Shown piece after piece: positions 1 to 64,000 of a stretch of DNA of 64,000 bases. The stretch spans positions 7,661-71,660 of the forward strand of contig CALOBL010000013.1 of assembly GCA_942491655.1 (NCBI GenBank), read 5' to 3'. Every line of letters starts with the position of its first letter. Within the stretch, counting starts at the first letter, position 1. The stretch comes from Candidatus Cloacimonadaceae bacterium. Its GTDB lineage: Bacteria > Cloacimonadota > Cloacimonadia > Cloacimonadales > TCS61. The notes beneath the pieces are model-generated. The model saw only the letters and a program-made list of their open reading frames with translations, ran no database searches and was not told where the DNA came from. The position numbers were made by a program, and so were the translations under genes.

Positions 1-3
1 TCA

Positions 4-36
4 AAGCCTTCCGCTTCTGCGGTGGGCTTTTTTTTA
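4..36 (+). terminator. Rho-independent terminator-like hairpin for a gene ending upstream of the window
   Basis: Imperfect GC-rich stem (aagccttccgc / gcggtgggctt) with a 4-nt loop, followed by a run of T. Confidence 0.5.
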
Positions 37-146
37 TAGCCACCAAGGCAGAAAGACACTAAGGTGTTTATAGAAATACAGATAAAGCAGGGATAGAACC
101 GTTGAAAAGTTTATAGGTTTAGAGGTTAAGTATCCAATCTGCTGAA

Positions 147-182
147 GCAAATTGAATTTAGAAGTTTTCTTCAGAAAACTTC
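147..182 (+). repeat. Short hairpin repeat, gcaaattNaattta-GAAGTTTTC-loop-GAAAACTTC; second copy at 24389-24423
   Basis: Perfect 9-bp stem 161-169/174-182. The flank and stem are nearly identical to 24389-24423, and related stems occur inside the 152-bp tRNA-linked repeat. Confidence 0.6.
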
Positions 183-382
183 ATAGCAACAATAGATAAC
201 TTATAATGTCATATTAAGATTTAGGTTGTGGTTAAGTTTTTAAGTTCAAAAGTTTAGCTGTGAGAAATTAAAGCAGAGTACCTCAAACAGCCTGCCCGTG
301 CAAATATTCTATTTCAAAAGAAAGAATTTAACCTGGTTTCCAAGTTTTTACTGGTTCCTAAATAAAGAAATCAAATGTTAAG

Positions 383-450
383 GCTCCTAAACAGGAACTG
401 TTATGCAGCCCTGTTATACAACAAGGTAAACAGTTTAAAAGTTTAGGAAC
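383..450 (+). repeat. 68-bp intergenic hairpin element with 10-bp terminal inverted repeats (G[C/T]TCCTAAAC ... GTTTAGGAAC), family 1
   Basis: 67 of 68 nt match the reverse complement of 21362-21429; a close copy lies at 3923-3990. Contains an internal hairpin (ccctgttat-caacaagg). Confidence 0.85.
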
Positions 451-616
451 CAGCTTATGATAACTGGGTTCCAGTTAAGAATGCATAACGTTATGAAGTG
501 GAACCATGGTATTCACCACGGCAGGACTTCTTAACGAGAGCGCTTTTTAAAATAATTGATCTATCCCGCAAATTTCCTACATCCTGGAAATCCAGATTCT
601 GACTATATTAAAAAAG

Positions 617-662
617 GTTCCCAAGAAGAACCCGGTATGCACCAGGTCAGAACTTGGGAACC
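617..662 (+). repeat. Family-1 variant hairpin (GGTTCCCAAG ... GGTATGCACC ... CTTGGGAACC)
   Basis: 10-bp terminal inverted repeat. The central GGTATGCACC core is shared with the 21461-21505 copy. Confidence 0.6.
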
Positions 663-684
663 AGTTATGCTTAAATTGATAATT

Positions 685-3600
685 CTAGAAAGTATATTCC
701 AGCGTTAGGAAGACATTAAACATTGGAGAAGGACTTAAATAGGGGTAATATTCTGATCCATCGCTGTTTCCACTGGAAGCTCCCTCACCGAAAGTTGGAC
801 TAACCCAATCTACGATATTACCTTCATCATCAACTCTTTTCAGTTGCATACCAAAGGCACGTGTAATATAGGCTTTGGAGAAATTATCTTCTTTATTGAG
901 AACATTATTAAAGTTCAGTTTAATAGAAGCATCATTTCCACCAATAATGAATTTATAGGATAAAGAAGCGTTGAGTTCGAAAAATTCCGGAAGTTTAGAG
1001 CTTCTCATAATCCATTCACGATCGTAATCTCCATAACCATTATTTCTTTCAAAATAATATGGATCTGAAAGGTTATTGTCTGGATCATCTGGATCGATCA
1101 TGTCAAAATCACCTTCACCGTCCTGGTTAGGTACAAACACACATTCTCCATAGGATTGGAAGTTACCATCTTGATCGTAGTAATAGAGCTGTTTGTTGTA
1201 AACATTATCGTATGTTGTGTAATATTCATCAAACCATTTTACACTCAGGCCCACACGCAGGCTTCCATCCAGCGGCATTTCATTAAAAGTATACCCAACA
1301 CCACCGGAAGCCATTTTCTCTGGTGAGAAAGGAACTACTTTACCTTCTACGTCTTCAACATCTTCAAAGAAGATCGTCTGATACTTGTCTTTAAGGTTGT
1401 CCCAGCGGTTTGAAGAGAAAGTTGCAGAAACATTTGTATCGAAATTTCCCAGTTTATTTTGCATGTTGAGTTCAAAACCTTTATGGGTAGCCTTACCTAC
1501 GTTCAGTGTGGCGGAATTTGCCTGTTCTCCTATTCCGATCTCGGCACTTTCAATTTTATCGGAATATTTTGAATAATAATATGTAACTTCTACTTTGTGG
1601 TCATCGTTCCTGAAACCTACACCGCCTTCAATAGTCTGGCATTTTTCCGGTTCAAGTTCATAGAGTATATTTCCAAACTCATCCGCCTGGTTCATTCCTG
1701 GTCCATCAGCCCGGTCATACCAGTCACCGACAGTGGGTTCTTTATAAACAATGGAATAATTAACAAGTGTATTCCAGTTTTTATTGAGGTTCACATTCAT
1801 ACCGATCTTAGGTGAGAAGAAATTATAAGTTCTATTATAGTCGTCTTTGGTAAAGGCAGAATCAGACTTTGTACTATAGTAACCGGCATCGATATATTCG
1901 TTTCTAATGGGATCAAAGAAATGAATCAGATTTTCATCTACCTCAGAATAGTAAATAGCGTATTGGCCATCAAGCATGAAATTTACACTCTGAATAAAGT
2001 CATCAAATGGAACTTTAATTTTAGCCCGGGCGAAACCAGATGTGTTCATAACTGTAGTTGTATAATCATATTCTGTTAGAAAATTACCAAAAGTACTTAC
2101 AGAATCAGCATCAAGGGGGTTATAATGTCTGTAATTGCTTCCTTCCCTGTAATGATCTGCTTTCCAGTATCTACCTTCAGCTCCAAATATCAATTTTATA
2201 TTTTCATTAACATTGGTATCATAGTAAGAATTAAGACCAAATTGCTTATGATTATTGTAGGATGTACTTTTTGATGTGTGATCAGAATCGTTCAAAAATG
2301 TATTGGAACCTCCTCCGATTACAGTTTTAGTATCTCCTGCCCATTCATAATAGCCAATATTGTCATTGTTTTCATTGATCTCAAAGCCATCCAGCAGATA
2401 TCCTGTCTGTTTGTAAACATACATTGCATAATCTGCAAGTCTTCTCCGTTCAGAATTTTCTGCGATTAAAGGCTGGTACTGGAGAGCTCCTGTTTCTGGA
2501 TCAAAAGTTATGTTGTCAGCATAACTTCCACCACCTTCACCCATTGTTACAAAGACATTTGTCATTAAATAGGAATTTTCCGAAACAGACCATCTATCAC
2601 GAACAGAAAACTGAGGCTTAAAATACTCGTTCTCCTGCCATTTGTGGTTAGTGAAATTGAATTCTCTTCCCAGTAATTTTCCCAGTTCACGATCGTATGT
2701 AGAGCGAGCCTGGTTATGTTTCTGTGGAGCAGCGATAAAACTTGTATTTAAAACATGACTACCCAGTTTGCTTTCTGTTTCGAATCCAAAAGACCAGCCA
2801 TCGTAGTTCGTACCACGAATATAATAATCTCCTGCTTTTCTTTCCAGATTTACATCAAATTTAAATTTATTATTCCAGATCTGACCGGAACTGTATTTCA
2901 ACATGATATTGTAATTCATTGGGGCATAGTCTTCCATCACACCGTCATTAGTTGCGGATTTACCATCGGTAGTGTAATATCCTGTAGAAGTTCTAATAGT
3001 GAATTCTGAGTTATTTCCCGAACCCATTGTTTCGATATTTACTGATCCCCCGAAGGCACCTGAGCCATACATAGAGGCACCTGCGCCCCTTTGAACCTGT
3101 ACGGATTTAACATTGGAGGAAAGTCCCGTCCAGTTACTCCAGTAAACCACCTGGCTTTCCGGATCATTGACTGGAATTCCATTGATGAGGATCTGGATTT
3201 TCTGGGCATCAAAACCACGCATGGTAATTTCAGCTTCCCCGATTCCTGAGGTAGTAGAAAAGAGGCCGGGAATATCATCCAGCATCTGAGGCATGTCTCC
3301 CGTAGTATATTTTTCCTGAATTGTTTCCTGATCGATATCTGTAAATGATACAGGTGTCTCACGAGCAACAGCCCGGTTGGCACTTACTCCGTAACCAGAG
3401 ATCTGAACTGCACTTTTTTCCAGCTGCAAATTAACAACTGCAGTAACATCATCTTCCACCACAACTGTTGTTTTTACTTCCTTATAGCCAATAAAGCGGA
3501 CATACAATTCCTGCTCTCCCAGGGGAACATCCTTAAGAATATAAGTACCATTTTCTTTCGTGAATGTACCGGTTTCAGTATCACCCAGAAAAACTGCTGC

Positions 3601-3720
3601 CCCTTCGATATTACCACCGGTTGCCGCGTCAGTTATTTTACCGGCGATCTTTCCAGTTTGGGCTAATAACAGAAATGGCATTAAAATGAAAATAATAAAC
3701 AAGATAAAAAGTTTATTCAT
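685..3720 (-). CDS. TonB-dependent outer-membrane receptor with N-terminal carboxypeptidase-regulatory-like domain
   Basis: Signal peptide (MNKLFILFIIFILMPFLLLAQ), a CarbopepD_reg-like GKIAGKITD segment, a plug region, a long beta-barrel and a terminal aromatic residue (TLEYTF). GGAGG lies upstream of the ATG at 3720, so the ORF-track start at 3732 is probably too long. Confidence 0.85.
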   Translation of the reverse strand: MNKLFILFIIFILMPFLLLAQTGKIAGKITDAATGGNIEGAAVFLGDTETGTFTKENGTYILKDVPLGEQELYVRFIGYKEVKTTVVVEDDVTAVVNLQLEKSAVQISGYGVSANRAVARETPVSFTDIDQETIQEKYTTGDMPQMLDDIPGLFSTTSGIGEAEITMRGFDAQKIQILINGIPVNDPESQVVYWSNWTGLSSNVKSVQVQRGAGASMYGSGAFGGSVNIETMGSGNNSEFTIRTSTGYYTTDGKSATNDGVMEDYAPMNYNIMLKYSSGQIWNNKFKFDVNLERKAGDYYIRGTNYDGWSFGFETESKLGSHVLNTSFIAAPQKHNQARSTYDRELGKLLGREFNFTNHKWQENEYFKPQFSVRDRWSVSENSYLMTNVFVTMGEGGGSYADNITFDPETGALQYQPLIAENSERRRLADYAMYVYKQTGYLLDGFEINENNDNIGYYEWAGDTKTVIGGGSNTFLNDSDHTSKSTSYNNHKQFGLNSYYDTNVNENIKLIFGAEGRYWKADHYREGSNYRHYNPLDADSVSTFGNFLTEYDYTTTVMNTSGFARAKIKVPFDDFIQSVNFMLDGQYAIYYSEVDENLIHFFDPIRNEYIDAGYYSTKSDSAFTKDDYNRTYNFFSPKIGMNVNLNKNWNTLVNYSIVYKEPTVGDWYDRADGPGMNQADEFGNILYELEPEKCQTIEGGVGFRNDDHKVEVTYYYSKYSDKIESAEIGIGEQANSATLNVGKATHKGFELNMQNKLGNFDTNVSATFSSNRWDNLKDKYQTIFFEDVEDVEGKVVPFSPEKMASGGVGYTFNEMPLDGSLRVGLSVKWFDEYYTTYDNVYNKQLYYYDQDGNFQSYGECVFVPNQDGEGDFDMIDPDDPDNNLSDPYYFERNNGYGDYDREWIMRSSKLPEFFELNASLSYKFIIGGNDASIKLNFNNVLNKEDNFSKAYITRAFGMQLKRVDDEGNIVDWVSPTFGEGASSGNSDGSEYYPYLSPSPMFNVFLTLEYTF

Positions 3721-3922
3721 AATTCCTCCCACTCAGATTTTGTTAACTCGAAAAAGTTACTTTTTGAGTACGATTTATGTCAAGCTGAATTAGAAATTTA
3801 CGAGTTTAACCAGAACTATATACAACAATTTCATATTTTATTAGCAACGAACAATACAAACAAAACGAACTTCCTGAGTTATGTATATATAACATTAAAG
3901 GACAGAAAGTTAAATCTTTTGC

Positions 3923-3990
3923 ATTCCTAAACGGGATCTGTTATGCATCCCTGTTATCCAACAGGGTAAACAGTTTAAAAGTTTGGGAAC
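3923..3990 (+). repeat. Family-1 hairpin element copy
   Basis: ATTCCTAAAC ... GTTTGGGAAC termini, with a perfect internal CCCTGTT-atcc-AACAGGG hairpin. Same orientation as the 383-450 copy, so the two flank the TonB receptor gene. Confidence 0.8.
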
Positions 3991-4023
3991 GAGCGGACTA
4001 AACAATTCTGTAATCCAGAGCGG

Positions 4024-4103
4024 CCTGCCCGGCGTAGCCTCCGTCCATCGCAGTAGCATAGCTTCGGAGGATGTATTGGCGAAGACTGGAGTCGAAGGGT
4101 CAG
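4024..4103 (+). repeat. Family-2 interspersed repeat (cctgcccggcgtagcctccgtcc...gcttcggagg...ggcgaagac...gtcgaagggtcag)
   Basis: Aligns by eye with the reverse complement of 21696-21766. Shortened versions occur in frame inside the sorting-domain coding sequence at about 27994-28047, 31186-31237 and 43545-43612. Confidence 0.7.
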
Positions 4104-4459
4104 AAACTAAATATTCCGTTAACTGGGATTGAACTGATCAAAATAACCATTCAGTTACTTCCAGAATTTATTTTTATACACTAAACTGTTCAGGGAGGAC
4201 TAAAAATAAAAAAATGATCTTATTAAGATGAACAATAATTATTATAAACATTAATACTAAATTTTATTTTAAACAAACTGTCAAAATGACATTATTATCT
4301 AAATTTTACTTTTTTTTAGCCAGACACGGAGTATTATGATACAGCGTTAGTTATTATATTTCAGATGGTTACAATAATATTTTTCACTGATCGCCAAATG
4401 GCATTGAATTTGCTATTGTTACTATTAATTCTAGTCTTTTTTGTCAATATGGAGGATAT

Positions 4460-7400
4460 ATGAAATATTTTCTGGTAGCATTTTTATTTATTTTTTTAAC
4501 TCTTTCCGCTCAAAACAACTGCCTGGAGTTTTATGGGACTGATGATTATGTGGACTGTGATAATATTTTGACCAATAGCTCACCTCTTGCAGAATTCACT
4601 ATTGAATTTTGGATGAAATTACACTCTACTCAGCCCTATTATATGGGAGTGTTTGGCCAGCAAACTACAGCTTACTCTTCAGATAACTTTTCAATATCCT
4701 TTTATTGTGGAGATGAAGTAAATCGATTTGGAATGACAGGTAGTTGGTCAGATGATGAATCTGGAAATCCTTCAAGTTTTGATAATCGTACGACTATGCC
4801 TTTTGGAACAGGTGTTTGGAAGCATGTCGCTACTACTTTTGATGGTACGACAATGAAAATGTATGTGGATGGAGTTCTTATTAAAGAGAGTAATAATTTC
4901 AGTGGCGATTCTTATGCGGGGAAATCTCTCGGAAATACACATGATTTTTTATTAGGAAAGACATTTGGTTATGGTAGTGGTGTAACCACACATTTTTTTG
5001 ATGGAGAAATAGATGAATTTAGGATATGGGATGATGCTAGGACAAAAACAGAAATCCGCCAAAATATGTATCAAGAATTGCCAGATGCTTCTGGCGAAAC
5101 AAATCTAGTTGCTTACTATAAATTTGATGAAACATCTGGTATAACATTAGATGACTCCAAAGGCAGCAACGATGGTACTTTAACTAATATGACAGGCAAT
5201 GAGTGGCAAACCTCCCCCGCCATGTTTGGCCCGAAGAACTGCCTGGATTTTGATGGAGTTGATGATAATGTTGAAATAAGTGGATTGGATCCGGTTGGTT
5301 TAGGCTCAGTTACAGTGGAAACATGGGTTTACTTCGACGCATTTAATGGTAGCGAAGATGCTAATATCACTAATGTTATCCGCAGCGGGAATGAAAATGT
5401 TTGTCTCCGAATTGGCGATGGTGGTATGCCTAATAACATGCCCCAGTTTGTGGTGACGGTAAGTGGACAAACAAAATTAAATGCTAATGCAAGATTATCA
5501 ACTGGTGAATGGTACCATATTGCATGTGCTTACGATGGGTTATACATGAAGCTATATATTAATGGAAAACTTGATAATTCCAGGATGCTATCGGGAAACA
5601 TTGCAAGCACAAGCGAAACTTTTTTACTTGGCGCAAATCCCGATGGTTCTCGCGCACTGGATGGTCGTATGGATGAGGTTAGGATTTGGAACGATGCTCG
5701 AACAGCTAGTGAAATCCGTGAAGATATGTGTAGAAATCTAACAGGAAATGAAGATAATTTAATTGCATATTATAATTTTGACAGCTCCTCGGGAACGACT
5801 CTTCAGGATTATAGCGATAATGATTATGATGGAGCACTGACCAATATGGATGGAAGCTCGGATTGGGTTGCTTCAACAGCTTTCAATACTTGGTTGAATA
5901 CATCTTCTTCAAGTTGGTCAGAAATTTCTAACTGGAGTTTGGGAAGCAAACCAACTCTTGAAAGTATAGGTATTTATAGCTATACAGGAGGAAGTGTTCC
6001 TACTTTTGATAATGGTGATGAAGCAGGATGTGGTAATATAGTTGTAAACATGACGTCTGACTGGTCTTTAGGTGGTTATTTTATTGTTGATGGGAACCTG
6101 ATTTTAGAAAGCGACATTGATTTAAACGGACAAACTATTGCATTAGGAAGCTCAGCTTATATTATTGAAGATACCGGCAGAGTTTACGGTAGTTCGGGAT
6201 CAATTACTACTACAAGAAATCTTTCCAATATCGATGAAAATGTAGCCGGTCTGGGTGCAGAGATCACTACTTCCGCCAACTTGGGAAGTACAACCATTAC
6301 CCGAACCCATGCAGCTAATTCAGATCCTGCCAGTATTGAAAGAAGATATAGCATCTCCCCTACCACAAACACTGGCTTAAACGCTACCTTGGCCTTTCAT
6401 TACAATGAAAATGAGTTGAATGGATTAACCGAATCGTATCTTCAGTTGTTTCGATCGACAGATGGTGGAAGCAACTGGACGGACAGTGATGGAAGTGTGA
6501 ACACATTTGTAAACACCATTACGCTTTCTGGAATTGATGCTTTTTCATTATGGACTGCCATGTCGGAAGATATTACACCCCCAATACTGGATACAGGAGA
6601 TCCATATCCCAGTCATAACTATACAGCAGGAAACTCTGCTATTACAATTGCTCCCAATGCAGTAGTAACAACTGATAATGATTTGGAGAACGCCACAGTT
6701 TCAATTTCTCCTATAGATACAGATGATGTTTTATCTGTGACTGATCTGCCCGAGGGTTTATCTGAAAGCTGGGATGACAACACCAAAATTCTAAGTATAA
6801 GTGGTACCGGCTTCAGCCGATTATCAGACAGCTCTAAGCAATGTAAAATTTTATTCAACTCAAGTCCAGTGAGGGTTCCGGTACACGTGTCATTGATTTT
6901 ATTTTAGGCGCAGGTGTAGGTTTGGAGATTGGAGAACAACATTTTTATGAAGTTATTGATAACGGGAACAGCATAAGTTGGGATAATGCACGATCAGCTG
7001 CACTTGACAGTCGTTTTGGGGCTTCTCAGGGCTATCTGGCAACGATTACCTCCAACGATGAAAACAGTTTTCTTGCTGGAAAGGTTGTAGCTGATACCTG
7101 GATCGGAGCCAGTGACGCTGAAACAGAGGGGATCTGGAAATGGATAGACGGTCCTGAAACCGGCACACAATTCTGGCTAGGAGATGCTTGATGCCGGATA
7201 GTGCTAGTAACTATGGATCAGCAGTTAATGGAGAATATGCCAACTGGTGGAGTTCCGAACCAAATGATAGTTTTTAATAATGAAGACTACGCCCATATGT
7301 ACTGCAGCAGAAGATCTTCAGGGTTATGGAATGATTATGGAAATATTCAGGATGTTTATTACTACATTGTAGAATACGGCGGAGATGGTAGCACCTTTAC

Positions 7401-8067
7401 GACAATAGATGATGCAACATTAAATGTCACTGGAGCGCCACTCCCTGTCACCCTCTCTAATTTCACCACACATTTTATTGAGGGAAGCGCTTTCCTTAAC
7501 TGGACAACTTTATCTGAAACCAGTAACCTGGGCTGGAACATTTATCGTTCTTTTAGCAATGACATGGAAGAAGCTTCCTTACTCAATTACGAACTGATAC
7601 CCGGTGCCGGTACAACCAGTGAAATAACAGAATATTCTTATGAAGATGAAAACGACTTCCTGCCGCTTACAACCTACTGGTACTGGCTGGAAAGTGTCTC
7701 CGGTAACGGAGAAACTGAAATGTATGATCCAATTCCCTTAACAACACCGGAAGATCTGGAAGATCCGCAAACACCCGATATTCCAACAGAATTCGGGCTA
7801 TATCAGAATTATCCGAATCCTTTTAATCCTGATACAGAAATAAGTTTTGCTTTAAAGGAAGCGAGTAAATGTGAACTCAGTATTTTCAATATCAGAGGGC
7901 AGTTAATCAGAAATATTTTTAGTGGAAATATAGAAAAAAACCGGATTTACAATTTTGCCTGGAACGGGAAAGACGAAGGCGGAAAGGAGGTAGATTCCGG
8001 TATGTATTTTTATCAGATAAAAGCCGGGAAATTTACTGAAACGAAGAAGATGCTGTTGTTGAGGTGA
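4460..8067 (+). pseudogene. LamG (x2) / cadherin-like / C-type lectin / T9SS-CTD surface protein, interrupted by four frameshifts
   Basis: Signal peptide and two LamG-type modules (DG.[IM]DE[FV]RIWN). The reading frame must shift at about 6805, 6866, 7190 and 7273 to keep the sense ...ASADYQTALSNVKFYSTQVQ / SEGSGTRVIDF...WIGASDAETEGIWKWIDG...FWLGDA / PDSASNYGSAVNGEYANWWSSEPNDSF / NNEDYAHMY...SGLWNDYGN. The canonical T9SS CTD ends at 8067. Confidence 0.75.
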
Positions 8068-8202
8068 TTTCGGACTCGAGTTCACGCGATACGACTAAGG
8101 CAGTAGAGAGTGGACTTGAGAACGCAGGGGCAATTGTGTTCTGAACTCCAGTCAAGCCTGAAGTCCAGTCCACAAAATTCGGAAGATTCTGTTGTTGAGG
8201 TG
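8046..8202 (+). repeat. 21-bp direct repeat (gaagatKctgttgttgaggtg) bracketing a 115-bp hairpin-rich insertion just after the stop codon
   Basis: 8046-8066 and 8182-8202 differ at one position. The paralogous gene end at 12107-12128 runs straight into the sequence type (ttgcgggttgcggg / tgctgggtactggg) that here follows the second repeat. Confidence 0.6.
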
Positions 8203-8294
8203 TTGCGGGTTGCGGGTCAGTATGGGTTCTCGCAGAAAAAACCTAAGCTATGGTTAGAAGGAATTTATAAAAATAACTAAAGTAGGAGAAAATC

Positions 8295-9740
8295 ATGAAA
8301 AAAATAGCTTTATCAGTTTTTGTATTATTAGTGGCTCTTTCATTATTTGCCCAGAATGTAGCAATTAATGAAAATGGGGGCCCAGCGGATGCTTCTGCAA
8401 TGCTCGACATACAATCAACAACCAAAGGTTTTCTAGCACCCCGAATGACAGCTGCTCAGCGTTTGGCTATTAACAATTCAGATGACCCTCCTACAGGACT
8501 GCTGGTTTATCAGACCGATGAAACACCAGGCTATTATTATTTTAACGGTTCTGTTTGGGTACAGATAGGTGCTGCCTCAGATGCAACACAATGGACTACC
8601 AGTAGCAACGATATATACTATGATTCCGGTAACGTCGGTATCGGGACCTCCACGCTCGGGCATAAATTAACTGTGGAAGGTTCAGGAACTTCGAACACTG
8701 GTGTTTTTGGAATAGATATTACCGGTACAGGCCCATTTAATTGGGCTTCATCAGCCATGGCACCTAATCTCACCACCGGAAATAATATTATCCATATGAT
8801 TGGAAAGGCTGAAACCGAAAATAATTGTGGATACATTGGTTTTAATTTTCAGGGAAGTGGTTCCAGCGCTAACTTTATGACATTTGGTTTACATACTCAT
8901 GATAACTTGCTGAATCTGACCGGTGCCGGCAACGTTGGTATTGGAACAATTGATCCGGGTAAAAAATTGACTATTGGTGGCTACATGGGTTTCGTTGGGA
9001 GTAGCGACAACCGCATCTACTTTGGAGAAAATGATTACCTGCGCTTTGACGATGCCAGCGGCAACGGGCTAAAATTTATTTATGATGATGTAGAAAGGCT
9101 ACGATTAGATAATAGTGGCAAACTTACAGTTAAGGGTACCTACTCACAACCACAGTGTTTGATTGGCAATGATGGCTCTAATGGTATTTTCTTTGAGGCT
9201 GATGGCAGCAGCAGTCACTACAATTGGAAAATTTCACAACAAAACCAGCTGGATGCCGGACTTACCTTTGCTGCATCAACGGCAACAGGTGGAACAGCCT
9301 TTGCAAGCCCGGTTTTGGCATTAAATCAAAATGGCAGGGTTGGAATCGGAACAACTTCAATGGACTATACTCTACACGTAAATGGCTCTGTGGCAGGGAC
9401 AAGTGCCTATAACATTTTATCTGATAGTCGTTTAAAAAAAGATGTTATATCTATCGAAAATGGTTTAGAAAAAGTTATGAAGTTACGACCTGTAACCTTC
9501 AATTGGAGAAGAAGCGAATTTCCAAAAATCAATTTAGATAATAAAAATCATGTTGGTTTTATTGCTCAAGAAGTAGAAGAAGTTGTTCCTCAAGTTGTTA
9601 GCACAGCCGATGATAAAATGCAAACCAAATCAATAGCTTATAGCGATCTGGTTCCCGTACTTACCAAGGCCATCCAGGAACAGCAGAAAGAGATAGAAGA
9701 ATTGAAATCAATGATTATAGAACTTAAAGAACAGAAATAG
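8295..9740 (+). CDS. Secreted tail-fibre-like protein with C-terminal peptidase S74 intramolecular chaperone domain
   Basis: Signal peptide, repeated GNVGIGT motifs, and a C-terminal SDSRLKKDV...LRPVTFNW...VGFIAQEVEEVVPQVV...IAYSDLVPVLTKAIQEQQKEIEELK segment typical of Peptidase_S74. Confidence 0.8.
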   Translation: MKKIALSVFVLLVALSLFAQNVAINENGGPADASAMLDIQSTTKGFLAPRMTAAQRLAINNSDDPPTGLLVYQTDETPGYYYFNGSVWVQIGAASDATQWTTSSNDIYYDSGNVGIGTSTLGHKLTVEGSGTSNTGVFGIDITGTGPFNWASSAMAPNLTTGNNIIHMIGKAETENNCGYIGFNFQGSGSSANFMTFGLHTHDNLLNLTGAGNVGIGTIDPGKKLTIGGYMGFVGSSDNRIYFGENDYLRFDDASGNGLKFIYDDVERLRLDNSGKLTVKGTYSQPQCLIGNDGSNGIFFEADGSSSHYNWKISQQNQLDAGLTFAASTATGGTAFASPVLALNQNGRVGIGTTSMDYTLHVNGSVAGTSAYNILSDSRLKKDVISIENGLEKVMKLRPVTFNWRRSEFPKINLDNKNHVGFIAQEVEEVVPQVVSTADDKMQTKSIAYSDLVPVLTKAIQEQQKEIEELKSMIIELKEQK

Positions 9741-9752
9741 AGGAGTTTTATT

Positions 9753-12128
9753 ATGAAAAAATTGTTATTAATATTTATTTTAGTTTCATCTCTCTCATTA
9801 TTTGCCCAAAACGTCGGCATTAATTCTGATGGTTCGGCACCAGATGCTTCCGCAATGCTCGATATTAAATCAACAACCAAAGGTTTTCTAGCACCCCGAA
9901 TGACAGCTGCTGCAGCGTTTGGCTATTAACAATCCAGATCTCCTGCAACAGGACTGCTTGGTTTATCAGACAGATGAAACACCAGGTTATTATTATTTTA
10001 ACGGTTCTGTTTGGGTCCAGATAGGTGATGCGTCCGGTTCGAGCCAATGGACTAGCACCTGGAAGCGATATTTATTATAATTCCGGAAACGTCGGCATTG
10101 GGACAAATGAGCCTGATTTCTCATTACATTTGAGATCTTCCACTCCTTATTTAGCATTTCAGGATACTGACGACCCAAATGGCAGTATCGGAACTATTAC
10201 TCAATATCAGGATGGGGGTATATATCTGGATGCAAATTTCAATAATACTGCTACGACTGGAAGTTTTTTATTCAGAGCAAACGGTGGTGTTGACACCAGA
10301 ATGGTTATTAGTAATTCCGGCAATGTCGGCATCGGAACAACAAGTCCAGATTACAAATTAGAAGTAAATGGTAATATCAAAGCAAGTCACTTTGGGCTTG
10401 ATGCAACAGGCTATTTTCAAAAGCAAACAATTGATGGAAGCACTGAAGATATTGTTATTGCTTGTGATGCTAATGATTTTTTCTTTTATGAACGTGAAAA
10501 TAATTTTTACCAGTTTAATATAGGTGGAGCAGCGAAACTGCGTATTCAAGCAAATGGCAATGTCGGCATCGGGACAATGACACCAGACGCTCCATTGCAT
10601 GTAAATGGAGCTGTTGGAATGTAATGCCGCAGCAACGTACTTTAATGGAGGTTCAAGTGGTTTCTTTACTGGCAATACTGATTTTAATGTGTCTATACAT
10701 GCCAGTCATGGTATCTTGACAAATGGTACATTTATAGCAACCTCCGACAAAAGGGTAAAAGAAAATATTACAGAGCTGCATCATTCTTTAGATTTGATAG
10801 GCAGGCTAAGACCTGTTTCCTATAACAAGATAGATAGAGTGAGTTACGGCGATCGACTGAATTATGGGTTTATCGCGCAGGAAGTGGAAGAAGTCATTCC
10901 GGTGGCAGTGAATACAGGAAAAGGCGAAGTGCCGGTACTCCAACCATTTGAAAAGGTAAGCTTCGAAGACGGTGTAAGCTATACCCTTCTGGTAAAAAAC
11001 GGTGACGATATCAAAGAGCAAACCTACACAAAAGGTGATGCAAGGCCGGAAGGTGAAATCATCGTGAAATCAAAAACCGGTGGAAGAGTTTTTGGCAATT
11101 CAGGTTCAATTACTGCAACTTGCATTCTGGATGGATCTTCTTCCCGGCTTACAGAAAATGTAGGAGGACTTGGTGCTGAGATCACTACTTCCGCTGATAT
11201 GGGCGAAACTACAGTCACTAGAGGTCATACAGCTCAGACTGGAAACGGTCAAGCTGGAATTTTAAGATACTACGACATAACACCTACAAATAATGAATCA
11301 CTAGATGCAACTCTTGTTTTCCATTATAATGATGAAGATATTTCAGGTTTCAGTGAATCTGATCTTTCGCTTTGGAGATCTGAAGATGAAGGCAATAACT
11401 GGTCTTTAGAGGGAGGTATTGTTACCACTTCCAATAATACTATAACTTTAAGCAACATAGATTCCTTTTCGCGCTGGACTGCTTCCGATGGTGAGAATCC
11501 TCTTCCGATAACTCTCTCCTCCTTCACATCCCAGTTCGTTAATGGATCAGCAGTTCTGCAGTGGATTACGCTTTCTGAATTCAACAATTTAGGCTGGAGC
11601 GTTTACCGTTCCTATAGTGATGATCTTGCAGAAGCTTCCCTCTTAAATTATGAGCTGATACCGGGAGCAGGTACAACAAGCGAGATAACAGAGTATACTT
11701 ACGAAGATTTAAGTGACTTCTCCCCCACAACAACTTATTGGTACTGGCTAGAAAATGTTGAAGCCAATGGAGAGACTTCTCAATATGGTCCCATCTCCTT
11801 AACTACGCCAGAAGAACCTGAAGATCCTCAAACACCTGATATCCCTGTAGAGTTTGGTTTGTACCAGAATTATCCAAATCCTTTCAATCCGGAGACGAAG
11901 ATCAGTTTTGCTTTAAAGGAAGCAGGAGATTGTGAATTATTTATTTACAATATTAAAGGTGAGAAAGTCAGGCAACTTTTCCAAGGGTCAACAGAAGAGA
12001 ACCGTATCTACAATTTCAGCTGGGACGGTAAAGATAATGCTGGCAAAGAAGTTAATTCCGGGATGTATTTTTATCAAATCAAAGCCGGGAAATATACTGA
12101 AACGAAGAAGATGCTCTTGTTGAGGTGA
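9753..12128 (+). pseudogene. Decayed, chimeric paralogue: tail-fibre/S74 N-terminal part fused to the adhesin C-terminal blocks and T9SS CTD
   Basis: Starts MKKLLLIFILVSSLSLFAQNVGINSDG..., paralogous to 8295. Aligning its DNA with 8440-8650 shows indels at about 9912, 9935-9960 and 10045. Another shift at about 10615 joins ORF 10025-10624 to ORF 10605-12128. An S74 motif (SDKRVKENI...GFIAQEVEEVIP) sits mid-protein. It is followed by blocks homologous to 6176-6559 and 7438-8067. Confidence 0.7.
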
Positions 12129-12555
12129 TGCTGGGTACTGGGTGTCCAACTACGCTGAAGCTTCGATGGACAAACTGGACTTGCTTCACGGTGAATGAAA
12201 TGAGTGTGAAGCGGGGACTGTCGGATTGCAAGTTTCTCGCAGAGTCCGCAGAGTTCAGCTCACAGATTGACACAGATTTAGGCAGTTTAATGATGAGGTG
12301 AGAGTGAAAGGGTCAAAAGGAATAGAGTATAGAGGGTAGGTAGAAGGTAGAAAAATAGAAACAGAAAGACGGAAAACAAAAGAATACCCTTGCGTTCTTC
12401 GCGAACTTAGCGGTGAAAAAAAATCTCAGTGCTCTCCGTATGCTCTGTGGTGAGAATTCTTCTTTCTCAACCTCAACTTCACCAAGCTTTTAGATTGACA
12501 ATATTTTATCCTGAGAACTTGTTAAATTCAACATATTTTAAAAAAGGGGGAAATC

Positions 12556-14766
12556 GTGAAAAGACAAGTTTTAATTTTACTTTTATTATTTTCTTTTGTT
12601 TTATTAACTGCAGCTGATAATAAACAGCTAACCGGGATTACTAAAGATTTTATATTCAAAGGGGGCTTGCCGGCCAATAACCAGCCGGAGGTCAGAGAAC
12701 AGGATCCGCCGCCAAATTATTCTTTCATAAACAATGGTGCCGGAGATGCAACTACATACCTTTATGATTCTTATTTTGATTACATGCCTTATAGCTATAA
12801 TGGTCACAACGTAAGACTGCAGCCTGAGATTTCCATGCCTTACGGATACAGCGCTGGCGGTATTTACATCGCTTTCCATGTATCCGAAACTCCTTCCACA
12901 GGAACGGATAGAAGAATCTTTAACAGTTACCTGAATCCGGATGGAACTTTATTCGGAACTTCTGCCACCAATAATTATGACGTGGTCAGAGAAGGATACC
13001 CGTCTTTAGATATTGATCCTGTTACAGCTAATCCCATTTTCGGCTGGCACTTTACTGACGATGATGGAACCTGGGATATCTGTATAACTTACGATAACTT
13101 TCACTTAACCGGCGCAACCGGTTACTGGAAGGAGCCCTGGACCCTTATAGACAGCCCTTCCACCAGCGAACCACTGACAGGACATAGTGATGATGAATAT
13201 CTCTGGCCTATTGTCATGATCTCGGACTCTCCCAACGAAGGTTACCGAAGAGTGCATATGTACTGTAACAACTGGACAGCTAACGATCAGGGCACATTCG
13301 GTTATAACAGTTTATATTGTAATGCTGATTTTAATGCTAATGATATGCTGTTCGAATCTGAATTTGACTGGAATATCCAGACCTTTCCATACATGGATTA
13401 CATAAATTATAACGGTTTGGGCAGAGTTAACAAAGACATGGTAGTTTCAGGCAACAAGGTCGCCTTTTTTGGAAATTTAAGAGATTCATTATTCTGTTTA
13501 TTAAGTGAAGATTACGGTGAAACTTTCACCTGGTACAAGGAAGAGTATAAAATACCTGAGGAGAATCCATTACAGCAGGATGGAAGTTATGAATTCCTGG
13601 ATACTGACGAGACCACACCTTCAGAAATGTACTGGGTAACAACCGGTGACGGCAGTCATCACAATGGTGAATTTATTGATAACGACACCAAGGTGATATG
13701 GATGTCTGGTATAAACCTTAATACTCAGGAAAACATGGACCAGGATCTTTACATGGCTGCTTATTTCTATCCCAAAATATTTACTTTCGATATTGAGACG
13801 CAGGAATTTCATATTTATGATATGGATATTCAGGGAACAGATCCGGCTGATGATATTCCCTGCACACCCTGGGATCTGGATGAAGATGGTGAAGTGGACG
13901 AATACTATGATGATGGCTCAGTTTATATTCCTTTAAGTATGTCTACCTGGTTCTTCAATACTGATCAGGGTTACCAGGATGGTTTCTTTCACGAATCCAA
14001 TTTCCGGATAAGCAAGAATGGAAACTGGATCGTGGCCGGCTGGCATGATGCCAAAAAACTAAGAATGGCTTATTTTGAAGAAGAGGGTTACGACGGCTGG
14101 TTCAAACAACCTGAAATGTGTTTCTCGATTTCTGATGATTTCGGGGAAACCTGGTCCGATCCTTTAATAATCAACGCCAATCCCAATGATAATGTAGTTG
14201 ATGAAGTAAATCACTACGAAAATCATTTCGCGCCGGAACTGGACGGGATGCTGCCGGTTGATATTACATTCGGAGAAGAGTTGGAAGTTATCAGCAATGA
14301 ACCCGGAAATTACCATGCCAAACTGCATATCGCTTTCTTTGATGATAATGATTACGGCGGTGCTGCCGGGTCAACAACAGGCAGCGGTGTGTTGAATGGG
14401 GGCAAATTAAGGTATATGGCCCTGGATCTGGAATTCCAGGAACCCTGGATGGACCCCATAGATGCTGACGATAACACTGTAACTCCTTCGAATGTTCATT
14501 TACGTCAGAATTACCCGAATCCTTTTAATCCGGAAACCAGGATTCAATATTCTCTGGAAGAAGCTACCAACCTTACTCTCGAGATCTATAATGTGAAAGG
14601 CCAGAAGATCAGAACTCTTATTAAGGAACACCAGCTTCCTGGAGAACATGAAACGATCTGGAATGGAACTGACGATAATAATATACCTGTTTCAAGTGGT
14701 GTATATTTCTACAAGGTCAGTACAGATCATACTAATAAAAGCAGAAAGATGGTTTTACTGAAATAA
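12556..14766 (+). CDS. Secreted BNR/Asp-box repeat protein with T9SS CTD
   Basis: GTG start after AGGGGG, signal peptide, two Asp-box motifs (SEDYGETFTW, SDDFGETWSD), and a C-terminal NYPNPFNPETRIQYSL...GVYFYKV...RKMVLLK. Confidence 0.7.
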   Translation: MKRQVLILLLLFSFVLLTAADNKQLTGITKDFIFKGGLPANNQPEVREQDPPPNYSFINNGAGDATTYLYDSYFDYMPYSYNGHNVRLQPEISMPYGYSAGGIYIAFHVSETPSTGTDRRIFNSYLNPDGTLFGTSATNNYDVVREGYPSLDIDPVTANPIFGWHFTDDDGTWDICITYDNFHLTGATGYWKEPWTLIDSPSTSEPLTGHSDDEYLWPIVMISDSPNEGYRRVHMYCNNWTANDQGTFGYNSLYCNADFNANDMLFESEFDWNIQTFPYMDYINYNGLGRVNKDMVVSGNKVAFFGNLRDSLFCLLSEDYGETFTWYKEEYKIPEENPLQQDGSYEFLDTDETTPSEMYWVTTGDGSHHNGEFIDNDTKVIWMSGINLNTQENMDQDLYMAAYFYPKIFTFDIETQEFHIYDMDIQGTDPADDIPCTPWDLDEDGEVDEYYDDGSVYIPLSMSTWFFNTDQGYQDGFFHESNFRISKNGNWIVAGWHDAKKLRMAYFEEEGYDGWFKQPEMCFSISDDFGETWSDPLIINANPNDNVVDEVNHYENHFAPELDGMLPVDITFGEELEVISNEPGNYHAKLHIAFFDDNDYGGAAGSTTGSGVLNGGKLRYMALDLEFQEPWMDPIDADDNTVTPSNVHLRQNYPNPFNPETRIQYSLEEATNLTLEIYNVKGQKIRTLIKEHQLPGEHETIWNGTDDNNIPVSSGVYFYKVSTDHTNKSRKMVLLK

Positions 14767-14810
14767 TTTTGAGATGCAATAACTCTTAACATATAAAAAA
14801 GATGAACTCC

Positions 14811-14839
14811 AGCCCTGTCAGATTTTGACAGGGCTTTTT
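14811..14839 (+). terminator. Rho-independent terminator
   Basis: Perfect 10-bp stem agccctgtca/tgacagggct with a 5-nt loop and a T-run. Confidence 0.8.
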
Positions 14840-14927
14840 AAAAAAACCAAAATTATTGCTTTACAGAATCAGCTACCGGAAATGATTCAGCATTAGATTT
14901 CATAAAAATTAATTTCTGGAGGAAACT

Positions 14928-15995
14928 ATGAAAAGCAGGCATCTATTAACTTTCGTTTTTTTATTATCTCTGGTTCTTACTACCAGTTGTTCCAGCAGCA
15001 GCAGCAACAATGATGATAATAACAACGCATTTCACGGTGTTCAACTGAACACTAACCCGGCTGGAGCCACAATCTATCTGGATGGAACTAATTTATTTCT
15101 TTTAACTCCCGCCTTAATCGATCAGGAACTGATAATTGATGGAGAACATCATATCAGGCTTTACCTGGACACTTTTAATGAGATCAACATGACCTTTACT
15201 TTTGAAGAAGGCGATGGATTGACATTTGAAGAAGATTTCAATGTCCCTCAACCTCCTTTACCAGTCTTCGATATAACAGCACCAATTGATCTTCAGGGAT
15301 TTGATGATAATGTTATACAACTACAGGGAACGATAGCTCTGGAAGACAGTTCTCCTTTCCTGGGAGATAATGCAATACTCAATCTTAATGGAATGGACTG
15401 GCTGATCAACGTATATGATGGCGTGTTTAACGAATATGTTTCCATTTCTTCAGGAACCAACCTTTTATGGATGCGTGCTAACAGCGAAAATGGGGACACA
15501 GGTGTAAGTGAATTGCTAACTGTTTATGGTAACTTCGAAGCCCCCGGCATTGAGGTCGTTCTGTTCTGGAATACACCGACATCAGATATGGACCTTCATG
15601 TCTGGAACCCGTTGGGAGAACATTGTTCTTATGAGAATTATTTTATTAGCGACGGATCGCTGGACATAGATGATACAGAAGGATATGGACCGGAAACATT
15701 TACTGCTTTAAATGCATTGGACGGAACTTATACCGTTATGATAAATAGTTTTTCTCTGGATGCAGATGCCTATACTGATGCGACTGTTCAGTTGTTCTTT
15801 GATGGAGGTTTGTATAATACTTACGGTCCTCATCATTTTTCAACTTATGATTATAATGGTGAAGATCCTGCTTCCTGGTGGGATGTTGTGGAATTCACTG
15901 TTAATGCAGGTCGTGTTACCAGAAATCTACAACCAGTTTCGGAAGAGATAAGAGCTAAGATAATAGCAGACATGAAAAACCTGGCTGCAAAATAA
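14928..15995 (+). CDS. Lipoprotein with PEGA-like and DUF2135 (YfaP-like) domains
   Basis: Lipobox LTTSC; NPAGATIYLDG (PEGA-like); VVLFWNTPTSDMDLHVWNPLGEHCSY...DDTEGYGPETF matches the DUF2135 signature. Confidence 0.6.
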   Translation: MKSRHLLTFVFLLSLVLTTSCSSSSSNNDDNNNAFHGVQLNTNPAGATIYLDGTNLFLLTPALIDQELIIDGEHHIRLYLDTFNEINMTFTFEEGDGLTFEEDFNVPQPPLPVFDITAPIDLQGFDDNVIQLQGTIALEDSSPFLGDNAILNLNGMDWLINVYDGVFNEYVSISSGTNLLWMRANSENGDTGVSELLTVYGNFEAPGIEVVLFWNTPTSDMDLHVWNPLGEHCSYENYFISDGSLDIDDTEGYGPETFTALNALDGTYTVMINSFSLDADAYTDATVQLFFDGGLYNTYGPHHFSTYDYNGEDPASWWDVVEFTVNAGRVTRNLQPVSEEIRAKIIADMKNLAAK

Positions 15996-16014
15996 TAGAT
16001 CAATTATATCAACA

Positions 16015-16049
16015 AAGCCTTCCTGGCAAACTACAGGAAGGCTTTTTTT
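16015..16049 (+). terminator. Rho-independent terminator
   Basis: 11-bp perfect stem aagccttcctg/caggaaggctt followed by a T-run. Confidence 0.8.
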
Positions 16050-16201
16050 ATTAGTATATTTCACACCTGCAGAAACAATTTCCCTTAATTTAAAAAGACA
16101 GCAGCTAATTAGAATCTGCCATCAATCGTTATGGCCTGCAAATTCATAATTCTTGACTAATCATAAACAGTAAATCTGATTTAGATAAGTAAGGAGGGAG
16201 G

Positions 16202-17035
16202 ATGGAAGAACAGTTCAAATATAGAAAACACATTAAATATGTCAGGAACTTCACTGCGATATTATTAGCATTGATGATCATTACGGTCTGGCTCATAAGT
16301 TTTCTGGCCGGGCTGCCGACTGCCGGAATTTTCGCCCTGGTTATTTTTTCCATGATCTTCCTGATAGAATTATTATTTATCTGGATATTCTTGAGCAGGT
16401 TCATCAAAGTAAGAATCATTTTAACTGATGATTCAATTATTTATAAGAACCATAAAGGCAGTTCCATAATAGGTTATCCGGATATCACAAAGATCGGATT
16501 TTCTGCCATCAAATACACGGGCGGCTGGATAAAGATCGAATCACCTCAGAAGAAAATAAGATTAACAGTAGCGGTGAAGAATATCCAAAGACTGGTAATG
16601 CTTTTAAAAAAGCATCTTGATGATCAGGGACTTTCTCATCTTTATAATGATAAGAAACTGTTCAGCTTTCTTAAAACAGGAGCATTTTCTGATGAAAGCT
16701 GGCAAAGAGTATATCAATATTGGTTAAAACTTTTAATAATAACAGTAAGCATAACTCTGGTATCTGTCCTGATCAGCCTGATAAGCGGTTTTTCCTTTGC
16801 CCGAGGATTTTTCTTATGTTTTTTAACCTACCTGCTTCCTATAATTTTATATCTGATCACCGAATTCATCTTCGGTCGCCGTATAGCAAAAGTATCTGAT
16901 TTTGAGACATTTTACGTTCCGGAACGTGATGAAGAATATGAAAGATCAATTTTCCGCAAAGCCATTAACTGGGGTTTCGCTGTTTACGTTCTGCTGCTCC
17001 TGCTGGCATTTATGCTGAAGATGCCCGTAAATTAA
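16202..17035 (+). CDS. Hypothetical polytopic membrane protein
   Basis: Strong RBS (AAGGAGGGAGG). Hydrophobic helices at both ends with a soluble central segment. No family recognised. Confidence 0.5.
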   Translation: MEEQFKYRKHIKYVRNFTAILLALMIITVWLISFLAGLPTAGIFALVIFSMIFLIELLFIWIFLSRFIKVRIILTDDSIIYKNHKGSSIIGYPDITKIGFSAIKYTGGWIKIESPQKKIRLTVAVKNIQRLVMLLKKHLDDQGLSHLYNDKKLFSFLKTGAFSDESWQRVYQYWLKLLIITVSITLVSVLISLISGFSFARGFFLCFLTYLLPIILYLITEFIFGRRIAKVSDFETFYVPERDEEYERSIFRKAINWGFAVYVLLLLLAFMLKMPVN

Positions 17036-17532
17036 AAAGGTTGAAACCTGTTCTCGGTCCAGAAATATTGCTCTGCTTCTTTCTGGATCTGCAGGATCTC
17101 ATCGTAATGCCTGGATTCCCACTGGTGCATTTTTTTAAAGAATTGTTTTAATTCCGGACGTTCAGTTGTCTCATAACATTTCCAATAATGATCCATAGCA
17201 TTTTTTTCCAATAGAGCGGCTGTAGACATACTGGAGAAAAGGATCTGTTTTTCAGCTATTCGTTTTATGAACTCATCGCTGATCTGAGGACTTATTGCTT
17301 CATTACCGGACTGCAGGTCGGCAAAATCAGTCAATTGACTATCATCAGAAATTTCCTTGTAATACTGTAATAAATAGTTGTAATGTGATTTTTCTTCTTC
17401 TACTCTTTCCCGCAGGAAATCTATCACCGCCTGATCATCTGCGTTTTTTAAGGCAGCTCCATAGAGGTTTACGCTGTCCAATTCACCCTTCATGCCGTCT
17501 TTTAATGCTTTCAGTAAATCCTGTTTTTTCAT
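17032..17532 (-). CDS. Ferritin-like / rubrerythrin-family four-helix-bundle protein
   Basis: AAGGAG RBS. E..H-type motifs (EEEKSHYNYL, WESRHYDEI) typical of ferritin-like di-iron folds. Overlaps the convergent upstream gene by 4 nt. Confidence 0.5.
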   Translation of the reverse strand: MKKQDLLKALKDGMKGELDSVNLYGAALKNADDQAVIDFLRERVEEEKSHYNYLLQYYKEISDDSQLTDFADLQSGNEAISPQISDEFIKRIAEKQILFSSMSTAALLEKNAMDHYWKCYETTERPELKQFFKKMHQWESRHYDEILQIQKEAEQYFWTENRFQPF

Positions 17533-17815
17533 AATCTGCTCCTTTTGATATGCTATTCTATAATAAATCTATAAACTTTTTCTGATGTATGTCCAGTTAT
17601 TTATTTTCATGACAATACTTATTATGTTGAAGCAAACAATTCCATCTTACCGGTAAATTTTTTTCCTAATACATTCTGTGAAATATTTCATGCAGGCAAA
17701 GTTATAGAAAAACAATAAATATAATTGACTAAAATAATATCCGCTTGAAGCTTGTATGATATAAATTATAGGTTTAGTATATAAACTTTGGCAGGAAACC
17801 CTACAGGAACGTAAA

Positions 17816-20800
17816 TTGAAAACTGAGAAAAAACAGTCGGACATAATGGTAGAATTGAACCATTATCAGAATGCGAATAGCGAAAATTCAGATGTTAGTA
17901 TCGATGAGTTGTTTCTAGCATTCTGCAAAGCTTTTGATCCTGAATTAATAATTTCCGCAGCAGACAGTAACTTTATTGATTTTCTCCGTTTTTCAGAATT
18001 TTCAGAAAAAATGAATTCTGAGAACAGGTTTTATTTCTTCGATCTAGTAGCAAAGATCTTCTGGTTACTGGGTAATTTAGAGCAGGTCACTTACTACCTG
18101 AAGAAATCTTTTGAAATAGGATTGGATACAACTTCAAGTAATTTGAATGAAGGATTTTATTATTTCCTGAGTTCAGATTTTAACAAAGCAAAAAAAGTAT
18201 TGAAAAACCTTCCGGAAGATGCGGCAGAATCGAAGATCCTGCAAGTACTCCTTTTTACAGAGTCAGGAGAGTTCACCTCATATTTGGAATCACTTCTGGA
18301 ATTAGAAGCAGATATTTTTAAGGATATCAGGTTTAGCTGGAATGTTTGTGAAACTGCGGAAAGACTTAATTTGGATCAGCTTCACAGAGAGTATCTCTAT
18401 AAAGTTTCAGAGATCAAGAGGAAATCACCTGCTAACTCGTATAAAATTGCTCAGATCCTCTTTGAAAAAGTGAAGAACAGTAATCTATTCGATCCTGATT
18501 ACATTTCCAATAACGAGATGGAAGATCTGCAGAAGGCTGCTAACCTCTTCGAAATGCTGGTTACAGATCCAGCTGTCCACCAGGGTTGTTTAGCTAAGAT
18601 CCAGACCTCATTAACAGAGATCTGTAATTATACCGGGCAATATGAGAAGTCACTGCATTATTTCAATGAGATTGATACCCGGCTTTTGGATCGCGGGAAA
18701 CAGTTATTTAAAATAAACCTCCTGTTAAAGTTAGATAAAGTTCCTGAGGCGGAAAGAGAAGTGGATAAGCTGCTAAAAACAGATCCCAAGGATTCTGACC
18801 TGATCGCATTAAAGGGTGATATTTATTTAAGAACAGGGAAATATGAAAGTGCTCTGGGAATTTGTGGAACAGGGCTGAAATTCTCCAGCACTGGGATACA
18901 TAGAGGTCTTATTTCAGGTAAAGCAAGAGCCCTTTATTTTTTAAAAAGCAGCACAGAAACCGAAGATTTTCTTCTGGAGATATTTGAAGAAACTCATGAT
19001 ATTTATTACATAATAAATCTGCTTTATATTAATCGCAGATATATAAGTTTAAGAAAAGTAGCCAAATTATATGTGACTTACATAAGCAAAGAGCTTAAAT
19101 CTCTGGACAGAGCTCAGATCAACCGTCTGGCCATGTTCATGTATAATTTCCCGTTTTATGAATTAACCGCCAAATTGCTGGCTTCGATATATTTTCCTCA
19201 AATAAATACAGAACTGGCTGAAGCCTATATAATCTCGCTGAATAAAACAGATAAGAAAATGCATGCCCTGAAATTTGCGCAGGAGATCAGGATAACCGGG
19301 AAAAATGAGGACCTGATTCCCCTCGAAAGCTTCCTGCTGGAAGATACAGGTCATCTGGATTATGCATTGAAAATATCCGGGATGTACTACCAAAAGACGA
19401 AAAATCAGCTTTCAGCTGTAAATTACTGCAAATATCTTCTAAAAAGTAATAAGCTAGAAGCTGCCAGAAAGTTACTGGACACAATCAGTGATATCTCAGT
19501 TCTTCCCAATTCTGTAATGGATCAATACATTTATTGCCTTATTAAATCAGGTGAAAATATCAAAGCATTTGAGATCCTTGATAATTATTGTGAAACCAGA
19601 AAAGATCACGATGATATCTGTAACTACTTCATCAGCAGGTTCTTCATCGTTTCCAGACTGCCGGAAGTTGATGAATATCTGCGGGGATTCAGGGCTAAAA
19701 TCCAGAAAGATTCAGGGTTAATTCTGAGAAATGACGAGAATGAATCTGTATATTTTGTTATAAATGGAAGTTTCAGCCTACCAGACAGCATTTATTCCCC
19801 GGAAGAAGAGTTTTTAGAAGAGCTTCTGGAAAAGAAATTGGATGATGCGGTTCTGCTGGAGCAGAATAATTCCGAAAAATTATTTAGGATCGTCGAAATA
19901 ATGCATAGATCCGTTCTGAAGTGGAAGATCCTGACTATGACTGAAAAAAAACTAGAAGTAAGACAGGAATTCGGACAACAAGAGCGGGAAAAGATACAAA
20001 TTGAAGAGATCGAAGAGATCTTCGGTAAAGGGGCTCAATTATTATCTGATTTCACTTTTGAGCAATGCGTTTTTTCAGACATGTATTCCTTACGAAAGGT
20101 TAATTTCGGTATCCTTTCCACTTTGAAGAATGTAAATCTGGTCAACACTATTTTCCACACTATGTTCAAACCTGAGATCAGATACCAGGCAATCAGAGAA
20201 AATAATATTAAATTTACCAAAGCCCGGCAGGATCTGGAAGAGACGGACATGATCATGATCGATATTACCGGCTGTATTATGTTAACACATCTTGATCTCT
20301 GGCGGGAGGCAGCACATTGTTTTAAAAGGATCTATGTAGCCAAAAGTACAATAAATCTGCTGGAAGCTTCGATTAGAGGCAATGCAAAAAAATTGGGAGA
20401 AAGTTTCGGGGCGATTGGTCTGACCGGAAACATAATTAATTTTATTACTACTGCAAAAATACAGGAAGATAACTGGCAGAAGAACATATATATGATCATA
20501 ACCCTGATCGAAAGGAACTGCATTGTAATTGAGGAATCGAGCAAATTCAACCTGGGTCCCTACAAGGAAAAACTTAAAGGATTAAATACCAGATTAAGAA
20601 GTGCTGAAGGTAATAGTTTTACAGATTCCATGGCTATAGCTCACCTTTATCATGCAACCTATTACACTGATGATGAGGTGATGCGGAATATCGCCGGAGA
20701 ATCCGGACTGACCACTATCTGGAGTCAACCTTTAATGGCTTATCTGTTTAAAAAGAAGATCATATCTTTAGATAAATATTTCCTGTTAACTACTGAATTG

Positions 20801-21157
20801 CTAAATATTAATTACGGATTTGTCTTTCTCACTATTCCTATTCTGGTTAAAGCAATTAAGAACAGCTCTTTCAAACTGGATACTACCATGATCCATTATC
20901 TGGATTGTTTTTTTCAATCAGATTTTAATTATATATCCAATATCGGTAGCTGGTTCTTGTACTATGCCATCAAATCATTCCCCATGTTCTTGGAATCTAA
21001 CGATCTGATCATGGCTTTTTTCAACAGGTTTTACTCTAAAACCAAAGATCTTGATAAATTGAAAGAATTCATCAATCTGATCTATAAAAGAACCAGTAAT
21101 GTTGAAATATCCAATCTGCTGCTGACGAATTTTATAAAGTTCAAGAAATATTATTAA
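17816..21157 (+). CDS. Large cytoplasmic TPR-repeat protein with a possible C-terminal PIN-like nuclease domain
   Basis: 1113-aa intact ORF with no signal peptide and TPR-like helical repeats. C-terminal acidic pattern MIMIDITG ... LLEASIRG ... SFTDSMAIAHLY ... YYTDDEVMRNIA resembles the four PIN acidic positions. Start is uncertain (TTG 17816 or ATG 17846). Confidence 0.55.
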   Translation: MKTEKKQSDIMVELNHYQNANSENSDVSIDELFLAFCKAFDPELIISAADSNFIDFLRFSEFSEKMNSENRFYFFDLVAKIFWLLGNLEQVTYYLKKSFEIGLDTTSSNLNEGFYYFLSSDFNKAKKVLKNLPEDAAESKILQVLLFTESGEFTSYLESLLELEADIFKDIRFSWNVCETAERLNLDQLHREYLYKVSEIKRKSPANSYKIAQILFEKVKNSNLFDPDYISNNEMEDLQKAANLFEMLVTDPAVHQGCLAKIQTSLTEICNYTGQYEKSLHYFNEIDTRLLDRGKQLFKINLLLKLDKVPEAEREVDKLLKTDPKDSDLIALKGDIYLRTGKYESALGICGTGLKFSSTGIHRGLISGKARALYFLKSSTETEDFLLEIFEETHDIYYIINLLYINRRYISLRKVAKLYVTYISKELKSLDRAQINRLAMFMYNFPFYELTAKLLASIYFPQINTELAEAYIISLNKTDKKMHALKFAQEIRITGKNEDLIPLESFLLEDTGHLDYALKISGMYYQKTKNQLSAVNYCKYLLKSNKLEAARKLLDTISDISVLPNSVMDQYIYCLIKSGENIKAFEILDNYCETRKDHDDICNYFISRFFIVSRLPEVDEYLRGFRAKIQKDSGLILRNDENESVYFVINGSFSLPDSIYSPEEEFLEELLEKKLDDAVLLEQNNSEKLFRIVEIMHRSVLKWKILTMTEKKLEVRQEFGQQEREKIQIEEIEEIFGKGAQLLSDFTFEQCVFSDMYSLRKVNFGILSTLKNVNLVNTIFHTMFKPEIRYQAIRENNIKFTKARQDLEETDMIMIDITGCIMLTHLDLWREAAHCFKRIYVAKSTINLLEASIRGNAKKLGESFGAIGLTGNIINFITTAKIQEDNWQKNIYMIITLIERNCIVIEESSKFNLGPYKEKLKGLNTRLRSAEGNSFTDSMAIAHLYHATYYTDDEVMRNIAGESGLTTIWSQPLMAYLFKKKIISLDKYFLLTTELLNINYGFVFLTIPILVKAIKNSSFKLDTTMIHYLDCFFQSDFNYISNIGSWFLYYAIKSFPMFLESNDLIMAFFNRFYSKTKDLDKLKEFINLIYKRTSNVEISNLLLTNFIKFKKYY

Positions 21158-21361
21158 AGTTTTGTAAACATTTCTTATTTTAAAGGAAATATACCGTGAT
21201 TGATATAAAAAACCGCTCGGCACTGGTAAATTGATTAATTGATGATGGAAATTGAAAAAACTAAAGTAAAAAACCTGAATATCCGATAATGAATAGCCAA
21301 CGCCCAATGTCCAAGTTTTACGAACAACACTTCATCATTCGATATTGAATGCTTTATGCGG

Positions 21362-21429
21362 GTTCCTAAACTTTTAAACTGTTTACCTTGTTGTATAACA
21401 GGGCTGCATAACAGTTCCTGTTTAGGAAC
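21362..21429 (-). repeat. Family-1 hairpin element, inverted copy
   Basis: Its reverse complement matches 383-450 at 67 of 68 nt. Confidence 0.85.
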
Positions 21430-21460
21430 CTTAAATTCTGGATAATTTGCCTTTTTACGC

Positions 21461-21505
21461 GTTCCTAAACTGCTAGGGTATGCACCCCGGTAAAAGTTTA
21501 GGAAC
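21461..21505 (+). repeat. Family-1 short variant (GTTCCTAAAC-tgctagGGTATGCACCccggtaaaa-GTTTAGGAAC)
   Basis: Perfect 10-bp terminal inverted repeats. The flank ggaacgagcg is shared with the 3923-3990 copy. Confidence 0.75.
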
Positions 21506-21695
21506 GAGCGATAGTTGCACACCTTTCTCACCCTTCGGAACGGTTCTGAATCTTCCGAAGATTTTATTCTTAAACCTAAAAATCATTGTACTTGTTACGC
21601 TGTCCGTTCTCCGTAGTAGTTTACTACGAAGGATGAAAGTTTATCGAAGGGTAACATTGTCTCAGGACAATTCATTCTCACTTATTATACTTTGA

Positions 21696-21766
21696 CCTGT
21701 CTTCGCTAATCCACCCTCCGAAGCATTGCTTCTGCGGAGGACGGGAGCTTCGCCAAGTCAGGCAGC
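21696..21766 (-). repeat. Family-2 interspersed repeat, inverted copy
   Basis: cctgtcttcgctaatccaccctccgaagcattgcttctgcggaggacgggagcttcgccaagtcaggcag aligns with the reverse complement of 4024-4103. Confidence 0.7.
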
Positions 21767-21962
21767 TCAGTATATACTGTGCAGTAATGACAATTAATTA
21801 TCTCTAAATAATCCCCGATCCACACTCACTTTTTGCCCATTTGGGGCAAACGTTCGCTGCGGATCAGGTCTTATAAAGAACAATTCATAATATCCAGGTT
21901 AATATTAACGCTGTCAGCAGGGGTTTGAAGACGGCATCATGAAAGTCAAGTGAAGTGCTTTG

Positions 21963-22211
21963 TTATGCCTTTTTGTCTTCAGCTTCTTTAACGCGAATTC
22001 TGTTACTGGCAACTTCCGTAAAATTCATGCCTTTTATCGCTGATTTGGCTTCTTCTGGATTCGGCATTTCAACAAAAGCAAAACCCTTGGATTTACCGGT
22101 AGTTTTGTCTAACACCAGATCACAAGATTGTACTGCGCCATATTCTTCAAAGAGAACTTTTATTTCTTCTTTCGTAGTACTACGATTAAGATTAAGAATT
22201 ATTAATTTCAT
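21963..22211 (-). CDS. RRM-type RNA-binding protein
   Basis: RNP-2 (LIILNL) and RNP-1 (KGFAFVEM) motifs; 82 aa; AGGGGGA RBS. Confidence 0.9.
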   Translation of the reverse strand: MKLIILNLNRSTTKEEIKVLFEEYGAVQSCDLVLDKTTGKSKGFAFVEMPNPEEAKSAIKGMNFTEVASNRIRVKEAEDKKA

Positions 22212-22329
22212 AAGTCAATATCCCCCTAAATGTCTAGTTATCCCACAGGAGTCCATATTTTTTGCATATAACGCCTCAATTTTGAGGTGCGTTTACGCGT
22301 TCATATCATTTGTTTGCTAGTTTATTCGA

Positions 22330-22533
22330 TTAAAGCGGAACAACTTTAGTAGCGCATGGACCCTTTTGTCCTTGGCCGACTTCATACTCTACGGCTTGGC
22401 CGTCATTAAGGGTCGTAAAGCCTTCACCTTGAATTTCAGAATGATGCACAAAAAGATCTTTGCCTCCATCCTCTGGGGTAATGAAACCAAACCCTTTATT
22501 TGCATTGAACCACTTAACTGTACCTTTACTCAT
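22330..22533 (-). CDS. cspA: Cold-shock protein (CspA family)
   Basis: [34 protein letters not shown] is the canonical cold-shock domain with RNP1/RNP2; AAGGAG RBS. Confidence 0.95.
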
Positions 22534-22618
22534 GTTTTTCTCCTTTGTTATGGTGAACGACTCTAGATATCACGATTCCAATTCACAGCTTGAAAATCGA
22601 GGTAATAATATCCTAACA

Positions 22619-22777
22619 CTAGATATCACTATTTTTAGTAGTATCTTCATCCTCAGCTAACGGGACTTGATCAGTTTCAGCACTTTTAGCCAACTTTTTT
22701 AGCCGTTTTTCTTCCTTTTTCTTCTTTTTTGCAATTTCTTTCTGTCTTTTTTCGTACGGATAATTAGTTTTTGCCAT
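22619..22777 (-). CDS. Possible small Lys/Glu-rich protein (52 aa) upstream of cspA
   Basis: ORF MAKTNYPYEKRQKEIAKKKKKEEKRLKKLAKSAETDQVPLAEDEDTTKNSDI lies below the ORF-track cutoff. Its ATG overlaps (TAATG) the stop of a 38-aa ORF at 22777-22893. It could instead be part of the csp 5-prime leader. Confidence 0.25.
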   Translation of the reverse strand: MAKTNYPYEKRQKEIAKKKKKEEKRLKKLAKSAETDQVPLAEDEDTTKNSDI

Positions 22778-23123
22778 TAGAATTCTCTTCCCTTAGTTTG
22801 GAAATAAGTGATGTTTGCATTAAATACATAACATCGCGATTTATTTCGGTTTTCACAGTTCAATTCTCTTGTACCTTCGCAGTATTGTTTCATTTCTTAA
22901 TTGCACCTCCTCAAAGAAATACACATATGCATTGCATATTTTAAAAAACCGTTTTCTGTCAATTCATATAATAACATGCAAAATAAACATTAAAAAACAT
23001 TTTTTGATTAGAAGTAGCTTAATTGGCTATTTGACTTTGCTTCGAACATTGCTCCAAACAGAATGTGTAAAATCGTGTAATTCTTATTTATCGGTCTTCC
23101 GGGATCTTATTTTAATACAAAAA

Positions 23124-23774
23124 TCAGATCAAACTGTTGATCAATAAGTAAATATCTTTGATCTTCAGAATCCCGTTTAAAATATAATCTCCTGAGAGTT
23201 CAAATCCGCCCAGAACAAAAGTAATGATGATGCCGTAACAGAAAATATTGGCAAAGATCAGGAAAACCGTTGAAAAAATCTTACCACTTTTAATTATATC
23301 AGGTTGCCGATAACTAAACTCCTGGCAGGTGGAAAGGAAATGATATGCTGTTAAGATTCCGAACAAGATAAAATAATAATTATGGAATTGTGGGCTCAGT
23401 ATCAAATAAACAGGAAGAATGAGAAAGACAAGGGTAGGAAGAAAATATGGTGCCAGCGTAATGATGAAATTACTGCCATAGAGCACAGTTGACCCACCTT
23501 CTCCATCCGTGGCATGAAAACCTACCGGTCTCTTGAAAAAGATCAGACCAATTATCAAATGCGTAAATTCATGCTCAAAGGTCGAGAAAAAATAACGTCG
23601 ACGTAAAAATATCAACCAGGCCAGGGTATAAGGGATAAAGCCGTAAGCAAAACATCTGATCGACGCTTGTTGGAGGTTAACGGATTTACAGATCAGAAAT
23701 AAGCTGAAACCATAACTTACCGCAAAAACCATACTTAGAATCATCACAACAAATTTCAAACTCTTCATATTCAT
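23124..23774 (-). CDS. Membrane protein with HExxH motif (DUF3267-like putative zincin)
   Basis: About six hydrophobic helices; FEHEFTHLIIG contains HEFTH. Confidence 0.45.
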   Translation of the reverse strand: MNMKSLKFVVMILSMVFAVSYGFSLFLICKSVNLQQASIRCFAYGFIPYTLAWLIFLRRRYFFSTFEHEFTHLIIGLIFFKRPVGFHATDGEGGSTVLYGSNFIITLAPYFLPTLVFLILPVYLILSPQFHNYYFILFGILTAYHFLSTCQEFSYRQPDIIKSGKIFSTVFLIFANIFCYGIIITFVLGGFELSGDYILNGILKIKDIYLLINSLI

Positions 23775-24219
23775 CCCTTACAAGATTTTGTATTAAAATC
23801 ATTATTTCAATTCTACCCTTAGATAACAAGAAAAAAAATCGGCCTAGGGAGTTTAAATTGATCTGACCTTCCTAAATATTAATGAACAACCCCGGGGCAG
23901 AGACCCGAGGTATCAAAACAACGGGAACAATCTTTAGTTTTGTGTAAACCCCATTATTCTACAAGTTACAGTTTTCAATTCTATCTTCAAATAGGATCTG
24001 GAGCTGCGAATATATTTGATCTCATTTTTTATGTTTACCGGAATAAAAGTAATTGAAACCAGAATAAATATCTTACAGTTTGGGAATTAGATTCCCATAA
24101 TGTAATAAATGGTGGAGATTATGATTAAAAGAAATATTGAAAGTTCTCTTCAAAAACTTCAAGGATTCATTACTGTTCTTAATTTATAAGGATATATAAT
24201 TGATTCAATTCTTATTTAT

Positions 24220-24371
24220 ACAATTTAAGGGTTCAAGTCCAGATCGATTATTAGTTACCTTTTTATGTGGTTGATGCTCTTAAAACAGTTGAAGTTTCTA
24301 AAGGGAATCACCCATTTAGAAACTTCTAATTTGAATTTGCTTTAGCTAATTCAAACTGGCACGCCCGAAAG
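24220..24371 (+). repeat. Copy 1 of a perfect ~152-bp direct repeat, ending in the last 15 nt of tRNA-Arg (including CCA)
   Basis: Identical by reading to 24483-24634. Begins with TTAAGGGTTCAAGTCC, a T-arm sequence in the orientation opposite to the gene. Contains the 12-bp stem gaagtttctaaa/tttagaaacttc and ends ctggcacgcccgaaag. Confidence 0.9.
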
Positions 24372-24388
24372 CTATCAAATTTGCATTC

Positions 24389-24423
24389 GCAAATTTAATT
24401 TAGAAGTTTCCTGCGAAAACTTC
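24389..24423 (+). repeat. Short hairpin repeat, copy of 147-182
   Basis: gcaaatttaatttagaagtttcctgcgaaaacttc compared with gcaaattgaatttagaagttttcttcagaaaacttc. Confidence 0.6.
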
Positions 24424-24482
24424 AGGAATACATTATTGTTCACATTTTATCAGTGTAAATAATTGGATCGATTATTATTGAA

Positions 24483-24634
24483 ACAATTTAAGGGTTCAAG
24501 TCCAGATCGATTATTAGTTACCTTTTTATGTGGTTGATGCTCTTAAAACAGTTGAAGTTTCTAAAGGGAATCACCCATTTAGAAACTTCTAATTTGAATT
24601 TGCTTTAGCTAATTCAAACTGGCACGCCCGAAAG
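24483..24634 (+). repeat. Copy 2 of the ~152-bp direct repeat, overlapping the 3-prime end of the tRNA-Arg gene
   Basis: Identical to 24220-24371. The repeat period is 263 bp. Confidence 0.9.
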
Positions 24635-24696
24635 GACTTGAACCCTTAACCCTCTGATCCGAAGTCAGATGCTCTATCCAATTGAGCTACGGGCGC
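24620..24696 (-). tRNA. tRNA-Arg (anticodon TCG), CCA encoded
   Basis: Reverse strand reads GCGCCCG-TA-GCTC-AATTGGATA-GAGC-A-TCTGA-CTTCGGA-TCAGA-GGGTT-AAGGG-TTCAAGT-CCTTT-CGGGCGT-G-CCA. This folds into a full cloverleaf with a G1-U72 wobble pair. Confidence 0.9.
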
Positions 24697-24787
24697 GCAT
24701 ACAGATTGCAAAAATATTTTGACCGTTTTTGTTGTCCAATCTTTTTTGTTTGCTATTATGTAATAAAGTCCATAAAAGGAGAGAATA

Positions 24788-25512
24788 ATGAATAAAGTAT
24801 TTTATTTACTTATTACTGTTATATTTACAGTAAGTACCCTGGCAGCACAGAAAATGCACGAAGGTGAAGATCCCTTCATGAATTATTATAATGAGCAGAC
24901 TAACGAAAATTTAATTGAGGCTATTAATTATCTTTCTAATCTGGTGGAACCGAGCAGGGTCTGGACAGCAGGATAAAGCTTTCCAACCTCTATGTAATGG
25001 CTCTGGAAAAAGAGTTAGGCAGTCTGGCGGCAGATTTGGACAGTTTGACAATGATGAATAAATTCCAATATGCAAATTTATTATTAGCTTTGAACCGTAA
25101 TGATGAAGCAATTCCGATCTATGAAGATCTCAATGCTTCTGCTCCAGCCTGGTCCTGCCCCTGGCGTCATAAGGGTGAAGCTTTTTTTAAATCCAGTCGT
25201 CTGGAAGAAGCAGAAATAGCATTAGAAAAAGCTATTGAAACCAGAGTAGAACATTATGATGCTTATGTAATGATGGCTGATGTTAAGAACGAAATGGGCA
25301 AATATAAAGAAGCCCTGGAAACGTTGGAGACTGGTTTTACCTATCTGGGGGAAGATATTGAAGATCCGGCAGAAGAAGTAAATGATCTGGATGTAAAATT
25401 TCTTTATCTGGAACTGCTCAGGAAGAATGATCGTCAGGAAGAATACAACGAACTGAAAATGAAGTTGCAGAAGATCGCACCTGAAGATAAAAGATTAGCA
25501 GAAGGAATGTAA
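24788..25512 (+). CDS. Secreted TPR-like protein, apparently split by one frameshift near 24950
   Basis: The signal-peptide ORF 24788-24976 runs into ORF 24997-25512, whose frame is open back to 24940 (SGGTEQGLDSRIKLSNLYVMALEKE). TPR-like helices follow. Confidence 0.5.
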
Positions 25513-25582
25513 AAAAACTGGTCAGTTGTGAACCTGAAGCAACCATCAGTAAAAGAGTATCAAAAAAAAGAATTTTCCGGAA

Positions 25583-25606
25583 AAGCCCTTTAATCAGGGC
25601 TTTTTC
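25583..25606 (+). terminator. Rho-independent terminator
   Basis: Stem aagccct/agggctt followed by a T-run. Confidence 0.6.
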
Positions 25607-25714
25607 TATTATATTACAGTTAAATCAACATTTTTTGATTGTCAAATTTACTGATCTGATGTTTGGAACATTTATTGCAATTTAATCAATATTAATAAAA
25701 TCTATGGGGGTTTC

Positions 25715-28252
25715 ATGAAAGTTACTGATATTTTGTTTATTATTTTTTTATCATTTCTTATAATTAATCTTAATGCTGCAGAGAAAATGGTAGTACGTTT
25801 TAATGAACCCAACTTGCAGATCGTGCGGGAATTTCGTAATGATCAGCACGATGTGGCTTCTTACAGACCGGGAGAATATCTAGATATCGTAGTAACCGAA
25901 TCCTTTTATAATGAGCTCAAAGCACGCGGTCTGGATATTTCCATTACCCAGACGGAAGCGCAATTGAAAGAGAATCTTCAATCCACCCGTGAACTGGATG
26001 GTTATCAGACACATGCTGAGATCAATGGTCAGATGCTTTTGTATTCCTACCTTTATCCTGATATCTGTGAACTGCATGTACTGGGTGATACGTGGGGTAA
26101 AACCTATTATGAAGCAGGAAATGATAATTATTATGACTATGATCAGGAGATCTGGGGACTGAAATTATCTGATAATGTTTCCGAAGAAGAAGATGAACCA
26201 TGTGTTTATTATTTCGGAGCTCATCATGCTAGAGAACCCATCAGCGCAGAAATGACGATGACAATTCTGGATCATTTGCTTTCTAATTATGGTACAGATC
26301 CTGAGATAACCGAAAGCATAAATTCAACCCAGATCTGGTTCATTCCTGTTGTAAATCCCAACGGGCACAAGATCGTAACAGATGAACTGGATGTCTGGTG
26401 GAGAAAAAATATCCGGGACAATAACGAGAACGGCATGTTGGATGAAGAAGATTATGGTGACTATCTGGATGGAGTTGATCCCAACCGTAATTACGGATTT
26501 GAATGGGGTCTGGTTGGAGCTTCAGACCTTTGGGAAAGTCAAACCTATCACGGTCCTGGTCCAATTTCCGAACCGGAGAACCAGGTTGTGGCAGAGCTTA
26601 TCGGAGCTCATCATTTTATCGCCGGCATCAGCTATCATACTCATGGAGAATGGGTACTATTTCCTTATGGTTACAGCGACGGTGTAATGGCCCCGGATCA
26701 TGACGCTCTGCAGGAACTTGCCGTTGCCATGGCGGAACAGATACCTTCTCAGGATTATGGATATTATACACCAGCCGAAGCCTGGGGTTTGTATCCCTGT
26801 ATGGGAACCCTCGATGATTATGCCTATGGGGTCAGAGGTATTTTCTCTTATACCATTGAAATGGCAACTCAGTTCATTCCTCCAGCTGCTAATGTTCCCT
26901 TGATCTGTGAAGACAATCTTGACGCCGCATTAACTTTATTAGATAGAAAAAATCACTCCATTTTAACCGGGCACGTTACTGACAATGCAACTGATCTTCC
27001 TCTGGTAGCTGAGATATTTATCGAGGGCATTGATAACTCCGAAGAATTCCGTTACCCGTATCTTTCCAATGAACTCTATGGCTCTTATTACAGGCTTCTT
27101 ACCGATGGTTTTTACGATGTGACCATTTCTGCTTATGGTTATAGCTCACAAACTTTTGAAAATATTGAAATAACTTCTGCTGAGCAGACTATCCTGAACG
27201 CAGCATTAGATCCTGTACCCTATACTTTTCTTTCCGGAAATGTTTATAATGCTGATACAATTGAACCGGTGGAAAATTGCCGGATAGAAATCATTGATAC
27301 ACCATTGGAAGCCGTTTTCACTAATTCTGAAGGAGCATACGAATTCTCTGATGTTGCCGTTGATACTTACCAAGTTCTACTTACGGCAGCAGGTTTCTCT
27401 TCCCGTTTGGAAAGTATAACCCTGGAAGAAGAAGATAATGTTATAAATTTTGTGCTGGAAGTTTCGGAAGCTGAAAGTTTTGAACTGACTGAATTCGGCT
27501 ATGAATGGTCCTCAATCGGGGATGCCGATTGGTTCATAGATAACAATGAATCTTATGACGGATTCCATTCCGCTCGTTCCGGAATTATCGGCAGTATGGA
27601 ATCAACTTCTCTTCTCATAACACTTAATGTTATTGAAGAAGATGAAATAAGCTTTTATAAAAAAGTCTCCTGTGAAGATGATACCAGCAACGATAATTTC
27701 GACTACCTGCTCTTCCTGATAGATGATATTGAAATGGGACGTTGGGATGGTGAAATAGACTGGAGTCTTGAAACTTTCACAGTATCGGCAGGGCAGCATA
27801 CTTTTGAATGGCGTTACGAGAAGGATGGCTATGTATCTTCCGGTTCAGACTGTGCCTGGATCGATTACGTCGAGCTTCCTGAATATGATAATACCTCAAG
27901 CCAGGAAACCGAAGATTCACCTGTAAGCATGAAGTTGTTCGGTAATTACCCGAATCCATTTAATCCGGAAACAGTAATTTCCTTTAGTTTAAACACCCGT
28001 CTTCGTTCCAATGATGGAAACTACGCCGGGCAGGCTGAGAACACGGAGTTGTGTATTTATAATGCGAAAGGACAGAGAGTTAAATCTTTCTTTTTATCCT
28101 TCGACTCCGCTCAGGATGACCAGGAAAGCAGCAGAAAAGTTATCTGGGATGGAACTAATGATGCCGGCCAGCCAGTCTCTTCCGGGATTTATTTTTACAA
28201 ATTACAATCAGGAGATAAAAGCCTTACCCGAAAAATGGTATTAATGAAATAA
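25715..28252 (+). CDS. Secreted M14 zinc carboxypeptidase with CarboxypepD_reg-like domains, a jelly-roll-like module and T9SS CTD
   Basis: Signal peptide; zinc/catalytic motifs GAHHAREPIS, NPNGH, DPNRNY, SYHTHGE; C-terminal NYPNPFNPETVISFSL...GIYFYKL...RKMVLMK with repeat-derived loop inserts. Confidence 0.85.
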   Translation: MKVTDILFIIFLSFLIINLNAAEKMVVRFNEPNLQIVREFRNDQHDVASYRPGEYLDIVVTESFYNELKARGLDISITQTEAQLKENLQSTRELDGYQTHAEINGQMLLYSYLYPDICELHVLGDTWGKTYYEAGNDNYYDYDQEIWGLKLSDNVSEEEDEPCVYYFGAHHAREPISAEMTMTILDHLLSNYGTDPEITESINSTQIWFIPVVNPNGHKIVTDELDVWWRKNIRDNNENGMLDEEDYGDYLDGVDPNRNYGFEWGLVGASDLWESQTYHGPGPISEPENQVVAELIGAHHFIAGISYHTHGEWVLFPYGYSDGVMAPDHDALQELAVAMAEQIPSQDYGYYTPAEAWGLYPCMGTLDDYAYGVRGIFSYTIEMATQFIPPAANVPLICEDNLDAALTLLDRKNHSILTGHVTDNATDLPLVAEIFIEGIDNSEEFRYPYLSNELYGSYYRLLTDGFYDVTISAYGYSSQTFENIEITSAEQTILNAALDPVPYTFLSGNVYNADTIEPVENCRIEIIDTPLEAVFTNSEGAYEFSDVAVDTYQVLLTAAGFSSRLESITLEEEDNVINFVLEVSEAESFELTEFGYEWSSIGDADWFIDNNESYDGFHSARSGIIGSMESTSLLITLNVIEEDEISFYKKVSCEDDTSNDNFDYLLFLIDDIEMGRWDGEIDWSLETFTVSAGQHTFEWRYEKDGYVSSGSDCAWIDYVELPEYDNTSSQETEDSPVSMKLFGNYPNPFNPETVISFSLNTRLRSNDGNYAGQAENTELCIYNAKGQRVKSFFLSFDSAQDDQESSRKVIWDGTNDAGQPVSSGIYFYKLQSGDKSLTRKMVLMK

Positions 28253-28299
28253 ACCTGATAAAGTTGAATCGCTCGTAGTTTATAGACTGAGAGGTTTTT

Positions 28300-31200
28300 A
28301 TGAGATTTCGGTGTATATTAATTTTTATTATTTCTTCAGTTTTTTTATTTTCGGCAGGAAATTATGTACCAGGGCAGATCATCATTCAGCTGAAGCATAC
28401 AGGCCAGGAACAGTCGAATGAAATTGAGCAGATCAGACAGGATCTTCCCCACTTGAATATCACCGAAAGCAGATTACTCTCCCGGCGCATGGGTGCCTGG
28501 CTGATAAATTTCGACACTTCGAGATCAACTGCAGAAGCTGCAATAATTGAGTTCAACTCACATCCTCTGATCAGGATCTCCCAATTGAACCATTTTGTGC
28601 AGGAAAGAGAAACATATCCGAATGATCCTGATTTCGCAAATCAATGGCATCTAGAGAACACCGGTCAAAGCGGTGGTCTGGAAGATGCCGATATCGATGC
28701 CCCGGCTGCCTGGGATATTTCCACTGGTGGAGTTACTGCTCTGGGTGATACTATAGTGCTGGCAATTATCGATTCCGGAAATTACATTGAACATGAAGAT
28801 CTTAATTTCTGGAAAAACAATCTGGAGATTCCCGGTAATGAAATAGATGACGACAACAACGGATACATCGATGATTTTGATGGCTGGAATGCTGTGGACC
28901 ACAATGGGAGCATAACAACCAGTTCACATGGTACTCATGTTTCAGGTATTGCCGGAGCAATTGGCAATAACAACATAGGTGTCAGTGGAATAAACTGGAA
29001 TGCCCGGATCATGCCGGTAAGGGGCTCATCTTCAACCGAATCTGTTGTGGTGGAAGCTTATGGATATGTGCTGGAAATGAGATCACGTTATAACGAAACC
29101 GGCGGAGCGGAAGGTGCTTTTGTGGTTGCAACCAATGCCTCATTCGGAGTAAATCACGGCGATCCTGATAATTTTCCCATCTGGTCTGCCATTTATGATT
29201 CTTTAGGCATGCAGGGAGTGTTGAGTTGCGGAGCTACCATGAACTCCAATGAAGATGTAGATCTCGTAGGAGATATGCCCACCGCTTGCAATAGCGACTT
29301 CCTGATAGCCGTAACAAATACAACCGATGAAGATCTAAAAAATAATGGTGCCGCTTACGGATTAACCACTATCGATCTGGGTGCCCCCGGCACGAATATT
29401 TACTCAACCGATTTACCCAATTACGGCTCTTATTCCTATAAAACCGGCACTTCCATGGCCTGCCCCCAGGTAACGGGTGCAATAGGTTTTCTTTTCTCGG
29501 CCGCCCCTGCTTCCTTCATGCAGAATTATCTGGCTCAACCTGCTGAATATGCTCTGCTCATTAAACAATACATATTAGATGGAACAGATCCGGTTGAAGA
29601 TCTGGATGGCATAACAGTAACCGGAGGAAGATTGAACATAAATAATTCTCTGGAATTCTTTGATTGGGGACCGGGACCTTTCGAAGTAAGTGGAAATATT
29701 AGTTTCGACATGACATGGGAAGCAGATACAGTTCATGTTATTGGAGATGTGATCATTGAGGAAGGTGCAACTGTGACAATTCCGGCAGGAACCAGGGTTC
29801 AGTTCGAGAACTATTATAATATAGAAATACACGGAGCTCTTCTGGCCGAAGGTACGGAAACCGATTCAATACGATTTACCGCTGCAGATACCACTGGTTT
29901 TTTCAATCCATATCTTACAGATGGAAGTTGGAATGGATTATCTTTTATTGAGGTCGGAGCAGACAATGTGCAGTCTATTTTTTCCCACTGTATATTTGAA
30001 TACGGCAAAGCCATCGTTAATTATCAGCCGGTAGAAGGTGCTTGCCTGGAAATTATTAATTCCCCGGAGATATTGATCAGCAATTCCTCCTTCCAAAACA
30101 ATTTTGCGGGATACGGAGGAGCAATTTACTGCGTTGGATCAGAGCTGATCGTGCAAAATTCTGTATTCAGTGATAATATTGCAGCCTTTTCGGGTGGAGC
30201 GATCTTTGCTGATAATTGTGAGTTGGTCACGATTGAAAGTTCCAATTTTAATAACAATCTTGCCTTGCAGGGTGGAGCCTTATATATTTCTGGAAGCAGT
30301 CCTGAACTTTATGAAAATGAATTCACTGCTAATACTACCAGGATCGGACAAGATTCTGCCGGAGGAGCTTTATATTTGAATGTTAATTCCAGCTCAATTC
30401 TGAATAACATCTTTGACCTGAATTCCTGCAGTGGTAAAGGAGGAGCCATCTTTCTGGAAGGCGATTCCGGTCTGTCTCATTACATTACAAAAAATAGATT
30501 CCGGGCTAACGCGGCTAACAGCGATGGTGGCACACTTTATATTCATCAGAATTCAAATTTGAATATAATCAATAATCTAATATGTGAATCATCTTCTTAT
30601 CTTGGAAATGGTGGTGCAATAAATATGGTTGGCATTCAGATTGCCCTGATGTGCAATAATACTCTGGCTGATAATCATGCAGATAATGGAAACGGGGTTG
30701 GACTTTACTGCCATGATTGTGAAGATATTGAATCCTTTAATAACATTTATTGGGATACAGCAAACCCGGATAGCCTCCACCAGATAGCCTTGTCGTATAC
30801 AACTATTAATTTCCAGTATGACAATATTCAAAATGGTCTGCAGGGAATTTCTCACGGCGACAGTGTTGAATACAATTGCGAAGCTCTGATAACAACTGAA
30901 CCTGAGTTCTCCGGCATAGGAGATCATCCCTACGAACTTCTCATCACTTCAGGCTCTATAAATACAGGTACCCCCGATACAGCAGGGCTGGGTCTGCCTG
31001 AATTCGACCTGGCTGGTAATCCCAGAGTTTATGAAGGATATGTGACAAATATAGATATCGGGGCATATGAATTTCAGGGAGACACTTCCGCCAGTGAAGA
31101 AGATGAAATTCCTGCCGGAAAACCCCTAATTCTAAGTATTTATCCTAATCCTTTCAATCCGTCCACGACGATTTCCTTCAGTTTAACCACCAGTCTTCGT

Positions 31201-31501
31201 TCAACGATGGGAAAATTGAAGGCAGAGAACACGGAGCTTTGTATTTATAACATTAAAGGTCAGAAGGTTAAAAGGTTATTAATAAACTGTCACCCTGAGT
31301 TTATCGAAGGGGCAGTTTATGAGATGAATGCTCCCAGTCCTTCGACAGATCTCCCAGGATCACACGAGCTGGAAGCAAAATTATTCAGTAACCTGGGACG
31401 GCACTGATAATAATGGGAACCCGGTTCCTTCGGGAGTATATTTTTCTAAGTTGACAACAGGCAGGCAATTTAGTTTTAGGAAAATGCTTTTATTGAAATA
31501 G
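28300..31501 (+). CDS. Secreted S8 subtilisin-like peptidase with right-handed beta-helix (Pmp-like GGAIY repeats) and T9SS CTD; the CTD is frameshifted by a 91-nt insertion
   Basis: Asp/His/Ser triad contexts AIIDSGN, HGTHVSGIAG, GTSMACPQVTG. The ORF-track frame ends at 31407, but the +1 frame from about 31376 reads QNYSVTWDGTDNNGNPVPSGVYFSKLTTGRQFSFRKMLLLK and stops at 31499-31501. Confidence 0.8.
31288..31378 (+). mobile_element. 91-nt imperfect palindromic (MITE/REP-like) insertion inside the S8 CTD coding sequence
   Basis: Arms gtcaccctgagtttatcgaagg and ccttcgacagatctcccaggatcac are inverted complements. The length is 3n+1, it lies between CTD strands (KVKRLLIN | QNYSVTWDG), and related tcgaaggg cores occur at 4090-4103, 21640-21655 and 41110-41135. 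Confidence 0.6.
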
Positions 31502-31531
31502 ATTATAAAGAAAATTGAAAGGTGAGGAATT

Positions 31532-34216
31532 ATGGATTTAAAGAAAATTATAACAGTATTATTTTTAATAATTTCTCTAACATATCTTTCCGCAGAGATC
31601 GTTGAATATTACTTCAGTTTTAAAATTCCTGACAGCTCAAACATACAAGATCTCAATAAATTAATAAGTATTGATAAGATTGAAGAAGATCTGATCTATG
31701 CTTATGCCAATCAATATCAGCTTGAACTCTTCAACGCTACTGGAATATCCTATGACCTGCTGCCTCATCCGAGTACACTCATTGTGCCGGAAATGACGGA
31801 TACTATTATGCGCCAAAGAGAATGGGATACATATCCTACCTATGAACTTTACATTGAGATGATGTATCAATTCCAGACAGATTACCCTGAGCTTTGTAAA
31901 ATAGTTAAGGCTGGTCAATCTGTTGAGGGAAGAGATATCCTCTTCGCAATTATCTCTGACAATGTAAATGAAAACGAGGCTGAACCTGAATTCATGTATA
32001 CCTCAACAATGCATGGAGATGAAACAACCGGTTATATTCTGATGCTTAGACTGATCGATCATTTACTTGTTAATTATGGAATAGATGACCGGTTGACAAG
32101 TATTGTGGATAATGTGGAAATCTGGATCAACCCGCTGGCCAATCCGGACGGCACTTACTGGACGGGCAATCACACTGTATATGGTGCACATAGATCTAAT
32201 GCCAATGGAGTTGATCTGAATCGTAATTTTCCTGATCCGGAAGATGGTGAGCATCCGGACGGGAATACCTGGCAGCCGGAAACCCTGGCTATGATGGATA
32301 TTTCAACTGCGAAAAATTTTATTCTTTCCGCCAATTTTCACGGTGGAACGGAAGTATTAAATTATCCCTGGGATACCTGGCCAACCCGACACGCTGATGA
32401 TGCCTGGCTTCAGGTTGTTTCCCATACCTATGCCGATAACTGCCAGGAGAACAGCCCTAATGGCTACATGAATGGTTATGATGACGGCATAACCAACGGT
32501 TATGACTGGTACACCACCAGCGGCAGCAGACAGGATTTCATGACCTATTTCCGCAACTGCCGGGAAATTACCATGGAAATTTCTGATGTTAAGCTGCTTC
32601 CAGCTGATGAATTGCCTGACTATTGGGAATACAACCGGGAATCCTTCCTTTTATATATTGAAGAAACCTCGTACGGCTTTCGGGGTAATGTTACTAACCA
32701 GGAAGGCAACCCGATCTATGCCCAGATCGAAGTATTAGATCACGATATTGACAACTCCCAGATCATGTCGGATAAAATTCTGGGCAATTATCATCGCATG
32801 ATCGAGGCTGGAACCTGGGATATTGAAGCTTCAGCTTACGCCTACCAAAATATAGTTATCAATGGAATACAAACTGAATATAATGAGATAAACTGGCTTG
32901 ATATCGAAATGCTGCCGGCTATTGATGCAATAAATCTAACCGGGTCTGTTCGCGATATCGAAAGCGGTGAAGTTATTCCTGATGCAGTTATTCAGGTTCA
33001 GAATGCCCCTGTTGCACCAGTTACTTCTAATGGAAATGGAGAATATTCACTGTTTCTGCTGGAAGATGATTTCGAGTTTATTGTCAATGCACCTGGCTAT
33101 CTGGAAGGTCAGTTCAATTTTACTGTGAATCAGCTGAATGATCAGTACGATTTCCTTCTTTCTGTAGGACCTGTAATAAGCTTGAACACTTATTCCATTA
33201 TTAAAGAACTTCCCGCCGATACAACAGACACTGAAACCTTAATCATTACCAATTCCGGCGGCGGAACTTTGTTTTATAACGTCTGGACTGAAGACGGTAA
33301 TCGTAATCTTACTGATAGTTACGTTACCTGTTCAACCGAGAATTTTAACCCGGGGGAAAGCGCGGAATGGACTTTCACGCTTTACAATGACAGCCCTGAT
33401 GGAGAATGGATTAAGGGGATCTACCTGGAATTTCCTCCCAATGTAATTGTAAACGGTGCTGGAAATTTTACCGGTGGCAGTGGTGGAGATCTCATCTATG
33501 ACGGTACAACCGGTTCTGGAGTTGAAATTTATTGGAACGGTGAAACAAATCTGGGTTACGGTGTACTGCATGAGGGTGAAACAGCGCAGGCAACTATGGA
33601 GGTTGAAATAACTCCGGAATTTACGGGTGAAGTCGGCATTTTGTATCATATTGAAGGTGATGGTTATGGCGAGGAACCTCATGATTTGATCAATGTTATC
33701 ACTCTTACTTACCCGTTGAGATGGATCCACATAGAAACTCTTTCCGGCAGTTTGAACAGTGGAGAAAGTGAAGAGATAACCGTTCATTTCGACACCCATG
33801 GTCTGCAACCCGACCTTTATACCTGCAATATTGTTGTTGATCAGATCGATAATGGTTTTGTAAATATACCTGTTCAGCTTACAGTAACTTCTACTTCTGT
33901 AAACGAAATACAACTTCCACAGAAACCCGAATTACTGGGAAATCATCCCAATCCATTCAATCCTGAAACAGTAATTTCCTTTAGTTTAACCACTGAGAGC
34001 AATGAGGGCACGGAGTTGTTTATTTATAATATTAAAGGACAGATAATCAAGGATTTCACTTCTCTCTGACCCTTCCCTTCTCCAGGTAACACTGTCTCAG
34101 AAGTTATCTGGAATGGAACCGACAATAATGAAAATCCAGTTCCCTCCGGCGTATATTTTTATCAGCTTAAATCAGGTGATTTCTCACAAACCAGGAAGAT
34201 GCTGCTGCTTAAATAA
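31532..34216 (+). CDS. Secreted M14 zinc carboxypeptidase with CarboxypepD_reg-like domain, shared pre-CTD module and T9SS CTD; in-frame TGA at 34067-34069
   Basis: Motifs STMHGDETTG, ANPDG, DLNRNFP, NFHGGTEV. After the TGA the same frame reads PFPSPGNTVSEVIWNGTDNNENPVPSGVYFYQLKSGDFSQTRKMLLLK, with a stop at 34214-34216. Confidence 0.8.
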
Positions 34217-34302
34217 ATATCTGAAGCAGGTTTAACAGGATTAATTCAAGATATCCAGGATACCCGTCTTACTCAAACACCCTAATCCATTATTCTAAAG
34301 CT

Positions 34303-34503
34303 GTTTAGCAGTTTAGTTTTGTTTAGAGTGGTTTAGTTACTTCAAATAACACCGGCATTTTAAAACGCATCTAAACCTCTAAACATCCTATTCTCTCCCT
34401 CTTAAAATAGTTATCAGTGATTATCAGTGCTTATCTGCCTGCCTTGGCGAAGCTCTTGAGCGAAGAAAGGTGGTTAATTAAAATGTATCTAAACTTCCTA
34501 AAC
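34303..34503. repeat. Array of four GTTTAG motifs followed by four CTAAAC motifs
   Basis: GTTTAG starts at 34303, 34311, 34321 and 34331, three of them exactly 10 bp apart. CTAAAC starts at 34371, 34379, 34489 and 34498. The same hexamer forms the termini of family-1 elements. A ttatcagtg tandem lies at about 34411-34435. Confidence 0.6.
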
Positions 34504-34703
34504 TTCAACCTGGCCTTGTTTCTACCTGCCCTTTAATCTTTGTTCTTTGACCCTTGATCCTACCGTCTTGACAATTTTAAATTTTTAAACTGTCTATTTG
34601 TAATTTTCTTTTTTATTAACATCTTTATTTAATAAATATTAAAATTAAATATCCAGCCCAATCCGTCACATCCTCCATTCTACCCAAAGTACTATCAAAA
34701 ATC

Positions 34704-34723
34704 TGTTGTACCTTAGCACAACA
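34704..34723. promoter_or_regulatory. Operator-like palindrome TGTTGT-N8-ACAACA, distal copy
   Basis: Perfect 6-bp arms. A second copy lies 51 bp downstream, and together they bracket a TTGACC / TAATTTTG promoter-like stretch upstream of the TrmB-like gene. Confidence 0.5.
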
Positions 34724-34754
34724 AAAATAACTTGACCAGTCATGCATAGTAATT

Positions 34755-34776
34755 TTGTTGTACCTCTAGACAACAA
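34755..34776. promoter_or_regulatory. Operator-like palindrome TTGTTGT-N8-ACAACAA, proximal copy, 11 nt before the start codon region
   Basis: Perfect 7-bp arms, with the same half-sites as 34704-34723. Confidence 0.5.
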
Positions 34777-34787
34777 AAGGAGAATAA

Positions 34788-35601
34788 ATGCAGAAATTTA
34801 TCAATGATCTTGTTATGATCGGGTTAACTGAGAATGAAGCTAAAGCATATTTTCTGTTGTTAGAACAGCCCCTGTCCGCTACTCAGATAGCGAAGGCAAT
34901 TAAGGTGAACAGATCAAATATTTACGGGATCATTTCCAGCCTTATCCAGAAAGGCTTTCTACGAGAGATAAATTCCGGCATAAAGAGTTTTGTAGCAGTT
35001 AATCCCCGCATCGCATTTCAATTCCAGCAAAACAACTCTGCAGATGCAGATAAAGCTGATGGAAAAAATGGCTGAAGAACTCTTCCCCCTTTTTAAAGCG
35101 GAAAAAATGAATGATTCCAGAGAACTGATAAAAATACTTCATTCCAGGTCCTCGATAATCAGTACTCTGGAAAGACTTGAAATTGAAGCTGAAGAAGAGG
35201 TGCTGGCCTTTAGCAAGCCGCCCTATATCATGAATGTAGAAGACCTCGACACATTGAATCCCGCTCAAAGAACCAGTGCTAAAAAGGGTGTCAGCTACAA
35301 AGCGGTCCATGAGATCGAACCAGAAAACATGGAGAATTTTCTAAAGCGTATGCAATACTTCAAAAGCCTGGGTGAAGAAGTGCGTCTGGCCGAGCAGCTT
35401 CCCATGAAATTATTTATTTTTGATGGGACAATAGCAGTTTTTACTTTGGAGAACAAGGTCAGCAATATGTCCAATTTCACATTTACTTCTTTTGAACATT
35501 CGGATGTTGCCGGTACTTTTATGCAAATTTTTCAGATCTATTGGGACAATGCCGTTCCATTGGATGAATATATTGAAAAAATTAACAAGGAGAAAAAATG
35601 A
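34788..35601 (+). CDS. TrmB-family transcriptional regulator, apparently split by one frameshift near 35035
   Basis: N-terminal winged-helix segment LTENEAKAYFLLLEQPLSATQIAKAIKVNRSNIYGIISSLIQKGFL. The ORF-track fragments 34788-35075 and 35044-35601 overlap in different frames, and the second continues as a TrmB-like C-terminal domain. Confidence 0.65.
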
Positions 35602-37602
35602 AAAAGATCATTATCAGTTTAGTTTTTTTATTACCGATTTTTCTTACTGCAACAGTTATACCGGGCGGAGACGTAAGTGGAGTATGGGATGCTGCCGGTA
35701 ACCCTTATTACATTGATGGCGACATTACTCTGCAGTCCGGTGCAGAGCTGGAGATCGGAGCTGGAGTTGAAATTATATTCAACGATTTTTACAAATTCGA
35801 GATCTTCGGAAGATTAGAAGCTATTGGTACTGAAAGCGACATGATATCCGTAACTGCACTGGATACAAATGTTGGCTGGCACGGATTTCGCTTTATAGAC
35901 GGCAACTTGAGTTCATTACCTGCCAACATACTGGCTTATTGTGATTTCAGTTACGGATATGCTGTTGGTACAAACGATGAAGATAAATTCGGTGGAGCAG
36001 TTCACTGTATGAACACCAGTAATCTCTCAATTGCTAACTGCACATTTTCATTTAATTACGCTGACTACGATGGAGGAGCTGTAAGCCTGGAAGCAGGTTC
36101 TGATGTTCCTATCTCAGGATGCACTTTTCTGCAGAACAATTGTGGATTTTATGGTGCAAGTATTGTGTCTTATGGTTCTGCACCTGTAATATCTAATTGC
36201 CTTTTCCAGGGGAATGATACAACTTTCTTTGGAGCAGGTATTTCAGCCTGGGAAGAATCATCTATAGAAATTTACAACTGCAGTTTCATCGATAACACAG
36301 GTGGAGCCTGTACAGCCATCTACACTGTTTCCTCCAATGTGATAATGGCTGATCTTCTCTTTTACAATAATACTACATTATATGGTTCAGGAGCTGCTGT
36401 CGGGCTTACATCCAGCACTACTGAAGCCTCCAATATAACTGCTGTAAATAATGTTTCACCTATGAATGGTGGTGCTTTCTGGCTTAATGGTGGAACTCTT
36501 GAGATCCACAACTCAATATTATGGAATAATGAACCGAATGATATCGGTATCACAGCTGGTACTGTTACTGCTTCTTACAGCTGTATCATGGACGGAACAA
36601 CCGGCACTAATGTGATAAATGAAACACCCTTATTCGTTGATATTGATGGTGGAGATCTTCACCTGCAGGCAACTTCACCCTGTATAGATACAGGTGATGA
36701 TTCTGTTGTAGGCTTTACCTTACCGGAATTTGACCTGGATGGCAATGCTCGAATCGTTGATGGTGATGAAGACGGTTCAGCAGCTTTAGATATGGGAGCT
36801 TACGAATTCTTTGTTCCAGGCCCTGAAACAGGTTTCATTGCAGGAAACGTAACGGACTCAAATGGCGATATTCTGCAAATCCATGATTACAGCAGGGATT
36901 TATACAGCTTATTCAGATGGTGAAGGATATTATCAAATTGAAGTAGAAACCGGTGATTATACTGTTAACTGTTCGCTGGAAGGATATATATCAGCAGAGC
37001 CTGTAGCAATAACCGTAGCTACCAGTGAAACAGTAACTGTAGATTTCACACTTGCTCCCCAAACCGGCTTTATCACTGGTAATATCAGCAATTTAACCGG
37101 TGATTTTCTGGAAGGAGCTATGATAACTGCAGGTGAATATACTGTTTATTCAGATGCAGATGGCAATTATCTTCTGGAAGTTCCAATTGCTGACTACACG
37201 GTAAACTGTTCATTAGAAGATTACTACACTCCAGATCCTGTCGATATATCTGTTGCTGCCGGTGAGACTGTTACTGTAGATTTTGTGCTTGAACCTGAAG
37301 TTGATGCAGATGATCCGGTTAATTACTGTTTCCAGGATAAAGGAAACCACCCGAATCCATTCAATCCTGAAACCTATATTGATTTTCAGATTAAAGAGAG
37401 AAGTCATGTCCGACTGGAAATCTTCAACAGCAGGGGACAGAGGATTAGTACACTGGTAAATAAGGAACTTGTCTCAGGTGATCATAGCATCAACTGGAAT
37501 GGTAAAGATGATACCGGTGCAAATGTAAAATCTGGGATTTATTTTTACAAAATTCAATCGGAGCACAATACATCAGTAAACAAAATGATCTTATTAAAAT
37601 AG
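35598..37602 (+). CDS. Secreted right-handed beta-helix protein with CarboxypepD_reg-like repeats and T9SS CTD; one frameshift near 36880
   Basis: Start overlaps the TrmB stop (ATGA). GGAV/GGAF beta-helix repeats and a ...PEFDLDGNARI...DMGAYEF end-cap. The repeat GFIAGNVTDSNGDIL / MITAGIYTAYSDGEGYYQIEV is split between ORFs 35598-36923 and 36862-37602. CTD sequence HPNPFNPETYIDF...GIYFYKI...NKMILLK. Confidence 0.7.
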
Positions 37603-37620
37603 TATTCGTTGTATAAATAT

Positions 37621-37675
37621 AAGGCTTTTCAGCATTCAGGAGGTTAAAACTTCTAAGCTGAGAAGCCTTTTTTTT
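37621..37675 (+). terminator. Rho-independent terminator
   Basis: 13-bp stem aaggcttttcagc/gctgagaagcctt (one G-U pair) followed by T8. Confidence 0.75.
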
Positions 37676-37802
37676 GCTGTTTTTTGAAAATTCATTAGCC
37701 TGCAACTGCTTGATTTCATTTCTATCTCTTTAGTTATCCAGGTAATGGAATGGATTTTGCATCTTTTCATATTTAATAAGAAAAAAGGGGATCGAGATAA
37801 AA

Positions 37803-40800
37803 ATGAAGAAATTTATAATTTTATTTATTTTATCAGTTGTATTGGTTGGATTGTCTGCTTCCGAGATATACCAGACAGTTACTTTTTCAGCACCTGTTAT
37901 TGAAGCAGAAGATGGATATGAGCTTGTAATGCTGAAAGATTGCCGTGCTATAGGCCATCCGGGCGAACCGCTATTGCCACGCTTTCCTGTCTCACTACTG
38001 CTTCCTCCCGGGCAGATCGCAGAAAAAGTGGAGATCATAGATTCCCGAATAAATAAACTTAGCAATTCATGCACAGTAAAACCAGTTCAGCAGGAGTACC
38101 CGATAGGTTACACTGAAGATATTGCGTTTACACAACCCGATCCCCGCATATACAATTCAGATAATGTATTTCCAGCTCAGATCTGGGATGGATTGCAAAC
38201 TCATTTTTCCCGCGGACATGGTATTGCATATTTTAATATCTGTCCTTTCGAATATTTCCCCAAAACCGGTGAAATTTTTTATCTCGAATCAATAACATAT
38301 AAAGTTACCACAGTTCCTGATCCCCTTGCAGAGAGAAGTTTTAACCGTTTCTATAAAGATGATGAAAAGACAATTACCAGAATAAAAAATATTGTCTCAA
38401 ATCCGGAAAAAATATCAACTTATCCGGAACTGGATTTCAGAACGAGAGAAGAAGATTACAATCTGCTGATCATTACTAATTCCCTGTTGGAAGAACATCT
38501 GACACCGCTTATTGAGCTTAAAAACACTACCGGTTACCAGACACAGGTAATACTGGTGGAAGATATTGAAAATGAATATGACGGACAGGACCTGCAGGAA
38601 CAGATCAGAAATTGTATAATAGAACAATATGAAAACTTTGGAATAGAATATGTTCTCCTGGCCGGTGATGACGAGATCATACCCCACCGTGCGTTTTTCG
38701 ATTCAGGTGGCGGTTCCATGTACGAGACCGATATCCCTGCTGATATCTATTACAGCAATCTGGATGGAACCTGGAATGATGATGAAGATAACCTCTGGGC
38801 TGAACCCGGAGAAGATGACCTGCTGGGTGAAGTATTTATCGGCAGAATGGCCTGTGATTCAGAAGAAGAGATCACCAATTTTGTTAATAAAACCATTATG
38901 TACCAGACCGAACCTTGCGTAGAAGATATCGATGAAGCTCTTATGGTTGGTGAAAATCTGGGCTGGACCCCCTGGGGCATGCACTTCAAGGAAGAGATCA
39001 GGTATGGCTCTGACAATTTCGGCTACACAACAGCCGGATTACCTGAATATTTCAATGTTGAAACTTTATACGATTACAATTTCACCTGGAGCCCTTATAA
39101 CGATCTGCTGCCGGCTTTGAATGCAGGACCTAACCTGGTTAATCATATGGGGCATTGCAGCACTACCTATGCCATGAAATTGGATAATCCTGATATTACA
39201 GAAAACAATGTCACTAACGATGGTGTTGAAAACGGATTTAATATTCTCTACTCACAGGGATGCTACTGCGGAGCTTTCGATAACCGGGATACAAACGGCA
39301 GCTATCTGGAAGACTGTATTGCTGAAGTCTGGACAGGCCTGCCGACTGGAACAGCGGCTATGGTTATGAACAGCCGTTACGGCTGGGGTAATCTGTATGA
39401 TACAGACGGTTCATCTCAGTATCTGGACAGACAATTTTTCGATGCCATTTTCGGTGAAGGCATTACTAAAATCGGGGAAACCCAGCTGGACAGTAAAGAA
39501 GATAATATTCCCTACATCGATTATCGTCAAAACCGCTGGTGCTACTATTGTTCTAACCTGTTTGGAGATCCTACACTGGACATCTGGACTGGGGAGCCAG
39601 AGACATTGGCTGCAAACCATAATGGTGCTTTCATTGTTGGTCAGCAGGAATATCTGGTAACAGTAACCAATACAACCGGTTACCCCATCGAAAATGCCAA
39701 GGTTGCCCTTTCCGTAGGTGGGGAATGCGTCGGCAAAGGCTATACCAATGTTCAGGGCATAGTTAATATTCATCTTTTTACGGAAGTTCTTACGCCGGGT
39801 GAAATGCTGCTCTCTGTAAGTGGTCATGATTTGCATCCGCTTTTTGAAACGATCGCAGTTATTCCCCCTGAAGGGCCATACGTTATTTTGCAGGACTTCA
39901 CTATCCTGGCTGGAGATGACGATTATCTGGAAGCTGGAGAAACGTGCTACATTGATATACAATTGACCAATATCGGGGTTGAATCATCTGAAGAACTTGA
40001 GATCATACTCAGCACAGAGGACCCCTATCTTACTTTCCAGGATAACAGCGAAATATATTCCATACTTGCAGCCGGAGGAAGTACACAGCTTACAGAAGCC
40101 TTCTGTTTTGAAATTTCTGCCTCTGCCCCGGATCACCATCCGGCTCAAATAACCGGCATCATTAATTCCGGATCTGATTCCTGGAATATCTTCCTGAACA
40201 TGATGATCTATGAACCTAACGTTTTTGCTGTGGATCCCGGTTTCTTTGAACTGGAAATGGGGTATCAGGATATTGATACCGAATTGTTTACAATCTCAAA
40301 TACAAGTGATCACGTAGTGGAATACACTATTAGAACTCAAGAACCTGCCGGCAGAGATGTCACCGGTTCACATATCACCTGCAATACAGATAATTTTACT
40401 CCGGGCGAAACGGTTGACTGGCTTTTCACGGTATATAACCAGAGTCCGGATAATGAATGGATCACTGATGTTGTTATTGAATTCCCGGCCGGAATAACTG
40501 TAAATGAAGCAACTGACTTTGTGGGCGGAACAGGCGGACCTCTTGTTTGTGACGGATCAGCTGGGGAAGCAGCCGTTATTAACTGGCATGGGGAAACTGC
40601 CATGGGTTATGGCGTTCTGCATCAGAACCAGGCTGCCATTGCTTCTGTTAATGTAACTACTACAACAGAAATTGCCGGCAATATCAACATCTCTTACTCA
40701 ATAAGCGGAGATGAATACGGAGATGATCCACATACTGTGACAGGTTCTTTACAGCTGGATTATCCTTTAAGCTGGATCTCACTGAACTCTTCTTCAGGAT

Positions 40801-41273
40801 CCCTTAACGTTGGAGAGAACGATCAGATCACTATTACATTTGATGCCAATGAGCTGGGACTGGGCATTCATTACTGCGAAATATTGATCAATGATGGTGA
40901 CCGAGATTATAAGAAGATCCCGGTTTCTTTGTTGGTCACAAATACAGATGCCGATGACAATCTGATCGTTGGAAAACCGCAATTGCTGGGAAATTATCCC
41001 AATCCCTTTAATCCTACTACAACCATTTCGTTTGATTTAACCACAGAGCTCACTGAGAGCACGGAATTATCCATTTATAATTTAAAGGGTCAAAAGGTTA
41101 AAACTTTTGATCGTCATACTGAGTTTATCGAAGTATCAGTCGGTCAAAACCATTATAATGCTATCTGGAATGGAACCGATGAAACGGGCAAGCCGGTTCC
41201 CAGCGGAATTTATTTTTATAAACTTAATAGCGGTGACTACAGTTCCACCAGAAAAATGTTGTTATTAAAATAA
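37803..41273 (+). CDS. Secreted C25 (gingipain-like) cysteine peptidase with shared pre-CTD module and T9SS CTD
   Basis: Signal peptide and a propeptide-like N-terminus. C25 core YNLLIITN...EYVLLAGDDEIIPHR...IYYSNLDG, with catalytic contexts NHMGHCS (His) and YSQGCYCGAFD (Cys). CTD sequence NYPNPFNPTTTISF...GIYFYKL...RKMLLLK. Confidence 0.8.
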   Translation: MKKFIILFILSVVLVGLSASEIYQTVTFSAPVIEAEDGYELVMLKDCRAIGHPGEPLLPRFPVSLLLPPGQIAEKVEIIDSRINKLSNSCTVKPVQQEYPIGYTEDIAFTQPDPRIYNSDNVFPAQIWDGLQTHFSRGHGIAYFNICPFEYFPKTGEIFYLESITYKVTTVPDPLAERSFNRFYKDDEKTITRIKNIVSNPEKISTYPELDFRTREEDYNLLIITNSLLEEHLTPLIELKNTTGYQTQVILVEDIENEYDGQDLQEQIRNCIIEQYENFGIEYVLLAGDDEIIPHRAFFDSGGGSMYETDIPADIYYSNLDGTWNDDEDNLWAEPGEDDLLGEVFIGRMACDSEEEITNFVNKTIMYQTEPCVEDIDEALMVGENLGWTPWGMHFKEEIRYGSDNFGYTTAGLPEYFNVETLYDYNFTWSPYNDLLPALNAGPNLVNHMGHCSTTYAMKLDNPDITENNVTNDGVENGFNILYSQGCYCGAFDNRDTNGSYLEDCIAEVWTGLPTGTAAMVMNSRYGWGNLYDTDGSSQYLDRQFFDAIFGEGITKIGETQLDSKEDNIPYIDYRQNRWCYYCSNLFGDPTLDIWTGEPETLAANHNGAFIVGQQEYLVTVTNTTGYPIENAKVALSVGGECVGKGYTNVQGIVNIHLFTEVLTPGEMLLSVSGHDLHPLFETIAVIPPEGPYVILQDFTILAGDDDYLEAGETCYIDIQLTNIGVESSEELEIILSTEDPYLTFQDNSEIYSILAAGGSTQLTEAFCFEISASAPDHHPAQITGIINSGSDSWNIFLNMMIYEPNVFAVDPGFFELEMGYQDIDTELFTISNTSDHVVEYTIRTQEPAGRDVTGSHITCNTDNFTPGETVDWLFTVYNQSPDNEWITDVVIEFPAGITVNEATDFVGGTGGPLVCDGSAGEAAVINWHGETAMGYGVLHQNQAAIASVNVTTTTEIAGNINISYSISGDEYGDDPHTVTGSLQLDYPLSWISLNSSSGSLNVGENDQITITFDANELGLGIHYCEILINDGDRDYKKIPVSLLVTNTDADDNLIVGKPQLLGNYPNPFNPTTTISFDLTTELTESTELSIYNLKGQKVKTFDRHTEFIEVSVGQNHYNAIWNGTDETGKPVPSGIYFYKLNSGDYSSTRKMLLLK

Positions 41274-41298
41274 AAAATCAATTGGAGTTTTGAGGGTT

Positions 41299-50333: not shown

Positions 50334-51644
50334 GTGTCAAATAAAAACTTGACCGTATTTTACAGATTAGTCTTCGTTGCATACGAGTTTGCAATGCAAA
50401 CTTACAATAATAATAATGTTTCAGGAGGTATTTTGAATAATATTAATCCTAAAGAGATCCGGGAAAAAGCTGTTAGGGCTATTCTGAAAGATGGATTAAC
50501 CGATATTATGATCGGAATTCTTCTACTTGTCATCAGTTTATATTTTTATCTGGAAGTTTATTACCAGATCAATATTGTAATGCTTTTAATATTTCCCGGC
50601 ATATTAGTTGGGCCTCTTCTGATGAGTCTCAGAAAGAAATATACATATCCACGGACAGGTTATGTAAATTTAAAGACCAAAAAAGTACGAACCTTAAAAT
50701 TATCATTGGCTATTTTCGGTGTTTTCTCAGGTCTTATAGTATTTTATATATTCTATAATCGATCAGCAGGGATAATTGACAAGATCCTTCCCTACTTCGG
50801 ATATTTACCACTGCTCATTGGTATAGTACTATTTTTTATCTATGTTTATCAAGCTGTCAGATATAAGTTAAATCGCTACTATATTTATACTATTGTGGCT
50901 GCTGCCAGCATTCTTTATGCACTATCAGTCACAGATAAACGAATAGTCAGTTTTATATTAATGCTCTTTATTCAAGGAATTTTCTTACTGCCTGTCGGCT
51001 GTTATACTTTCTGGAAATTCCTGAGGAAAAATCCTGTCCCAGCAGAATCTGATACGGAAGAAGAAATGGATAATGATAATCAAATACAATTTCAAAAAGC
51101 TCTGGCCATAACAATTTCAGATGGGTGGCAGGAGATCCTTACAGCTTGTTTCCTGTTAGTCTGGATGATCATCATTCTTGTTTCAAACTTAAATGTATTC
51201 TGGTTATATTCCACTCTCATATTGAATCCGCTCTTTATATCTTTAATACTGAATAAACTTAGGAAAACACGTACTTTTCAACTTACTATGGAGTTGACGG
51301 ATAGCCGCATAGACCTGATCAGCTTTGCTTCATCTTTCTATTTCTTTTTCATGTTTAGTCTGGGAATTTTTGCTGTCTTAAGTTTAAAAGATACTTTTGA
51401 AGTCCGTAATTATGTATCCTTTTTGCCTGCTATCTTAGCTGCAGTAACCGGTCTCTATTATTTAATCTCTGCAGTAAAATACAAAATTGTAAGATTCAAA
51501 TATTATGCTTTGATTTTCTTACTTGCAGGCATTTCATCTATTATATTGACCACAGCAACCATACACCAGCTCACCTTGATTTTGCTGGTTCCTTCCATCT
51601 TATTTTTTGGACAGGGAATTAAATATCGGATTCGAGCCAGGTGA
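50334..51644 (+). CDS. Hypothetical polytopic membrane protein
   Basis: About ten hydrophobic helices. The ORF-track GTG start is doubtful; an in-frame TTG at 50433 is preceded by AGGAGG. Confidence 0.5.
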   Translation: MSNKNLTVFYRLVFVAYEFAMQTYNNNNVSGGILNNINPKEIREKAVRAILKDGLTDIMIGILLLVISLYFYLEVYYQINIVMLLIFPGILVGPLLMSLRKKYTYPRTGYVNLKTKKVRTLKLSLAIFGVFSGLIVFYIFYNRSAGIIDKILPYFGYLPLLIGIVLFFIYVYQAVRYKLNRYYIYTIVAAASILYALSVTDKRIVSFILMLFIQGIFLLPVGCYTFWKFLRKNPVPAESDTEEEMDNDNQIQFQKALAITISDGWQEILTACFLLVWMIIILVSNLNVFWLYSTLILNPLFISLILNKLRKTRTFQLTMELTDSRIDLISFASSFYFFFMFSLGIFAVLSLKDTFEVRNYVSFLPAILAAVTGLYYLISAVKYKIVRFKYYALIFLLAGISSIILTTATIHQLTLILLVPSILFFGQGIKYRIRAR

Positions 51645-51664
51645 TTAGAATAAGGGAATGATAT

Positions 51665-51991
51665 ATGCCGAAAGAAATATCAAATGCTCAGTTTAAACCT
51701 TTTTCCGAGATTGATAAACTTGTTCATGAACCAGCCAGGTTATCCATCTTAGCATTCCTTTCAGTTGTGGAAAGTGCTGATTTTCTCTTCCTGATGAAAC
51801 ATACTGAATTGACCCGCGGCAACCTCTCCAGTCATTTAAGTAAACTGGAAACTGCCGGCTATATTGAGATAAAAAAGGAATTTGTGGAAAAAATACCCCG
51901 TACTCTTCTACGGATAACTAAAGCTGGCCGAGAGGCCTTCCGAACTTATCATAAAAGAATGAAACAATTGCTGGGTCAGTTCGAAGGTTAG
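51665..51991 (+). CDS. Winged-helix transcriptional regulator (ArsR/HTH_34-like)
   Basis: LVHEPARLSILAFL...TELTRGNLSSHLSKLETAGYIEIKKEF...TLLRITKAGREAF is a typical wHTH. Confidence 0.65.
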   Translation: MPKEISNAQFKPFSEIDKLVHEPARLSILAFLSVVESADFLFLMKHTELTRGNLSSHLSKLETAGYIEIKKEFVEKIPRTLLRITKAGREAFRTYHKRMKQLLGQFEG

Positions 51992-51998
51992 GAATGCT

Positions 51999-52961
51999 AT
52001 GGAAAAATGGACCTGGTTAAGCCTGAAAAGTACTGATGATACATTACTGGATAAAATAATTTCAAGTCTCATTTCACAGAAATTCACCGGAGTTAATGTC
52101 AGCGGCAGTGTTTCCGCCATCAGGGAATTCTCGACAAAAGCTTATCACTCTGGGATAAAAACCAATGTCTGGTTCTGGACTCTGATCAATACAGAGCCGG
52201 AAATCTGTTCAAAACATCCTGATTGGTTTAATCTAAGCAGAGCCGGATTTTCTTCCCTTACTCATCCCCCCTATGTTGGATATTATAAATGGTACTGCCC
52301 CAATAAGATGGAAGTTCAGGATCACATTCTGCAGCGTATCAGAGAATATTGTTCCATTGTCACACTGGCTGGCATCCATCTCGATTATATAAGGTATCCC
52401 GATGTTATCCTGCCACCAGCGATACAGCCAAAATATGGCTTAAAACAGTCAGAAGAAGAGCCGCAATTTGATTTTTGCTATTGTGATACTTGTAGAGGAA
52501 AATTTAAACAGGAATTTGGTTTAGACCCATTAGACCTGAAAAATCCAGCTGCAGATCAGAATTGGCTGAATTTCCGCCTGCATAGTGTAAATAAGCTGGT
52601 CAATCAAATCTCAGAAATGGTTCATTCCTATGACAAAGAGCTGTCTGCAGCAGTTTTTCCACATCCTGAATTGGCAATTAAACTGGTGCGACAGGACTGG
52701 ACATCCTGGCAGCTTGATGCTGTATTCCCAATGGTTTATCATAAATTTTACAACAAATCTATTAACTGGCTGGCGGAGATCAATGCCGAGCTTATTAACG
52801 ACTATCATTATAAAATTCCTCTAATACCTGGAATTTATCTTCCCGATCTGTCTGAGGAAGAGTTGCTCAGGATCAGAGAAATCTCTTTTAGGGAAAATCT
52901 CTCTGGCTTATCATTTTTTGACTACAGTACAGTGCAGAAGAGATTTGTGAACTTGATTTAG
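51999..52961 (+). CDS. Glycoside-hydrolase-like family 10 (GHL10/DUF187-like) protein
   Basis: The GIHLDYIRYPD motif and TIM-barrel-like alternation; weak by-eye assignment. Confidence 0.4.
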   Translation: MEKWTWLSLKSTDDTLLDKIISSLISQKFTGVNVSGSVSAIREFSTKAYHSGIKTNVWFWTLINTEPEICSKHPDWFNLSRAGFSSLTHPPYVGYYKWYCPNKMEVQDHILQRIREYCSIVTLAGIHLDYIRYPDVILPPAIQPKYGLKQSEEEPQFDFCYCDTCRGKFKQEFGLDPLDLKNPAADQNWLNFRLHSVNKLVNQISEMVHSYDKELSAAVFPHPELAIKLVRQDWTSWQLDAVFPMVYHKFYNKSINWLAEINAELINDYHYKIPLIPGIYLPDLSEEELLRIREISFRENLSGLSFFDYSTVQKRFVNLI

Positions 52962-53107
52962 AAATAACTTTTTGTACGCTAACGTACGGGAAAGTTCATA
53001 TACGAACAAAGAAGAATTATTGGCCATGCCATAACTTCCCATATTACAGAACGTTACAATATGGAACACAGTTTGCTTTTTCACTTATTAATTATTTGGG
53101 GGAATTT

Positions 53108-54139
53108 ATGAAGAACACTATATTTATCGTCATCATTTTTACTTTTTTGATATTATGGAATTCCCTTTTTGCACAAAGCTACATGGACACTGCGCGTAAA
53201 GCTGAACAATTAAGAACTGCCGGAAAATTTGTTGAAGTTGCAGAACTTTATGAAGCCTACATTACAGAAAATGGACCTGATCCTATTGTGTATTACAGTG
53301 CAGCTTGTCACTGGTCTCTGGCTGGAGAACTTGATAAGGCCTTTAAAGCTCTAACGGAAGCGGTCGAGAATGGTTTATATGAGAAGGATTGGATAGAGCA
53401 CGATGATGATTTCGCAAATCTGAAAAATGATGAACGTTACAGCCAATTAATGTCTTTACTGGATAATAAAATTGAAAAATTATTAAGTGAACTACCTTAC
53501 AAACACGAAGAGTCAGATAAAATTATTCTTCCTGAACCCCAAAAAGAGAGTGAACATTCCATTGAAGCAATGTTAGAGATCAGGCGTTCAATCAGAAATT
53601 ACACCTCTGCCCCACTTTCGTTGCAGGAAGTTTCTCAGTTGCTCTGGGCTGCTTATGGTATTAACAAACCAATCCCCGATGCTCCTTATCTGCGGGGCGG
53701 CCTTAAAACTACTCCTTCAGCGGGTGCAACATACCCTCTGGAGATCTATCTGGTTTGCGGAAATGTAACAGATCTGCTGCCCGGCGTTTATAAGTATAAA
53801 CCGGAAGATCATTCCCTGTTTACTGTTTTAAAGAAAGATTTAAGAGAGGATCTGTATATGGCTTCACTACAGCAGCCCTGGGTACTGGAAGCACCAGCTT
53901 CTCTGGTCTATTCTGCAGTTTTCAGCCGAACTACAGATATATACGGCAGTCGTGGTAAAGAAAGATATGTCTGCATGGATGTAGGCCATTCAGCAGAGAA
54001 CGTCTACCTGCAGGCAGGTGCTTTAAATATAGGAACAGTTGCTATAGGTGCTTTTTCAGATCTAAATGTGAAACTTCTTCTAAACATGACGCGGGAAGAA
54101 GAACCTTTGTATATTATGCCAATAGGCAAAATAAAATAA
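53108..54139 (+). CDS. Signal-peptide-bearing protein with an N-terminal helical/TPR-like region and a C-terminal SagB/ThcOx-type nitroreductase domain
   Basis: ATG at 53108 after GGGGGA; MKNTIFIVIIFTFLILWNSLFAQ; RRSIRNYT...LSLQEVSQLLWAAYGI...TPSAGATYPLEIYL...GVYKYKPEDHSL...HSAENVYLQAGALNIG. Confidence 0.65.
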   Translation: MKNTIFIVIIFTFLILWNSLFAQSYMDTARKAEQLRTAGKFVEVAELYEAYITENGPDPIVYYSAACHWSLAGELDKAFKALTEAVENGLYEKDWIEHDDDFANLKNDERYSQLMSLLDNKIEKLLSELPYKHEESDKIILPEPQKESEHSIEAMLEIRRSIRNYTSAPLSLQEVSQLLWAAYGINKPIPDAPYLRGGLKTTPSAGATYPLEIYLVCGNVTDLLPGVYKYKPEDHSLFTVLKKDLREDLYMASLQQPWVLEAPASLVYSAVFSRTTDIYGSRGKERYVCMDVGHSAENVYLQAGALNIGTVAIGAFSDLNVKLLLNMTREEEPLYIMPIGKIK

Positions 54140-54203
54140 AAAAGAGCGTTTGCCCTGACGCTCTTCTTAGGATTAGCAAATCTTACCTCCTTGCTAAATC
54201 CAA

Positions 54204-54232
54204 AAATCCCTCCTGCCCGGAGGGATTTTTTT
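54204..54232. terminator. Bidirectional rho-independent terminator between convergent genes
   Basis: 10-bp stem aaatccctcc/ggagggattt flanked by an A-run and a T-run. Confidence 0.7.
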
Positions 54233-54680
54233 ATTTCATTAGTACTATTAAACTCGGTTCGTCTCATACTGCTACTTAGTCCTTTTGAAACTAATTATGG
54301 TGTTTTTTAAGTATTAGCTTTGTTTGTGATTATATTCTTACCTGTTGTTCAATTTATTTTTGCATCAGAAAGATCTTTTATTTATAGGTAACTAAACGTG
54401 AGTTTAGTTACCAGCTTTTAAATATCTTAACCGAATACTTGATATTTGAAATTTGATTATTCATTATTGAAAATTGAGAAAATTCTGAAACTCGAGGTTC
54501 AGAAGTGCGAAGCAGATGCAGTCTGCTCAATATTAAACCTAACCTTAACCTTCCAAAGGTTACAAAACCTACCAAAGGACAAGTAAACCTTCGGAAGGGC
54601 TGTTCTATTCCGGCCTGGTTATCCAAGCTGGATCTTGGATAGAAGTGGGTTAGGTAAAATTCAATAATACTTGCAGGTAT

Positions 54681-55433
54681 CTAATTATCCCCCAGTAAAC
54701 TACCCAGCAGACCACCGCCAAGACCATGACGGGTTTCACCTTTATTAGATCGAGCTCCTGCCAGGATCCTGTCTGCCAGACGCGACAGCGGCAGGCTTTG
54801 CAGATAAACAACACCAGGTCCTGTCACTGTGGCCATGAAAAGCCCTTCCCCGCCAAATAAAGCATTCTTGAAACCACCTACGAGCTGGATATCATAGCTT
54901 ACCGTATCTGCAAATCCTACCAGACAGCCGGTATCAACTCTTAAAGATTCCGAGGCAGCCAGTTCTCTCTTCACAATTGTACCTCCGGCATGAATAAAAG
55001 CCAGACCATCCCCTTCCAATTTCTGCAGAATAAATCCTTCCCCACCGAATAACCCTGCACCGATCTTCTTGGTAAAAGCAACATTGATCTCGATCCCTTT
55101 AGCAGCACAGAGAAAAGCATCTTTCTGACATAGGAAGCTATTGTGCTGACTCAGATCCAGGGGAATGATCTTCCCGGGATAAGGCGCACCGAAAGCAACA
55201 TGTTTTTTCCCACTGCCCTGATGCAGAAAATCTGTAATAAAAAAGCTCTCACCGGTTACGATGCGTTTAAAACCCTTCATAAGTCCACCACCGGTGGAGG
55301 TCTGCATCTGAATGCCATCCTCCATGTACATCATAGCACCGGCTTCCGCCCTTACAGCTTCACCCGGATCCAGTTCTATTTCCACAATCTGCATGTCATC
55401 ACCAAAGATTTTATAATCAATTACATCTGCCAT
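54681..55433 (-). CDS. AIM24 / TIGR00266 (DUF124) family protein
   Basis: MADVIDYKIFGDDMQIVEIELDPGEAVRAEAGAMMYM... is the family N-terminus. AAGGAG lies 7 nt upstream of the ATG at 55433, so the ORF-track start at 55469 is probably too long. Confidence 0.75.
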   Translation of the reverse strand: MADVIDYKIFGDDMQIVEIELDPGEAVRAEAGAMMYMEDGIQMQTSTGGGLMKGFKRIVTGESFFITDFLHQGSGKKHVAFGAPYPGKIIPLDLSQHNSFLCQKDAFLCAAKGIEINVAFTKKIGAGLFGGEGFILQKLEGDGLAFIHAGGTIVKRELAASESLRVDTGCLVGFADTVSYDIQLVGGFKNALFGGEGLFMATVTGPGVVYLQSLPLSRLADRILAGARSNKGETRHGLGGGLLGSLLGDN

Positions 55434-55825
55434 AATCTGCTCCTTTATGTTTGTTTTATTAAGTGGCAATTTCTGTAAAATTCCGATAAGAAGGCAAGCA
55501 GAAAATGACCGGATTAATCTTGATATTTCGTTCCATAATCATAGATTGTTACCATTCTGCCACTTTTATGGGATACGATTAGAGATATCTTGATAAACTC
55601 TACAAGGTCCAGATGAATCATCATCATGTACGTTTTCGCACTGTAATTTGCCAATATCGGACAGCATTCAAAATGTATATATTGCGTAATCCTATACATT
55701 ACTATACTTTAATAGATTGGCACAGGGTTTGCATTCATAATATCCGTCTGAATTATGCTTAGAATTTTTATAATTGTAAGTAGTAATTTTTCCTTGTATT
55801 TTGAATTCCCCAAAATTCAAAACAG

Positions 55826-55855
55826 AATGCTCCGGTTTCCCGGAGCATTTTTTAT
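55826..55855. terminator. Terminator hairpin downstream of the M42 peptidase gene; the T-run is stronger on the plus strand
   Basis: 10-bp stem aatgctccgg/ccggagcatt with loop tttc, followed by T6 on the plus strand and tctgtttt on the minus strand. Confidence 0.55.
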
Positions 55856-55892
55856 TTATCTTTGCTTCTTTCCATTTAGATAAACACTGTGA

Positions 55893-56966
55893 TCATTTTA
55901 AAATATCTGTCAGTGTATCCCAATCCAATTCTTTTACTATAGCTTTCAACAATTTCATAAGTTCATTAAAATCATCCATACTTATACAGCAATTATGACT
56001 GTGTGCGTAACGGACAGGTACTCCCAGCACAATAGTTGGTATACCCTGATTTGCCAGATGGATATGCATCCCGTCAGTACCTCCGCCCCGGCGTACTGCC
56101 AGCTGATATCTAATCTTATTCTTTTCAGCAGTATTCGCTACAAAATCTTTTAATCTCTTCTTCACGATCATAGTGGGATCGAATACTCTTACATGAGCTC
56201 CTTTGCCTACAGCTGTCTGGCTGCCGAATGGAATTCCGGGAATATCGTCAGCCGGTGCACCTTCCAGCACAAAACAGATATCAGCATCAGTTCTACCGGC
56301 AATAGATCTGGCACCTCTGCCTCCAACTTCTTCCTGAACTGAACCAACACAATATACTGTATTAGGATGTTCATTCTCACCCAGATATTTTCCCAATTCA
56401 ATTACAGCAGCAACTCCGGCTCTATCGTCAAATGCCTTAGAGAACATTTTTCTGCTCTCCTCGTTATAGGAATAATTTGTTACAGGTACAACCTGATCTC
56501 CCAGATTAACTCCGAAATCAGATTCTACTTCAGCCCGTGAATTTGCACCGATATCGACGAACATATCTGTAATTTCCGGTTTTACATCATTTCCTTTTTT
56601 AAAATGAACCGGAACAGAGCCGATAATACCCGGATATTTCTCACCGGCTGAATTGATCACTTCCACTGGAGAAGAGAGTAAGGTAAAGGGATTCCAACCT
56701 CCAACCGGCTGCAGTTTTAAGAACCCGGAATCAAGTATGTCTGCGACCAGAAAGCCAATCTCGTCCATATGAGCGATGAACATTATGCGTGGTTTTTCCT
56801 GGCCTGAATAGTTAAAGAAAACTGAACCCATATTGTCCGTGAAATAGGAAGCTTTTGCTCCCAGTTCCTTGATCATGATCTCTTTCACTGCATCCTCATG
56901 TCCAGAGATCCCCGGTGCTGTCGTTAATTTTTTCAATAGTTCTACAGAATGCAAATCAACCTCCAT
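55893..56966 (-). CDS. M42 family metallopeptidase (glutamyl aminopeptidase / FrvX-like)
   Basis: ...TTAPGISGHEDAV..., FIAHMDEIGF, AFDDRAGV and SVQEEVGGRGA are typical M42 motifs. The start overlaps the kinase stop (TAATG). Confidence 0.85.
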   Translation of the reverse strand: MEVDLHSVELLKKLTTAPGISGHEDAVKEIMIKELGAKASYFTDNMGSVFFNYSGQEKPRIMFIAHMDEIGFLVADILDSGFLKLQPVGGWNPFTLLSSPVEVINSAGEKYPGIIGSVPVHFKKGNDVKPEITDMFVDIGANSRAEVESDFGVNLGDQVVPVTNYSYNEESRKMFSKAFDDRAGVAAVIELGKYLGENEHPNTVYCVGSVQEEVGGRGARSIAGRTDADICFVLEGAPADDIPGIPFGSQTAVGKGAHVRVFDPTMIVKKRLKDFVANTAEKNKIRYQLAVRRGGGTDGMHIHLANQGIPTIVLGVPVRYAHSHNCCISMDDFNELMKLLKAIVKELDWDTLTDILK

Positions 56967-59900
56967 TATTTCATTTCTATGTTAAACTTCTTATCAAATG
57001 TGTTAAAATAGTTTTTATAACTTTTCAGGGTCTCTTTCAGCATGGGATTTAATTTAGGCAACCAATCAGGAACTTCCGAAATATCTCCGTTCTTACCTCT
57101 AATTTCGATCTGGTAGCAGATCTTGGCAAAACCCTTTGCACCCAGATTCGCACTGCCACCTTTCAATTTATGAGAAATTTCCCGGACTTTCTCGGGCAAA
57201 TCCTCTTGTACAGCAGCTTCCAGTTTTATCAGATTTTCAGGATACTCCTCTATAAAACCGCTGATCAGATCGTGCAGCAGATTTCCTTCTTCTTCACCGA
57301 TATCGAGATTTTTTATGGAATCAATCATTTTCCAGTCCATGATATCATCGGCTTTGGCTTCACTGGTCCTTTTAAAGGGAGTCAAAATCTTACCCCACCG
57401 TTGAATAGTATCTCTAAGCTCTGTTACCTGTACCGGTTTAGATATATAATCATCCATACCAGCATCAAAACAGGCTTCTTTATCTTCCTTCATGGCATTA
57501 GCCGTCATAGCGATAATTTTCGGTCGCTGATCGGGAGGGTATTTTCGAACAATTCTACGGGTAGCTTCCAACCCATCCATTTCCGGCATCTGAACATCCA
57601 TGAAGACCAGATCGTAAGTCTGGCGCTCCACAGCTTCCAGAGCTTCCAGACCGTTTGCGGCCATATCAGCATAATAACCCATTTTTTCCAGTATGCGTAA
57701 AGCTATCTTCTGATTGATGACATTATCTTCTACCAGCAGCATTTTTAATGGTGTTGCCTCCGCCATCTTCTCATCCAGCAGTTTTGCAGTTCCATTTAGA
57801 TGTTCCTTTTCCTGGATTTTTCCTCCCAGTATATTGACAATTGAATCAAACAAATTTGACTGCTTTACCGGTTTGGAGAGATATATATTGAATACATTTT
57901 CCGGAATTTTCAGTTCTCTTGGTTTACCTATAGAACTAAGCATAATGAGTGGTAATTCTGTTTCATTATACTGCTCCCTGATCTTGATTCCCAGTTCAGC
58001 TCCGTTCATTTCAGGCATATGCATATCCAGTATACCCAGGTCAAAATTGTTCTCCGTCTTCAGCAATTTAAGAGTTTCAGCACCCGAGTCAATTGCCACA
58101 GGATCCATTCTCCAGTTACGGCATTGAATTGAGAGGATCTTCCTGTTGGTCTCATTATCGTCAACAATCAGAACTCTCATGCCTTCTAACTGTTTGGTTT
58201 TCTCTTTCTGCTCTTTTTTCCCAATTGCAGAGGAAGCTTTTGCTTTAATAGTAAAATGGAAAGTAGACCCTTTTCCCGGGACACTTTCAACCCAGATATC
58301 TCCTTCCATCATTTCGGTGATCCTTTTGCAGATAGCCAGTCCTAAACCCGTTCCACCATATTTTCTGGTAGTTGAGGAATCCACCTGGGAAAATGCCTTG
58401 AACAACCTGTTCAGTCTGTCTTCCGGTATACCGATACCAGTATCTTTTATGGAAAAATGAAGAACTTCACGGTCCTCTTCCTGCCCCATTTTTTCAACAT
58501 TTATAAATATTTCACCAGCTTCGGTGAATTTAACAGCGTTATTGACCAGATTAACCAGAACCTGGCGCAATCTGGTTATATCACCAATAATATTGATCGG
58601 AACATCTGATTCAATAAGATAGAGCAGATCCAGTTGTTTTTCAGTTGCTTTGGGAGAGATCAGATCATAAGTTTCCTCAATACAGCTTCTTATATCCAGG
58701 GGCTGGTATTCCAGTTCCATTTTGCCTGATTCGATCTTGGAAAAATCGAGAATATCATTGATAATCGTAAGCAGGCTGTCACCGCTGACTCTTATGGTAT
58801 CAACGTATTCTTTCTGTTCCGCATCTAGTTCCGTGTCCATCAGCAGGCCGGTCATACCAATAACGCCATTCATAGGAGTACGAATTTCATGACTCATAGA
58901 GGCCAGGAAATCTGCTTTAGCCCGGGCAGCTTCCTCAGCTATGAGCTTCGCTTCCATCAACTGGATCTCATATTTCTTCTTCAAAATGACCTGAGCTATC
59001 TGGTAAGATATTATCTCCAGAATATTTTTATCACTTTCACTATACAGATTCTCATTCTCGTAGCTTTGTACTGCAACCACGCCGATAGTCTCAGTTTCTG
59101 ATTTAAGGGGAACGCCCAGCCAGACTTTGGAAGGAGTACCAATTGTTCCTACTTCTCCTGAATCAATTAACTGTTGCTGTTTCTTTTCATTAGCCAGAAG
59201 TGATTTCCCGGTCTTTATCACATAACCGGTAAAAGTGTTTTCAATCGGTATTTTTTCAACATTTTCCTTCTCATCTTTCATGTATGGAAGCGAGATCGTA
59301 TTATCACTCTTATCATAGAGTGCGATATAGAAATTTTCTGTATCGATAATCTGATGCAGGATTTTCTGAATATAGCTTAACAGATCTTTGATTTCATTGA
59401 TCTCGTTTACTGCTGTAGCAATGTTAAAGATCGTCTGCTGGATCAGCTCAGATTTTTTCCGTTCGGTAATGTCCTGGATCAGGAAGAAAAATCCGGTCTT
59501 TTCCCCGGCTTTGTTTTTCATGCTGGTAAAACTAACTTCTCCAGTTTTGATTTCATTATTTACAGTCAGGAATTCCAGTTCAATCGAATTCATTGAGTAA
59601 GAATTTTGATATTCCTGGAATTTATCGAACATAAACCGTCTGCTTTTTTTCGTAAAGAAAGGCAGTTTGATTACACTTTCGCCAATAAAGCGCTGAGCAT
59701 CATAACCAAGCCAGTCTTCAATCCGGGAATTGATATCGATGATCCGGGAGTCTAAATCCGTCAGCAGGATCGCTTCAGGGGACATTTCGAACATATTTTT
59801 ATAGCGCTCTCTGTTTTTATTAGCATCTTCCTGAGTGCGAACAAGATCTGTAATGTCATCGAAACTCTCAATTCCCCCGATAATATTCCCTTCATTATCG

Positions 59901-61420
59901 GTTAAATAATCTGCATTTTTGGAAATTATGCGGATCTCACCGCTTTTAGTTTTAATTGTACACTGCTTCCGGATAATCGGTTTAGGTATATCAGGATTGA
60001 ACAGTCCACAACCTTTATCACATGGGTCAGCTGCGAAAAGCCTACAGTCTTTACCGATAACTTCTTCTGCAGTATAACCTGTAATCTCGGCTATCCTGTC
60101 ATTCCAGCTGGTTACTCTGCCTTCAGTATCCAGTGTAAAGAGGGAACTGGGAACAAGGCGATATAGTAATTCAGCTCTCTCTTTAGCCTCCTGCAATTCT
60201 GCACTGGCTTTTTTACGATCGGTTACATCCAGCATATACTCGATCATCTGAGAAACCTCACCATTCTTATCAAAAACAGGAAAACCATGCACCTCAATAT
60301 TCCTGGCTTTACCCTCATCATCATAGTGAATATGTTCAACGACAACCGGTTTCCTGGTTTTCTTTATCAATTCCAAAGGACAGGGATGTTCTTTTCCGGC
60401 ACAGGGTTCCTGCGAATTATAAGTAAGCCCATAACAGGTTGTAATTGAAGTAGAACCTTTTTTCCTGGCAGCAGAATTGAATATCATAACTGAATAATTA
60501 ACAGCATTGATAACATAGAAAGGATATTGAAGCGAATCGATCACATTACCCAGGAATGCATTCTGTTCCTTAATTATCTTCTGAAACTCTTTTTTCCGGG
60601 TTATATTATGGGCCATCCCTTCAATTGCTATAACTTTACCTTCTTTATTATAAAGAGGAAATTCTGAAACCTCAAGAGTGATGACTTTTCCATTTTTATG
60701 CGTTATCTCAACCTCAAAAGTCGGTTGTTGCTTCCCTTCTATACTAAGCTGAGTAAATCTGCGAGCCAGTTTATTAACCGGATTATCTGTAAGATAAGAT
60801 CTCACATTTTTTTCAAACTGCTCGCTGGTATATCCAAGCACAGATTCAATCGAGTCACTTATATAAGTGTATTTCATCTCTGTGTCATGTGTATAGAAGA
60901 AAAAATCTTTTTTAAGATTCTCTGTTAATCTTCTGAATTTCTCTTCACTCTGGCAGAGTAACCCTGATTTCTCTTTAATAATGTTACTGGAAGCGATCAA
61001 TTTTTGCGTGTTATTCCAATTTTTGATCAATGAATCTGTCAAAGACAATATTTCCTCTTCAGTAAAAGGCTTGTTAATAAAGTAATAATCATAAATAAGA
61101 GTTTTCCTTAATTCGTAGGAAGTTTTGTCTGGGAAACCGGACACAAATAAGATCATAACTTCCGGATCGATCTTCCTGATCCGTTTTGCTGTTTCAAATC
61201 CACCCATTTCCGGCATTCTCACGTCCAGAATACATAATGGGATCCGCTTACCGTCTCGAAAAAAATCTTCGAAACTTGCAACCAATTTTACACCATCTTC
61301 ATACAACTTTATATCAAATTGCTCGTTCGTATCAATCTCTTTATTAGCCAGTCTAAACAGCTCTCTGTACATTTCCAGTATCTTTAAATCATCTTCAGCA
61401 ATAAGGATTGTCCTATTCAT
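56966..61420 (-). CDS. Hybrid sensor histidine kinase: REC - multiple PAS - GAF - HisKA - HATPase - REC - REC - HPt
   Basis: LIAEDDL...DVRMPEMGG (REC), several PAS-like repeats, [13 protein letters not shown] (H-box), DTGIGIP...[11 protein letters not shown] (G-boxes), two further REC domains ([18 protein letters not shown]) and [12 protein letters not shown] (HPt). The ATG at 61420 is preceded by GGGGG. Confidence 0.9.
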
Positions 61421-61498
61421 CCAGACCCCCAAAAGAATTTATGCTCTACTTTAGATAAAAAAAATGAAATAAAGGGAAGAGTCAATAGAATTCTGCCA

Positions 61499-61530
61499 CA
61501 AAAAAAACCGCACGATATACTCGTACGGTT
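61499..61530 (-). terminator. Rho-independent terminator of the ECF sigma operon
   Basis: Minus strand reads accgtacgagtatatcgtgcggt followed by T8. Confidence 0.7.
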
Positions 61531-61550
61531 TTCCTGATAAAGGTTATTTT

Positions 61551-61841
61551 TTATTCAGAGTTTTTCTCTTCAAGCTGTTCATTTTCCCGAGTATGAATTT
61601 TTGTAAATATACCATGTTGTTTGGGATGATGATGCGAGCTTACCTTTGCTCCAAACAGAATTTTGCTAAGTATAAGAATCATTATCCCTTGCCAGTAAGT
61701 AATTTCTGAGGTATTAAAGATCTCTGAAATGGTAGCATTCCAGATTAACTGCACTACCCAACCCGCCAGAAAGGCCACTCCAATACCAAGTAAAATAAAC
61801 AGTGGTATGAATTTGTAATACTTTTTATGTGATTTACACAT
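61551..61841 (-). CDS. Small two-helix membrane protein with His-rich tail
   Basis: Two hydrophobic helices followed by SSHHHPKQHG; last gene of the sigma operon. Confidence 0.45.
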   Translation of the reverse strand: MCKSHKKYYKFIPLFILLGIGVAFLAGWVVQLIWNATISEIFNTSEITYWQGIMILILSKILFGAKVSSHHHPKQHGIFTKIHTRENEQLEEKNSE

Positions 61842-61863
61842 AATCTCCTCCTTTGGTTTTACT

Positions 61864-64000: not shown

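What the first reader, a model, noticed from the sequence alone, without database searches (positions are those of the whole stretch)
24220..24696. tRNA-Arg(TCG) followed by a perfect ~152-bp direct repeat that duplicates the tRNA 3-prime end and begins with an inverted T-arm fragment
Positions 24220-24371 and 24483-24634 are identical (period 263 bp). Each copy ends with the final 15 nt of the tRNA, including CCA; the second copy supplies the real gene's end. Each copy also starts with TTAAGGGTTCAAGTCC, the tRNA T-arm in the opposite orientation. This gives a 16-nt inverted repeat about 130 bp apart. The copies contain a perfect 12-bp hairpin (gaagtttctaaa/tttagaaacttc). Duplicated tRNA 3-prime ends are the classic scar of site-specific integration, yet the 'insert' is only about 250 bp, there is no integrase, and the copies have not diverged at all. 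Possible explanations are a very recent tandem duplication, a miniature tRNA-targeting element, or a co-transcribed structured RNA downstream of the tRNA.
Basis: seen in the sequence. Interest (0 to 1): 0.6.

Follow-up and report, generated by a model that had tools for sequence, protein, structure and literature searches.

The report
tRNA-tailed mini-modules behind tRNA-Arg
Behind an arginine tRNA gene of an uncultured Cloacimonadota bacterium sit two tandem copies of a small gene-less module that rebuilds the tRNA's last 15 bases and carries a mirror copy of the tRNA's T-arm; the layout matches the E. coli tyrT/RtT repeats and behaves like an insertion cassette with no recombinase of its own.

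Summary
tRNA-Arg(TCG) lies on the minus strand. A perfect 152-bp direct repeat (period 263) begins with the tRNA's last 15 nt and ends with an exact 16-nt reverse complement of its T-arm.

It is not a one-off scar. The same layout recurs at three tRNA genes in the sister species: tRNA tail, variable segment, reverse-complement T-arm, two-hairpin block, next tail. One of those copies carries 3.4 kb of cargo, including an AbiE toxin-antitoxin pair.

A second, unrelated sequence family (E1) has this layout at Arg, Ser and Val tRNAs in about 20 of 61 genomes of the family. The E. coli tyrT 178-bp repeats (RtT RNA) have it too, and E1 shares sequence blocks with them.

The inverted T-arm matches the local tRNA in all three families. 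No recombinase lies in or near the modules. IS110 and TnpB were excluded for E1, and one integrase clade shows no clear co-occurrence.

Best reading (0.6): a recombinase-less module inserted at the tRNA 3' end and co-transcribed as trailer RNA.

This scan has noted similar modules on other DNA before.

The parts
24620..24696 (-). tRNA-Arg(TCG) gene. Its last 15 nt (24620-24634) are also the first 15 nt of unit 1.
   Evidence: ARAGORN; Rfam tRNA 66 bits
24711..24738 (-). Promoter-like site (TGGACA-16-TATTTT) just upstream of the tRNA. The sequence TTGGACA..AAATATTTTTG is also present upstream of tRNA-Arg(TCG) in G001 and in L029.
   Evidence: consensus match only
24372..24634 (-). Unit 1, complete, 263 nt. 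Read on the tRNA strand it is: tail, trailer x, reverse-complement T-arm, spacer y, double hairpin.
24504..24619 (-). Trailer x of unit 1. Holds hairpin hp1-like (24596-24616) and the 12-bp-stem hairpin hp2-like (24554-24589).
24488..24503 (-). Exact 16-nt reverse complement of the tRNA's T-arm (nt -30 to -15 of the tRNA), unit 1.
24372..24426 (+). Copy of the dispersed ~55-nt double-hairpin repeat D (hp1 24377-24397, hp2 24403-24424). It abuts tail 2.
   Evidence: nhmmer E=1.9e-14; alignment and pair counts
24357..24371 (-). Tail 2: second copy of the tRNA's last 15 nt, including CCA.
24141..24356 (-). Unit 2, older and partly decayed. Trailer x (24241-24356) and the inverted T-arm (24225-24240) are identical to unit 1. 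Spacer y' (24141-24224) is 73% identical and its hp2 is degenerate.
24110..24126 (-). Possible decayed terminal tail AATCATAATCTCCACCA, which looks Ser-type rather than Arg-type. It sits where the alignment of modules places a tail. Tentative.
23889..23911 (-). GC-rich terminator-like hairpin downstream of the array. If functional, both units lie between the tRNA and its terminator.
   Evidence: consensus match only

Best explanation
The feature is a short tandem array of a small non-coding module lodged at the 3' end of tRNA-Arg(TCG). One copy is complete (263 bp). The second is older and its far end has decayed.

Each module supplies a replacement copy of the tRNA's last 15 nt, so the gene stays intact. 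After the tail come a hairpin-rich trailer, an exact reverse complement of the tRNA's own T-arm, and a conserved double hairpin that abuts the next tail.

I call this family E2; it is specific to the genus. It belongs to a wider class of tRNA-tailed trailer modules. That class includes a second Cloacimonadota family (E1) and the E. coli tyrT 178-bp repeats that give RtT RNA.

These modules behave as insertion cassettes without a recombinase of their own. They are present or absent at orthologous tRNAs. They occur in 1-3 copies. They sometimes carry genes between the proximal tail and the inverted T-arm. They often leave a displaced terminal tail that decays.

Inferred mechanism, not shown: site-specific recombination inside the tRNA tail by a recombinase supplied in trans, most likely a tyrosine integrase. 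The block 'inverted T-arm + hairpins + tail' would serve as the attachment site. Because the array lies between the tRNA and a terminator-like hairpin, it is probably co-transcribed and cut out at the tails by tRNA-processing enzymes, as described for RtT.
For: - Anatomy of the window array.
- Second array in the same genome: tRNA-Ser(GCT) on C19 has two 187-nt units, each starting with a 19-nt tail, then a third, mutated tail followed by unrelated DNA.
- Sister genome G001: E2 modules at tRNA-Ser(GGA), tRNA-Arg(ACG) and tRNA-Arg(TCG). Contig C29 has the same module ends around 3.4 kb of AbiEi/AbiEii, a membrane protein and a wHTH gene, with no recombinase.
- E2 was found only in the two genomes of this genus, out of 62 in the family.
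- E1 lies at Arg, Ser and Val tRNAs, always co-oriented with the tRNA, in about 20 of 61 other family genomes and in none of about 140 genomes from other families of the order.
- Units within one E1 array differ by a few bases (G008), so such arrays are not assembler artefacts.
- An E1 version with cargo: tRNA-Ser, mini unit, mutated tail, 2.4 kb of genes, conserved block, intact tail, then the host gene.
- The 5' flank of tRNA-Arg(TCG) is syntenic across the family; the 3' flank is not.
- The inverted T-arm follows the local tRNA: 13-16 nt exact in four E2 loci and up to 12 nt in E1, including rare T-loop and T-stem variants.
- The E1 block folds into two stem-loops: 98% of cells paired, 21 of 25 pairs with compensatory changes, against 27-54% paired in the slid controls.
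- E. coli tyrT/tyrV has six 19-nt tails bounding four RtT units. Each unit contains the reverse complement of the T-arm and blocks resembling E1. My E1 covariance model ranks the four RtT units on top and in register.
Against: - No recombinase is linked to E2 or E1. There is none in the units, the window, or the native part of this 65%-complete genome.
- The integrase-bearing islands seen beside E1 units have a different arm next to the tail.
- That integrase clade is present in only 8 of about 20 E1-positive genomes and in 11 of about 41 E1-negative ones.
- An inverted T-arm that follows each local tRNA is not expected of a protein-recognised attachment arm.
- The second unit has no recognisable Arg-type terminal tail.
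- The 152-bp perfect identity next to 73% identity needs a further event, either gene conversion or a second related insertion.
- No reads, RNA data or independent contigs of this locus could be obtained.
- E2 shows no detectable sequence relation to E1 or RtT.
Confidence: 0.6

Rival explanations
1. Local tandem duplication of the native tRNA trailer by unequal crossing-over or replication slippage, later partly homogenised by gene conversion. On this view nothing is mobile.
For: The two copies are adjacent and 152 bp are identical. The region is full of hairpin repeats that could promote slippage. No recombinase was found.
Against: A simple duplication would give 263 identical bases, not 152 identical + 79 at 73% + 32 unrelated. 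The repeat boundary falls in the T-stem/T-loop of at least 8 different tRNA genes across several genomes. Versions with cargo exist, bounded by the same module ends. Related modules sit at different tRNAs, each with the matching tail. Other copies of the hairpin repeat do not create flanking duplications.
Confidence: 0.15
2. The units are primarily functional trailer RNAs of the RtT type. The tails are processing signals for tRNA-maturation enzymes. The inverted T-arm pairs with the tRNA precursor or tRNA to tune its maturation or to act on it in trans. Insertion behaviour is secondary.
For: Rfam's RtT structure closes on a helix between the inverted copy and the tail. RtT RNAs near other tRNA genes have been seen on Northern blots (PMC4986893). 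The E1 block shows strong compensatory change. The predicted fold of tRNA plus unit uses the 16-bp T-arm/anti-T-arm helix, z = -8.3. The array lies between a promoter-like site and a terminator-like hairpin.
Against: There are no expression data for this organism. In E2 the inverted copy does not pair with the tail, so the closing helix of RtT is missing. Terminal tails decay and copy number varies, which argues against strong selection on every unit. Compensatory change is also expected for DNA hairpins recognised as single strands.
Confidence: 0.15
3. Assembly artefact: the metagenome assembler joined two strain variants of one locus into a false tandem.
For: The genome is a MAG (65% complete, 23 contigs). 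Perfect repeats are suspicious, and reads could not be examined.
Against: The junction 'hairpin block | 15-nt tail' must exist in real DNA for any assembler to produce this path. The same architecture is seen in independent assemblies, with small differences between units, and in the finished E. coli K-12 genome.
Confidence: 0.05

Closest known systems
E. coli tyrT/tyrV 178-bp repeats and RtT RNA (Rfam RF00391; Egan & Landy 1978 and Bosl & Kersten 1991, both cited from memory; citing papers PMC4986893 and PMC7542023)
   Same: Tandem ~180-nt units directly 3' of a tRNA gene and in the same orientation. Each unit is bounded by the tRNA's last 19 nt including CCA (six tails). Each contains a reverse complement of the T-arm region. 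The units are hairpin-rich, have no known function, and differ in presence between strains (PMC7542023). The Cloacimonadota E1 family also shares sequence blocks with RtT: GGATGAGAAnC, GGTTCGACnnGAGC, GCGAAG.AGCG, AATCC.
   Different: The window's E2 units do not match RF00391 at E<=1, and E1 does not match at E<=10. E2 lacks the shared blocks. Its inverted copy covers only the 5' half and loop of the T-arm and cannot pair with the tail. Its tail is 15 nt and its unit 263 nt. Versions with cargo genes are, to my knowledge, not described for RtT.
Genomic islands at tRNA genes with tandem accretion, and cis-mobilizable elements (CIMEs) that keep att sites but lack an integrase (reviews PMC5704250 and PMC6323972; tycheposons 10.1101/2020.12.28.424599; Dehalococcoides ssrA islands PMC3146451)
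   Same: An intact tRNA followed by direct repeats of its 3' end. Several elements stack at one tRNA, and older tails are displaced distally and decay. Some elements lack a recombinase. Defence-type cargo (AbiE) appears in the larger version.
   Different: The size is 170-260 bp instead of kilobases. No parent element with the same arm and an integrase was found. The conserved arm is a covarying two-hairpin structure with an inverted T-arm that follows the local tRNA.
REP/REPIN- and MITE-like dispersed palindromic repeats
   Same: The 55-nt double hairpin next to tail 2 has about 25-30 dispersed copies in this genome, is mostly intergenic, and keeps its stems through compensatory changes.
   Different: The tRNA-tail duplication is not a property of that repeat, because other copies have no flanking duplication. 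No RAYT-type gene is convincingly present: there is only a 24-bit Y1 transposase hit. The 263-nt unit has no terminal inverted repeats at its ends.
Integron gene cassettes
   Same: Recombinase-less units, some carrying one to a few genes, are stacked at one site. Each ends in a structured recombination-site-like element.
   Different: There is no IntI and no attC/attI features. The anchor is a tRNA tail.

Membership tests
RtT RNA / tyrT-type tRNA-tailed repeats (RF00391) | Lies directly 3' of a tRNA gene on the same strand | tested here: met
   Unit 1 starts inside the tRNA's 3' end
RtT RNA / tyrT-type tRNA-tailed repeats (RF00391) | Each unit is bounded by a copy of the tRNA's 3'-terminal nucleotides including CCA, and units are tandem | tested here: met
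   15-nt tails at 24620-24634 and 24357-24371, 1.8 units. E. coli has 19-nt tails, six copies.
RtT RNA / tyrT-type tRNA-tailed repeats (RF00391) | Match to the Rfam covariance model at its gathering score (45 bits) | tested here: not met
   No RF00391 match at E<=1 in window 22500-26500. The E. coli control scores 133-138 bits.
RtT RNA / tyrT-type tRNA-tailed repeats (RF00391) | Closing helix between an inverted copy of the tail and the distal tail | tested here: not met
   The inverted copy in E2 covers tRNA nt -30 to -15 only. Just GG:CC could pair with the tail.
RtT RNA / tyrT-type tRNA-tailed repeats (RF00391) | A discrete RNA is released from the tRNA operon transcript | not testable with these tools
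tRNA-integrated genomic island (integrase type) | Intact tRNA plus a displaced direct repeat of its 3' end | tested here: met
tRNA-integrated genomic island (integrase type) | Integrase gene inside the element | tested here: not met
   The 263-bp unit has no ORF. tblastn with 11 loci's recombinases finds nothing in the window. The only PF00589 gene in the genome lies in 65%-GC foreign-looking DNA.
Cis-mobilizable element (CIME) | Flanked by att repeats and lacking recombination and transfer genes | tested here: met
Cis-mobilizable element (CIME) | Derived from, and sharing att arms with, an integrase-bearing element in the same lineage | tested here: inconclusive
   Integrase islands sit at the same tRNAs (L075, L101), but their arm next to the tail is unrelated. 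No clear co-occurrence.
MITE | Terminal inverted repeats at the unit's ends and a short target-site duplication | tested here: not met
   The 16-nt inverted repeat pairs the tRNA's T-arm with an internal site, not the two ends of the unit. The direct repeat is 15 nt of tRNA.
IS110-type element with bridge RNA / IS605-type element with omega RNA | Cognate DEDD recombinase or TnpB present in genomes that carry the module | tested here: not met
   PF01548 is absent from G000, G008 and G080. The three copies in G001 have no module nearby. PF07282 is absent from all five genomes tested.

The most novel reading that the evidence does not exclude
The reverse-complement T-arm and the tail may act as two nucleic-acid guides. 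The first can pair with the top strand on the left of the insertion point; the second with the bottom strand on the right. On this reading, RtT-like modules are self-targeting ends of a cassette system that re-programmes itself to each tRNA and is run by a recombinase in trans or by a host enzyme. It would operate from Enterobacteria to Cloacimonadota, and the tyrT 178-bp repeat known since 1978 would be one of its products.
Probability: 0.12. Interest if true: 0.85.

Novelty: new variant of a known kind. Interest (0 to 1): 0.55.

Why it matters
The E. coli tyrT repeats and RtT RNA have lacked an explanation for decades. This work finds the same layout in a distant phylum: tRNA tail, inverted T-arm, covarying hairpin block, next tail. 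One of the two Cloacimonadota families shares sequence blocks with RtT. Some copies carry defence genes between the same ends.

This suggests that RtT-type repeats are the footprint, or the active ends, of a widespread way of inserting small cassettes at tRNA 3' ends without a resident recombinase. The inverted T-arm that follows each local tRNA is a concrete, testable clue to how the target is recognised.

For annotation, such arrays should not be read as lost prophage scars or as assembly errors.

Tried and rejected
- Known RNA families: only the tRNA matched in the window and in E1 loci.
- IS110 bridge-RNA idea: no IS110 recombinase in E1-bearing genomes, and the G001 copies have no module nearby.
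- TnpB/omega-RNA idea, with the tail as guide: no TnpB in five genomes.
- Y1/RAYT transposase: only a 24-bit hit in G000 and G001.
- The single integrase of G000 (C6): it lies in 65%-GC DNA, so it is contamination or a chimeric contig.
- An integrase remnant in the window: none.
- A tail-like match beside the G001:C544 integrase: it lies inside the coding sequence, so it is a false lead.
- The hairpin repeat D as the cause of the duplication: other copies have no flanking repeats.
- Independent contigs of this locus or of the hairpin block in metagenomes: two exact-pattern scans returned 0 hits.
- E1 core in viral contigs: 0 hits.
- Phage and plasmid collections: no match.
- Bosl & Kersten 1991 (PMC329039): not held.
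- The raw count of 28/61 E1-positive genomes is inflated, because the query began with the tRNA tail. Counting only hits that cover the inverted T-arm, core or hairpin part gives about 20/61.

Full report
**1. Observation**

The tRNA-Arg(TCG) gene lies on the minus strand at 24620-24696. Positions 24220-24371 and 24483-24634 are identical, and the bases just outside them differ. The repeat continues 79 nt further left at 73% identity. Tandem Repeats Finder reports 1.8 copies of a 263-nt unit.

Each copy contains the tRNA's last 15 nt, CTTTCGGGCGTGCCA on the tRNA strand. Each also contains a 16-nt exact reverse complement of the T-arm, GGACTTGAACCCTTAA on the tRNA strand. This 16-mer occurs nowhere else in the window.

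**2. Anatomy on the tRNA's strand**

The order, read 5' to 3' on the minus strand, is:
- tRNA, whose 3' end is tail 1 (24634-24620)
- trailer x with two hairpins (24619-24504)
- inverted T-arm (24503-24488)
- spacer y ending in a double hairpin (24487-24372)
- tail 2 (24371-24357)
- x again (24356-24241)
- inverted T-arm again (24240-24225)
- diverged y' (24224-24141), with a degenerate hairpin and no Arg-type tail

Where the module alignment expects a tail, unit 2 has AATCATAATCTCCACCA (24126-24110). This looks like a decayed Ser-type tail; I treat that as tentative.

A promoter-like site lies just upstream of the tRNA. A GC-rich terminator-like hairpin lies at 23911-23889. If both work, the units are transcribed with the tRNA.

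**3. Context**

The window is part of a 2.48-Mb MAG that is 65% complete, in 23 contigs. Record titles of related contigs place the lineage in Candidatus Cloacimonadota.

The 5' side of the tRNA (a TPR protein and an M14 carboxypeptidase) is syntenic across the family. The 3' side is not. The next ORF downstream (216 aa) is absent from the sister genome.

No recombinase lies in the units or the window. The only PF00589 gene in the assembly sits in 65%-GC DNA, unlike the AT-rich DNA elsewhere in this genome, so I regard it as foreign.

**4. The hairpin block**

The stretch 24372-24426 belongs to a ~55-nt double-hairpin repeat I call D. It has about 25-30 copies in this genome, including a 77-nt-period array on contig C3.

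Its two stems are kept by compensatory changes: 89% of cells are paired, against 22-52% in the slid controls. Other D copies have no flanking duplication. D alone therefore does not explain the tRNA-tail repeat.

**5. The same layout elsewhere (family E2)**

In the sister genome G001 the design 'tail, x, inverted T-arm, spacer, D, tail' is found at three tRNAs:
- tRNA-Ser(GGA), period 172
- tRNA-Arg(ACG), period about 203
- tRNA-Arg(TCG)

At several of these the contigs break at the repeats.

Contig C29 (3,644 nt) begins and ends in the same D sequence, with a 37-nt overlap. It carries, in order, 'D, 66 nt, inverted T-arm' at its start, then AbiEi, AbiEii, a membrane protein and a wHTH regulator, then 'hp1, tail, D' at its end. 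It has no recombinase. The cargo therefore lies between the tail/trailer and the inverted T-arm.

The block 'inverted T-arm + spacer + D + tail' aligns between the two species. E2 was found only in these two genomes out of 62 in the family.

**6. A second family (E1)**

In this same genome, tRNA-Ser(GCT) on contig C19 is followed by two 187-nt units. Each starts with a 19-nt tail. A third tail is mutated (CCACTA) and is followed by unrelated DNA.

Related units occur at:
- tRNA-Arg(TCG) in G008: two units that differ at a few positions, with a mutated third tail
- two public Cloacimonadota MAGs
- Arg(ACG/TCG), Ser(CGA/GGA/GCT) and Val(GAC) tRNAs in about 20 of 61 other family genomes
- none of about 140 genomes from other families of the order

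The raw tally of 28 includes bare tRNA-tail hits, so I use about 20.

E1 reads, in order: tail, AT-rich spacer, GGGATGAGAACC (a T-arm reverse complement with two loop bases changed), GAGTTCGACCACGAGCTGGAATC, stem-loop A, GCAGCGAAGTAGCGC, stem-loop B, tail. The structured part is strongly supported: 98.4% of cells are paired and 21 of 25 pairs show compensatory change, and no shuffle or slid control comes close.

One version carries cargo, in G160. Its order is: tRNA-Ser, mini unit, mutated tail, 2.4 kb (an LRR protein and an unknown protein), conserved block, intact tail, host lipoprotein gene.

**7. Link to E. coli**

I fetched the K-12 tyrT/tyrV region. It holds six copies of the 19-nt tRNA-Tyr tail, and these bound four RtT units scoring 133-138 bits.

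Each unit contains GGGGAAGGAT-GA-GAAGCTTCGA. This is the reverse complement of the T-arm region with the same two-base loop change as in E1; three of the four units carry one further mismatch (GAAGC for GAACC). It is followed by AAGGTTCGACTCGAGCG, which resembles E1's GAGTTCGACCACGAGC.

The Rfam RtT model does not detect E1 or E2. A covariance model built from 15 E1 blocks ranks the four RtT units first to third and fifth of 28 matches, full-length and in register (E 0.1-1.9). This is weak but consistent support for a distant relation between E1 and RtT. E2 shows none.

The literature reports RtT family members near other tRNA genes that are expressed as discrete RNAs (PMC4986893). It also reports differences in RtT presence between Erwinia strains (PMC7542023). 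The function remains unknown.

**8. The inverted T-arm follows the local tRNA**

| Family | Longest exact reverse-complement match to the adjacent tRNA |
|---|---|
| E2 | 16, 15, 14 and 13 nt at four different tRNAs |
| E1 | up to 12 nt |
| RtT | 10 nt |

In E1 the match tracks rare variants: the TTCAAAT loop in G140, the AGGAG stem in G107, and CCAGG stems at Ser tRNAs. A protein-recognised arm would not need to do this. The pattern points either to base pairing (RNA or single-stranded DNA) or to copying from the target.

**9. Which enzyme?**

- IS110 recombinases are absent from E1-bearing G008 and G080.
- TnpB is absent from all five genomes tested.
- Tyrosine integrases are common in the family.
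- In G008 and G131 an integrase island lies at tRNA-Ser(CGA) just proximal to E1 units, but its arm next to the 27-28-nt tail is unrelated to E1.
- That integrase clade is present in 8 of about 20 E1-positive genomes and in 11 of about 41 E1-negative genomes, so there is no clear association. The genomes are related to one another and many are incomplete.

**10. Shown and inferred**

Shown:
- the repeat itself
- its recurrence at many tRNAs and in many genomes
- versions with cargo
- decaying terminal tails
- conserved structure in E1 and in D
- the resemblance to RtT

Inferred:
- insertion by site-specific recombination in the tail by an enzyme supplied in trans
- co-transcription with the tRNA and processing at the tails

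Unexplained:
- the matching inverted T-arm
- the mosaic identity between units 1 and 2 (152 nt perfect, then 73%)
- the apparently Ser-like terminal tail

**11. Limits**

- Reads could not be consulted.
- Exact-pattern scans of metagenome and viral contigs found nothing.
- Phage and plasmid collections have no match.

**12. Verdict**

This is a real feature. It is best read as a genus-specific member of the class of tRNA-tailed, RtT-like trailer modules that behave as recombinase-less insertion cassettes. It is a new variant of a known kind. This scan has met similar modules before in other phyla (notes e1-4631458, e1-1564986, e1-1051220, e1-810301).

Noticed in passing
G000:C6:4500-8300 (L026), outside the window: About 65% GC DNA carrying a 461-aa phage-type integrase inside an otherwise AT-rich MAG contig that also holds native hairpin repeats further along. 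Likely contamination or a chimeric join.
   Followed up: partly
G000:C3:15348-15861, outside the window: Seven to eight tandem copies of the 55-nt double-hairpin repeat with a 77-nt period, directly after a zinc-ribbon-like ORF end.
   Followed up: partly
L074 (G080), L047 (G129), L059 (G121): terminal tails of E1 arrays: The last tail is split by a conserved 52-112-nt insert, AATCCTCTCG|CCTGTTAGGGCGTAGTTGAATTCT...CTTTAACGAAGACTAA|GGCGTGCCA, at the same position in three genomes of two genera. This may be yet another small element that targets the tail.
   Followed up: no
L029/L049, L054, L055, L047, L057: just after terminal tails: A further conserved ~85-nt element, ...CGGCTTGYGA..GAGCAAACG....GGCTTTSCG....ATCGGTTTT, ends in a terminator-like hairpin. 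It follows Arg and Ser tRNA arrays in several genomes.
   Followed up: no
G000:C13:142178-142373 (L002), outside the window: tRNA-Ser(CGA) is followed directly by a forward copy of the double-hairpin repeat. GGGGATGAGAACCC lies 110 nt downstream without the rest of E1, which looks like a remnant or hybrid of the two families.
   Followed up: partly
window 131-183: Another copy of the double-hairpin repeat D (nhmmer E=3e-13).
   Followed up: yes
window 17816-21157 and 21157-23124: A 1113-aa TPR protein with a PIN-TPR-GreABC-type PIN domain is followed by about 2 kb without any long ORF, between it and the 216-aa ORF next to the array.
   Followed up: no
L075 (G008:C61:9000-13500): Three adjacent tyrosine recombinase genes (375, 352 and 357 aa) lie in one island, integrated at tRNA-Ser(CGA) proximal to E1 units.
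   Followed up: partly
L024 (G001:C29): The two ends of this 3,644-nt contig overlap by 37 nt. It could be a circular molecule or a cassette lying between two identical module copies.
   Followed up: partly
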